Assembly (NCBI GenBank): GCA_043228905.1
Contig: JBHGNT010000001.1
Span: 32,240,001-32,304,000 of the forward strand
DNA from: Azolla caroliniana
Taxonomy: Eukaryota > Plantae > Polypodiophyta
DNA: 64,000 nucleotides
Reading direction: 5' to 3'
The first letter of the stretch is position 1; every line of letters begins with the position of its first letter. Positions 1 through 64,000 of the stretch are shown here, piece by piece. The notes under the pieces are model-generated. The model did not search any database and was not told the origin of the DNA. It was given only the letters and a program-made list of their open reading frames with translations. The position numbers and the translations under genes are program-made.

Positions 1-2
1 GG

Positions 3-767
3 AGCACACCGTACTACCCACAGGCGAACGGGTTAGCGGAGTCCACCAACAAAACGCTGCAGAACATTCTACGCAAAATCGTCAACGAAAACCGGACGGA
101 CTGGGACACAAAGCTCCATAGTGCGCTATGGGCGTACCGAACGGCATAGAAAACAAGTATCCGGACAACGCCGTTCCGGCTAGCATTCGGCTTAGAAGCG
201 GTCATGCCGGTCGAGTTTCAGGTACCAAGCTTACGGATCCAACTACGGGAACGGCTGAATGAAAAGAAGTCGGAGGAAATACGGCTAGCAGCACTATGCG
301 AACTGGAGGAGCAACGGCTGGCCAACATCCTACACATGGAACTGGAGCAACGACGACGGAAAGCGTTCGTTGACCGGCACCGGAAAGGTAATGAGAAAAT
401 GTTCGAAATCGGAAAGCCGGTGCTAGTATTCCAAACGAGGATGGGCAAGATGCCGGGTAAACTCCGGTTCAGATGGACAGGCCCGTATTGGCTGACACGG
501 GAATACAACGGGTCCTATCAGATAGGGACACTTGCCGGGGAAGTAGTAGGCAAGTGGGTGAATGGATTTCGACTAAAGCCCTATAATGGACCGATGCCAA
601 AGAACCCGTTTATGCGGCTCACCGGCACTACACCAGGAACCTGCCCGGGATCGGTACGGATCGATCCGGAAGAAAAAGACGACGGGGAACCCGTAGTAGA
701 GACGAAGGAAGACACGGCAACCCGTAAGGAAAACGGTCAGGGTCCGAAGGGACCTACGGATATGTAA
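3..767 (+). pseudogene. Integrase C-terminal half of the host gypsy element, with a premature stop
   Basis: Frame reads STPYYPQANGLAESTNKTL...WDTKLHSALWAYRTA*KTS...FGLEAVMPVEF...KLRFRWTGPYW. TAG at 147-149 replaces the Tyr of the usual AYRTAYKT motif. Confidence 0.92.
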
Positions 768-787
768 GGTCACACACCGTCATTAAA

Positions 788-820
<33 letters not shown>

Positions 821-892
821 AAAAAATAAAAAAAAAAATCATTAAAAATCGAGGTATGAACGGGTGTGAAAGCGAGGCGCGAAAAGGTACGT

Positions 893-1609
893 TGTCGTGA
901 AGAAAACCGCCCACAAGAGGAATCGGAGGAACAAGGCGTGGGAAACGGCTCTACGCACACACGCGCCCCAAGAAGTACCTAAGGACGAAGTAGGTACATA
1001 CGAGGATCCTAGGTGGGTAGATTCGGTTGGTATGCAGTTAATGCCAAACGGCCTCTTGACGGGCTATAAAAGGGAAGAGGAAGAATAGAAGTGGGTATCT
1101 CGCGCGGAGAGGACGAAGTGCTGCCGAACCGATTTCGGAGCTTCTCTCTCACTCCTGCTTTCTCTGTCTTCTGCTCCATCGCGTACCAGTGCAGGTTTCG
1201 AGGAGGCTTGCGCTGTTCCGTGGAACGCCCCGAGTGCGTCCTGCAGCACCTCCGACCTGTTTTCCCTTCCTGTGCGTCGCGACATACAGGGGTCGGCATC
1301 TGTTCGCCGCCCTGTTCGTTTTCGTTAGTATCTATTTCGTGCCCCACCGTGGGTTGTAATACTTTAGTCTGTTATTTTCTTGCATTCATAAGTACATATC
1401 TTTCGTTGTTGCGTCCATCTGCGTCGGCGTTTATTTGTGATCTCTGTTTGTTGGGCCGTGTCCCTGTGCAATCGTCGGTTCTGCGCAATCGGATCTTCGG
1501 TTCTGTGTAATCGGGTCTCTCTCTCTTACTCCTCTCTCTCTTGCTCTTCGGTTCAAGACCCCCGTGGTCCCTCCTCCTTTCTACACGCAAGGGCGTAGTA
1601 ACCCCGACA
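893..1609 (+). repeat. 5' LTR of the intact gypsy element
   Basis: Direct repeat of 7340-8056; only one difference seen (G1212 vs A7659); TATA-like CTATAAAA near 1064. Confidence 0.97.
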
Positions 1610-1612
1610 TCT

Positions 1613-1630
1613 TGGTGAACCCGACGTGAA
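1613..1630 (+). other. Primer binding site complementary to the 3' end of tRNA-Trp
   Basis: TGGTGAACCCGACGTGAA, 3 nt after the LTR, is the reverse complement of TTCACGTCGGGTTCACCA, the plant cytosolic tRNA-Trp(CCA) 3' end (from memory of plant tRNA sequences). Confidence 0.85.
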
Positions 1631-1652
1631 AGAGGCGGCAGAAGAGCAGAAG

Positions 1653-3779
1653 ATGAGGGGGTCGGATCTCGCAGAGGCCATGGCTTCGGCCGTGGATCGG
1701 ATTGTAAACGCGCGCGAGGGCACCGGTGCCCTCGACAGAGCTATTGAGGCGGTCGTCGGCACGATCGGCCGGTTCGATGGGAAGGATGCCACGAAGTATC
1801 TGGCGTCCTACGGTGCGGAAATGTTAATGCGGGACATTCCGGAAGACAGGCGTCTTGCCGGTTTTCCCCGAGTGGCGATGCCGAGCATCCATGCGGAGGT
1901 GCTCGAGGTGCGGGCGGAGAGCCGTACCTGGGAGGAGTTCGAAGGTCGGCTCCTGGAAAAATACGGACTGGACGACGCGCTCCGGCTTTCGAAGCGAAGC
2001 TTCATGGAGTGGGTGGAGTCTCCCGGGAAAGGAAGAAACGCGTCGGCACTCCTCCGGGAGTTCGAGGAGAACTTCGCGCGCCTTTCGGCGCTTGACAGGA
2101 TGGTCCTGGATACAAGCCGGGTCCTGCTGTTCGTCAAATCGGTTGACGAGAGGGATCGGAGTCACGTGGGCGCCCTGCTAGAAACCGAAGACGGGCTGAC
2201 AGCCGACTGGGCGGCGGTCAAGAGAGCCTGCGGCCGTTTCGACAAACGGCGAGAATGGGAGGATGACAGAGCAACCGGGTCGGGCTCAGTCGCGGCGAGG
2301 AAACTCGAGCCGGCGCAGCCGGTGCGAAGGGAAGAGACTCGGGAGTGGCTGGAATCCGGTTCAGCTACGACCGACGTGATCAGAGGCTCGACTGGAGGAG
2401 CTGCGTTGGAGGAACTGACGAGGGCGATAAAAGACCTCCAAATCGCACAAGCCCGCAGAGAAGGCGGAGGACCTGCTCGTGACCGACGGCCGGCGGCAGG
2501 GAACAGGTGCATGTGGTGCGACGGGGTCGGCCACATCCGAAAAGACTGCGGCGATTTCGCAGAGGCGCTGAGGAACCGGGTGGTGTACCTATGGGAAGGC
2601 CGGGTTCACGCCAACGACACGAGAAGGGCCCTAAACCGAAACGACGGGCGAGGCGGAATGAAGAGGTTGATGGAAGAGGCGGCGGCCCGACATGCGGAAA
2701 CCGTCCACTACTCGGCGTCGGCCGGTATTCGAGTCGGGGGCAACGAGGCCCGAAGAGGAAGCAAAGCCGGATTCTGGCCGACGGTGCTGGAAGGCCTTGC
2801 CGATACGAGGATGAAGAGGGAGGAATCGGACCGTGCGGAGAAACGGGTACGGGAGATGACCGGGTGGAGCGACCCGGTCGAGGAGAAGACGGGCTTCGTG
2901 GAAGCCGCTTGCCGGAACTACGAGGCTCTGGTAGAAGAGAAGCGGGTGGGGAAACCCGGGACGACCGGGCCCTCACAACGATACGAGACCCGGTCCGGGC
3001 CACGACGGGACGAAGCCGGCGGGGCCGATACGCAAGATAAACCCCAGAAGGGCGGGTACCGTCTGGGGACGGAGATAGAAAGAACCACGGACTTACGAAA
3101 GGTCCTGGAGGAACGGATCCTCGACAGCAAGGTGGAGCTGTCGCTACGGGAGGTGCTCGGAATCGCGAAAAAAGAGTTCCACGACTCCATCGTGGACTTG
3201 GTCAAGCGGAAGAGGCTGTCGACGGAGGAGGAACCGGAAAGACCGGTAGAGGTGCGGACGGCGCACCTGGACGACATGGCGCTGGAAGACGAGTGGGCGG
3301 AGAGCCACTATTCGCGGCCACACTGGGCCCGAGCGACCACGGAAACCCCGGTAAAGATCGGCGATGTCCAGGAACCGGTAGTAGCTTTGGTGGACCACGG
3401 ATCGGAAATCAACCTGATGTCCATGGACTTCTATAAGAAGGGCAAATGGCCGATCAACACCAAGCACGGGTGGAAGATAAGGGCGGCGACGCGCGCCACC
3501 GAGGAACTTCACGGGGCCTGCCCGAATGTACGGGTCAAGATCGGCGATGTCGAGATAGACCAGCACTTCTTCGTGCAGGAGTCGTCATCGCACCCCGTCA
3601 TACTGGGAGAGCCGTACATCACGGCGGCTCGAATGGAGACCAAGGTGCTGGACAACGGTTCGGCCTATGCGCGGGTCAAGAGCCAGGACGGGCGCCATTC
3701 GGTCCAGTTTTTGACGGTTAGGCCGAACCACGAGCGTAACCGCGACTCCCTCGGTTCCGATAACCGAGAGGATTTTTAG
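1653..3779 (+). CDS. gag: Gag with CCHC zinc knuckle fused to aspartic protease
   Basis: CMWCDGVGHIRKDC knuckle; protease motif ALVDHGSEINLM and VILGEPY. First ATG at 1653 (ORF track starts at GTG 1626). Confidence 0.9.
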   Translation: MRGSDLAEAMASAVDRIVNAREGTGALDRAIEAVVGTIGRFDGKDATKYLASYGAEMLMRDIPEDRRLAGFPRVAMPSIHAEVLEVRAESRTWEEFEGRLLEKYGLDDALRLSKRSFMEWVESPGKGRNASALLREFEENFARLSALDRMVLDTSRVLLFVKSVDERDRSHVGALLETEDGLTADWAAVKRACGRFDKRREWEDDRATGSGSVAARKLEPAQPVRREETREWLESGSATTDVIRGSTGGAALEELTRAIKDLQIAQARREGGGPARDRRPAAGNRCMWCDGVGHIRKDCGDFAEALRNRVVYLWEGRVHANDTRRALNRNDGRGGMKRLMEEAAARHAETVHYSASAGIRVGGNEARRGSKAGFWPTVLEGLADTRMKREESDRAEKRVREMTGWSDPVEEKTGFVEAACRNYEALVEEKRVGKPGTTGPSQRYETRSGPRRDEAGGADTQDKPQKGGYRLGTEIERTTDLRKVLEERILDSKVELSLREVLGIAKKEFHDSIVDLVKRKRLSTEEEPERPVEVRTAHLDDMALEDEWAESHYSRPHWARATTETPVKIGDVQEPVVALVDHGSEINLMSMDFYKKGKWPINTKHGWKIRAATRATEELHGACPNVRVKIGDVEIDQHFFVQESSSHPVILGEPYITAARMETKVLDNGSAYARVKSQDGRHSVQFLTVRPNHERNRDSLGSDNREDF

Positions 3780-6700
3780 AGAGGGCTGCCAAGGCGTGGG
3801 GCCGCGACAGTCCGGACACCCCGGGAAACCCCCACACCTGTACGATAAAACCGAAGGAACCTTGTACCATAGGTAGGGGATTTTTGTTCTCCGACAGCGG
3901 AGCGTGTACGATAGTCGGCATCGGCGGCCGAGAGAAGACAAAGGCGGAGGGGAGACTTCGAGCGTGCGGAGTTCTCGGCCCTGACGAGGAAATCAACGGA
4001 GCCGTGGAGGCGGTCTCATTCGACGACACCTTGGGAATGTTGGGAAAGGTAGTCGAAGAAGGCCTTAACGAAGACCGGACGATACCGGTGTGTTCCGAGG
4101 AGATGTACGAAGTCATCGCGGACTTCGGTCGAGGGCTCGAGTCAGTTCGGACGGCCCGCGTAAGCACCAAGTACAAGACTGTGGACCGGAAGGTAAGGCC
4201 AGTCGCGGCACCCTTACCGGAGGACAGCGCGTCGAGAATCAAAGGGGTTGCATCGGACCCTAGTCTACGAGATCCGGCCTGCATAGGGCACACCTTCACC
4301 GACGAGACGCTCCGAGAGCTCAAAATCGGTGGGGGCGGGTTCCTACTGCCGGCGGAGGAAGACCGGTTTCGGAGAATGCTCGGAAGGCACGGGAAAGCCT
4401 TCGCATTCTCGCCGGAGGAAATCGGGTGCGTTGACCCGACGATCGTGGAGCCGATGGTGGTATTCACGGTACCGCATGTACCATGGAACCTCAAGCCAAT
4501 CCCGGTTCCGAGAGCTCACATCCCGAAGTTGATGGAGCTGCTGAGGCAGAAAGTTGATATGGGAATTCTCGAGCCGTCGAGCGCCCCATATTCGAATCGA
4601 TGGTTTACCGTACCGAAGAAAAACGGTTCGTTGCGCTTCATCCAGGACCTGCAGCCGGTCAATCGAGTGACCATTCGGAACGCAGGGATCGGACCGACCG
4701 TAGACGAGTTCGCGGAGGCCTTCGCCGGAAGGTCAATTTACTCGGTCGGGGATCTATACTCAGGGTACGACCAGTTCCAGCTAGCCGTGGAGAGCAGAGA
4801 CATTACGACGATGCGAACTCCCCTCGGCCTAGTTCGGATGTGTACACTGCCGCAAGGAGGGACCAACTCGGTGGCCCACATGGTGAATGCGATGAACAAG
4901 GTTCTGAGGGACTGTATCCCGGACATCACCATGCCGTTTCTGGACGACATCCCGATCAAGGGATGCCCGGTAGAAGAGAAGGACGAGACGATCGGGCCGG
5001 ACGGATGCCGGCGATTCGTGGCGACGCACATCGACGACTGCGAGAAGGTGCTGCGAAGGCTAGAGGATGCGAGACTCACCTTCTCCGGGGAGAAGTCGGC
5101 CTTCGGGCAGTCAGAAATCATGGTGGTCGGACACCTGTGCGGACCGTATGGCCGGAAACCGTCTCCGGCAAAGGTAGAAGCCATCTCCGCGATGAAGCCC
5201 GACTGCAGCTCGGTCACGGAAGTACGGAGATTCCTGGGGGCATGCGCGTTCTACCACATATGGATCCCGCATTACGCACACGTCGCGGAGCCACTGTACG
5301 GGTTGCTGAAAAAGGGGCGAAGGTTCGAATGGCTAGACGAGCACGCGGAATCGGTCCGGAAGCTGAAAGAGGCCCTTGCAGCGGCACCGGCACTCCGGAA
5401 GGCGGTATACGGGAAGGGTACCCCGGTATTCATAACGGTGGATACCAGTCCGACCGGGATCGGATGGGTCGTGAACCAGGAAGACGAGGACGGCAATCGG
5501 TTTCCGATCCGATTCGGCGCGAAAGTCCTCAGTGAACGGCAGCGAGGATACGCCCAGGTTAAACGCGAACTCTGGGGTATTGTTTCGGCGGTTAAGGCCG
5601 ACAAAGACTACCTGATAGGGACAGAAGTGATCATCGAGACAGATTGCCTGCCGATTCTCGGTATGGTTTCCGGATGCGCGACTCCGGACCTGGCGATGCT
5701 CAGGTGGATAGCGTACATCAAGTCCCTGGACCCGGAAATACGACACATTTCCGGGAAAGACAACGCCATGGCCGACATGCTTTCGAGGGCGAGGTTCGAC
5801 GACGAGGGCGGCATGGTTTCGGAAGACGAAGAAGTCGGCGTGGATTTCTTCGAGGCGGCACACATAACGACCGACGGAATGAGCACTCCGGCGCTTAACG
5901 AGTTCGACGCGAGCAAGTACGACGGGGAGTGGCTGCAGATCGGCGGGTTTTTGAAGACAATGACGCCTGATGCGTCATGGACGAAGGACGAGGCCAACCG
6001 GATCCGGAAGAAAGCATATCGATTCTTTCTCCGGGATGGCTACCTATGGAAGCACCCGAAGAAGAGGGACGGCGCTCCGCTCCGGGTGGTGGCGATGAAG
6101 GAAGAACAGGAGGAGCTGCTGACGGCCTACCACGACAGCCCTTGGGCTGGACACCGTGGAACGTGGGCGACATTTGAGAAGCTGAAGGGGAAGTACTGGT
6201 GGCCGGGATTGTACCGGGACGTGCATCGGTTCGTGTCGACTTGCGAGAGTTGTCAGATGCACTCGATAGTCCGACACCGGGATGGGCTTCGCCCTACGTA
6301 CCCTCCGACTATCCACTTCAAATGGATGGTAGATCTAGTGACGATGCCGATGGGGGTAGGACAGATGCGGTATCTGGTCCTAGCGCGGGAAGACCTGACG
6401 AACCAGGTGGAAGGCCGAGCCCTTCAGAACAAGACGACCGCGGCCGTGTGTCGGTTCCTGATCGAGGACGTGATATGCCGGTACGGGTGCGTCGGGAAGA
6501 TCGTGGCTGACCGGGGGGAGTTGGACGCCGAGGAGGCCGCGGAGCTGTTCGATCGGCTGGGAGTCAAACTCTCGCTCACCACTGCGTACAACCCGGAGGC
6601 GAATGGAAAGGTGGAGCGCGGACACGGGCCGATCGTTAAAGCGCTGGTTCGGGCATGCGGGGGCCAAGTCGGTAACTGGCCGCGACTTCTACCTTATGCT

Positions 6701-7267
6701 TTGTGGGCCGACCGGACTACGCACAGTTCGGTAACCGGGTACATGCCGACAGAGCTCATGTTCGGCCAGAAGCCGATCATGCCGGTGGAACAAACAATCT
6801 CCTCATGGGCGACGGTCGACTGGAGGGACGAGATGAGCCGGGAGGACTTGTTGGCAGCGCGTATACGACAACTCGAACGGAGACCGGAGGACGTGGAGAC
6901 GGCTGCAGAAAGGATCCGAGTGGCGAGGATAAAGAACAAGGCCAGGTTCGACCGAACGCACCGACTCCGACCGAAGAAGATCGAACAAGGTGACTGGGTG
7001 CTCGTCTACGACAGCAGCCTCGACAACCAGCACCGATCAACGCGGAAGTTCGCACGGAGATGGTTCGGGCCGTACACGGTACAGAGCGCCAACGACAACG
7101 GGACGTATCATCTGGCGGAGCTCGACGGTACGAGAATAGCGATACCCGTGGCCGGGAAGAGGATCAAAGCTTTCAAGAAGCGGCACGACGACGAACCCGA
7201 CCCGATTCTCCTGGACAGCAGCGACGACCGATCCGAGGCCGAGGAAGGGCCGGCAGGCGAAGAGTAA
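3770..7267 (+). CDS. pol: Pol (RT-RNase H-integrase), probably expressed by -1 frameshift from gag-PR
   Basis: RT motifs DLYSGYDQ, LPQG, FLDD; RNase H VDTS, RELWG, ETDC, ADMLSR; integrase HHCC (HDSPWAGH..CESC), VDL/ADRG/GKVERG and WFGPY. The -1 frame is open from the GGATTTT heptamer at 3770. Confidence 0.93.
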   Translation, partial: GFLERAAKAWGRDSPDTPGNPHTCTIKPKEPCTIGRGFLFSDSGACTIVGIGGREKTKAEGRLRACGVLGPDEEINGAVEAVSFDDTLGMLGKVVEEGLNEDRTIPVCSEEMYEVIADFGRGLESVRTARVSTKYKTVDRKVRPVAAPLPEDSASRIKGVASDPSLRDPACIGHTFTDETLRELKIGGGGFLLPAEEDRFRRMLGRHGKAFAFSPEEIGCVDPTIVEPMVVFTVPHVPWNLKPIPVPRAHIPKLMELLRQKVDMGILEPSSAPYSNRWFTVPKKNGSLRFIQDLQPVNRVTIRNAGIGPTVDEFAEAFAGRSIYSVGDLYSGYDQFQLAVESRDITTMRTPLGLVRMCTLPQGGTNSVAHMVNAMNKVLRDCIPDITMPFLDDIPIKGCPVEEKDETIGPDGCRRFVATHIDDCEKVLRRLEDARLTFSGEKSAFGQSEIMVVGHLCGPYGRKPSPAKVEAISAMKPDCSSVTEVRRFLGACAFYHIWIPHYAHVAEPLYGLLKKGRRFEWLDEHAESVRKLKEALAAAPALRKAVYGKGTPVFITVDTSPTGIGWVVNQEDEDGNRFPIRFGAKVLSERQRGYAQVKRELWGIVSAVKADKDYLIGTEVIIETDCLPILGMVSGCATPDLAMLRWIAYIKSLDPEIRHISGKDNAMADMLSRARFDDEGGMVSEDEEVGVDFFEAAHITTDGMSTPALNEFDASKYDGEWLQIGGFLKTMTPDASWTKDEANRIRKKAYRFFLRDGYLWKHPKKRDGAPLRVVAMKEEQEELLTAYHDSPWAGHRGTWATFEKLKGKYWWPGLYRDVHRFVSTCESCQMHSIVRHRDGLRPTYPPTIHFKWMVDLVTMPMGVGQMRYLVLAREDLTNQVEGRALQNKTTAAVCRFLIEDVICRYGCVGKIVADRGELDAEEAAELFDRLGVKLSLTTAYNPEANGKVERGHGPIVKALVRACGGQVGNWPRLLPYALWADRTTHSSVTGYMPTELMFGQKPIMPVEQTISSWATVDWRDEMSREDLLAARIRQLERRPEDVETAAERIRVARIKNKARFDRTHRLRPKKIEQGDWVLVYDSSLDNQHRSTRKFARRWFGPYTVQSANDNGTYHLAELDGTRIAIPVAGKRIKAFKKRHDDEPDPILLDSSDDRSEAEEGPAGEE

Positions 7268-7326
7268 AGGCGGGCCGGTTTTCTCCGTGCCAACTTATTT
7301 TGGCGCATGCCGGTGGATGCGCGGTT

Positions 7327-7339
7327 AGGTGGGGGCGGA
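7327..7339 (+). other. Polypurine tract of the intact gypsy element
   Basis: AGGTGGGGGCGGA immediately before the 3' LTR. Confidence 0.85.
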
Positions 7340-8056
7340 TGTCGTGAAGAAAACCGCCCACAAGAGGAATCGGAGGAACAAGGCGTGGGAAACGGCTCTA
7401 CGCACACACGCGCCCCAAGAAGTACCTAAGGACGAAGTAGGTACATACGAGGATCCTAGGTGGGTAGATTCGGTTGGTATGCAGTTAATGCCAAACGGCC
7501 TCTTGACGGGCTATAAAAGGGAAGAGGAAGAATAGAAGTGGGTATCTCGCGCGGAGAGGACGAAGTGCTGCCGAACCGATTTCGGAGCTTCTCTCTCACT
7601 CCTGCTTTCTCTGTCTTCTGCTCCATCGCGTACCAGTGCAGGTTTCGAGGAGGCTTGCACTGTTCCGTGGAACGCCCCGAGTGCGTCCTGCAGCACCTCC
7701 GACCTGTTTTCCCTTCCTGTGCGTCGCGACATACAGGGGTCGGCATCTGTTCGCCGCCCTGTTCGTTTTCGTTAGTATCTATTTCGTGCCCCACCGTGGG
7801 TTGTAATACTTTAGTCTGTTATTTTCTTGCATTCATAAGTACATATCTTTCGTTGTTGCGTCCATCTGCGTCGGCGTTTATTTGTGATCTCTGTTTGTTG
7901 GGCCGTGTCCCTGTGCAATCGTCGGTTCTGCGCAATCGGATCTTCGGTTCTGTGTAATCGGGTCTCTCTCTCTTACTCCTCTCTCTCTTGCTCTTCGGTT
8001 CAAGACCCCCGTGGTCCCTCCTCCTTTCTACACGCAAGGGCGTAGTAACCCCGACA
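7340..8056 (+). repeat. 3' LTR of the intact gypsy element
   Basis: Direct repeat of 893-1609, followed by TSD ACGT. Confidence 0.97.
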
Positions 8057-9452
8057 ACGTAGTGGGCATTTAAGAGACGCCACGCTACTTAATACTAAAT
8101 TGGTACACGACGTGTGCATGCTCGAAAAAGGCGCCAAAACGCACAAAGAAGAAACAGAACGCATGGAGACCTTTTCATTTCGCGAGCCAAGAAGCACAGA
8201 AGCACCAAGACAGTGGAAGCTGAGCAAACGCGAACCTGCACGCAGAGAACCCCCGCGCTCAGAACGCTCTCTCTCTCGCTCTCACTCTCATCACCACTCT
8301 ACCTCGCCATCTTCTCTCGACCTTGAAGCAGACATGGAACCACAAACACTGTCGGAAGCGGCCAGGAAATGGTTCAGGCAAAACGGACTGGAGGGGTTCT
8401 TGGCCATCATGGAGGCACCGCCGCACAGAGAAGCCGACCGGGTCATCAAGGAGCTCGCCACAGAGGTCATCACCGAGGAAGCGATCCGCGCGCTAACAGG
8501 CCTTCCGGAGGGAGGAATCTTTCAGATCGATAACCCAACCTCGGAGCAACTCACCCGATATTTCGGTGAGTACTCTGTTGCCGGCAAAGGCTATCGGACG
8601 CAGGGCGGCGAAGATCCGCTATTCAGGGAGATAGCTCGAGTGCTCCATGAGTACGGTCACGTGTACCCCCGACCCCCTGTCATGCCAAAAAATCGGGCAG
8701 GGATGATCATAGCCACCTATGAAGGGGTCAAGGTGGACTGGCCGGTGTTGATTGCAGACGGGTTGTGCATGGCAATCGACATGGTACGAGGGAAGGACGG
8801 CAAGGAGGGCCGGAAGCTGTGGCACGCCGTAGCTCAATGGATAACATTGCTCGTGCCGCCGGTCGAGACCGTCCAGCCAAAGAAGCGGCCAAGAGTATCG
8901 GAAGGAAGCACCTCGAAGCCGGCGTCCAAACGACAGCAGCTGCTGGCGTCGAAGGCGACGAAAGGGAAGAAACGGGTCCCAGAACCGGAGGAGGTGTCAC
9001 CGGTCCGACCCGTCAAGATAACCTTACGGAGACCAGGACAGAAGGAACCGGAACCCTTGACGGCACAGAAACATGCCGTGACACAGGAAGAGGAAACGGA
9101 GGAGCCAGAAGAGCACCTCCAACGACGGTCGAGAAGTAGGACCGCCGAGACAGGAGGGGAGCGGTCGTACCCGCGAGAGGCAGAAACGCCCCCAACTCAA
9201 CCTGAGCAAACCACAAGGGAAGAACCGGAACCGGTGCGTAGGGAACCGGTCTTGTCGACTTCTATAGAAGAAGTCAGTCCAACGGCTCCGGAAACGGCAA
9301 GAACCGGAACTCAACAGCCGGCGAGCCCAGCCAGAGCACACGGCGGCCAAGGAGTAGAACCAGAACGGCATATGCAGGCAATCAGGCCAGACAATTCCAC
9401 GGTGAATGAGCCGACCCGACCAGTACAGCAACAGGGCACCAGTAGCATGTGG

Positions 9453-10073
9453 TGTTGCAATTCCGTGCTCGGCCACAACCGAGGAACAGGATCGATTCGC
9501 AGAAAACGGGAAATACAAGAATGCACGAAGAACAACAGAGAGAAAGGTCCACTGGATGTTTTACGTGGAAAACCCTAAATGGGAAAAAACCACGGGAGTC
9601 CTCAAACTCCAACTATCACTATGAACAGGGATGTACACTGGTGAAGCTACAAGGCAACAACCTTGAGCTCACTGTCTTCGCCACAGGCGGCGGTAATACA
9701 CAGAGGCAACGACCTCTTCGTCTCTCACTCTCTCTCTCGGCTGCTCTCGCTTCTCATGAAAAAATGAGCAACAACATAAAACTGTTTGCCCTAAGTCATA
9801 TTTATACACATATGACTTTCGGGCTATTTACAAATATAGCCTCAAGGGCTCTTGGCAAACATATTCACAAATATGTCTCCGCATCCGGATCTCTCTCCGG
9901 GTACATTCATCATCCGGTTCCGTAACCGGGGTCTTCATCATCCGGCTCCGTAACCGGGGTCTTCATCATCCGGTTCCGTAACCGGGGTCTTCATCATCCG
10001 GTTCCGTAACCGCAACCGGGCTTGCCGTCATTCATCTCCGGACATCCCATCCGGAGGGACCGAAATCCCAACA
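9453..10073 (-). repeat. 3' LTR of the copia element
   Basis: No difference from 14192-14812 seen by eye; preceded on the minus strand by PPT GAAGGGGGAG (10076-10085). Confidence 0.96.
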
Positions 10074-10083
10074 AACTCCCCCT

Positions 10084-13000
10084 TCACTTCGGCATGGGAT
10101 GTCTCTCCAGTCCGATCCTCTTCCGGCATGCTTCCAGCTTGTCGGGTGTGAGCACCTTGGTCAGCATATCTGACCCGTTCTCGTCCGTGTGGACCTTCGT
10201 CAGCTCGAACTCCTTGTCTTCTATCCTTTCCCGGATCCAGTGATATCTTCGCTGGATGTGCTTCGTCCGGGAGTGATAAGCCGCGTTCTTCGCAAGGTGG
10301 ATGGCACTCTGACTGTCGCAGTAGAGTCGGTACTCCTCCTGCTGGATACCGAGCTCTCTAATGAAGTCCTTCATCCATATTATTTCCTTGCCGGCTTCAA
10401 CAGCTGCCATGTACTCCGCCTCCGTGGTTGACAACGCAACCGTCTTCTGCAGCCTCGACTGCCACGAAACGGCTCCCCCTGCATAGGTCATCACATACCC
10501 TGATGTGGACCGGCTGGTATCTGCATCAGCCGACATATCCGAATCGGTGAAGCCGTCGAGTTCAGGCTTACCGGAGCCGAATCGGAGGCACACGTTTGCC
10601 GTGCCCTTCAGGTATCGGAGTATCCACTTGACCGCGTTCCAATGCTCTTTGCCGGGATTGCTCATGTACCGGCTCACCACTCCGACTGCGTATCCAATGT
10701 CTGGTCTTGTACACACCATTGCGTACATCAAGCTTCCGACAGCAGAGGCATATGGTACTTTCATCATGTCCTCTTTCTCAGCCTTTGTCCTGGGGCTTTG
10801 CTTGCTGGACAGCTTGCAGTTTGCCGAGAGGGTTGATCCGACCGGTCTTGCTTCCGACATGTTGAACCGTTGAAGCACCTTTGTCACGTACTTCTCCTGT
10901 GACAGCCACAACTGCTTCTTGCTCCGGTCCCGGATGATGTGCATCCCTAGTATTTGTCTCGCCGGACCCAAGTCCTTCATTGAGAAGGTTCGGTGAAGAG
11001 CCTTCTTCAGCATCCGTATCTTGACCTGGTCCCGTCCGACGATCAACATGTCGTCCACGTACAAGAGGAGTATTAGAGAGTCTCCTCCTTCGAACTTCTT
11101 CACAAACACGCAGTGGTCAGACTGCGTTTTGTGGTACCCTTCGTCGGTCATGAAGGAGTCGAACTTCCGGTACCATTGCCGGGGAGCCTGCTTCAGTCCG
11201 TAAAGGCTCTTCTTCAACCGGCATACCAGGTGCTCCTTCCCTTTCTTCTCGAATCCTTCCGGTTGCTGCATATAGATCTCTTCTTCGAGGTCACCGTGAA
11301 GGAATGCCGTCTTCACGTCCATCTGTTCTACCTCGAGGTCCATGCTTGCTGCTATGCTCAGCACCGTCCGGATGGAGGTCATCTTCACTACCGGGGCAAA
11401 TATCTCGTCGAAGTCGACGCCCTTCTTTTGCTGAAACCCCTTCACCACGATCCTGGCTTTGTATCTCGGGGGGTTTCCGGCATCTCCCGGTTTCAGCTTG
11501 AACACCCACTTGTTTCGAAGTGCCCGCTTTCCTTTCGGCAACTCCACAAGTTCATATGTGTGATTCTCATGCAGGGAATCCATCTCGTCCTGCATGGCAC
11601 TCAACCACCTGCGGCTCTGGGTGTCATGTTTTGCTTCTTCAAAACTTTCCGGCTCCCCCTCGTCTGTTAGCAGCACGTGCTCTGGTTCCGGAAATCTCCG
11701 GGGGGCCCTTCTCTCTCTTAGAGGATATCTCCGTTCGGGAGCTTTGGTAACCGGTTCTTCCGATTCTTCTTCTTCATCGGAATCCATTTCGGGATCGGGG
11801 CCGGTTCCGGTATCATTTTCATCTTCTTCGGCCGGTTCTGTTTCTTCACCGTCTTCGGCCGGATCCTCGAGTGCTAACCGGTCCCTTGCCGGTCGGGACT
11901 GCTCCTCGTAGAGTTGATCCTCACCGGTCGACTTTGAGCTCTTCATCTTCTTCTCCGACTCCCAGTCGGCGAGTGTCTTGTCCTCCATGAAGATGATGTC
12001 TCGACTCCTGAATATCTTCTTGTCGACCGGGTCCCATACTCGGTAGCCGAACTCGTCGTCACCGTAACCGAGGAATATGCATGGCCGGGTCTTTGGATCT
12101 AGCTTTCCTCTCCGGTCCTTTGCCACATGCACGTATGCGAGACACCCGAACACCTTCAGATGCCGGTAGGATACTTTCCTACCGGTCCACACTCTCTGCG
12201 GCGTGTCTCCGTCCAAAGGTACTGAGGGTGATCTGTTTATCACGTATGTCGCCGTCGACATCGCCTCAGCCCAAAACCCCTTGGGTAATTTCGCATGCGC
12301 CAGCATACTCCGGACCCTCTCCATTATGGTCCGGTTCATCCTCTCGGCCAGCCCGTTCAGTTCCGGCGTCTTCGGCACAGTAAACTCGAGCCGGATTCCC
12401 TTCGAGCGACAGTACTCCTGGAACTGCCCCCGGTATTCCCCTCCGTTATCCGCTCGTATCGCTTTCAGCTTCTTGCCGGATTCTCTTTCCACTCTCGCGT
12501 GGAGTTCTTTGAAGACGGACAACACTTGGTCCTTTGTCTTCAACGGTGCCGTCCACAGCTTCCGGCTGTGGTCATCAATGAATGTCACGAAGTACTGGGC
12601 TCCGCCATGTGACTTCGTTTCTACCTGACACACATCAGTGTGCACCAGCTCCAATGGTGCGCTACGTCTCGTCGGTGGCCTTGAGTGGAAGGAGGTCCGG
12701 TTTTGCTTACCGGCCAGGCAGTCGGTGCACTTCTCCAGGTGCACATGCTTCACTGGAATAAGGTTGTCTTCTGCAAGCCTCTTCATCCCCTTCTCACTCA
12801 TGTGGCACAGTCTCTTGTGCCACAGCTCACCGGCAGTGTCGGCTGCCACGTTCAGCTCCTCCGGACAGAGCCGGGAATTCATCAGGTACAGGGTGTTGAC
12901 CTTCCGGGCCCGAGCCACTATCAGGCTCCCTTTGCTGAACTTCATGACACCGTTCCGGATGCTACCCGTGTAGCCTTCATCGTCTAGCCTCCCGGCCGAA

Positions 13001-14160
13001 ATCAGGTTCAATCGAACCTCCGGAACGTGTCGAACATCCTTCAGCAGCATTTTGCATCCGGTCGGGGTTGTCAACCACACGTCTCCTATGCCGGCAATCC
13101 GGCACGTACCTTCATTCCCCATCCGAACACAGCCATGCTCACCGGCTGTGTAGGATGAGAAGTATCTTCTCTCCGGGGTCAGGTGGAACGATGCTCCGGA
13201 ATCGACCACCCAGGTCGTCTCATCGCCGGCTACGTTTAGTTCACCTTCTTCGGTGATGAGCATGATCTCTTCCTCACTTGCCGCGAGTGCCGTTGTTCCT
13301 TTCCGGTCCTGCCCTCGCCGATCCGAACCTCTCCGGTCCGTGGCTCCCCGGTATGCACCGTTTCTCTCCGGTGACTTCTTCGAATCGGTGTCGTCGGCTC
13401 CGTTGTCCTTTCGGTAATGCCGACAATTCTTCCGGAAGTGCCCCGGCTTCCCACAGTGGAAGCATGTGGGCCTTCCTCTTGACTGCGACCGGGTCCCCGA
13501 CTTCTCCCGTCTTTGCGGACTCCGGTTCCACTGTCTTCCCCGTTCCGATTCGGTAAGCAGCGCCTTCGAGTCGGAGACCGGTTCTTTATCTCTCCGACGC
13601 GCTTCTTCGTTCAAAATACTTGTCTTTACCGTTTGTAGAGACAAGTTATCTTCGGTGCAGGAGGTGCTGAGAGTCACCACCAAGTTCTCCCAGCTGTCCG
13701 GCAATGTACACATCAGGATGATGGCTTGCATTGCATCCTCCAACGGGAACTTGATCGCCGCAAGCTGGTTCACGAATCCCATGAACGTGCTTACGTGTTC
13801 CACCATACTTTCGCCGTCCCGGTACTTGAGGTTCACTATCTTTCTCATCAGGGAGGTCCGGTTCAACGCATTCTTCCTCTCGTAGAGGCCCGACAGCTTC
13901 CTCCACATCTCATATGCGTTGGTGTCGTTCGCCACGTGTTGTAGAACGCTCACGTCGACGTATTGCCGAATGGTTGCAACGGCTTTCCGGTTCAGAAGCC
14001 TCCACTCCGTCTCAAGTACCCCCTTGGGTATTTCCGACCTGTCGATCGGTTCATACAGGTCCCGAACAATGAGCAGATCCTCCATCTTTATCTTCCAGTC
14101 GGCGTAATTCTGCGCATTCAGCACCATCATGCCCGGAGGCCCACTACCGGCGCCTTCCAT
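10084..14160 (-). CDS. Copia gag-pol polyprotein (Gag-PR-INT-RT-RH)
   Basis: LNAQNYADWKIKMEDLL gag, CFHCGKPGHFRKNC knuckle, WVVDSGAS protease, WHKRLCH GAG-pre-integrase, HTDV/ADNGGEY/NGLAER integrase, QMDVKTAFLHG and YVDD RT, ADADTSRSTSG RNase H. The true start is probably ATG 14160 (MEGAGS). Confidence 0.97.
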   Translation of the reverse strand: MEGAGSGPPGMMVLNAQNYADWKIKMEDLLIVRDLYEPIDRSEIPKGVLETEWRLLNRKAVATIRQYVDVSVLQHVANDTNAYEMWRKLSGLYERKNALNRTSLMRKIVNLKYRDGESMVEHVSTFMGFVNQLAAIKFPLEDAMQAIILMCTLPDSWENLVVTLSTSCTEDNLSLQTVKTSILNEEARRRDKEPVSDSKALLTESERGRQWNRSPQRREKSGTRSQSRGRPTCFHCGKPGHFRKNCRHYRKDNGADDTDSKKSPERNGAYRGATDRRGSDRRGQDRKGTTALAASEEEIMLITEEGELNVAGDETTWVVDSGASFHLTPERRYFSSYTAGEHGCVRMGNEGTCRIAGIGDVWLTTPTGCKMLLKDVRHVPEVRLNLISAGRLDDEGYTGSIRNGVMKFSKGSLIVARARKVNTLYLMNSRLCPEELNVAADTAGELWHKRLCHMSEKGMKRLAEDNLIPVKHVHLEKCTDCLAGKQNRTSFHSRPPTRRSAPLELVHTDVCQVETKSHGGAQYFVTFIDDHSRKLWTAPLKTKDQVLSVFKELHARVERESGKKLKAIRADNGGEYRGQFQEYCRSKGIRLEFTVPKTPELNGLAERMNRTIMERVRSMLAHAKLPKGFWAEAMSTATYVINRSPSVPLDGDTPQRVWTGRKVSYRHLKVFGCLAYVHVAKDRRGKLDPKTRPCIFLGYGDDEFGYRVWDPVDKKIFRSRDIIFMEDKTLADWESEKKMKSSKSTGEDQLYEEQSRPARDRLALEDPAEDGEETEPAEEDENDTGTGPDPEMDSDEEEESEEPVTKAPERRYPLRERRAPRRFPEPEHVLLTDEGEPESFEEAKHDTQSRRWLSAMQDEMDSLHENHTYELVELPKGKRALRNKWVFKLKPGDAGNPPRYKARIVVKGFQQKKGVDFDEIFAPVVKMTSIRTVLSIAASMDLEVEQMDVKTAFLHGDLEEEIYMQQPEGFEKKGKEHLVCRLKKSLYGLKQAPRQWYRKFDSFMTDEGYHKTQSDHCVFVKKFEGGDSLILLLYVDDMLIVGRDQVKIRMLKKALHRTFSMKDLGPARQILGMHIIRDRSKKQLWLSQEKYVTKVLQRFNMSEARPVGSTLSANCKLSSKQSPRTKAEKEDMMKVPYASAVGSLMYAMVCTRPDIGYAVGVVSRYMSNPGKEHWNAVKWILRYLKGTANVCLRFGSGKPELDGFTDSDMSADADTSRSTSGYVMTYAGGAVSWQSRLQKTVALSTTEAEYMAAVEAGKEIIWMKDFIRELGIQQEEYRLYCDSQSAIHLAKNAAYHSRTKHIQRRYHWIRERIEDKEFELTKVHTDENGSDMLTKVLTPDKLEACRKRIGLERHPMPK

Positions 14161-14176
14161 TTTCTGTGTTACCGTC

Positions 14177-14188
14177 GCTCTGATACCA
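14177..14188 (-). other. PBS for initiator tRNA-Met
   Basis: TGGTATCAGAGC on the minus strand, 3 nt inside the 5' LTR boundary. Confidence 0.95.
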
Positions 14189-14191
14189 ATT

Positions 14192-14812
14192 TGTTGCAAT
14201 TCCGTGCTCGGCCACAACCGAGGAACAGGATCGATTCGCAGAAAACGGGAAATACAAGAATGCACGAAGAACAACAGAGAGAAAGGTCCACTGGATGTTT
14301 TACGTGGAAAACCCTAAATGGGAAAAAACCACGGGAGTCCTCAAACTCCAACTATCACTATGAACAGGGATGTACACTGGTGAAGCTACAAGGCAACAAC
14401 CTTGAGCTCACTGTCTTCGCCACAGGCGGCGGTAATACACAGAGGCAACGACCTCTTCGTCTCTCACTCTCTCTCTCGGCTGCTCTCGCTTCTCATGAAA
14501 AAATGAGCAACAACATAAAACTGTTTGCCCTAAGTCATATTTATACACATATGACTTTCGGGCTATTTACAAATATAGCCTCAAGGGCTCTTGGCAAACA
14601 TATTCACAAATATGTCTCCGCATCCGGATCTCTCTCCGGGTACATTCATCATCCGGTTCCGTAACCGGGGTCTTCATCATCCGGCTCCGTAACCGGGGTC
14701 TTCATCATCCGGTTCCGTAACCGGGGTCTTCATCATCCGGTTCCGTAACCGCAACCGGGCTTGCCGTCATTCATCTCCGGACATCCCATCCGGAGGGACC
14801 GAAATCCCAACA
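14192..14812 (-). repeat. 5' LTR of the copia element
   Basis: Direct repeat of 9453-10073. Confidence 0.96.
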
Positions 14813-16410
14813 TGTGGCTACGGTGGGTAGGCGAGCAAATCGCCGGAGTGGTCGAGTATATAGAGGCGGAAGAGAGAGCGCACCAGGAACGGTTGCTCGT
14901 CACAACCGTAGATCTAGAGACGGCCCGGTCCAGAATCCGGAGCCTTGAACAAGACTTGGACAGGGTCACAAGGGAAACACAAGTCCAAGCACCGGTGACT
15001 CCGGGCAATGTACAGAATAAAGTGTCAAATCACCCTGTACATAGCAATCAGACCCCGGCAACGGAAACCGTTCCGGAGGGAAATGCGGCACAAGCCCAAG
15101 AGCTTGCGGATTTAAAGGATGAGCTAGCTGCCCAAGAAGCGCTGAGGAGCCGCGAAAGAGAATTGAAGACGGCAGCGGAGGCAGAACTCAAAAAGACTGC
15201 TGAGAATCTACGCCGGGCCGAGGAGAGCTTACGGAAAGGCCACCAAGCATACGACCGGCTCAAGGAGGAGAAGGAGAAAATGCTGCAAGAGAAGGAGAGG
15301 CTCCGGAGGAACGCCGAAACAGAAGTAGAGAGCCTGAAAGAGGAACTCCGGCAGGTAAAGGACCGGGAGGACCGGAACCATCGCCAGATCAACGGCAAGC
15401 TCAAACAAAAAACGGAGGAATTTGAGCAATTGCACCGGGAGTATAAACGGTTGCAAACGGAGCACAAGGAACGGACGGATGAGCTCCGGCAAGCAGTTGA
15501 TCGGACCGCAACCGCATTCGCTAAGGAACAAGCGGAAAACAGAAGACGGTTGGAAGAGGCGGAGAAGGTTCGGACAGAGCTCCTCAGGCAACAGCAGGCG
15601 GAAAAAGAAAGAGCGGCAGAGGTACTGCAGAGGCTGCAAACGACATATCAAGGGCAGCTGACGCGCTACAGAGAGCAGGCGGAGGATACGGCAAACCTCA
15701 TCAAGCAGTTGAAGGAGGAGCGACAAGTGGTGGAAAGCAGAGCTCAAATGGGAGCAAGTCGCATCCAAGATATAATGCGGGCCTGGTTGAACCAGACCAA
15801 GAGCTTGATTGACAACGGTTCCGTCAAATGGTGGACCAAGTGGGCCACGAACGCGGCGGAACTCCAATTGCTCCGGGCTGACGTAGAGAACCGGCGGAAG
15901 GAGGGAGATGATTGCTATATGCTGACTTCCGAAGACTTCACCGGCATAAGGGATGAGCTTGCCGAAGACTTTCAAGCCTTGGCAGAGGACCAACTAGAGC
16001 AAGTCCGGCAACTTGTAGCTCAGCTGGACGACGACAGGCTGGAGGCGCAGATCCAGTTTGAAAGCTACGAGAGGTCCCGGCTCCGGGGAGAGAAAGAACG
16101 AGAACCAGTTACGGTCAACCTCAGTGATGAGGAACCGTTACTGGAAGGAGACCGAACCGGAAGCAGTCAAACGGAGATGCCGGAGCCAGAGAGACAAACG
16201 GAGCAGCCGGAGTCAGCGAAGCAAACGGAGCAGCAGCAGCAAGCAGAGCAGCCGGCGCAACCTCAGTCCCAACCGCAACCACAGCAGCAGCAGCAAGCAC
16301 AGCCGCAACAACCACAACCGGAAGAACAAGTGGAAATTCTTGAACAAAGTAATTTGGACAATTTGGGTGAACAATGAAGGGGCCGAGAAGGGTTCGACGT
16401 ACAAGGTACT

Positions 16411-16427
16411 GTCCCACGGGCGTGCCA
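16411..16427 (+). other. Sense copy of the tRNA-Arg(UCU) 3' end (a PBS when read on the minus strand) abutting the LTR
   Basis: GTCCCACGGGCGTGCCA vs plant tRNA-Arg(UCU) 3' end GTCCCACCGGGCGTGCCA (from memory; one C missing). The reverse complement TGGCACGCCCGTGGGAC lies 2 nt from the LTR edge. Confidence 0.75.
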
Positions 16428-16429
16428 TG

Positions 16430-16849
16430 TGTTACCGGCCGGCAAGGAGTCCAAATTACGGAGTGAAGGAATTAATTAGATATGGTTGTAGATAAGCATA
16501 GTGTGGACGGACGGACTGGAAACGGTATGCCGTTCCAGATCCGGACGGATCCCGAATAGGTGCGAGAGGCACCGTTTTGTACTACGGGCCGGAAACCTAT
16601 TTAAAGGCCCGGACCCTATTGTAATGACAGCGGATAATTAGTAGAGCTTATGTTGTTTATACTTCTGTCTTGATTTCCGTTCTGTAATCACTATTATATC
16701 TTACGCGTGTAATTAACCAAAGCAATCTAATAGTGTAACCTACGTAAGTCGGTGTAATCGTTGAATCTTAATCCTATGCCGTAATCACCCTTTGGTGAAG
16801 TGTCTCCGTGACACCTTGTGTTAGGCCTTGTCCGGCTAAGAGAGTAACA
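16430..16849 (+). repeat. LTR of the host gypsy element (420 bp)
   Basis: Inverted termini TGTTAC/GTAACA, TATA-like CCTATTTAAAGG near 16596, T-rich 3' part; LINE ORF1 sequence resumes at 16850. Confidence 0.75.
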
Positions 16850-18171
16850 TCTGTTAGATCAAAAGAGAAGCCTATAGCCGGCAACTTGTTTCGTTCAACA
16901 ACAATTACATAAACCCTTAGCCCTAGAGCTTCCCCTTGTGGCAAATCCGTCAGTCTTGTGAGAGCTTGCTGACTAAACCAATATCCCTTGTCCAGCATGT
17001 CCCCTTCCAATATTTTTGACCTAACAAATTTGATTGGAACTCTAACATTTGCCTCCTTACTTCTTTCTCCCACTGCTTGCAACTTAATTTCAGGAGTGTT
17101 GGGTGAGCTTTCTTGACATCTCCCATTACGCAGCCAGTCTTTCATTGCTCTCAGTCCCATACTTCCACTTTTACCAATAGAGGAAGGGGAGCCCATGGTA
17201 GATTCTTGTCTAAGTGTTCCACTTTTTAACATGACCTCGGGTGTACATACTACCACCTCTTCAACAATAGTTTTCTTTGAATCTTGTGCTAGGTCCTCCT
17301 CTTCTTGCAACACTTCAAAACGATTTCTCAAATCTGCATGAGGTGTATTCATGTTTACTTCTCGTTGCAAGCCATTTTTCCGTCCCGAAACACGAGTCCA
17401 GCCATTTGCACTATTGTTCGCCTTCTCAGCCCCAATGAGGTTGCTCAATCTTGTCTCCCTTATCGGTTCTTGCTTATCTAACAACCCAATATCCTTCTCC
17501 CCCCTTACATTTCTATTAATCTTCCTTGGACATTCCTTGGCAATGTGGCCCTTTCTTTTACAATAGAAACATTGGCCAGGTAAACCCTCATATTCCACCT
17601 CCACATCTATCAATCTTCCCTCCACATCATGCACTCTAATTAGGGAGGGAAGTGTGGACAAACTTTGCACAAGCACCCTAATCTTAGGGGAGTCTCGGAT
17701 TTTGTCTACCATGGATGCCTTGGAAGGACAAATTGTGCCAATCTTCTCCCCAATATTTTGCATCAACGGATATAAGTGTCGAGGTAGATTAGGGAATACC
17801 ATAGATATCACCATGGGATTACCAATTTTCTTAGCCTCATCCATAACATTGAAATTAGCATGCCACTCCAACAACAAAGCTCTTCCGTATTTGAGTTCTA
17901 CACATTTCATATTGATAATTTGCGATACATCACTCCCTTCGTTCACTTCGATGTGAAAGAAATTTCGACCCATATTATCCACACTCTTTATATGTGGGAC
18001 CTTATCCATTAAAGCTACTTGTAGCATATCACGGACCATACCTCTGTTGGGCCTACCACCAAATAGCTTACAAATGAATGAACATTTTTTTAATCTTTTG
18101 ATCTCGGCATTTAAGATTGTACTTTCTTCTTCGGACAGAAAAACATCCAATACATCGGAAGTCTCCACCAT
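16850..18171 (-). mobile_element. L1-type LINE ORF1 (DUF4283-like RRM region plus CCHC knuckle), truncated by the gypsy insertion
   Basis: ICKLFGGRP...MGRNFFHI...LEWHANF...FPNLPRHLY...IGEKIG...VEYEGLPGQCFYCKRKGHIAKECP are typical of plant L1 ORF1. The ORF runs into the LTR at 16849. Confidence 0.85.
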
Positions 18172-18422
18172 TTTCAAATCCTTATCATCATCTCCTCTCG
18201 TGCATGTATTATTAGTTTGCAAAACATTTATTTACAAGTTTTGCTTAAGGAACCATGTACATTCAAGTTCTCACAACCCTATGATGTGCATGGCAAATAT
18301 CTCAAAACTAATGATATGATTGGATCGCTATTTAGGGGCAAGTTATACATTAGTGCAAGCAATTAACATGGTATGTGTAATGTAGATGGAGATTATAGCA
18401 TAAATAATCTAGTTAAAAAATA

Positions 18423-18735
18423 GGGAAAAGTACCAGTATACCCCTAGAAGTTCGTCTATTTACCAGAATGCCCTTGGAAGTTTCAAATTTACCAAACTAC
18501 CCCTATGTCCAAAAAATTACACTTTATAGAGTAATTATACACTCAAATATTTGGTAAATAGGGCTAGTTCGGGTCCATTTCTTCCATCTTTGGTAAATAG
18601 GGCTTGTAGATTTGAGTGTATAATTACTATATAAAGTGTAATTTTTTGGACATAGGGGTAGTTTGGTAAATTTGGAACTTCATGGGGCATTCTAGTAAAT
18701 AGACGAACTTCCAGGGGTATCTTGGTACTTTTCCC
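18423..18735. mobile_element. Mutator-like MITE (313 bp)
   Basis: ~125-bp imperfect TIRs starting GGGAAAAGTACC; perfect 9-bp TSD TAAAAAATA (18414-18422, 18736-18744). Confidence 0.92.
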
Positions 18736-19485
18736 TAAAAAATAATGCATATTGTGTAAGGCAATCTCCAGATTGGTCATGATTCGAGCATCATACATCG
18801 TTTTATTTATTTATTGAGATTGATCATGGCGCATTGTGTGAACCATCTTAATTGGATGCAACAATCAATTGATGATCAAATATGTACATATGATGAGCAA
18901 AAGTGACGAATTTCAAAAGCAAATAACAACTACGGGCGAGCATATGGGCTAACTACCTTCCATATGGTGAGGGAACCATGACTCTGGTTTTCCATTGGAG
19001 TCGTCAATAAACAATTGATTCAAAGTTGGTATAACGGGTTTGGTTGGTTATTGGCTCAACTTCACGTCGACCTCCACACAAGCAAGAGATGTGTCGGCAA
19101 ATTGTTTCTCGGTGAAAGCGAGAAGTCACGTGTGTGGTCTTGTCTGATATAATATGTACTCGGGGATCGATTTTCTCGTGCAATCGATTGATCGGCCGAT
19201 CGAGAGTGGCTGGCCGGCCAACAGACTTGAATGAATGGGAACAGATGCATGCAGTCTAAACACTACACTACATAATAATCTGTCTGCCTCTGCCTCTGCC
19301 TCTTGTTTCTCTGTCTCTGTCTCTGTCTCTGTCTCTGCTTGTGTCCGGCAGTCAGTGTGATAATGATTGATTATCTCGGCAACTTGCCACGTGTGTGTCA
19401 AGCAATGGAGACAAAAAAATAATTGTTCAAGGTGTGCGACAAAAAATAATTGTTCAAGGTTTTAAGTAGGCAGAGGTGGCGGCAA

Positions 19486-19770
19486 GAAGAAGAAGAAGAA
19501 GAAGAAGAAGGAAGACAGGAAGGAGTAAGTTCAGAAGAAGAACCCAAGAAAAAGATAAAGATAAAGAAGAAGAAGAAGAAGAAGAAGAAGAAGAAAGCAG
19601 TAGGAGAAGGGGGAGGAGGATACCAAGAAGAGGAGGATAAACAAAAACCCAAAAATAGAAGAAGAAGAAGAAGGAGGAGGAGGAAGAAGAGAAGAAGGAC
19701 CAGAAGGACTCAAGCAAGAAAAAAGATCAGAAGAGCCCACCAACTAAGAAAGACCAGAAGAAGAAGAGTC
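19486..19770 (+). repeat. (GAA)n purine-rich low-complexity tract in the OGDH 5' leader
   Basis: Runs of GAAGAAGAA upstream of ATG 19783. Confidence 0.8.
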
Positions 19771-19782
19771 AGGAGAAATAAA

Positions 19783-22700
19783 ATGGGGTTCATTAAGATT
19801 TCTGCATCATCCTATAGGAGCGCAAAACTACGATATGCCGGCCTCCTTTTGCAATCATCATCATACAGGCAACAATCATCCCTCTCCTCTTCAAATTCAA
19901 TTCCTTCCAAATATGCAGACTCTTCAGAATCTTTTGTAATAGATTGTGGTCGGCCTCTGTGGAGTCCATCATCGTCGGGGTCTCACTGGATGTCTCGGCG
20001 ATCAGAATGTACTGGGGACATTCGATCACCCTTTTGGTGGTCCCAACAATCCGAATCTACACCTATCCTACGGTCTTTGTGGTTGTCTCAAAGAAGATCT
20101 CTCCATGGAACCACAATCATCAAATCCTCCTCCTCCTCCACCTCGTCATCGAATGAGGCCCCCATCCCCAGGTCTGTTCCCCTCTCAAAGCTCACCGATA
20201 ACTTTCTTGATGGCACAAGTAGTGTGTATTTAGAAGAGCTTCAGAGAGCATGGGAAGCCGATCCAAATAGTGTTGATGAGTCTTGGAACAGTTTCTTCAA
20301 GAATTTCACTGGCCAAGCTTCAACTACTCCGGGGGTATCAGGACAAACCATTCAAGAGAGCATGCGATTATTATTGCTAGTGAGAGCTTATCAAGTGAAT
20401 GGGCACATGAAAGCAAAGCTCGATCCTCTTGGTCTGGACCAACGCTCTATTCCTGCCGATCTCGATCCTGCTCTTTATGGCTTTACTAATGCAGATTTAG
20501 ATCGAGAGTTTTTCCTTGGTGTCTGGAGAATGTCTGGATTTCTTTCGGAGAATCGGCCCATTCAGACACTTCGGGCTATTTTGGCTCGATTAGAGCAAGC
20601 TTATTGTGGGCATATTGGATATGAATACATGCATATTTCGGATAGAGATCAATGCAATTGGCTCCGAGAGAGGATTGAAACCCAAGCTCCGGGAACATAT
20701 AGCCCTGATCGGCAAGCAGTGATTCTTGATCGTTTGATTTGGAGTAGCACGTTTGAGAATTTTTTGGCCCAAAGATGGACAGCAGCCAAAAGATTTGGCT
20801 TAGAAGGGTGTGAAACCTTAGTTCCTGGAATGAAGGAACTTATTGATCGAGCTGCCGACTTAGGTGTCGAAAGCATTGTTATTGGTATGCCTCATAGGGG
20901 AAGATTGAATGTTCTTGCTAATGTGGTTAGGAAACCTCTGAGACATATTTTTAGTGAATTCAGTGGTGGTATAAAGCCAGCCGATGAATTGGGTACTTAC
21001 ACCGGAAGTGGAGATGTGAAATATCACTTAGGTACTTCATATGATCGTCCAACTAGAGGTGGGAAGAGAGTTCATCTCTCTCTTGTTGCAAATCCTAGTC
21101 ATTTGGAAGCAGTAAATCCAGTGGTGATTGGCAAAACACGTGCAAAGCAATACTACACCAAGGATTTGGATAGAATTAAGAATATGGGTGTGCTACTGCA
21201 TGGAGATGGAAGCTTTTCAGGGCAAGGTGTTGTTTATGAAACGCTTCATTTAAGTGACTTACCAAATTATACTACGGGTGGAACTATTCATATTGTGGTC
21301 AACAACCAGGTTGCATTTACCACAGATCCAAAGTCTAGTAGATCGTCACCGTACTGTACAGATGTGGCAAAAGCGCTTAATGTGCCTATATTTCATGTTA
21401 ATGGTGATGATATGGAAGCTGTTGCACATGTATGCGAGCTAGCAGCTGATTGGAGAAACACTTTCCATTCTGATGTTGTGGTGGATATAGTTTGTTATAG
21501 AAGATTTGGCCATAATGAGATCGATGAACCATCTTTCACACAGCCAAAAATGTATCAGGTATCCATTTTATGAGAATGAGATACAGTCTGTGTGTGTGAG
21601 AGAGAGAGATGTATTATACAACTACAAGTCGGATAAAATGACCACCGAATCCAAAGAGCATATTTTGTTTAGAGGGGAAGGGAAAAAATTATGCTTAAAA
21701 GTGGCCGATGAAAGACCCAACAACATTGCAATCATGATTTCACGTCATATCTTATCTGGATAGAAGAACAGAGGGTTGAAGCTAAAATTAGAACGTGATC
21801 TACTAGCAAAATGGAACAGCCACGCTGGTATTATAAACAACAGTGAAAAATACTTCTGAGATTATGAACCAACATAAATCTCAAGAGTACTTATCCTAGA
21901 GGATATTAGAATGGATAAAAATTTGGGATATTAATGTTAAATATTAGAGTTCCACGCTAAAGACTTTTGACAAGCTTAGATGTTCCTACTACAGATTTTC
22001 GTTGATATGCTTCTGTTAGTTCTTTCTCTTTTTTGCTATGCGATTCTCTAGAACCCATGTTCCTCAAAATTTCATGAATAGCAGTATCTAGGAACTACAA
22101 ACTACAATGTACTTACCTTGAAGGATTGATAAGGCTAGCAAATATGTTTTGTTATAGATCAGTGGTGTGCTCAGTGCTATTGTACCCAGTTTACCGTGCA
22201 ATGTCCATCTTGACTTTTCATCTGTTATATGCTCAGTGAATGACAACTGCAGTAACTGAATCAGAGGGATGGAGCAATACCAAAATGTTGGTGATACCAT
22301 GAGGAATGTTCACTTCAGTGTGAGGAGATAGATAACAACAAGGACAATAATTATAATCATACATTGATTGTGCAATGTCGACTGGGTTCTCGGGTACCAT
22401 CTAGCATTAGTAGTTACTCAAGTAGCATTGACATGCTCTCAACTTCCAAACCAGTTGGTTTACTGGTTTCTTGGATACTAATGGCAGCCTGTTGTCCTTT
22501 CTAATCTTGAGTTCGTTTATAGATGCATTTGATTTTGTTCTGAACAGATGTTTTTTAGCATTCTGTACGTTATATCTCATAGACAGCAATTCGTGATATT
22601 CCGTTTTTCTTTACCCTCTTTTGCAACAGTTCAGTAGACTCTAATTAATATAGTTATATAATGGATGCTATACAATCTAAAAAAGATCCTTTTTTGAATT

Positions 22701-25700
22701 GTTTTTCCTTTCTACATAAAATATTCTTTTGAGAACTATCTATTTGCATGCCATCTAATACAAATGGTATTCTTAGTACGTTTTATTCTAAATTGCGGTC
22801 AATCTTAGTCATATTTGTGCTTCTCACAGGTTATTAAGAACCATCCACCGGCTGTTGATATTTACCAAAAGCATTTAATTGAGACTGGTGTAATGACAAA
22901 AGAATCAGTCGATAAGATTCATGACAAAGTCATGTCCATTTTAAATGAAGAATTCAATAACTGTAAAGATTATGTGCCTAAAAGTAGGGATTGGCTTGCA
23001 GCCTTCTGGGCTGGGTTTAAAGGACCAGAACAGCTTTCTCGAGTAAGAAATACGGGGTATATACAACTTGCTAGATTTCATACCATTACACCCAATTGCC
23101 TTGTTAATTACATATGTGCTTTGTATGACGATAGCCATGGTAATATGCATTTCAATCTGTTTGACAGGGTGAAGCCAGAGATACTGAAAAGTGTGGGCAC
23201 ATCCATTACAACTCTGCCACCAGATTTCTATCCCCATAGGACAATTAAAAGATTATATGATCAGCGTGCTCAAATGATACAAACAGGAGAAGGTGTTGAT
23301 TGGGCTACGGCAGAGGCCCTTGCTTTTGGGACACTTCTTGTTGAGGGAAATCACGTTCGGCTTAGTGGGCAGGATGTTGAGAGGGGGACTTTTAGTCATC
23401 GGCATTCTGTTGTCCATGACCAATTGACTGGAGAGAAGTATTGTCCACTTGATCATGTAATCATGAATCAGGTAGATGAAATGTTTACTGTTAGTAACAG
23501 GTAAGGAGTTTTTACAACCCTTATCTTGGCCTCAGAGGAATAAATTAAATTATGCTTAGTTGACACTTTTATGGATGCTTTTGGCTATAATATGAAACAT
23601 AAGTGTAAATTTGGCAATAGACGTTCATAACGTCATCAAATACTTATCCATCATATATTTGCTATTAGGTTTGTTGTAGGTCTATTTGTGTTGCAATATA
23701 TAGCTGTGTCATGACTTTTGGAACGGATTGAATGTAATTGCAGCTCTCTTTCTGAGTTTGGTGTTCTTGGATTTGAGTTGGGCTACTCCATGGAGAATCC
23801 AAATTCCTTGGTTTTATGGGAAGCTCAATTCGGGGACTTTGCAAATGGTGCCCAAGTCATATTTGATCAGTTTTTGAGTTGTGGTGAAGCAAAGTGGCTG
23901 CGACAAGCTGGCCTGGTTGTTTTACTTCCTCATGGTTATGACGGGCAAGGACCAGAGCATTCCAGTGGCCGCATGGAACGTTTCCTGCAAGTAAGTTGAC
24001 CTTGTATTATTATGTCTTTGTGTTCTCATTATGGCTTTTTACAGTTTATTCCTCGAGAAGCATGCATTTTTCTTGGTAATAAAATATCAGTTATGAGATC
24101 GCTATGCATTGTTCACATGCGGATTGTGTTTACACTTTAGTGACCCATACATGTGTGTGAATGATATAGCTTTGGTTTTACTTTGACAAATTCTTATGAA
24201 CCAACCCTCTCAAAGCAAGAAGACAAGATGGAAACCCTGAAATGTGTAGTTAAACCTGCTGAAACAAAGTGTAATTATCTATGGACACATTATTTATTTC
24301 GCTGTTGTTTTGGCAAACCTTATCGTCCATGAATGAATTAAAAATAGAGATATTTCTCTCTTTAACGACCATTCCGTCAAAGGAAGCAAAAATCCAGCAA
24401 ATCGGTTGAAATATTCTCTTTCAAGCTTGCAAAGTTGGTTTTTTGCTATGTTTTCCACCCATGATTTTCTTGGCCTCACATTCACTTGGTTGTATATCAA
24501 TCCTTAAATATCTGGCCAATGCAGCAACCATCCCTATTGATTCTCTAAGGTTATGCATACGCTCATGAGCTCATGGCACCCAAGTCTCATGTCCTCCTAG
24601 CCAGTTTGATTATATAATCTTCTTCTGGAAGCTGATGTTTTTTCTAATAAGTAAATGATTACTATGTATTATATTGCAATGTTTGATAGTAATACCTCTT
24701 TTCTGTTTCAAACATTCTTGCAGATGAGTAATGATAACCCCTTTGTAATACCAGAGATGGATCCATCATTGCGTACGCAGGTCCAAGAATGTAATTGGCA
24801 AGTAGTAAATGTCACGACTCCAGCCAATTATTTCCATGTCCTTCGCCGTCAAGTAAGGCTTCTATGCTCTCTTTTTTTTGTGGGGGGGAAGTGGGGGTGG
24901 GGGTATTTGTCAGCAATTTATCAGAATACCTCTAGTTTCCAAAGTAACCAGAATATATACCCCTAATACCTCTCATTAGTACGCAATGTACTTTACCCAA
25001 CAAGCTGGGCATATTTTGAACTTTTCCCCTTATTTTTTTGATTTTACTCAGTCTATTAGTCTAACAATCTTGTTCGGGAAACGTGGCAGATTCATCGAGA
25101 TTTCCGTAAACCATTGATTGTGATGTCACCAAAGAATCTTCTCCGTCATCCCTCATGCAAGTCCAATCTTTCTGAATTTGATGATGTAGAAGGACACCCT
25201 GGGTTTGACAAGCAAGGAACTCGTTTTAAACGTCTTATCAAAGATCAGAGTCTTCATTCTGATAGAGAAGAGGGCATCCGTAGGCTCATTCTTTGTTCAG
25301 GAAAGGCAAGTTTCTTATGAACTTTTTGAGAGCATATGAATGTAGGTTTACTAAGTGATTTCTTCCTGAGATATAGTGATGCAATGTGTAGGTTTACTAT
25401 GAATTGGAGGAGGAAAGAAATAGGCTCCAATGTAGTGATGTGGCGATCTGCCGCCTCGAACAGTTATGCCCTTTCCCGTATGATCTTATCCAAAGGGAGT
25501 TAAAACGTTACCCCAGTAAGTTTCTCTTTGTCTGTATCTTCTTGCAAAAGCAAAACATCTACGTTTACTCTAAATTCAGATAAGAACATATAGGATACAC
25601 ATACAAAAAGCGTCATGCACAGTAGAGGTATCTCTAGGGGCATTCACCCAGAGCGGCATGTGGTTGTACATATGTAGTGTATGCACAAAAGGTGTTTTGA

Positions 25701-26221
25701 GTGGGCATGAATGACTGTATATATGCACAAAAAACCGGAGTATAAGAGAGTAATTCAGTCATACTCAAAGAGCTATCAGTATGCCCATTGGAAATCATAA
25801 GTGATGTTTTCCTTCACCACCAAATATTAGTAAAAATGAGCAACTTGCGTCTGTAATTGCTACACATACCATATAAACAACACATACAGAAACGAGTAGT
25901 TTGGTCTGAAAAGTTATTGATATTCATGTAGCTTGTTTTATCATTTTGTTTGTTAAGCAATATGCTTTTGGATGGCCAATTGTAGATGCAGAAGTTGTGT
26001 GGTGTCAAGAAGAGCCAATGAACATGGGAGCATGCATGCACGTTGGTCCCCGACTTGCCACTGCAATGCGGGCAGTAAATCGTGGCACATATGAAGATGT
26101 GAAATATGTTGGTCGGCCACCTTCAGCTGCCACCGCAACAGGATTTGCCACTTTGCATGCTGCTCAACAAAAGGAGCTAGTTCAAAAAGCTCTACAATCA
26201 GCCGCTATCAGTCACTATTAG
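19783..26221 (+). CDS. OGDH: Mitochondrial 2-oxoglutarate dehydrogenase E1 subunit; exons 19783-21558, 22830-23056, 23168-23500, 23744-23990, 24724-24852, 25090-25305, 25392-25515, 25986-26221
   Basis: Motifs [102 protein letters not shown]; Ser/Arg-rich presequence; splice phases are consistent. Confidence 0.97.
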
Positions 26222-27942
26222 ATGACACTTGTTACCATTTCAATTGAAGAATGGGAGGTTCAAAACTGAAACTTGTAAAGAATAAAATGAATGATTTGGG
26301 CTATGCTGAATGATTTTCAATACGTCATATTTGATTGCAAATCCCTTCATTTGTGGGAGCTTCTAAATTGAAGCTTCTAGAGAAGAAAATGAATTAAGTG
26401 AATTGCTTGGGCTATTTTCAATGATTGCATTGTTGCATTGAATATTGAGTTGGGGTGACATTTGATCATTTTGTCCACAACTTCACATGAAAGCTTTCAT
26501 TGACCTTTTAGAACTCTGAAAGATTGTAACTTTTTGAACAAGCAGTTAGTGTGGAATGCGAGCAGTAGGAATTAGCGTTGTTCCTATCACTAGTTATGAG
26601 CATTGAACATTGAATGTGGTGAATTTTCAGACGTACAGATCTAACATTGATTTTGTAAGGTTTCTAGAGAAGAGGTTTGATTGAACTTGTGCATGTAAGG
26701 AAACGAAAGGCACATAATGATAACTTGTAGAGAACATTCAGGCTTAATAAAATAGTGGCACCTTTACCTCTAGGTTGTGTTATCATAATGTTTTCATGAT
26801 GATTAATGAAAGACAGCAATATTTAGTACTTGCAAACAGCCATGAGACTCTAATTTTCAACTTTTGGAGTATAGTTTAGAATCAATTGATCATGTAATGT
26901 ACTCTTGTGATCGATTTCAACTTTCAGAGGATGTGTGGAAGTCCCCTGTAGAGGGGGAACACATGGATGTGTGCACATTGTATGCATCACTATAGTAGAC
27001 CATGGCCCATGACAATTAACAAGACGGACTGACTACGAAGAACATATTTAGCCCTCGTCTCATGAAAATGGATCAAAGGGAAGCTACTGACAACAAGATT
27101 ACCTCAACCACAACATATCCTTCTTTGGGCGCTCCCACTTTGGGTGGGCATTTGTGGGTGTGTTTTCTGCTATCAAAGTATGGGGAACAAAGACCAAGAA
27201 TGGGGAACAAGTCAGGGATTAGTAGCAGTACAATCAAATTAATGAGACCGAGAATGGGGAACAAAGACAAGTATTGACACAAGATTTACTTGGTTGTGTT
27301 AAGTTTGTCACGCCACTTCTAATTAAAATGAGTTAACTTCGACGCTTTGGATGGGCCATCCACAGTCATGGCTAGTCCGTGAATAACTCATGAATGTGAA
27401 TAGGGTGTGAACGAATCCCCATGGGTCAAGGAAAGCACAAAGTGTCATAACCACCAAGGATTGAATGATTGAAATGTAGAGGATTATAATCTCCAATTGT
27501 AAAATTCTCTCATAAGTTTGTAGAGCCTTGACACAAGTGGTTACAAATTCACATGAGCAAGGAGCGAGGGTAATGTGGAAACAGTCTTCTGAAAGCCACT
27601 TACAAATTAGCACTGGCTTACATTATCTCACAAATGTGTTCCAAATTTGTATTAGAAAGTTCCATCATGCTTTGCGATCCATCTTCCAGAACTGCTAGCA
27701 ATTGGCTTCAAAAGAGGTTCGAGTCATCCTTGTTTCTCCAATAAATTTTTTGTAGTATCCTTGTATGTAGCTTCATTGTCAGCCTCCATTTCAGAGGAAT
27801 TCAGTTTGCTCCTGAAGCTTCGGAGTAATTTATTTTACATACAAGTTTGCTTAACCTTCTTAGATGAGGCCTGCTCTCTACTTATGCCATCATTGTTACA
27901 CAACCCCCACATGGCTTAAAAATGCCAATGAAGCTCTATTCT

Positions 27943-30525
27943 CTACTTATTCAAGCGTGTTGTTAGCCTGAAAAATCTACCATACAAAGACTTATGAAAT
28001 GGTTCAGTTCGCTTCACCCTTCGAAGCAACACTGAAGCATCATGGAATCTCTGCTTCTTTATGTATGAATCTAAGAGTACTCGGTATGTTGCTTCGGTTG
28101 GCCACACCTTGTTTTTCTTCATGTAATCGATCATATTTAAAGCCTCGGCAAACATCCCATTTGCAGCATAGTTATGTACAAGTATGTTATAGGTAATCTT
28201 GTCAGGCTTGAAACCAGCCCGAACCATTTCAGTGAAAATCCGGGCTGCGTCTTCCATATGGCCATGTTTTGCATATGCTAAAAGCAACGTATTGTATGAG
28301 ACTATGTCAGGCTCAACACCAGCCGATGCCATAGCCATAAGCATCTCTTCAGCTTTTCTGTAAAACCCTTCTTTTCCATACATGGCGATCAGAGAATTGT
28401 ATGAGGCAGCATCGGGCTTTACATTGAATGTAGCCATAGATTCAAAAGTTTCGAGAGCTTTGTCAATGAACCCATTCTTCCCGTAGGCAGAAATCATCAC
28501 ATTATGTGTACTCACATCTATGGTTTCTCCCAGGGCTTGCAATTTCAGATAATCTTCTTTTGCTTCTTCCACCATATTGCACTTGCTATGGGCATGGATC
28601 AAAGCTTTTAAAATAACTCCATCAGGTTCAATCTTACCTGAATATACATCACTTGCTATCCTCTCCACCCCTTTGACATGGCCACCAATTGCATATGCAT
28701 GCAGGAGAGATGAAAAACTATGGTTGTTGGGGTAGCATTTATTATCTTGCATGCATTGGAAAATAAGCTCAGCTTGTCTCCATAAGCCTTCCCGCGCAAC
28801 CGCAGCCAAAAGAGCGTTGTAGGTCGCCTTGTCCGGGCAGCAATCAGTGATAAGCATAGCTTTATACATATCCATAGCCTTTTCAGAAGATCCTAATCGT
28901 CCATATGCCTCAATTAGAATGTTGAAAGTTGCCTTATCGGGTTCATACCCTGCCCGTTTCATATCTTTGAAAACTTGCCTTACTTCAACTTGCATTCCAT
29001 GCCTTGAAACAATCGTGAGCAACGTGTTCCATGTGACCACATCAGGCGTGAACCCGTAATTTCTCATCTCATCCAAAACCTTCATCATCTCTTCAAAGTT
29101 TGATTTCTCTCCAAACATATCAATCAAGGCATTGAAGACCACCACACTTGGAAGGCATTTTGCTTCTTTCATCTTTCCATAGATTCTAAGAGCCTCCTTT
29201 TCCATACCAGCCTTGCAAAAGGCACTCACAAGACTAGTGTAAGTAAATACATCTGCCAAAACATCTTTGGTTTCCATAGTCTCAACAAGGGCAAGAGCTT
29301 CTTTGTAGAGGCCAACTCTTCCATAGGCAGCAATAAGTTCATTATAAGTGATTATATTAGGCGGATGTCCATTTCTCCCCATCTCTTCTAGTATATCCAA
29401 TGCATTCTGATGCCGACCTGACTTACCATATACATCGAGAAGAGCATTATAAGTTACCCGATCAGGTATACATCCAGCTAACTTCATTTCTCGAAAAATC
29501 CATGAAGCTTCATCACAAAGAGACCCATTGATACAAGCACTTATAAGAGTATTATAAGTGTATATATCAGGAGCAATGCCTCGTTCCTTCATTTTATTAA
29601 CAAGTGACTTAGATTTTCCATAAGGCTTTCCTTTCTTGCTATAAAGATCAAGCATTACATTGTAAGTAACAAGGTTTGGCTCGCATCCACCCTCTTCTTG
29701 CATCTTTTTGAATAGCCAAGTTGCCTTATGATACTTTCCACATTGTGAATATGCACTCAAAAGGGCAGTATAAGCATATACATCTAGTAGATATCCATCT
29801 TTTTCAAGCTCATTGAAGAGATTTGATGCAATAACAAGCTGAGATTGTTTACCAAGAATCTTAAGAATGGCAGATAGCATACCTTTTCCTTCATGTTCAA
29901 ATTCGGGACGTTTTCGAGCAAATTCAAATACCTCGAGAGCTTTCTTCCAATCAGAATCAGAATCCGAATCACAATTTTGATCCCGATCTCCCAAGCTTTT
30001 TATGATAATGCGAAGCTCGCCCATGTGAACTCCCTGTTGTGATGGTGGTAATTTCTGTTGCTGTTGTGAAGATTCGCCCAACGACTCCTCTAAAGGTGCT
30101 CCCAAATATTCATCCAAGATTCCTCCCACATCCTCTATTCTGGCTTCACATATTTGTTGGTATACTGACTCTCCTTTGTCTGACAGCTCTCTCAGCCATG
30201 GTTGAGGTTTTCCAAGACGGGTTTTTTTGGAGGTTTTGGGTGGTTTCTGAGCAGATGGGGATTGTTGGTCAATGGCAGGATGAGAGATAAGAGCGTCTCT
30301 CACTATACCAAGTGCTTCTGCAGAAGAAGAAGGAGGAGGGGGAGGGGGAGGGGGAAGAAAATGAAGGGACTGTAGGATGGGGAGGATGCGAGAGAAGCTT
30401 GGGTCGGAGGGTGCAGATTGTTCAGTCTCGGATGGAGGAATCGACGAAATGGGCATGGTAGACGAGGGAAAATCAGAATCTGACGGGCGCAGGGGAGGTG
30501 TGATAAGGAGAGGAAGTTGCGCCAT
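27943..30525 (-). CDS. Intronless P-class pentatricopeptide repeat protein, probably plastid-targeted (resembles Arabidopsis At5g02860)
   Basis: 860-aa ORF with a long array of 35-aa repeats (PDxxTYNxLI..., PNIITYNELI...) and a Pro/Ser-rich N-terminus. Similarity to At5g02860 is from memory. Confidence 0.93.
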   Translation of the reverse strand: MAQLPLLITPPLRPSDSDFPSSTMPISSIPPSETEQSAPSDPSFSRILPILQSLHFLPPPPPPPPSSSAEALGIVRDALISHPAIDQQSPSAQKPPKTSKKTRLGKPQPWLRELSDKGESVYQQICEARIEDVGGILDEYLGAPLEESLGESSQQQQKLPPSQQGVHMGELRIIIKSLGDRDQNCDSDSDSDWKKALEVFEFARKRPEFEHEGKGMLSAILKILGKQSQLVIASNLFNELEKDGYLLDVYAYTALLSAYSQCGKYHKATWLFKKMQEEGGCEPNLVTYNVMLDLYSKKGKPYGKSKSLVNKMKERGIAPDIYTYNTLISACINGSLCDEASWIFREMKLAGCIPDRVTYNALLDVYGKSGRHQNALDILEEMGRNGHPPNIITYNELIAAYGRVGLYKEALALVETMETKDVLADVFTYTSLVSAFCKAGMEKEALRIYGKMKEAKCLPSVVVFNALIDMFGEKSNFEEMMKVLDEMRNYGFTPDVVTWNTLLTIVSRHGMQVEVRQVFKDMKRAGYEPDKATFNILIEAYGRLGSSEKAMDMYKAMLITDCCPDKATYNALLAAVAREGLWRQAELIFQCMQDNKCYPNNHSFSSLLHAYAIGGHVKGVERIASDVYSGKIEPDGVILKALIHAHSKCNMVEEAKEDYLKLQALGETIDVSTHNVMISAYGKNGFIDKALETFESMATFNVKPDAASYNSLIAMYGKEGFYRKAEEMLMAMASAGVEPDIVSYNTLLLAYAKHGHMEDAARIFTEMVRAGFKPDKITYNILVHNYAANGMFAEALNMIDYMKKNKVWPTEATYRVLLDSYIKKQRFHDASVLLRRVKRTEPFHKSLYGRFFRLTTRLNK

Positions 30526-31360
30526 CGCCAGGGCGCAGGGGCCTCAGGCTCTGCTCTCTTCGCAGTTTCAGCCTCTTTGCGGATAGACACACACTGTATA
30601 CATATACTGTATGTATTCCATATATGTATACACACTGTATACATATACATACTGTATGTATTCCATATATGTATACATACTGATACATATATGTATATGT
30701 ATATATATCTATTATCTACACATAAACATATCTATAGAGATTGGTAAGTTATGTCTTAGGATCATCTTATTACCCCTTTGTATAAATAAATGTCTTTCCC
30801 TCCCAAAAACCAACCTCTCGCTCGCTAACCCACATGACGTATTCAGTCATCGCCCTTCTTGGATTAGAGCTAACCTCTCCCTCGTTCATTGGCGTGAATG
30901 GTAAACAGAGAAAACGTGAAGCGGGCAGGGACTATTGGCTAATCCAGGTCTTTCTTGAGATGGATGTGTCAACAAAGTAGTGATATGTAATGATTTACAA
31001 ATTAGTAATATTTGGTGAAAGCAAAGAGGTCTAGCATGTAGTTTAGGAGTAGTTATGCACGGCGCGTCACTATTTGAACTTGTGTTTGGGTTAATGGACA
31101 TATAATATGAGGGCATTTTATGTAAGTGTAGACAATGTATTATTACCTAAAACATGAATTGCTTGTATTATATTTTGAACAACCACTTTACTTGTATAGT
31201 AGTACAAGTGGAAAGAACATCCCATAAACTTCATTGAACTCTAGTGAAGGGGTAAATACATTCCACAATCTTTCGTAGGCTCTTCATGACATTCCATAAT
31301 CTCCGACAAGCCATATTGGGAAGAACATCCCATAATCTTAACCAATTCTTAACTCTAACG

Positions 31361-32200
31361 TTCAACAATGTTTTTACCATGTTACTGCATGTTCCACGAC
31401 ACTAATGTTTTCCACATTATGGATAATTAGGATTTCATGCGATAGGCAAGGCTAATAATAATCCTTGCTAATTACGGGTTTGCAAATGAATGTTTTTTGC
31501 CATGGGGTACATATTTTATGAATTTGAGATTTTGTTGCATTCATTTATTTAAAGTTTTAAGTTGGAAGTGCATATGACCTATTATATATTGAGTTGATGC
31601 TAATTTGTGCTATGTCTCCATATTGTTGTTCTGACAAGTTATTGGTGCACTAATTGTTTGATTGATATTTGCACCATTGATATTCAACAATGTTTTTACC
31701 ATGTTACTGCATGTTCCACGACACTAATATTTTCCACATTATGGATAATTAGGATTTCATGCGATAGGCAAGGTTAATAATAATCCTTGCTAATTACGGG
31801 TTTGCAAATGAATGTTTTTTGCCATGGGGTACATATTTTATGAATTTGAGATTTTGTTGCTGATATTTGCACCATTGATATTCAACAATGTTTTTACCAT
31901 GTTACTGCATGTTCCACGACACTAATATTTTCCACATTATGGATAATTAGGATTTCATGCGATAGGCAAGGTTAATAATAATCCTTGCTAATTACGGGTT
32001 TGCAAATGAATGTTTTTTGCCATGGGGTACATATTTTATGAATTTGAGATTTTGTTGCATTCATTTATTTAAAGTTTAAAGTTGGAAGTGCGTATGACCT
32101 ATTATATATTGAGTTGATGCTAAACTTGTGCTATGTCTCCATATTGTTGTTCCGGCGAGTTATTGGTGCACTAATTGTTTGATTGATATTTGTCCATTGC
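31361..32200. repeat. Tandem duplication of a ~320-bp unit (full, partial, full)
   Basis: TTCAACAATGTTTTTACCATGTTACTGCATG... starts at 31361, 31683 and 31881; the middle copy is truncated at ~31860. Confidence 0.92.
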
Positions 32201-33299
32201 ATTGCTCCATTAAGTATTTGTATCTTTATTGGTGCTAAACTTGTGCTATGTGTCCATATTGTTTTTCCATCGAGTTATTTGCATGCACTTGGTATGGTTT
32301 AAACATCATCCTTAATGGTTGCACAGAGGACCTATAGTTGTCTTTCATACGTATGGCCTCTCCAAACAAAGGTCAAACCTATTCATAAGATTTATATGGT
32401 ATAACTAATTGGTCGCGTGGTCCAAGTATGTTATTCATAAGATTTATGTAGAATAGACTAATGTGTCATTTGTAATACATTATACCATTTCTGCTTGTCA
32501 TTTGTATCATTGTATCATTGAGTTATTTCCTTCAATAGTGAATATGGGATACTGACCTACATTTGTGCCATCCATATATTTCATATTCCCTTAATTTGAT
32601 CACATTCACATAGTGAATACAGCTGTGACGTATTGACCTGCAATTGACTTTGTGCTTGTAAAAGTATTATGTATTATTATGTGGCTATATTTATGTACTG
32701 GTTCTAATGTATATATGCAGGTGTGCTACATATATATGTTTGATGTTGATCCATTTGCTGCTGGGGTACTGTGTATTGAGCTGATCTAAATATACTAGTT
32801 CTAAGGTTGTAAACATGCAGGTGTGCTACATATATGTATGTTTGATGTTTATACATTTACTGCTGAGCTAATATGTATTGAGCCAATCACAATATATTGG
32901 TGCTAAAACAGTACTTGAAGTCTTCTGATGTGTGCTATATATCTACATTTCATGTTTGTCTGCATTGATTACCTACTTCGTATAGAGCTGATCACAAATT
33001 TTAGGTGAAGTATATTGAGTTGCTTGTTATTTCATATGGAACTGTGCTATACACATATTTTCGTCTGTCTATTATTTAGTAATCAGCTACTATGCATTGA
33101 ATTGGTTATTACTTACATACCCTCCTGTGTAAATAGTGTATCATAAACCCTCTCATATGTATCGATCAGGAATCTTAACTGCATTGTAAAGCAATACTAA
33201 CTTGGGCCTTTGCTGGTTTCTATCTCCACATTCAGAATTAAAAGCCTTCTGAGCTAATCATGTTTAACCACTCACAGCATTAGATGAAACATTTCCCTA

Positions 33300-36200
33300 T
33301 AATCAATCCATCACCAGCCTGTTAGTCAATTTTAGCCAGAGGCCATTCAAATGAGCTGATGTATCAAGTCCTGCAAAGGATTATTCACTATCATCTAACT
33401 TGCTGATACTTGAAGCTTCCATCAAACAATCCACTAATAAACTCCGCTGGTGAAGCAGGAACACTATGCCCAATCATAGCCTCATTTGCCACTCGTTATC
33501 AATATATCAAAATGTTGTGAGTGCCACTTAATTGGTGCTTCTGCAGTTAACCATTACCAGTCCTAGGGAGCAAGAGTAACAAAAGAGCAAGTTTAGTGTC
33601 CTCTCGCGTCAAGGCTACAGTCAACTTTCAATGGAATTTACCATGAGTAACGAAAGAGCAAGTTTAGTGTCCACTGTTATTTCAGGGCTATGATCAAACC
33701 TCCCAACGAATTATCAGTGGCCATGTATAACAAAGGAGCAAATAAAGTGTACACTGTCATGTCAAAGGCTACAATCAACATTCCAAGGCATTATTATTGG
33801 CTTCATTGGCAGATTCATGGACAGAAATACATTCCACGCTACTGAACAATATAAACTATTCCGCAAATTCTGAGCTGCCATTTTATAGATTTCAACAATC
33901 ATAAACGCCACCAAAATGCTAGGCCCACCACAAAGCACAGTTCAATGAAGAATACTTTTCCATCGCTAGAAACCAGCTTACACAGGAAATCAACAAGTTC
34001 ATTGAAGACTATATTCCAAACCACTACCATATCAGTTTACATGAGGCAAAGATTTCAAAATGTTGTCTTCACCTACAATATAAGAAGGTTGCAACCTTAG
34101 GAAAGGGGGACGTGGAATGAATGCAATAAACAGAGAGTTTTAAAAGGAGCACTTACAGACCGATGTATAGGCCGGAAAAGCAATAGACTAACCCAAGCTG
34201 AAGTTCCAATTAGTTGAAAATATCCATATTCCATCTTCAAATGTATCATTAGAAAGGATAGAAACATCTTCAGATGTCAGTTGGAATTTGCCAATTTGTA
34301 GTCCCCCAATGAAATGCGGAGATAATGTTCATTTACAAACATTGTTAATATTGACAATTAGCCGGTAATTACAAAAAATCATAGAATAGAAAAGGTTCGA
34401 GTATCCCAATTGCCAACACGTGACCCAGCCAGAAACCTGCAGCATTTTAATTTGACCCAAACCCAATCAAAAAGCTTTAAGAAATTAAAAAAATGAGAAA
34501 ATATGTCATGATATGATACGAGCCATATTCTTAAAATTGGGCTAAACAGAATATTACTGATATGCTTACCCCAATCTGTTGTCATATAATCATGATGCTC
34601 AACCACCGAGAAAAATCAAGAAACTTCATGCTCTAGAAGAAAATATAAATATAATGTGATAGTGGTATTGGTAATACTTGGGCAACACTATGGATGTTTG
34701 CTTACCCATCCTATCGTATGGTGATACTTCATGATGAAGACTCATCATTAGCCAAAAATGCCCACAAAAACTCTTGTCCAACTTCAGCAACTCCAAGTTC
34801 TCAGACCCGCATAGAAGGATGATTCCAACATTTAGAGAATTTTCATCACAATTCCCAAAGAACTGAAAGAACATTCCTTGTTTAACTCGAAAAGCTGACA
34901 GGAAATGGACGGCTACAATGCATAACCTGCTCCACTAGAGCTATCCACTGATGAAATAATTCCTCAAGAATCGACTAGGCAGACCTATGATCCAACCTCA
35001 CATTCACTTCTCTACAAATTGTAGAGATACAACATGCTTATATAAGCAACAGTCTACAAAATAGTTTTGAAACAATACAAGCAATATTGATACAGATTTA
35101 AAAAATGTCTGATATCATTATTACATTCTATAGTAACAATCTTGATATTCAAATTGGAGCTGTACTCACAGAAGACGACCAGCATCTCCGAACTGCACAA
35201 AACCATTAAACATGATAACATATTTGGTGGAATCCAATACATAAACTGATAAAAAACCCCCAGCAATTCCAAACTGATTGCAAAACTTAAAAATATGACG
35301 ACAAAGAGACTCAGACTAATTCTCAGACTGTACGTCAACGTATAGATATAAGTATTGTGCATAGTAACGTTAAAATATGATGCAGGCCTGAGATTTAAGA
35401 GTATCTTTAACTATAAAACCAACTTACAATTTGCAGAGCACTTTAAAACACTCGATTTAACGCATTGGATTACACATGCACACATTTACCCAGCATCCAC
35501 TCCAATACAAACGATCAAACCCCATCATGGATCTGCAATTCAAAATATAGATCTCCCAAAGGACAGTCTCCAATAACTCTTCCATCTGTCGATCTGTTTC
35601 ACCGTTGATGTTCTCAATGTTTTCCAAACTTCAGAACTACTCAAATGCGTGACCTTCAATAATGACCCTCAAAAACTACACAGATCCCATAACATGATGT
35701 TAATCACCGTTACAATCTTCTTTATAGGGATCATCAAAACAAATAGCCTAATGCTGCAGTAGATGTTAAAATACAAGTGAAAAACATCTTGATCGTTGAT
35801 ACATAAGAGCATGTTAAAATAACTCTACGAGACAACTGATGTGTCTTATTCTACTTGTACAATGCAGTTCTGTTTTTGTTCAATCTTGAAAACCTACACT
35901 ACGTATTTTAGAACACTAGACTTCTAATCGACACAAACAGAGGAAATAAATAATGCACAAGCAACAAGCACAATGGAGGTAAATTCCACCTCAAAAACAC
36001 GTCCTGAGCAAATTCTGATCCACCCCGTGAGCGCACCCTTAGGGGAAGGATCATACGTTCATCTAACTTCAGATACTATTTACGAAACACTATTGATCGT
36101 TCAGTATTAATGGTCATAACGATTACGGAGATTGCTTCAGTTGCGTGATCCACCCCGTGAGCGCACCCATAGGGGAAGGACCGCATCGTCTATATAAGGA

Positions 36201-37960
36201 ACTTAAATGTTAATGAATTAAATAAACGATCGATGTCCCATATCGTCATTATGTGATATTATCGATTTAGGCGGATGAGGAACTTATATATAGACACTTC
36301 AACCGTAAGAATATATGCTAGACTTAAAAACACGCACACACCACAAACAAAAACAGGCACAGAAACACAAAGGGACAAACACAAGCAAAACACACAGCTG
36401 AGGGGGGGTAGAATTCCCCCCTCAAAAACAAAAATGGTAGATTTTTATTGCTTGTTGATCCACCCCGTGAGCGCACCCATAGGGGAAGGATCATATGATC
36501 GAGGTAGAAATAGAAGCCAAAAGCCATCCAATGGGAATCGGTGATGGAGACGAATGTAAAAGCAAACCAGCACGCCACCAGAACACGAACTGATGACACT
36601 TGAGTGGCTACAATGAGAGCTAAATATCTACCATAGGGACATCATTCATCCCCGTACAATACTGCCAAATAATAAACAACACTTCCATAGAGACCTTTCT
36701 AACCATCAGGACCATGCCATCGACGATGCTTGATTTATTAAAACCCAGATCTGCGACAAGTGTTCTTCCTATTATTAAACAAAATAAAACCATGAGTCAA
36801 TCTGAAGTCATACACAATATAATACTATTTTCTTAAAACATGGCAACAAACAATTAAAAACTGTTCAAAAATTTCATAAAACTGATTAAAGATTTATACC
36901 TCAAGTTGAGAAGTTATCTTCCCGGTCACTTGAACTATACTATTTCCAGAAAGCCTCCTCCGTAGCCTTCTCTGAACTACCGGATGAAATAAAATAGGAA
37001 ATACGGATAAATCAGAACAAAGATCCAGAATCCATGTGTAGTTATATCATGTTAACTGATAAAACAGATCCAAGAGAAAAATCTTCGGAACTATTATCAA
37101 TTTAATTGAAAAATCAGAACAAAAAAAAACTTGTTTGCGTAGACATATCAAAGAAAAGTACACCACGCATAAAAGGACAGATTTGTGGAGTAAACGAAGC
37201 AAAGAACGAACGAAAAATATCGAGAATGGAAAAGATCAGACACAAACGAATCTCGAGATCTACTGACGGATCTGTTAGAAAAAACGAGATCTGAGGACGA
37301 ACCTACAAGAAAACAGGAAAATCACAACCAAAGACGGCTCTGAACTAGTTTCTCCCACTTCGGGAGATACAAAGATAAAAACTGAGGAAAAAACTAGAAA
37401 AATAAGAACTTTCATGAGGAAAGCAACAAATCCCAAAATTGTTCTGAACCATATTCACACGAAAATTTAGGGAAACGGAAAATTTTGAAAGAATCAGGCT
37501 ACAGATGTTAAAAAGAAAATGAGAGATTCACAAAATTATTGAGGGATCTGGCAGAAGCAACAAAAAAAATACGAGGGGAGGGAATTACCAAAACGGAGAG
37601 AGAAGAGGAAGAAGAAATCTTCTCGCTAGTTACCTGTGGAAGGATCTGTGGCAAGAATAGAAAAAAGCGAGGGGATGGAAGGGGGCGGAATAGTCAAGGG
37701 ATGAGAGAGGGAGGACAGAAGACGGAGAGAAACGAAGCCAAGGCGAGATATGCAGAGATGATGTGACCAGATCTGTGAATTTGGAGGGAGTCTCCATCAT
37801 CATCATCTTCTCCTTCTTCTTCCTCCTTCTCTGTGTGCTTTCCGAAGGTGAAGAAGAAGAAGAAACTGGAAGGCCTTAAGGTAAAAGAGGCAGAGAGAAA
37901 CAGAAGAAGAAGAAGAAGAAGAAGAAGAGAAGGAGATGCTTTCTGCTTATTCTCTTCTTC
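33300..37960 (-). ncRNA. Putative spliced long non-coding (or small-peptide) RNA gene with repeated hairpins, possibly CR20/GUT15-like; ends approximate
   Basis: Minus-strand CT-rich leader after CCTAAATAG (~37985). Candidate donors CAG/gtaact (37634), GAG/gtataa (36900), CAG/gttatg (34927), TCT/gtaagt (34157); candidate acceptors at 36971, 34436, 34072. No recognisable protein ORF; three copies of a 38-nt hairpin. Confidence 0.55.
36016..36493 (-). repeat. Three dispersed copies of a 38-nt GC-rich hairpin (36016-36053, 36146-36183, 36456-36493)
   Basis: Minus-strand consensus TGATCCTTCCCCTA(T/A)GGGTGCGCTCACGGGGTGGATCA with unrelated flanks. Confidence 0.93.
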
Positions 37961-40900
37961 TTTTCTTTCTTTCCTTTTTCTATTTAGGTAACCGACTCGA
38001 AGATGAGGAGACGTGTTCACACTTGTCCGCCCACCCGCCTCCCGTTTCACACTTGGGCCGGACTCTTCCAGCTGGCTTGGCGGAAGGCACACGCAACACG
38101 CAACACGCAACCGCCCACCAAAAAAACTAGACCGGACCGATCCGACCCAACACTCGTTTTCTTTTTAAGTTTCTAATAAGATCTGTCAACCAAGTTTTAG
38201 CAGCTCACTATGTACATACATATATGTAAATGTAGTGTGGAGTCTTAAGCATTCATTATTCATTGGCTATGGCTCGCTCCCCCACGATCAATCACATGAT
38301 GTCCCAGAGAAGTCTTGCAAATCGCTTCTGTTGGCCGCGCAACCTCTTCCATCTCTTTTGCCCGGCTGCGAATCCCCCCCGAATCCATAACCCTGGCACC
38401 TGACCGACTGCGTTCTCGCCCACACTCGTGCATTGCGTGATTTCCCCTCCTACGATGCCACATCGCCCCCACACAACCAACCAACCAACCATCCACCCCT
38501 TTGGATAATACTATATCTGTTGCCGAGAACGCCACCTTTCATCCTCGTCCTACCATTCACTAGTCAATTGTGTAAGCCTGACGAGAACCTTCTTAGGTGC
38601 ATTCACATCATTCAAACCCAAACACACTCCTATGATCCTTTCACCATATCCAGTAATCGTAATTGTACACAATCTCTTGTTCGATAACACACGGGGATTG
38701 TTTTACAACTACCCTTGAAAAGAGGCTTCAAGACGTTTAGGCAATGTTCTCGTACGCCTACTTTGAATCTTTATGATGTTTTGTGCAAAACTTATGAGAG
38801 AAATCTTGTTCTCCTCCTATGAACTCTTTGTTATTGAGAGAGTTGTATATCATTTTTCATGTGAAAGTTGTGTGATAACCTCCAAAATGTTGCATTCAAA
38901 TATTGCTTTTGCACATAATGTCGTATTCATAGGCAAACAATGACTCTTTAACAATTCTCTACCAACGACACTTTACCAATTCCTTGACTTGTTCATAAGT
39001 ATAAAAAAAGAAAGGAATGTTGCATGATTCATATGTTGTTAGCTTTGATAAGTTACAGAGTTTCGGGTGGACATGCATTGGAGAATAATCATCTCTTTGT
39101 GTTTTACCCAATCTTCATATGAGATCATTCTCTCCCTCTGTCATGCACAATTCCGTGAGGTTAAGAAACAACAAATGCAAACACATATGTGGGAGAAAAC
39201 TTATCCCAAGCAAATTTGATAAAGTTGCAAAACCACAATTCATCCAATCTTCCTATCAATGAATTCTTTTTACTAGAAAAACAATTGCCTAATTCAAAAC
39301 AATCTATTTAGTAAACAAATACATCTGGCATCATATACATATGAAAGCTTTAGCACTTAAAAGCACTATTCATGTTCATTCATCCTCAAAGCCCCATGAT
39401 ACACCTCGTTACAATAACAACCATTAGATTCATACACATTTCAATTTTAATTTTCACATCTTTGCTTCATTTGATCGGTCTCATATGACATGGTCTAAAT
39501 TTGATATTAAAAGACATTGATCTCTCTCTTTCTCTCAAAAGCATATGCAAATATGCTCCATGACTAAGCACTAAGCACTAACCTATATTTCCTCAAAAAG
39601 AGATTTGAATCTTGCTAAAGATTTTTGTTTCTATTTGACTTTATGCATTGTCGAAGAATTAAGTAGTTTCTTTCATTGATGACCCACTCAATGTTGTATA
39701 CCTTGTATTGTTCAAATGTCATTCATTGCATACATCAATAGGTTCACCTAATGCGTTTATCATAAGATGCTGAGTGATTGCAAAACGTGAGGTGGATCTG
39801 CATTTGACTTTTATTCCTGTGCCTTTCCTATTTTAGAGGAATAGTTTTTGCTTATTTTCCATTGATGAAGTGGACACAATGCATGAGAAGGGAATAGTTT
39901 AAAGAATGTTCCATCATAGAGATTATGACATTTTTTATACATGCTATATGAAATGGATATCAATTCCAATCTACAAACATGGGTTCGTTCCAATCTACAA
40001 AAATGGGTTCGTTCCAATCTACAAATATCACAAATACATATGTGACGAGTGTACATCCAAACTGTACACAATTATACGAAAAGGTATTCATGGTAATCAC
40101 ATGGATATCAATTATATCATGGACTTTTGCATTAGGGGTAGTATAGGTCCTACACTTTTTGAGTGGTAATTTATGAATATCACAAATACATATGTGATAA
40201 GCATTACATTCAAATTATACATGTTACACGAAAAGGTATTATTGATGGTAAACATGTGGATATTATTTCATGGGCTGGTATTGGCCTACCCTCTAAAGCT
40301 TGTACAAAATCATCCTCCACAAAAATAACTCACTTATTGACAGGGATATCACGTGTTCACTTCATGAAATGGCAGACAGCTACTTCTTGTTGCTCTGCAA
40401 AATCATCCTCCACAAAAATCACTCACTTATTGAGATGGAAATGCTAATTATCATTATATTGTAATTAGTGGTGAAACTAACTACTGTCATGATTGAAGTT
40501 ACAACAATTAATATTCTGACCAGTAAATCATAATAACATTGTTAGTCCTCAATCAAATAAATAGCACTGTCATTGATAATACTAATAAAAGAGAGCATGC
40601 AATAAGAGCTATTGACAATAGCCAATGTTCTAACTAATGAGTTAAATCAAATTATTAGCTGTGCCCAATGCCAATAAACGTATTGCTAATTACAACATTA
40701 AAAAACAATACTAGTTACTATGATAATTACCTCTCTAATCACCTCAATAGTGAAGGTTTGATTTTGTGGAAAATACTAAAAAAAAGTAATTTAAGCATCT
40801 AGGTATGTATAATTAATGACCCAAGCAAGGCACAAGGTAATAATACTATGCAAAATAGAAAGGGCGTTTATATCAATGACATTCCTGTATTAATAAGAGA

Positions 40901-41947
40901 GTAATATTGATCTTCTCCTTAACAACAATAAAAACTGTCATGAGCCCACATAGACTCACACAGATTCTACGATAAAAGTTAGAATCTGGAAATTTCTTAC
41001 AAAAGAAATGGAAATCAACCACATTTACCTGTGGAAGATTGTAAACAAGAAATAGCTGTTTCTATTTTATTTTATTTTTGCTGGAATACCCATGTAATGA
41101 TTTCCATATATATATATATATATATGGACACACACATACACAAACGCACGCACTCACGCATTACCTGAATACCTGTCTTTAGTCCAAATTTGACATTCTC
41201 ATCCATTTTGAAAAATCGAGGATGTTGTCCAGTAATTACTTAAATGTTATGGCCATTTAGACCTTTATCTACTAGAATTGCCACATAATCATGAGAAAGT
41301 GGTAGCATGCACTATTATTTACCTTTTGTCAAAAATACATATTTATGTAATGGTTGACAAGGCTATCTATCTATAATATGAATTCTAGTCTTTGCTTTTT
41401 CAAAGAATTCCAAAGGTGGGTTTTTTCAAATTCTATTTGTCGCCTACAAATATTGGAGATTTGACAAGCCTGTTTTCTACTCAAAAAATTATGTCAGATT
41501 TCAACATTAGATATTCTCAAACTCTAATCTCTTCTGACATCATAAATCTACCTCGTTTCCATTTATATAGCTCAAGTCTTCTATGTGGTTGCTATGTAAT
41601 GAACTATTTACTTCTTTTTGAGAGAAGATGACCTTTTATTAACTATATAATATTTCCGTCAGAATTGCCGCTTGACCAAATTATGAGCTATGTGCTTAGT
41701 CCCATTCTCATTATTTGCCCAGAAAATAACCAATGTTCATATAATCAAAGTCATGGGGTGTATATATGCATGATGAGCTCTCAATTTTCATGTGAAGGTC
41801 AGAGTTTCAGACTTCATTGATCATTCCCATTTGCAGTCCATATAAATCCCTAAGTTGGAAGCATGTTTTAAACACTATTTGTTTTTAAAATCAACAACTA
41901 TGATACTAATGATATGCATTACATACCTACTATGATGTTTATACTTC

Positions 41948-44900
41948 TCAGCCAGTTGGACTGTTCTTTTGTGTTGTCATGTCTATGTTTGCCACTGGGA
42001 AGTTCCGCCACAATGCTGCCAGAACACTGCCAAGTATAGAATGGCACACACTTGAAACTGCACAAGGCACTGCTGTCAAAGGGTTGCTAAAGTGTTGATT
42101 TGCAAGCACAACCCCTAAGACGGAGTTCTGTAAAAACATCAAAGCTCAAAATGGTTAGAATCCCCTGCCCTGGTCAATTAAGATAGCCTACTAAATATGA
42201 GATTTTGACCATAGGGGAAGAGGGTGTGGGGTTCTACAGCCACCTGTCCATCTAATATATTATTTTGTTTTTCATTATTATTTCCCCTAGTATTAAGCCT
42301 AGCCTCAAACTCCTCAGGTTAGACTATATATTGACCCCTATCCACATACACCACTAGCCCTTAGGTAACTCTCTTAGATCGGAGTGTATAAATGGGTCAT
42401 TCGTGATCTTTATTATATCTCGTGGCTAATAATTAAGCATGAGTAACACTTTTATTCTCAAAATATGTGAAAAACATTTTTAGACCATTTACTTGCATGC
42501 CAACTTCAATTGAGATTGTCCGAGCTATGGAGCTTTCAAAACCCAAACTCTTTGACAAGACAAAGCCCAAGCAAAACCCGATAGAATGTAAGCAAACCAC
42601 TGCTAGCACTATTTGTCCTCCTGAAGCTAAGATGGCTTGAGAATTTTGGGCAATAGCACTTGCACATAAACCAGCAACCGCGATGATAGCCACCAAGGGT
42701 GCAAAAGGCGCAACCTTCTTCACAATTTTTGGAAAGTAATGTGCCATAGCGACTCCTGTCATGACTGGAACAAGAACCACCTATGACAAATGAATAGCAG
42801 AATCAGCATGCATCAATATGCAACATAGTATGTGAGTTCAACAGCAGGGATCTTTAAATGCCCCTTTTCTCTGCAACATTTACATGCAAAAGGGCACCAT
42901 TATTCACTTCGAAACCAAGATGGATTAATTTTAATCGGAAGAAAATTGTGGAGAGATTTTCTTTTCCAAATAAACCTACATATGAAATAATGTTTTATTG
43001 AGGAAAGTTACACAGGTACAGAATTTTTAACTCAAAAACTCCAAAATATTTCACCAAATGCCCTAAAATCTCAGAATTCCCCCAAATGCCTTAAGGAACC
43101 ATCAAAAGATAGAAAAATGGGACAAATTGAAAAAAAGAACATAAAATAATCGGTCAAATAGCACATAAATGGGAAACAGGGGACAAATTGATCATATTAT
43201 TGCTCAAATGGCACATTTATTTGCTTGAGAGGTGGTTGACTTTGGTATTTAAGGGAAATAATTAAAGTTTTGTATCATTTAAGGAAATAAAGGAAAACAA
43301 GGGAGTTTGGTGAGTCTTTTCACTTTTGTAAATAGGTCGTGAATGCACATGATATAGAAGGTACATATCAACTTCCATTTCTTGTTTCTTGACCATCAAA
43401 CATACATACAGTGCAGGAAAGATGGAAAACTTGCCTGAAGAGTGGACATTAAAAGGGCAACCGCATCCACAGCAACATATTGCCCAGCAAGTGTTGCCGT
43501 CAAGAAGGGAGTCATGACCTAGAAGTTAATTATCAGTTTAGTTATTTTATGTAGAAGTATACATGATATCGCTAAAGATATAGCTCCAAAGGAAAGGCAA
43601 TTAAATGGCAAATAATGTGCTCTAGCATATATGAAACTTTCTTTGGCTTAATCTCAATTCAAGATAGTGGCATACTAAGCTAGGATTGACATACCACAGC
43701 CAAAAAAGTACTAGCAGATGTCATGATAACAGAAAGAGCCACATGTCCCCTGCATTTGAGTAAAGTGTTAGTTCAGGGAATGTTGATGCGATACACCTTA
43801 CAGCCAGCATTGCAAATACAAAAGAATACAGAAACTTTACTTTCCGAAACCACAAGTCTTCCTACATTAGAATAATAACACAATCAATAAATTTGCTCAC
43901 CGAGCAAGGTAAGTAACCACATTACTTGCTGTTCCTGCAATTAGAAACGCTAAGGAGTTATAATGTGATTCAGATGGGCATAGTATCGCTCTGCACCATT
44001 GTAATCTGCAAGCAAATGTTTATAAAGTAAACTGCATCTATTAATGAACAAAGGAGTGCTACACCTTCACTGGAAACTTGACTATTCACTCTATTACAAA
44101 AAAAAATTCAGCAATAAAAGGGATGATCTTTATGGACATAGGGGTTATATGTATGTTTTCAACTGTAAATAAGATTTGGCTTTTAAGATAAAGAGAGAGA
44201 TAGAGAAAGAGAAGGACCGCCTGGACAACATGCAACCAAAACCAATCCAGCAGCATAATATGAAGGAAGCTGAAACAAACGACCAATGATTGCACCTGCA
44301 CTTGGCATTACCTATTTAAAAAGTTGGAAAAAAATTATTTCCCATTAAAATTCACCTATTAATCTGTTATGCAAAAGAGCAGAATTGAGGATTTCTATGC
44401 AATTGGAATAATTTCCCACATTTTAGGCTATGCGATTAGTCATACCACTACCCTTTTCAAAATTAATTGCATTAAGGTACAAAAATGCCAAGCACATGCC
44501 TGCAGACACAGACATGCTTTGGAATTGAATAAAGGGGAAAATCCACAAAAATATTGCTTTAGACCTTCGAACTATAGATCATAAGCTCATTTCTGAAAGA
44601 AATTTTCCATAGGCAATTCATTATTTCCCATTAAAATTCACCTATCAGTCTGTTGTGCGAAAGAGCAGAATTGAGGATTTATATGCAATAGGAATAGTTT
44701 CCCACATTTTAGGCTATGCAATTAGACATACCACTACCCTTTTCAAAATTAATTGCATGAAGGTACAAAAATGTCAAGCACATGCCTGCAGACACAGATA
44801 TTCTTTGGAATTGAATAAAGGGGGAAATCCACAAACAAAATTACAATTAAGTGATTCAACATATTTTAACTAGAAACCAGTAAAAAAAATATATGTGCAT

Positions 44901-47113
44901 CAGTATCCTTTGAAACATGCCAAGAATGGACACATGATGTAAAATTGGTTTTGTGCTTGACACTCCCAGAAAGATGACACTTCTGAATATTTTAAGAGTG
45001 TGCTTTCTAAAAGAACTACCGTATAAATACATACTGTGTATTGAAGGATAATGCCAGCAACAAGCTCCTTCGGCATAGAAAAAGCCGCCCCGAAGTCATC
45101 AACCGATAGTGTCATTCCCATGCCTAAAAGATTCATGTCATTCATAATTCATGCAAACGTTTGCCCAGCTTATAAAAATGCAAGAAACTGCATAAGTTCT
45201 TCAAAGATAGGAAGCATTCAAAAGACAAAATTGCTGCATGCTTACAGTAGGAATATGGTAAAATACAAAACAACATACAAGGAGACGGAGGATTAGCTTT
45301 CAACCTGGAATCTATAGGCAAAAAGAACATTTTTCTTACTGGTTGCCAGACCTAACATGTGGTGCTTATGAGCTCTTCTCTATCCCTAGGATATAAACCC
45401 GTTGAAATAAGATAATAAGAGCTCAAATAATATGCAAGAAGTAAATATGATTCTAAAATATAACAGTGATTATTTTTGGCATGGAACATAGAAACTGGAA
45501 AAATATGAGCACATGTAATCTTGCCGCATGCTTACAGTAGGAATATGATAAAATACAAAACAACATACAACTTGGAATCTATAGGCAAAAGAACCTTTTT
45601 CTTACTGGTTGACAGACCTAACATGTGGTGCTTATGAGCTCTTCTCCATCCCTAGGATATAAACTCGTTAAAATAAGACAATAAGAGCTCAAATAATATG
45701 CAAGAAGTAAATAACAAATGATTGAATAAAATGATGAATACAATAATCTAAGAAAGAGCAACGATCGATGTGGTATTGCATCAACCAAATACAAAGAATT
45801 CTTGATTTCTCTCATTCTTTAACCTCCAAATGGCTTTCTCATTTTCTTCTCAGCATTGTATCGGGGACTAGAAACCACTGTGGACTGGATCTTCAAGTAT
45901 ATGCATCAGTGTTTTGCTGTGCTGGGCTGATGCTCTAGGTCAGCCAAGAGAAAATAATACTAGTGACGGAATTAGATTCAATGAAGTAACATGCTGATTA
46001 TACATCAATTATACATTATACATCACCAGAAGCACAAAGAAAATGACATTAATGGTGAAATCTCTAGAGTTTTTTGGTTCAACAAGGAGCCTTGCTTATT
46101 ATACATGATTATATTGTCCTGGCCTCGGGTTCATCATTCAAGGGAGACCTTGTGGTGTGAGAAATACTGATGTCTATAATGAGAGCATAGGCATGCTATC
46201 AAAGGTCATGGTAATTGCATAGTTAAGTGCGTGATAAATGCCACTACTAGATTGTTGCTTATCATTCCCGATTAATACAATTGTAAACTTCTAAGAAGCA
46301 GGGAGAATAACGTGATAAAATGTTATTACCAACACAATATAGTGATGATGTATCTTATTTATTATATTTAAGTTACACGATCCAACTATTAAGAATCGTT
46401 ACAAATAGAATGAAAAACATTCCTGTCATTACGAATCCAACATAGTGATAAGTGAATAATAAGCTCCTATTCCTAGCAATCATAGAGAATAAAGTGAGAA
46501 TTACTTAATACTAACCCAACATGGTGACGATGAGGCCAAACATTTGCCACCCTCCCGTGATCCAAGTGAACGCTTGAGGTCTTGCAAGCGCAGAAAGGCA
46601 CGCGATGGCGACCCACACCGGGAACGAAATGGATAGAAGGTCAACCAATTGCAAAAGGTTTGACATCCATGGCGGTGACAAAGCATGTGCTGCTACGTGT
46701 CCATCCTCGTGTGGGCCCACCTCTCCTCCACTATCTAGCCTCGCAGCAGAGGAGAAGGTAACAAAAGGCTTTTTTCCAAGATAGCTAGGTTCCTTGGGCA
46801 CCCCTCCAAGAGAAGGGACTCTGGGGACCCCAAGAAAATTAGGGCTAGGGTCTGCTTTGTGTGCCGCCACGTGGAAATCCATGTGTATGCCCCTCCATCC
46901 TTCTCCTCCTCCATCGAACCTCGCGGAAGAAGGCTTGTTTTGTGAGGAGGCTCTGAGAAATTTCCGATTTCCTTTGCATGGTGAGGAATGTCGAATTTGA
47001 GGTCTTCTGCGTAAATGCAGCAAAGCAGATGAAGGAGATGGAGTTCGAAGAGAGGAGGGGAGAGAGGAAGGGGTGCCTTGTGAGGAGAAGTGGCCTGGAA
47101 ACAGAGAAGCCAT
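41948..47113 (-). CDS. BASS1: Plastid bile acid:sodium symporter family protein (BASS1-like); exons 47113-46516, 45123-45035, 44311-44218, 43934-43901, 43749-43695, 43518-43435, 42780-42493, 42127-41948
   Basis: Spliced product reads TMLGMGMTL...LQYTVMP...[29 protein letters not shown]...VMTPFLT...[40 protein letters not shown]; transit-peptide-like N-terminus. Confidence 0.93.
44335..44835. repeat. Diverged ~220-bp direct duplication in BASS intron 2
   Basis: ATTTCCCATTAAAATTCACCTAT...GAATTGAATAAAGGGG near 44335 and 44620; the paralogous ORF-track translations confirm it. Confidence 0.88.
45232..45712. repeat. Diverged ~200-bp direct duplication in BASS intron 1
   Basis: GCATGCTTACAGTAGGAATATG...AATAATATGCAAGAAGTAAAT near 45235 and 45525. 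Confidence 0.88.
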
Positions 47114-47875
47114 CTCGCTCTGTCTCTGTCACTCTGTCTCAGATTACTGGTATGATCAGTAATCAGCAAACTGTAAAGGTAGGAAATGTCACTTGGAACA
47201 TGATGGCACTAGCAAGTAAGTGAGTAATTAAGTAAGTAGCAAACATATGTATATGTAATGTAATGTATATGGGCTGGAATGGGATGGATATGTAAAATAA
47301 GTAAGTGCGGAAGCTCCGAGAAATTTTCGGTTTCCTTCACATGCTCCAATAGTGCAAAATGCCATGTGATGGGCGGGATCTCGTCGAATCTTGTGTCGTG
47401 TTAAATGACAAACATAGACTTCTTCTAGACATCTGTACTGTGGAGTTTTTATAGTCAAAATGGGATAATCTGCGCTAAAGTGCCCATGTGAAAGTATTGT
47501 CTCAAGCGCTCGGAAAATTAGGGCAGTATTTATGTATTCGCATGTGTTAACACGATATAGTGTGTAGTAGTGGTAGTAGTAGTAGTAGTAGTAGTGTGCT
47601 TTACTAGATAGATGGTGCAAGTTTGAGTTTCAGGAATGGGTTTTGCCTTCTATGAGGTCATGAAAAATGATAAATCAAGCATTCTATGCCTAAAAAATGG
47701 CTTTACGACATCGATATTGGCAGATATACCACAAAAAGTACAATAAACAATGGCATTGCTTATTGATTACTAACTAATTTCAGTCAGATTTTGATGGTAT
47801 TAATACGAATATCAATGTCATATAGCTTGATACATATATATAACTTATAAGGTGTAAGGTCAATTTCATAAATAA

Positions 47876-49804
47876 TGTAAAGAAGCAAGAAGTGTTGCGG
47901 AAGGTGTGTGTACGTGTGCGTGTGCGTGTGTGTGTAAGAGAGAGAGAGAGAGAGTTGAGGATGAACAATCGGCCTTCTCTTCGTCCATAAGTGATAATTT
48001 GACCTTCCTTTTCGATGAAGCATCCTCCATCATTGAACTGAAGTTGCATGCCTTGTTCCACAATCTAGCCGACGGAGACCATATTCTTCGTTATTGGTTG
48101 GAACATGCAAGACATTCTTGATGTAGGTCTGATTGCCCTCTTCGCCAAAAGGGACATTTCCAACATGTTGGATGGGGTGGATTGTGTCATCCCCTATTTC
48201 CATATAGCTGGGTTGTTTGGGTTTTCGCAATTCTTGGAACCAATCTTTATGAGACATCATATGATTGGATGCACCCGAGTCAACAAACCATACATTTTCC
48301 GAGTTGGGCACAATGTTGTCATCGAATTCGCTCTATGTCGCATCATGAACATTCCACCACCATCGTCGTAGTCGGAATTTGAGGCATAGTTACTAAGTTG
48401 TCAGCTTGTGAAGGTCGACTCACTCTTCTTCTTCCAACACTTTGCCTCGTGATGGTCGAATTTACCACAATATCCGCATTGGACGGAGATTGTTGTTTTG
48501 TCAATTGGGTTCAGCATGATTGCTCCCCCTTCTTCCAGACGTTACCTTTGCGTGTTTGCAACGTCTTGCTGGTAGTAGAAGTTTTGTTCGCGGGGTTGTT
48601 CTTGGTTGTGACGGCCTTGACTGAATTGGCTTCTTCTTCCACGACTTTGTCCCCTTCCTCCACCCAAGTTCAAATAGAGCATGTGTCCTTCTTGCACATT
48701 GCTCCTCGTTTGGACGTGATTTTCTTCGACCAATAGCATCGATTGGAGGTCAAAGAATGAGGGAGGATTCTCCCTTGTGAGGACAACCGACCTTATTGCG
48801 CTGAACCGAGGTGGTAGGGCACCGAGGCATATCGGCACCATTTCATCGTGGTCAATGTTGGCATTTATCGACTCGAGGGAGTCGCACAGCTCCTTGATCT
48901 TCAAGGTATAGTTGTCAATTGACATATCCCTCTGTTGTATGTCGTTCAAGTCTTGGCGGAGTTGAAGCTTTCATGCGGTTGTGTTGGCAGTGAATATCTT
49001 TTTGAGGTTCCCCCACGCCTCTATTGACGTTTTGGCCTCTTAGATATATCCAAGCATATGATCATGAACGCATGATGTAAGGCAATACAACACGCGACTC
49101 GCCGCTTGCTCTCAGACTGGGTGGTCGGCATGTGTCGGGTTGGGTTGATTCTCTTCTGCTCCCTCAATATAACCCCAATAGCCTTGCTCGACAAGGTATT
49201 GGTGCATCTTGTATTCCCAAAATTTGAATTTGTTTCTATCGAGTTTCTCGGTGGGAAGAGCACTTCCCATCTGAGTATTCATGTTGATCAATTTGTATGG
49301 TGCAAGTTTTCTTCTTCTTCTCTTGATACGTGTTGTGCATGTTGCTGCTACAACGATCGTCCGGTTCTTCGTGAACGTGGGCTTAGACACAACACACGTG
49401 GATGAAATTGGATCAAGCTACGCAATGCTCTGATACCATGTAAAGAATCAGGAGTGATTATGTGTAGCGGAAGGTGTGTGTATACGTGTGTGTAAGAGAG
49501 AGAGAGAGAGAGAGAGCACATAGTTATACAGAAAACCAGAAAACTATATTAACAACAGAAATAAGATCACCAACAATTATAAAGAGAAGGGGAAGGTGCT
49601 TATGTAGTCACCTTCTCTCTATGTTCGCTCATTACAACCACCACTTGCAAGAGAGGTGGAGACTTAACTATCAACTACATATGTGTCATAGAACCTTAAA
49701 GTTCTATGACACGATAGTTACTATACTAGGAGGTGGGGTGTTCACAAACTTGAATATATTAAGGTGTGTTCCCACACTAGGGAAGTTGAGTTTGATTCTC
49801 AACA
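47876..49804 (-). mobile_element. Degenerate, internally deleted Ty1/copia element
   Basis: 5' LTR 49439-49804, PBS-iMet 49427-49438, broken gag, knuckle and protease (WFVDSGASNHM) up to GRREGRLFIL; 3' LTR stub 47876-47953; TSD AATAA (47871-47875, 49805-49809). Confidence 0.9.
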
Positions 49805-49817
49805 AATAATAAATCAA

Positions 49818-49951
49818 GGAAATTGGTAAATTCACAGTTTTTTCCGTATTTTCACAGTTTTATTTTTTTAGTTCAGAAATATGATTATTTGCACCCATCC
49901 CCCCAAAAAAACTGTGAAAATACGGAAAAAACTGTGAATTTACCAATTTCC
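49818..49951. mobile_element. Small MITE (134 bp) with ~43-bp TIRs
   Basis: GGAAATTGGTAAATTCACAGTTTTTTCCGTATTTTCACAGTTT and its reverse complement; 8-bp TSD TAAATCAA (49810-49817, 49952-49959). Confidence 0.9.
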
Positions 49952-52900
49952 TAAATCAATTATTTGACAAATAACGTGATTCACATTATACATATGTATG
50001 TTGTAAAGAATTTGCATGAGTAAATATGAAATATATATTATCTTACTTATCATAATCGAGATTCGAGGCTTGTTCATTTCACCACATTTAATTCAGAGAA
50101 GATGAAAACTACCCTATAAGTTAATGAGAAGAAAATGGGTCTAATATAAATAAATAAAGTGCATCGTTGAGTAATATTGTTTATAAAGTACACTTTACGT
50201 TTATTTGTTTACTAATGAATTGCTTATGGCAATCAATAATCCACATTAGATATCACCCCAATTATAATGGCAAATGATCATCACATGTATGAATGATGAC
50301 AATTAACAAACTCATTAAGTCGTTGATGTTTATATAACCATATCGCCAAATACATCTTAAAATATAGGCAACGCTTCTAGCAATTGTCAGTTATACATTA
50401 GTCGTGTTTATTCTGAGTGGAGAGTCTTAGATTGAGGTTGCATTAAGTGCCAATGTCAAAACAGGTTTTCGATTTTTCCAATAAAGATGTTTTAAGTGAC
50501 AACCAAATGAAAATAAAAGATAATTGATGAACTAATTTTACATTCACATCCATGTATAGTTACAATTTTTTGTCCAAAAAAATAACTAGCTAAACTGATG
50601 ATCATGACTCATACAAAGAAATTAAAAATAAGCTTAGAAAGTTTGATTATGTACATTATATGTTTTTAAACATATAGGTCATGAGATCTAAATTGTGATG
50701 TGTAATGCTAGTGTATGAGTAGACTGATGTACATGTACTGGTTGACAATAGCAAACTCAACAGATATTGAGTTGGCTCATAGGTATGCTGATCTTTAACC
50801 CTAAAATTGGTCCTATTGAGAATAATATGCAAGCTTCAAAGGTATTTATTTTCCATTCTTAAGAAATATAAAGACTCGATAGTTTGTAAAGCCTGTTTAT
50901 TATTTGAACCTCATGATAACAAAGCATGTTGTTATATTTACAACAATATGATAATACAGTATCTTACGCACCCCTTTTCTTGTGTCTCTCTATTATTTTC
51001 CATGAATACAATACATTTAAGCATATGAACTAGTAATTTATATTGCCCTAATGTTAATGAAGGATGCCCTAAAGCTATCACATGAAAAGGTGTTATGTAT
51101 ATTGTCAAGTTGATCTTTTTTTGGCACACTTCACGACAAATAAGTGTGACCGTTTTTTACAATTACTCATGTTTAGAAGTTGGAATATGTATTTACATTA
51201 TCCATTGCATGTATGAAGTTGTTCTTATGATGGCATGCATCTTTATCATATCAAACAATCAATCAATATCTCTTTTCCATCATATCATGGTAATTTTCAT
51301 TATTGCCATGTTACTGGTTTACTATGTTTAGTTCAAATTCAAAGATGGGCTCGTTACCTAAATACACTCAAGATCGGTTAACATTTCATAGTTCATGCCG
51401 GCCATTGACCTTTGAATATGACCATTGACCTTTATGTATTTGTGTCTCTCCTTCTCAAGCAATCGTAGAGTTCAAAAGGTACAAAAATTATAACTTGTCG
51501 AAGACCTCACAAGAAAGAAGGTAGACCCCCAAAAAGAGAATTATTGCAAGGATTTCTTGGTTGGTAGATCGAGGAAGCAAGGCTATCAATTTTAAAGTTT
51601 CAGACTTGAATGATGACAAATATCCTCTCAAAGCCTATTTCGTTTTGCTTTCCAAGGTAATGGAGTGGATATCACCTTTAGTAACAATAAGACGTAAGAC
51701 TTTCCACTTATACCGCCTTTGTCCTTTATGGAGAAAGGATTGCATACAAAATGTTTTCTCGGTCCCATGGGTCTTTGTTGGCCTCCCATGGACCTTAATA
51801 TATCAACATTTTTGTCTATTTATCGTAAAAAAGTATTATATCTCTTTCTCTCTCTCCAATTCATATGTTGTATAAACATCTCTCTAGCACATGACCTTTG
51901 AAACTATTATTATGTAGAGGATCTTTGCTAGTAAGCAATGTGGATGCTTTGTAAAGAAACATTGATGTCAAAGGGATCATCATATGAACCAAGAGGATCG
52001 ACAAATATAATTGTGATCAATATAATGCAACCGATTCATTACACTCTTCCATAACAAAAGCATCTATAATACTTATATATATATATATATGATCAATTTT
52101 TCATGTCATGTTTTGCCAAGTCTTAATAATATCAAAGCCCCATTTTCTAAATCTTACCTTATGAAATTCTAAACCAGAATTACGCAATTCTTCAACATTA
52201 TAGAGACATGGTCACTTGAACATTAGAGCGTGTATTGACCTAAAAAGAGAGAAATATTGTATTGTATTTGTTTCAATGTGCCTAAAATGGAAGGGAGTGT
52301 AGGCTTATCACATGATTAGCCATCATTTATACAGAGAAAAAGAAGGCGCATTTAGAGTACAGGAACAAGAAGGAAACAAAATATAATGATCGAGTTTTAA
52401 GTATAAGAAAAAGAACTTTTGTCAATATCAGATTTAGCCCTTTTCATTATGCACATGATAGGAACGAAAAAAGGTAATGATTAGATTTTTAAGTGCCCAA
52501 ACCAACTTCTTCTTCTTTTTTATCACATCGAGAACTCTCTTACTACGTGATTGGCTTCACACAGTCTTGTCTCGTCGAAAGAAGACATGTTATGTTGCCA
52601 TTGAGTGGAAGTACCATAAGGCAACATGATATAGCACATGGTAAAAAATCAAAAGAGAGAAAAAAAAACCCAACAAAGGCAATTATCAAAATTTGTATAA
52701 ATGTCTAGAAAGCAAAGGGGCCAACAAAAAAGGCACTGAGGGGAGGAAAAGTGTAGACCTAAAGGAGCATGGTTATGAGGGAATTGCCAATTTGCCATGG
52801 CTTGTTATTAAGAAAAAAGCCACAAGCAATGGATGGGTATCATTAAAAAAATCTAACTAGCCCACCCCCCCCCCCCCCCCCCCTAGGGTTGTAGGTGGGA

Positions 52901-53787
52901 GAAGGAAAGAAGAGTAAAGTTAAAAACAGATGAAGAAGGGGGAGGAGATGAAGAAAAACTAATAGAGATGTCATGCAAAATGATAATTTGGATAGGGAAA
53001 CCAACAACAAGGGAAAGTGTGTGTATGTGTATGTGTATGTATGTATGTATTAGTATGTATGTATGATGATTGTTTTGTGGTGATGTCACATATGGATGTG
53101 ATGAATGGGGGGTGGGCCATGTATGCATTTGGGGGAAGGGGAAGGGGAAGGGAGTTTTACACATGATGTTAGGAAGAACACTAATTAAGATGGCATTAAT
53201 TTGTGAACTTTACATTATCAAAAACCCAAAAGAAAAATAAAACAAGGATTAAATGTGGATGGATGATTATGCTTTTATGATAAATGGTATGACATGCATG
53301 TGGGTGGGGTGGAGTTGGTGAATACTAGATGGATGGGGTTATAAGGTCCCCATCATGATGCTATGCATCCATATAATTCCATGGCATTAGACATCGTCCC
53401 ATCTGGCCACTGAATGGGGGGGGGGGGGGTGGGGTGGATAGGGACTCATATCATGATAATATTCATGGAATATGGTGGATTTTATGCATTTCATTGAGGG
53501 GGAAGGGGGATGGCATGGATGTAGGTGGTGCTGTATATGGCATGAGGGTATGCTGGTATGCTTATAAAGAAGATGGCGATGAGGAAGGAGTTAGATTGAT
53601 CGTCGATGCACACGGAACATACATACCCTTGCATCGATGTCAAAATATGTCCGAGAGAGCATGCTCGAACGAAATAATGCGACCGAAATATTCACTTGTG
53701 TGATTACGGCATGCGAGAGACCATCTAATATGTAGCATGTAAAGAGGTTGGCATTGTGCCTAACAAAATCCATGATCCATCCCATAT

Positions 53788-53926
53788 TGATGATAATGTT
53801 GTTGTTGTTGATGATGATGCTAAATGGTAATGGTAATGTTGATTGGTAATGATGATGATGATGATGATGATAATGGTAATGATGATGATGATGGTAATTG
53901 TGATGGTGATGATGATGATAATGATG
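53788..53926. repeat. Imperfect (GAT/AAT)n microsatellite in the HAM 3' UTR
   Basis: Runs of GATGATGAT and GGTAAT. Confidence 0.85.
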
Positions 53927-53945
53927 AGTGTGAGATCATAGCTAG

Positions 53946-56900
53946 CTAGACCCATGCAGATGCAGAGATGAGGGGTTTATTGTACCATCCTAGCACAAGC
54001 CTTTCTTGTTGTTTTGTGAAGTTGAACCCTGAATTCTTTACTAGGCATGAAGCTTGGCTCTCTGCTGCATTGCTGAAATGCAATGGGGAAAACCCGGCTT
54101 TCTGTAGAAGCATACGGCACAGCGGCGGCGGCGCTGATGTAACATTCGGCAGCCGAGAACGGTAATTGCCACCATGACCATCACCTCCTCCTGCTCCCAC
54201 CTGGTTCCGTGAGCAGAAATTTATATAAGCTTTTGTGGTGTCCGCTATCTCGGGCCCAAAGATCATGCTCTCGATGTTGTGGACGGCCTCGGGCATGACA
54301 TGCTTCCCCGACTCGTGCAGAGACTCGAATACGCACGCGTAGAATTGTAGCGATTCTAGGAGAGCCTCGGACCCCGCAGTCTCGCTCTCCGCTAACACAA
54401 CCACCCTCGGCTTGAGCCTCCTTATGCATTGCAAAATCTCTGATAGCATTGTCTCGGAGGACGCCAGGTCATTGAGTCCGCCCATCATCCTGGCGGCCGA
54501 GCCGTAGCCAAAATTCACTACGACTGCCCCGGCCGCCTCTGACTTCGTAAGTCCTTGGAATTTCCCTAAGGGTATGGCATCCACTTGCAGATTCAAACCC
54601 ACCTCATTCGCGAACTGAAGGAGATTCTCTTTGGCTAATTGAATCTCCAATGCGTCGTTATCTTGATTTGATTCGTCCGTATCTGCTGCTGCCGTGGTCC
54701 GTATATCGTTGACGATGGTCGTTATCTTGAGCTCAGAGCTACGGCCAGATTTAATGCTCCGTTGCGCAAATTCTTGCATGAATGAGGCCCATTGGCCTCC
54801 TGCGAAGCCGAGCTCGAAATCGATGACATGAACACGATCGTCCCCATCGGCTAACGCGTCCAAGATGGCTTGATTCGCAGTGAAATGGGCAAACTGTGGA
54901 ATGAGAGATGTGTCGAAGAAGCTCTTGTAAGCACTCATCTTGTTGATGATGTGATCCATAGAATTGCTTACCGGAGGAATCGCAGACGATGCACCCAGTA
55001 ATCGCTTGGCGAAAGCTTCCTTGAAATGGAAGATCGCACGATGGGACGGTAAATAGTGTTGCCCTAATTTGGGATTAATGCTGTTATATTCACTGCTCCT
55101 TGTGGGAGAGCAAATAATGCTGTTGGTTTGTTGATTGAGCCGCGCCAATATCGCTTGTGCTGTTACAAGGTCCCCTTGACCTGCTGCTTGGGCAGCCAAA
55201 GACAGGTGGTGCTCGGCGAGAGAGAGCTCGTCGAGACGCACACGACGCCCCACGATGATATTATGTCCACCATGTGGCGCCGGTCTATGGCCAGGATGAA
55301 CATTCATATGGCCAATATGGCCGACCTTATTCATCATTGACGCAGAGGGGTCATTAAGTGGCCTACTAGTGATATTACCACCACGTTCCACTACGTTTGG
55401 CGGCCATGGGTGCTTAATTGGCATGTCCGACCTAAAATTACCTGATGGGCCTAACTGACTATAATGATCAGTGGGTGCGAATTTGTGTGAAGAACAAGAA
55501 GATGACGAGGAAGGGAGGATGGGGAAAGGGGGGTTTGGATCCATAAGGTTCCGTGGGATCAATTGTCCGCCATATAAGCCGGGCTTCGCATCGAATGCCG
55601 GAGGTGTGATGAGGTTACAGGGCGGCGGGCTGAAAGGACGAACCGATGGGCGGGTCGAGTTGTACGGGCCCGTAGTGAATTCATGAGGTTGCGATGAAGA
55701 AAGATGTGGTTGAGGATGGCGTTGGGAATGGTGGGGGGCAGGAGGTTGAGGATTATAATTTGTTATTCCCCTTGTAGTGGCGGCTGAGATCGAGCTACTG
55801 CCGCCACTCACTCCTCCTCGGCTGCCGCTTCTATACAAGGCCTGCATAGCTTCATAAAGATCGAGTTGCGCTGCCCCGCCCGCGTTGTTTGGTGCACTCG
55901 TGGTGTTGCGGGCAGCCGGAGTGCTAGATATAGCTATGGGCACCGCAGGATCACCATGATTACTCACAAGCTGCTTCGGATGATGCTCTTGAGGTGGAGG
56001 AAGCCATGAATTGTTAAGTAGTTCTGATGACAGATACTCAGGCGCAGCCGCTGCTGTGCCTATGAAAATCTCGTCTAAATCATCGACCAATTGGGCACCA
56101 CCCGCCACTAATTTCTGATCAGCTTGCAACACCTGAGGATTATACAATTCATTGTTCCAATCCGAGGCGCCAAGCTGCCATTGAAGCGCCGGCCCGACAT
56201 TGCCTTCGGACAATTTCTCGTGCGCTGTTGCCTGTGAGTAATGGTTGCCGCCGCCTTTGGCCGGCCTAGTGTGAACAACTTCACCTAAGATGTTTTCCTC
56301 CTCCTCTCCGCCGCGATCTCGCTTCCGAATCCTGCTATAGTTATAACTACTAGACATCACACACGCCTCCAAGCTCCCATCTGCCACTACATGATCAGCA
56401 GCATCACCACTTACGGCCACAAATTCATCCTTGCCCACGATGTTCACATGTTTCTTGACAGCATTAAACCCTGGTTCCATCCCGACCCACGGCCCGCGGC
56501 GCATCGAAGTGTCGACATGTTGCCAGGTAGCGCCGGCGATGGTTTCGCAGTTGTCCGCAGCCGGCTGGAACCCGTCCCCGATGATGCCGCTGCCCCCACT
56601 ACCTCTGATACCATTGACATGGTCATCGGTTGGCCGCCCCTCGACAGCCACAGCTGACGATACTCCACTCTGAAGATCAATGGGCGATATAAAAGATCCC
56701 GACCCACTACTAGTAGATGTAATTTTAGTAGTAGTAGAAGAAGGAGGAGGAGAACCTGAAGCAGTAGAAGAGATTAGAGTCGATGAGTGCGTCGATGATG
56801 TGGAGCTGGAGCTCGGGCTCGGGCTCGGGCTACCGACGATTATATTATAATTATCGAGGACTGAGGTTGGCTCGAGAAGAGATTCGGGCCAACCGAATTT

Positions 56901-57035
56901 GTGGATGGATGTCGGCGGCTCAATCTTTGGGCCGGCCGAGCGATCGGTGGCAGGGGAGATCAGGGCAGGCGTGAGATGGTTGCTCCTCCGATGACTATAT
57001 GCATTCGCGGGTGCGCTGCCGAGCATCCCGATCAT
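53946..57035 (-). CDS. HAM: GRAS transcription regulator of the HAM/SCL6 (HAIRY MERISTEM) subfamily, intronless
   Basis: N-terminal EPTSVLD motif, AQAILARLNQ (miR171 site), QFAHFTANQAIL, VHVIDF, GQWASFMQE and C-terminal LISASAW. Confidence 0.95.
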   Translation of the reverse strand: MIGMLGSAPANAYSHRRSNHLTPALISPATDRSAGPKIEPPTSIHKFGWPESLLEPTSVLDNYNIIVGSPSPSPSSSSTSSTHSSTLISSTASGSPPPSSTTTKITSTSSGSGSFISPIDLQSGVSSAVAVEGRPTDDHVNGIRGSGGSGIIGDGFQPAADNCETIAGATWQHVDTSMRRGPWVGMEPGFNAVKKHVNIVGKDEFVAVSGDAADHVVADGSLEACVMSSSYNYSRIRKRDRGGEEEENILGEVVHTRPAKGGGNHYSQATAHEKLSEGNVGPALQWQLGASDWNNELYNPQVLQADQKLVAGGAQLVDDLDEIFIGTAAAAPEYLSSELLNNSWLPPPQEHHPKQLVSNHGDPAVPIAISSTPAARNTTSAPNNAGGAAQLDLYEAMQALYRSGSRGGVSGGSSSISAATTRGITNYNPQPPAPHHSQRHPQPHLSSSQPHEFTTGPYNSTRPSVRPFSPPPCNLITPPAFDAKPGLYGGQLIPRNLMDPNPPFPILPSSSSSCSSHKFAPTDHYSQLGPSGNFRSDMPIKHPWPPNVVERGGNITSRPLNDPSASMMNKVGHIGHMNVHPGHRPAPHGGHNIIVGRRVRLDELSLAEHHLSLAAQAAGQGDLVTAQAILARLNQQTNSIICSPTRSSEYNSINPKLGQHYLPSHRAIFHFKEAFAKRLLGASSAIPPVSNSMDHIINKMSAYKSFFDTSLIPQFAHFTANQAILDALADGDDRVHVIDFELGFAGGQWASFMQEFAQRSIKSGRSSELKITTIVNDIRTTAAADTDESNQDNDALEIQLAKENLLQFANEVGLNLQVDAIPLGKFQGLTKSEAAGAVVVNFGYGSAARMMGGLNDLASSETMLSEILQCIRRLKPRVVVLAESETAGSEALLESLQFYACVFESLHESGKHVMPEAVHNIESMIFGPEIADTTKAYINFCSRNQVGAGGGDGHGGNYRSRLPNVTSAPPPLCRMLLQKAGFSPLHFSNAAESQASCLVKNSGFNFTKQQERLVLGWYNKPLISASAWV
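55132..55152 (-). promoter_or_regulatory. miR171 target site in the HAM coding sequence
   Basis: Plus strand TGATTGAGCCGCGCCAATATC equals canonical miR171, so the mRNA is perfectly complementary over 21 nt. Confidence 0.97.
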
Positions 57036-57219
57036 CAGAGAGACAAAGAGATGAATGGGAAAGGCTGGAGATAAGATTTTTGGGGGGGGCTCTGAGGAGA
57101 TTTGGGCTGGTAATTAGGACAGAGCGGGCGGCAAATTTGGAGGGATTAATTAAGGAGTAGGGTTGTGTGCAACATTTATTCAGATTCTAAGTGGATGGAA
57201 TTTGGATTTGGAGTTTGGA

Positions 57220-57253
<34 letters not shown>

Positions 57254-57527
57254 AGGGCTCATGAGCCTAATTCCTGCTATTGAAGATTACTATGCATTAT
57301 GATGGGTGATTATTGTTGGTGCTGCCTTTCCATTTTCTGAAAAGCGGCCTCGTTCTGTCTTGTCTCTACAGAAAACGGGAGACAAAGATGTGTGTGTGTG
57401 CTCGGATCCATGGATAGAAAAGCAAAAAGCAGCAGAGTGGTGTGAACAGCCCCCCACCACCCACAGCAGCAGCAGAGAAAAAAAGCAAAAAATCGACTCT
57501 CTCTTTCTTCACTTTCTGCTCTCTTCA

Positions 57528-57564
<37 letters not shown>

Positions 57565-58827
57565 TCTTTCTTTCTTTTCTGGCTGTCCCCTCTGTGTGTG
57601 TGTGTACAGAGTGTTTTTGTTTTCCTTTTTCTTTTTTCTCAGAAATTCTTTCTCTCTCTCTTTTCTGTGGGTCGCACGTGAGCAAAATTTAGGGCCTTCG
57701 TGTTCTTATTAATTTTACTTATTATTATTATTATTATTATCTTTTGGACAGGCAGGCAGCCATTGGCCATATACATACATATACGTTCGCCGGTAACCCA
57801 CCGGCCATTGGCTATGTACATATTGGTGCCGGTAATTCGCAGCAATTCTTTTCTCCGGTTTGTTTTACCGTCAGTAGCCAGTAAATACAAATAAAATCCG
57901 CCTTGTTGTAAATTGGAAAACAAAAATGGGGGAAAAAAGCTACGACTTTTCTCTCACACTATCGCTACATATGTATGTATTTTTGCTTTCCCTGAGGAAA
58001 AGGAAGAAATGACCGGCTTTTAGCCCGTCCGCCCCGGCGAGATTCTCCGAACAGCAGCCCGCTCTCGTCGACCGAATTGGAGTGACGTCAGCGTCGTTTC
58101 ATGAGAGAAGCGCGAGATTATGTATACAGTATAAGGACCGTATGACAGTCCCTTTTTTTTTTGTTTTTGTTTTGGTGGGTCTCGCTTCCCCGATAGGCGG
58201 GGGATGTGTTGGTCATTTTGCTTACCGGGAGCAGCCGGTAAATTCCTTGCCACGTCCACTCAGATTTGCGCCTCGAGATCCGTGAATTCTGTACAGAGCT
58301 CTTTTGTTTTACTACTTTTTTTTCGGGGGGAGGAGACTGGAGCTCTCCGTCTCTGTTTATTTTTATTTTATTTTTGCGTCTCTGCTATTTATTTATTTTT
58401 TGGGTTTGTGTTTGTCGTGGGGTTCACCCTTTTTATTTATTTTATTTATGTTTTTGGCCTGTGCTGGGTGCTTTTGTATGTTTTCTTTTTTTCTTTTTTT
58501 CTTTTTTGCTTTATCGGTTTTTGGGATTTTAGTGTATTTAGGGGGGCGGGGCTGAGCAGCGCAACACCCGCTCCTTTTTCTGCGAGACAGAGAAATAAAA
58601 AATCAATACATTACAATGTTTTCACTAATTGTTTTCTTCTTCTAAAAAGAAGTGTGTGTGTGTGTGTGGGGACCAATGAGGATGTCAGAGACAGAGACAG
58701 AGACACAGAGAGAGAGAGAGAGAGTCTCTATTAATAATATATGCATGACCATCCATCGTTTCTTCAAACATTATTACTTCATGAATCCTCATACAATGTA
58801 TTCATTTATTTTATATCTATGCGCTGC

Positions 58828-58830
58828 GCA

Positions 58831-58882
<52 letters not shown>
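58828..58882. repeat. (CA)n microsatellite
   Basis: Near-perfect CA run. Confidence 0.9.
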
Positions 58883-58883
<1 letters not shown>

Positions 58884-60504
58884 TGGAGCTCCCTATTTCA
58901 ATACTTTAATATAGAGGATGACATGTCACCCTCTCTCATGTCACAGTTCAAATGCCTCTCCTTATCATTCGAAACCCCCGACACACTCGTGGGACATCGT
59001 CTACGTTATTTCTCTTGACAAGACCCCACACCATCGAGGTTTTGTGAGAGTGCGTGTGCGTGTGCGTGTGTGGTAAGGGGGGGTGGGGGGTGTGTCGTGT
59101 TTTCTTAAGCCTATGGATTATTATTGTTATGCATGATTAGTAAATGGGTTGAAGAATATGCATTCGGTAGGAGGAGGAATCGAGGACAATATTCAACCTG
59201 AGTCATTTAGAGATAAATAACTTTCCACATACAAGCAAAATAGGATGAGTAGATGGCCAACCAATGATGCAAGTCCATACCTCTACAGACTGATATTAGA
59301 AAAGGTAGTTAACAAACACCCTTGGTAGTATGTGTTGTCTCAACTTCTTTTAAAAGCCAATATTATTATTCATTTCACTCCTTTTTCGCTTATACAATAT
59401 ATTATTGATATCCATCGGCCCATTTTAAGTACCAACGTCACATAGGACACCCAAGTCTCGCACATATGATACAGTTACTAGCATTGCCTTCAATGCTTAC
59501 TCGTTTCACTGTTGTACTGTTGGAAAGATAGTGAAGATGTCAAGGTTGTATTAAAGTTGTGTTTTCATAAGCAAACTACTAGAATCATGATGTGAAACTA
59601 AAATGGACACAACATCAAACCTCTTGCTCTAGATTGAACCCATGTGCTTGATACTGAACTAAAATCATTTAGGGTTCTTGTAATGAAGGCAAGATGAAAC
59701 ATGATGCTCCAAAGATGATGCCATGCAAATTAGCACAAGCTTCATCACCGAGCAACATTTTCATATTGTATTGAAGTGCATGTTGTCTTGTTAGCATTAC
59801 CTAAAGCCAAATAACAACACCACTAGTTTTTATGATCAACACAACATCAAATGAATTGCATGATACTTGAAACAAAATCTCAATTTTCCAATTTACAAGC
59901 TTTCCCACTTGAACACCACATCTTATATGCACTAACATATTAATACATGAGCAAATGTTTCAAGATCACATCAAAATTCTCAATTTAAAAAGGCCACACT
60001 TTCACATTGTGTTGTAGAAACATTAACAACATTTGAAGTAACAAGTCACACTCACACAATAAAGTCTTCAATGATTTGCGTTGACATACTAGGAACTACA
60101 AATGACATGTAGGATCATTCCACGCTCGTGCACATAATGTGGATTATCTTTTTATTGATTGATCCTTAGTTAACCGAAGAAATTTGGGATACATAGGTCA
60201 TACTCAAGCAACAAAGTTTTTGTTTATCTTGACCATGTGATAGGATTACAATCTAAAACTTAAGTTGTTCTAAGAACTGAGTGGCATAATTCATATTTCC
60301 ATAAATTCCCTCATGAGCGCCCATGTCTATGTTGGGGAAACTCATTATATACTTCATCGCCCAATCAAAGTTTTAGCAAGCAAGAGTTCCTAGCCAACTT
60401 ACGTATATGGCACATGATCATCCAAAACATTGTTTTACATCTACCATCATCTTATAAATTGCTCTTCACGAGGGGGGGGGGGGGGGGGAGGTAAATCACC
60501 AATT

Positions 60505-60985
60505 GTGAAACTTGAACCCTCAAGGATATCATGAATTAAGTTGTCATAAATCCAAGGCCAACATTGTAAATTGTCATTAGACATAGATTACGAGTACGTT
60601 GAAGACAGTTAAGAATAGTAGCTAGACATTAATTTCTAGATTAATCATCATGTCGGTTATGGTTCCACACCTTTGCCACTTGGAATATGCATAGAAGAGA
60701 AACTTGTTAGAGGCCATACTTTTATACCCATGTGAGTTTTATTTGGGGGATAATAACCAAACATGAAACTTGAGCCTCCTAGGATGTCATGAATCCAAGG
60801 CCAAACATTGCAATTGTTTTCTGACATGGATTATGAGTACGTCGAAGACAATTAAGAATGGTAGCTAGAAATTAATTTCTAGATTAATTATCATATTGGG
60901 CATGGCTCCACACTTCCACCACTTAGAATATGCTTAGAAGAGCAACTTGTTAGAGGCCATATTTTCATATTCATGTGAGTTTTAC
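60505..60985. repeat. Diverged ~250-bp tandem duplication
   Basis: TGAAACTTGA.CC...GAGTACGT.GAAGACA.TTAAGAAT...CTTGTTAGAGGCCATA...CATGTGAGTTTTA near 60505 and 60764. Confidence 0.85.
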
Positions 60986-63900
60986 TTGTCATAATCTTTA
61001 AAGATGCCTCACATGTGGATTATGTAAGGCTTACTACATTTCTTATATTTGATCTTTTCCAGGAAAGTCAAAACAACTCTGCTTGTGCTACTCACCCCTA
61101 GCAGTGACATACATCATCTAATCATTTTTATTAGTATTGCTTCATGTCTATACCCATCTCTACTCATTTATGGGGCTTGAATGCTTGTGACCCATCTTGA
61201 TGCACAAAAGATTCTTGTTGTTGTAAGCCAATGATTGTTTTTAATGGGGATTCACAATGGAGAAGTATGCTATACATAATAGTAGTTTTTTATGCAATAT
61301 ATTGGTCATAAGATTTCCTCCTCGGAGTGTGGCATGAGGTCCATGTGAGCTTGATTATCTTGTATGCATAGATTTGTTAGAGGACCATGTTTTCTCACCA
61401 ACTATATCACATGCTTGTCGTTGGCAATGGTTAATGGATTATAGATACATGGCCATATAATCATGTTTCATATATGTGTGACTCAAATTGACATGTTATG
61501 ATTGTTTTAAACTTAAAAACTTTACCACAAAATGATGATTTACAATGTTGGCAAGATCAAAGTTTCTAACAGTTTAGCACTAGAACATTGTCACGTCATG
61601 AGCTTGTAATCCAATTATGGTTGTTATGTCGGGCCTTCAATGTTTACAAATAAAGTGCAACATAAGCTCGTAAAATGACAAATAGCTTCTTCCCTCGCAT
61701 GTATATTGAAAAGAAAAGTGTGGCTTTAACATAGAATTGTGTATGCTTGAAACTAGTAAAATCTTTATACTATGCAACAATAAAATGTTATAATTGTAAC
61801 TACGAGTATGTCCGAAGATATTACTTCGTTATAAGCATGTCCACAATGTCATGATTTACTCACAATAGGTCAAACATGAACCTAACCATGCTTATATGCA
61901 ACATGACACAAATTCTTGGAGATGATTTGAGTTGTAATAAGTTAAGGTAACATCGTTAGGGTTTACGACTTCTTTCTCTATGAGCCTATATGATATCCTC
62001 GTAAGTTTACAAATTTCCACCTTTTTCTTTTCGTTTTTCTAGTGTTCTCTATCTATCAAGTGCGACATAAAAATGAGTTGAATCACTTCTTCAAATATCT
62101 ACTGAAAAGGAAACTGCCAGTCTAGCTTACGATTGAATGTGATTGATTTGACTATGATTGAAAGGAGATTGTTGTTCGATCATTGAATGTTAACATCAAA
62201 TAGCTATAAAATTTTTAATTTGGCCGTAGTGGGGCGGGCCTATCGATATTAATGAATGAATCCACATCGGTGCTCAAATGTTATGGCCCTACATGAAGTA
62301 TGCCCACAAGCCTCAAGCTTACCTACATTCTATTGGGCTTCCTGTACCTTAGTAATGAGAAAATCCGTATATGCATCATTCATAATGGGCCATTGATAAA
62401 GGAGAACAATGGAAATCAAAATTATATTGGCACGACAAAGCTTATGACTTCTTTCTCTTTCATTCAAAATCTTCATTTTACTCTAAACATTAGATAAGCA
62501 ATTCTTTGGTACACAACATCCCCTAATATACATTTCTTGCTTGCTTGTTTTTCTCTATGAATGATATTAACACGTCCATAGATGTACCTCCAATGTAAAA
62601 AGTTTGCACAACCCAATAGTACGAGCCTTGTAATTATGTTGATAGCTTCGACATAAAATGATTCATGATTGCGGAAATGTAACATTTCTTATATACAACA
62701 TTTTAACAACGATTTATTATTCATACATGATGTAATTTTCTTGTTAGCTCAAGAAAATGGAACCTCGAACCTTGACTATATCATCTAGGGATCACACATT
62801 TTGCCAACCAAGGATCAACTGAACTAGGACCAAACAACTACAATGTTGATGGATCATGTTGTTGCTTTAACATATCGGGCATTAGTCAATGTGGGCATTA
62901 TTACTTGACAAGGCTCAATATGTAGCTTCCATTTGACTTAATGAATATCTTTATTAAGGATATGCACATTGTTACATATAATATATATTAAATTATCAAA
63001 ACTCATGTTTGGTAATACACAATATGTTTAAGTCACATGCTTTAGAGGTAAGTTCCCATAAAACTTCAATCGCAATAAGTATTTTGTAGGGCCTTTTGCC
63101 TTTTCTTTTGAGGAAGACCCCTATTATTTATCTTGTTTTCCCGACAATGTTCAACATCGTAAACTTTTGTTGGTGAAGTGTAGCAATCAAACTAAATGTA
63201 GTGGGGACAATGATGGATTGTTTTCCTGGACATTGGTGACCATAATACTAAATGTTAGATAAGAAAGGTTGCCTTCTACATAAGCACACTTTCTTATAGA
63301 TCTAAGCCCAAAGAGTTCATCTAATCATATGTGTTATGTTCAAAATTTCTGTTTACTTGTTCGCGCAAAATATATTGAGTAAAGAAGACATTATGTCCTA
63401 AAGCACAATGTGAAAGCACTGTAATTAAAACTTTATTGTAAAAACTAAACAAAAATGAAAAAAGTAAAAATGTGACAGTGCAATGCTCGATAGTAAAAAA
63501 GCTCATGCTTTATAACGTGAAGGTCGCAAGTCCAAGTTTAAAGTAGTGGATGTAATTTTAAGCTCATTGTAATGCATAAACATTTTGACTTTGAGGGCAC
63601 AATACTGACATCAACCTTACTTCACTTTTCTCCCGAGAACACATTCTCATTATATCATAAGACACTTTACCATGAAAAAAGTCTTTACAAAATCCAGTTT
63701 CCACAACCCAAGGATTGAAAACAATATCACTGCATTCGATGTCTCGTAATTGATATAAATAAATTGACAGAAACAATGATCACGTTTTTAATTCTTTAAA
63801 AAGCGACAAAATTGCCCTCATAATAGATTATACCACAATCTTCTAAACCTTATGATTCAATTTCTAGAAATCTTGTGCAAACGATCAACCAAACCAGGTG

Positions 63901-64000
63901 TACACTTGTCCTTTATCTAATCTTTCGGCCCTTGGCTCTCTCGGCCGAAAATTGGATCAAGATTGTTAAGCTATGAGGAGTTTTGAACCCTGTGTCTCGA

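Follow-up and report, generated by a model that had tools for sequence, protein, structure and literature searches.

A gypsy-type LTR retrotransposon of Azolla caroliniana carries a copy of a tRNA 3′ end 2 nt before its 3′ LTR, at the position where a polypurine tract (PPT) is expected. We consider it likely from the sequence data that the element belongs to an Athila-like lineage that lacks a PPT and has tRNA-complementary sites at the inner flank of each LTR, and in which a second tRNA, tRNA-Arg(UCU), anneals to the minus-strand cDNA and primes the plus strand. The underlying architecture, composed of LTR, sense primer-binding site (PBS), gag, pol, an extra ORF (eORF), a hairpin with the tRNA-like end, 2–4 nt and LTR, is close to certain. 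A broader picture, which we favour with less assurance, is that of an old, recently active gypsy lineage of seed-free plants, which has dropped the PPT, primes both strands with host tRNAs and uses a structured, split minus-strand site by which the primer is protected from the RNase H of the element. Retroviruses and LTR retrotransposons are regarded as sharing the step of plus-strand priming from the PPT, and the variation known in priming is that of the minus strand.

The outer element of the window and its tRNA-like block

The window, the whole stretch of 64,000 nucleotides that was analysed, contains at positions 1–16849 a nest composed of an outer gypsy element and two elements inserted in it, all located inside a LINE ORF1. 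The following features were assigned:

1..767, plus strand: C-terminal half of the integrase of the outer element, with an in-frame stop at 147–149
893..8056, plus strand: nested Phygy-like gypsy element, unrelated to the outer element; LTRs 99% alike, 4-bp TSD ACGT
8118..9452, plus strand: 5′ piece of the eORF of the outer element
9453..14812, minus strand: nested copia element, which splits the eORF; LTRs 100% identical, TSD TGTGG, normal PBS and PPT
14813..16377, plus strand: 3′ piece of the eORF of the outer element; low-complexity, Glu/Gln/Arg-rich
16390..16397, plus strand: copy of the T-stem/T-loop segment of the tRNA, GGGTTCGA; predicted second pairing arm for a tRNA on the minus strand
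16398..16410, plus strand: 13-nt insert with a 4-bp hairpin (16399–16402 with 16406–16409), which covaries and forms a loop outside the predicted duplex with the tRNA
16411..16427, plus strand: copy of the tRNA-Arg(UCU) 3′ end with CCA; putative primer-binding site on the minus strand, at the place of the PPT
16428..16429, plus strand: 2-nt spacer TG between the CCA and the LTR
16430..16849, plus strand: 3′ LTR, 420 bp, TG...CA, with the ends TGTTAC/GTAACA
16850..18231, minus strand: LINE ORF1 (zinc knuckle), interrupted by the insertion

The remainder of pol, the gag gene and the 5′ LTR of the outer element precede the window; only the 3′ LTR is present, and no partner LTR was found within the window. 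The integrase shares 80.5% identity over 154 aa with the integrase of the full polyprotein P0123. The 5′ piece of the eORF matches L019 at 59% and L008, L010 and L078 at 36–40%, and no Pfam family was matched by the 3′ piece. A long A-rich tract lies between the integrase stop and the eORF (780–850). The LTR contains a TATA-like box at 16598–16605 and TGTAA motifs on the plus strand only. Its start at 16430 is backed by a 2319-nt contig (public run X9, record 26), the match of which begins there; a start upstream of 16411, which the initial annotation had named as a possible objection, was not found. The positions given in that annotation for GGGTTCGA, the 17-mer at 16411–16427, the 2-nt gap and the LTR, as well as the plus-strand orientation of the integrase and the eORF, all hold. 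A 5-bp TSD probably has its right half at 16850–16854. In three of four public runs, LINE copies lacking the insertion extend upstream of 16850, which fits such a TSD without proving it.

The copia insertion is very young, with identical LTRs and a single long open ORF. Phygy was first defined from a moss. The Phygy-like element of the window is near-intact and encodes a DUF4100 gag, with its own PBS and a G-rich PPT. The target preference of Phygy is NCGN (PMC6317226). Outside the nest, an inverted repeat is located at 18421–18737 (128 nt, 93% complementary, 61 nt apart; MITE-like). The best named full-coverage match of a neighbouring 2-oxoglutarate dehydrogenase gene is a protein of the fern Adiantum (88%), with other named plants at 82–86%.

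A reference tRNA-Arg(UCU) with encoded CCA was found by ARAGORN in the locus L002. The block of the window is identical to this tRNA over 11 nt from the 3′ end; then one C is missing, so that 17 of the 18 terminal nucleotides align. The stretch 16390–16427 thus corresponds to the 3′ end of tRNA-Arg(UCU) minus one C, plus 13 nt inserted after the T-loop. The initial annotation had described the 17-mer as a match to the CCA end of tRNA-Arg(UCU), which stands for the 11 terminal nucleotides and is not exact over all 17. The chance of an 11-nt exact tRNA end lying 2–4 nt from an LTR is roughly estimated at about 1e-4 or less, with about 50 tRNA types allowed. The terminal 10-mer of the block occurs once in the window, both strands counted. 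No tRNA was detected in the window by ARAGORN or Rfam, and the block has no 5′ acceptor strand and hence is no full tRNA mimic. On comparison with its relatives, the block is evidently a family trait and not a chance junction.

No PPT was found before the LTR of the window, nor in L008, L014 or L121. The purine stretch at 16376–16392 contains an interrupting CC and stops 37 nt short of the LTR, in agreement with the earlier description of a purine run detached from the LTR. It is not conserved: within the 30 nt preceding the block, purine runs reach at most 2–8 nt over 66 scored copies, a test that discriminates poorly, as the longest run is only 5 in the control PPT of the Phygy-like element and 10 in that of the copia element, and in which the 20 nt before the LTR are fixed by the search motif. 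Internal purine runs of at least 11 nt are present 400 nt or more from the LTR.

The family in public runs, metagenomes and a sister element

As a check, the initial annotation had suggested reading the inner flank of the other LTR, where a TGG-type PBS would speak for dual priming and a polypyrimidine tract for an inverted coding region. Contigs from eight public runs were aligned to the region. In X2, X4, X6 and X12, loose ends behind the LTR end continue through a short spacer into a TGGCGACCAC-type PBS, and an LTR variant in X7 likewise leads into it. Among the loose-end rows listed for X5, X9 and X11, none reaches the PBS; the rows listed do not exclude PPT-bearing copies. The remaining loose ends enter unrelated flanks, as expected of 3′ LTRs. 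The deepest bin is 16416–16442 in all four runs scored, expressed as summed contig depth and not as copy number. Many unlike loose ends occur before 16390 and after 16433–16436. Together with the depth peak, this indicates that the block is common to subfamilies differing in their eORF ends and LTRs.

A metagenome scan with the 17-mer gave at least 122 matches with 31 of 64 parts covered. Among the matches listed, 70 belong to the lineage (68 loci in 15 assemblies, probably of one campaign); having been selected by the 17-mer, they do not give the share of copies with a PPT. The other 52 matches listed were dropped, as they showed neither an LTR start after the motif nor homology to the element proteins. 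The spacer between block and LTR measures 2 nt in 60 of 71 copies (the window included), 4 nt in eight and 8 nt in one, with two unscored. Of the 40 listed matches with at least 500 nt of upstream sequence, 25 have an integrase or eORF in sense orientation ahead of the block, and none has an antisense one. In L008, an integrase, an eORF of 1170 aa, the block and the LTR follow each other uninterrupted. The contigs tile into LTR-PBS-gag and integrase-eORF-block-LTR, with everything in sense orientation. In viral contigs no family member was found; one search there returned 12 matches without retroelement homology or tRNA.

The other end of the element is reached in the same material. Among the 27 listed matches with at least 600 nt of downstream sequence, the LTR continues into a TGG-type PBS in 13, to which L072 can be added, and into other flanks in another 13. 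The last one, L058, is a head-to-head join and was excluded from the PBS count; at 700–1900 it contains two related 3′ ends joined across a GA/CT repeat, which is either an assembly artefact or an inverted duplication. Such transitions from LTR to PBS in short-read contigs result from the collapse of LTRs. In L019, L043, L047 and L036, the PBS leads into a sense gag, which belongs to the polyprotein with an integrase 80% identical to that of the window. Three 5′ PBS types were seen with one type of 3′ block, which implies that pairing between the RNA's own ends is not required. The tRNA of L002 shows the tRNA for one of the 5′ PBS types; the remaining two we take to be those of Arg(UCG) and Arg(ACG).

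In L002 (1190–1265), the full-length tRNA-Arg(UCU) runs antisense to the element, and at the start of the contig it directly adjoins the tail of the eORF. It may be a primer tRNA copied end to end in reverse transcription. Two degenerate tRNA-Lys-like sequences lie downstream of a family LTR in L060 (1062–1137 and 2756–2828). L014, L070, L052, L029 and L035 are units of about 2.3–2.5 kb with LTR, PBS and block and are likely to be non-autonomous derivatives; no homology to the family gag or pol was detectable in them. L014 is a circular non-coding unit of 2285 bp, and it retains both the PBS and the block without coding sequence, as expected of a cis signal.

A motif-blind scan of genome contigs with protein patterns gave seven loci, six of which (L122–L127) are too short to reach an LTR. 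The seventh, L121, holds a complete element with identities of 56% to P0126 and 93% to P0127. Its LTRs, at 4991–6630 and 17097–18749, are 93% alike. The third 5′ PBS type lies 2 nt inside the 5′ LTR and is followed by gag and then by pol in frame with the eORF. At 8726–16057, pol and eORF form one open frame of 2444 codons; they are separate ORFs in L008 and the window. The L121 eORF gave no significant BLAST match to the window eORF. Ahead of the 3′ LTR, L121 has a GGGTT segment, then a hairpin of 8 bp that differs in sequence, and a tRNA-like CCA end 2 nt from the LTR. Of the last 15 nt of this end, 13 are identical to the L002 tRNA (compared by eye), and its one-base gap is not at the position of that in the window block. 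The nearest purine run of at least 11 nt lies 558 nt away. The flanks CAATA and ATATA differ at two of five positions, so that no exact TSD is present. L121 is found on a single contig of a bacterial bin, in which frameshifted ABC-transporter genes are joined to a stretch rich in plant retrotransposons; this is likely to be a chimeric assembly. The outcome at the inner flank is the same in public runs, metagenomes and L121: the other LTR flank carries a TGG-type PBS.

The hairpin inserted in the block occurs in four main complementary forms across the family. Its covariation, with 93.6% of the cells paired and 49 double changes, was reached in none of 500 shuffles and closely approached by no slid control, with counts that are inflated by related sequences. 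The outer stem, formed by the T-stem copy and CCCAC, did not covary, as the search had fixed its 3′ side. When the L002 tRNA was cofolded with the minus strand, with RNA energies as a proxy for the RNA:DNA hybrid, the 3′ end was predicted to pair, the hairpin to be looped out and the T-arm segment to pair in both cases tested, the window and L008. The commonest T-arm change is T>C (18 of 29 scorable rows), which preserves pairing with the tRNA, as G·U, only in the case of a minus-strand partner. This count comes mostly from one subfamily, and other T-arm changes (6 G>T, 3 G>C and others) break the pairing.

Affiliation and comparison with known systems

The nearest full polyproteins contain gag, RT, a single RNase H and integrase. 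The domain order is gag-PR-RT-RH-INT in P0123 and L121; the window itself holds the integrase only. In P0123, P0125 and P0126, the catalytic motifs of the RNase H appear intact (read by eye). The archaeal-type RNase H (aRH) families PF13456 and PF00075 were not found in P0123, the L121 pol, P0127, P0130 or P0131, and PF13456 was present in the control P0155. No chromodomain family was matched by P0123, the L008 integrase or L121. The N-terminus of the eORF resembles Transposase_32/ATHILA clusters at lead level only, with high but not decisive scores. A quick RT-RH tree was built from the 42 of 75 rows covering at least 330 aa, without curated references. In this tree the lineage and P0127, P0130 and P0131 form one branch with a support of 98, and this branch stands in an unresolved fork with Asteraceae and pine rows, aRH rows and Riccia rows. 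By the definitions in PMC6317226, the lineage is an OTA element without aRH and so Athila-like, not Tat. The Tat-lineage label drawn from the initial annotation is not supported.

The Athila clade has the same gag-PR-RT-RH-INT order, a single RNase H without aRH, a sense eORF after pol and a non-Met tRNA PBS (PMC6317226). A spacer of several nucleotides between 5′ LTR and PBS is also shared; it measures 3–6 bp in Brassicaceae Athila (bioRxiv 10.64898/2026.03.20.713144). The Brassicaceae elements differ in having a conserved junction of PPT and 3′ LTR and an Asn/Asp PBS (same source), whereas the lineage described here has the tRNA-like block and no PPT. In the quick tree it stands on a separate branch from the Asteraceae and pine rows. 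The Tat clade (TatI–III, Ogre and Retand) is likewise non-chromoviral with a long 3′ region, and tRNA-Arg is among the primers used by non-chromoviruses (PMC6317226). Tat elements are defined by the second, archaeal-type RNase H, however, which is absent from the P0123 and L121 polyproteins. In addition, the extra ORFs of Retand are antisense (PMC11963269), whereas the eORF of the element described here is sense.

A parallel to the block is found in the bipartite primer-binding sites of Ty3 and Ty1, in which the tRNA pairs in two segments, separated in Ty1 by a small loop (PMC5371799). Those split sites are located on the RNA and serve minus-strand priming, with the PPT kept; here the split site would lie on the minus-strand DNA at the position of the PPT. 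Self-priming in Tf1 and Tcn1 and half-tRNA priming in copia, Ty5 and Bianca are also departures from standard priming (PMC6317226, PMC5371799), but they concern the minus strand only, and in none of them is the plus-strand PPT replaced. Narrow literature searches outside subscription journals yielded no description of a tRNA-primed plus strand or of an inverted PBS replacing the PPT. Drosophila micropia has reportedly been described with a tRNA-related site near its 3′ LTR. Neither PBS motif occurs in 17 kB of supplement text of PMC6317226.

Proposed plus-strand priming and its alternatives

The left end of the LTR is set by the plus-strand primer's 3′-OH in retroviruses and LTR elements (bioRxiv 10.1101/2022.12.06.519325). 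The CCA of the block ends where this 3′-OH must be. We propose that sense RNA would be transcribed from the 5′ LTR and that a tRNA at the 5′ PBS would prime minus-strand DNA in the usual way. Once the first jump has occurred, the RNA would be removed by RNase H and the complement of the block bared. The 3′ 17–18 nt of the tRNA would pair there, with the hairpin looped out and the T-arm segment pairing beyond it. RT would extend from the CCA end, which would fix the left LTR boundary 2 nt off. RNase H would finally remove both tRNAs, and the integrase would trim the spacers. The block would be inherited from the RNA and never be re-copied from the tRNA, which would explain the fixed one-base gap and the inserted hairpin. 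Dual-tRNA priming was one of two models put forward in the initial annotation. The architecture on which it depends is strongly supported, and the priming step itself is read from the anatomy of the element.

The main objection to this mechanism is that a tRNA paired to DNA is a substrate of RNase H, and a hybrid of 15–17 bp could be cut before extension. In Ty3 RT, the two active sites are about 13 bp apart (PMC5371799). The one-base gap might protect the hybrid, but its position differs in L121. If the mechanism is true, RT/RNase H can use a DNA-paired tRNA primer without destroying it, which would offer a handle on how RNase H selects and spares primers. Both strands would then depend on the supply of tRNA-Arg and on tRNA-fragment silencing. 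Annotation tools that require a PPT miss or mis-orient such elements.

The same 3′-OH position would be obtained if the element supplied the primer in cis, its own RNA mimicking a tRNA end beside the hairpin and either surviving RNase H or being cut after the CCA by a tRNA-handling enzyme, with no second tRNA involved. The use of an RNA remnant as primer follows normal logic, and the hairpin could fold on either strand. The remnant is almost identical to the tRNA, and sequence cannot separate the two as primer. This explanation leaves unaccounted for the tRNA identity over 17 nt and the T-arm, which is retained in L121 and in subfamilies that differ in their LTRs and eORFs. The block is only about half purine, and the 5′ acceptor strand that a full tRNA mimic would need is missing. 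We therefore judge a cis primer to be unlikely.

Somewhat less probable again is a block that does not prime. It would pair instead either with the 5′ PBS or with the 5′ half of the primer tRNA once that is freed, and so link the two RNA ends during strand transfer or dimerisation; the plus-strand primer would have escaped recognition. The last 10 nt of the block are exactly complementary to the 5′ PBS in many subfamilies, bipartite PBSs exist in Ty1 and Ty3 (PMC5371799), and the internal purine runs mentioned above could be considered, distant as they are from the LTR. However, the 5′ PBSs of the window subfamily and of L121 share only 4 nt with the block complement, and the block is kept in both. 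Furthermore, the left end of the LTR needs a definer, and only the CCA sits there.

The two ends of the element are formally symmetric, and the block is the longer and more structured tRNA match. It could accordingly be asked whether both ends are tRNA-primed on a packaged RNA that is antisense, or of either strand, so that the block would be the minus-strand PBS. The orientation of TATA-like boxes and TGTAA motifs is sense, as it is in the two control LTRs of the window (palindromic TATATA boxes not counted). The whole tRNA copy of L002 lies on the apparent 5′ PBS side, where read-through of the minus-strand primer would land, in one contig in which the LTR is not seen. With these observations an antisense genome becomes quite improbable, and our preference for tRNA priming of the plus strand on a sense genome is retained.

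The second model of the initial annotation, a coding region inverted relative to an ordinary pair of PBS and PPT, draws on the fact that, read on the minus strand, the block looks like an ordinary PBS. It is rejected as very improbable, since the other inner flank is a PBS and not a polypyrimidine tract in both the loose ends and L121. A chance junction, in which a separate minus-oriented element is truncated against the outer element, was named there as a refuting case and might be suspected in a window that is a nest of three insertions without the partner LTR; it is hardly credible, since the same junction is present in the uninterrupted L008, in the complete L121 and in 25 of the 40 scorable listed contigs.
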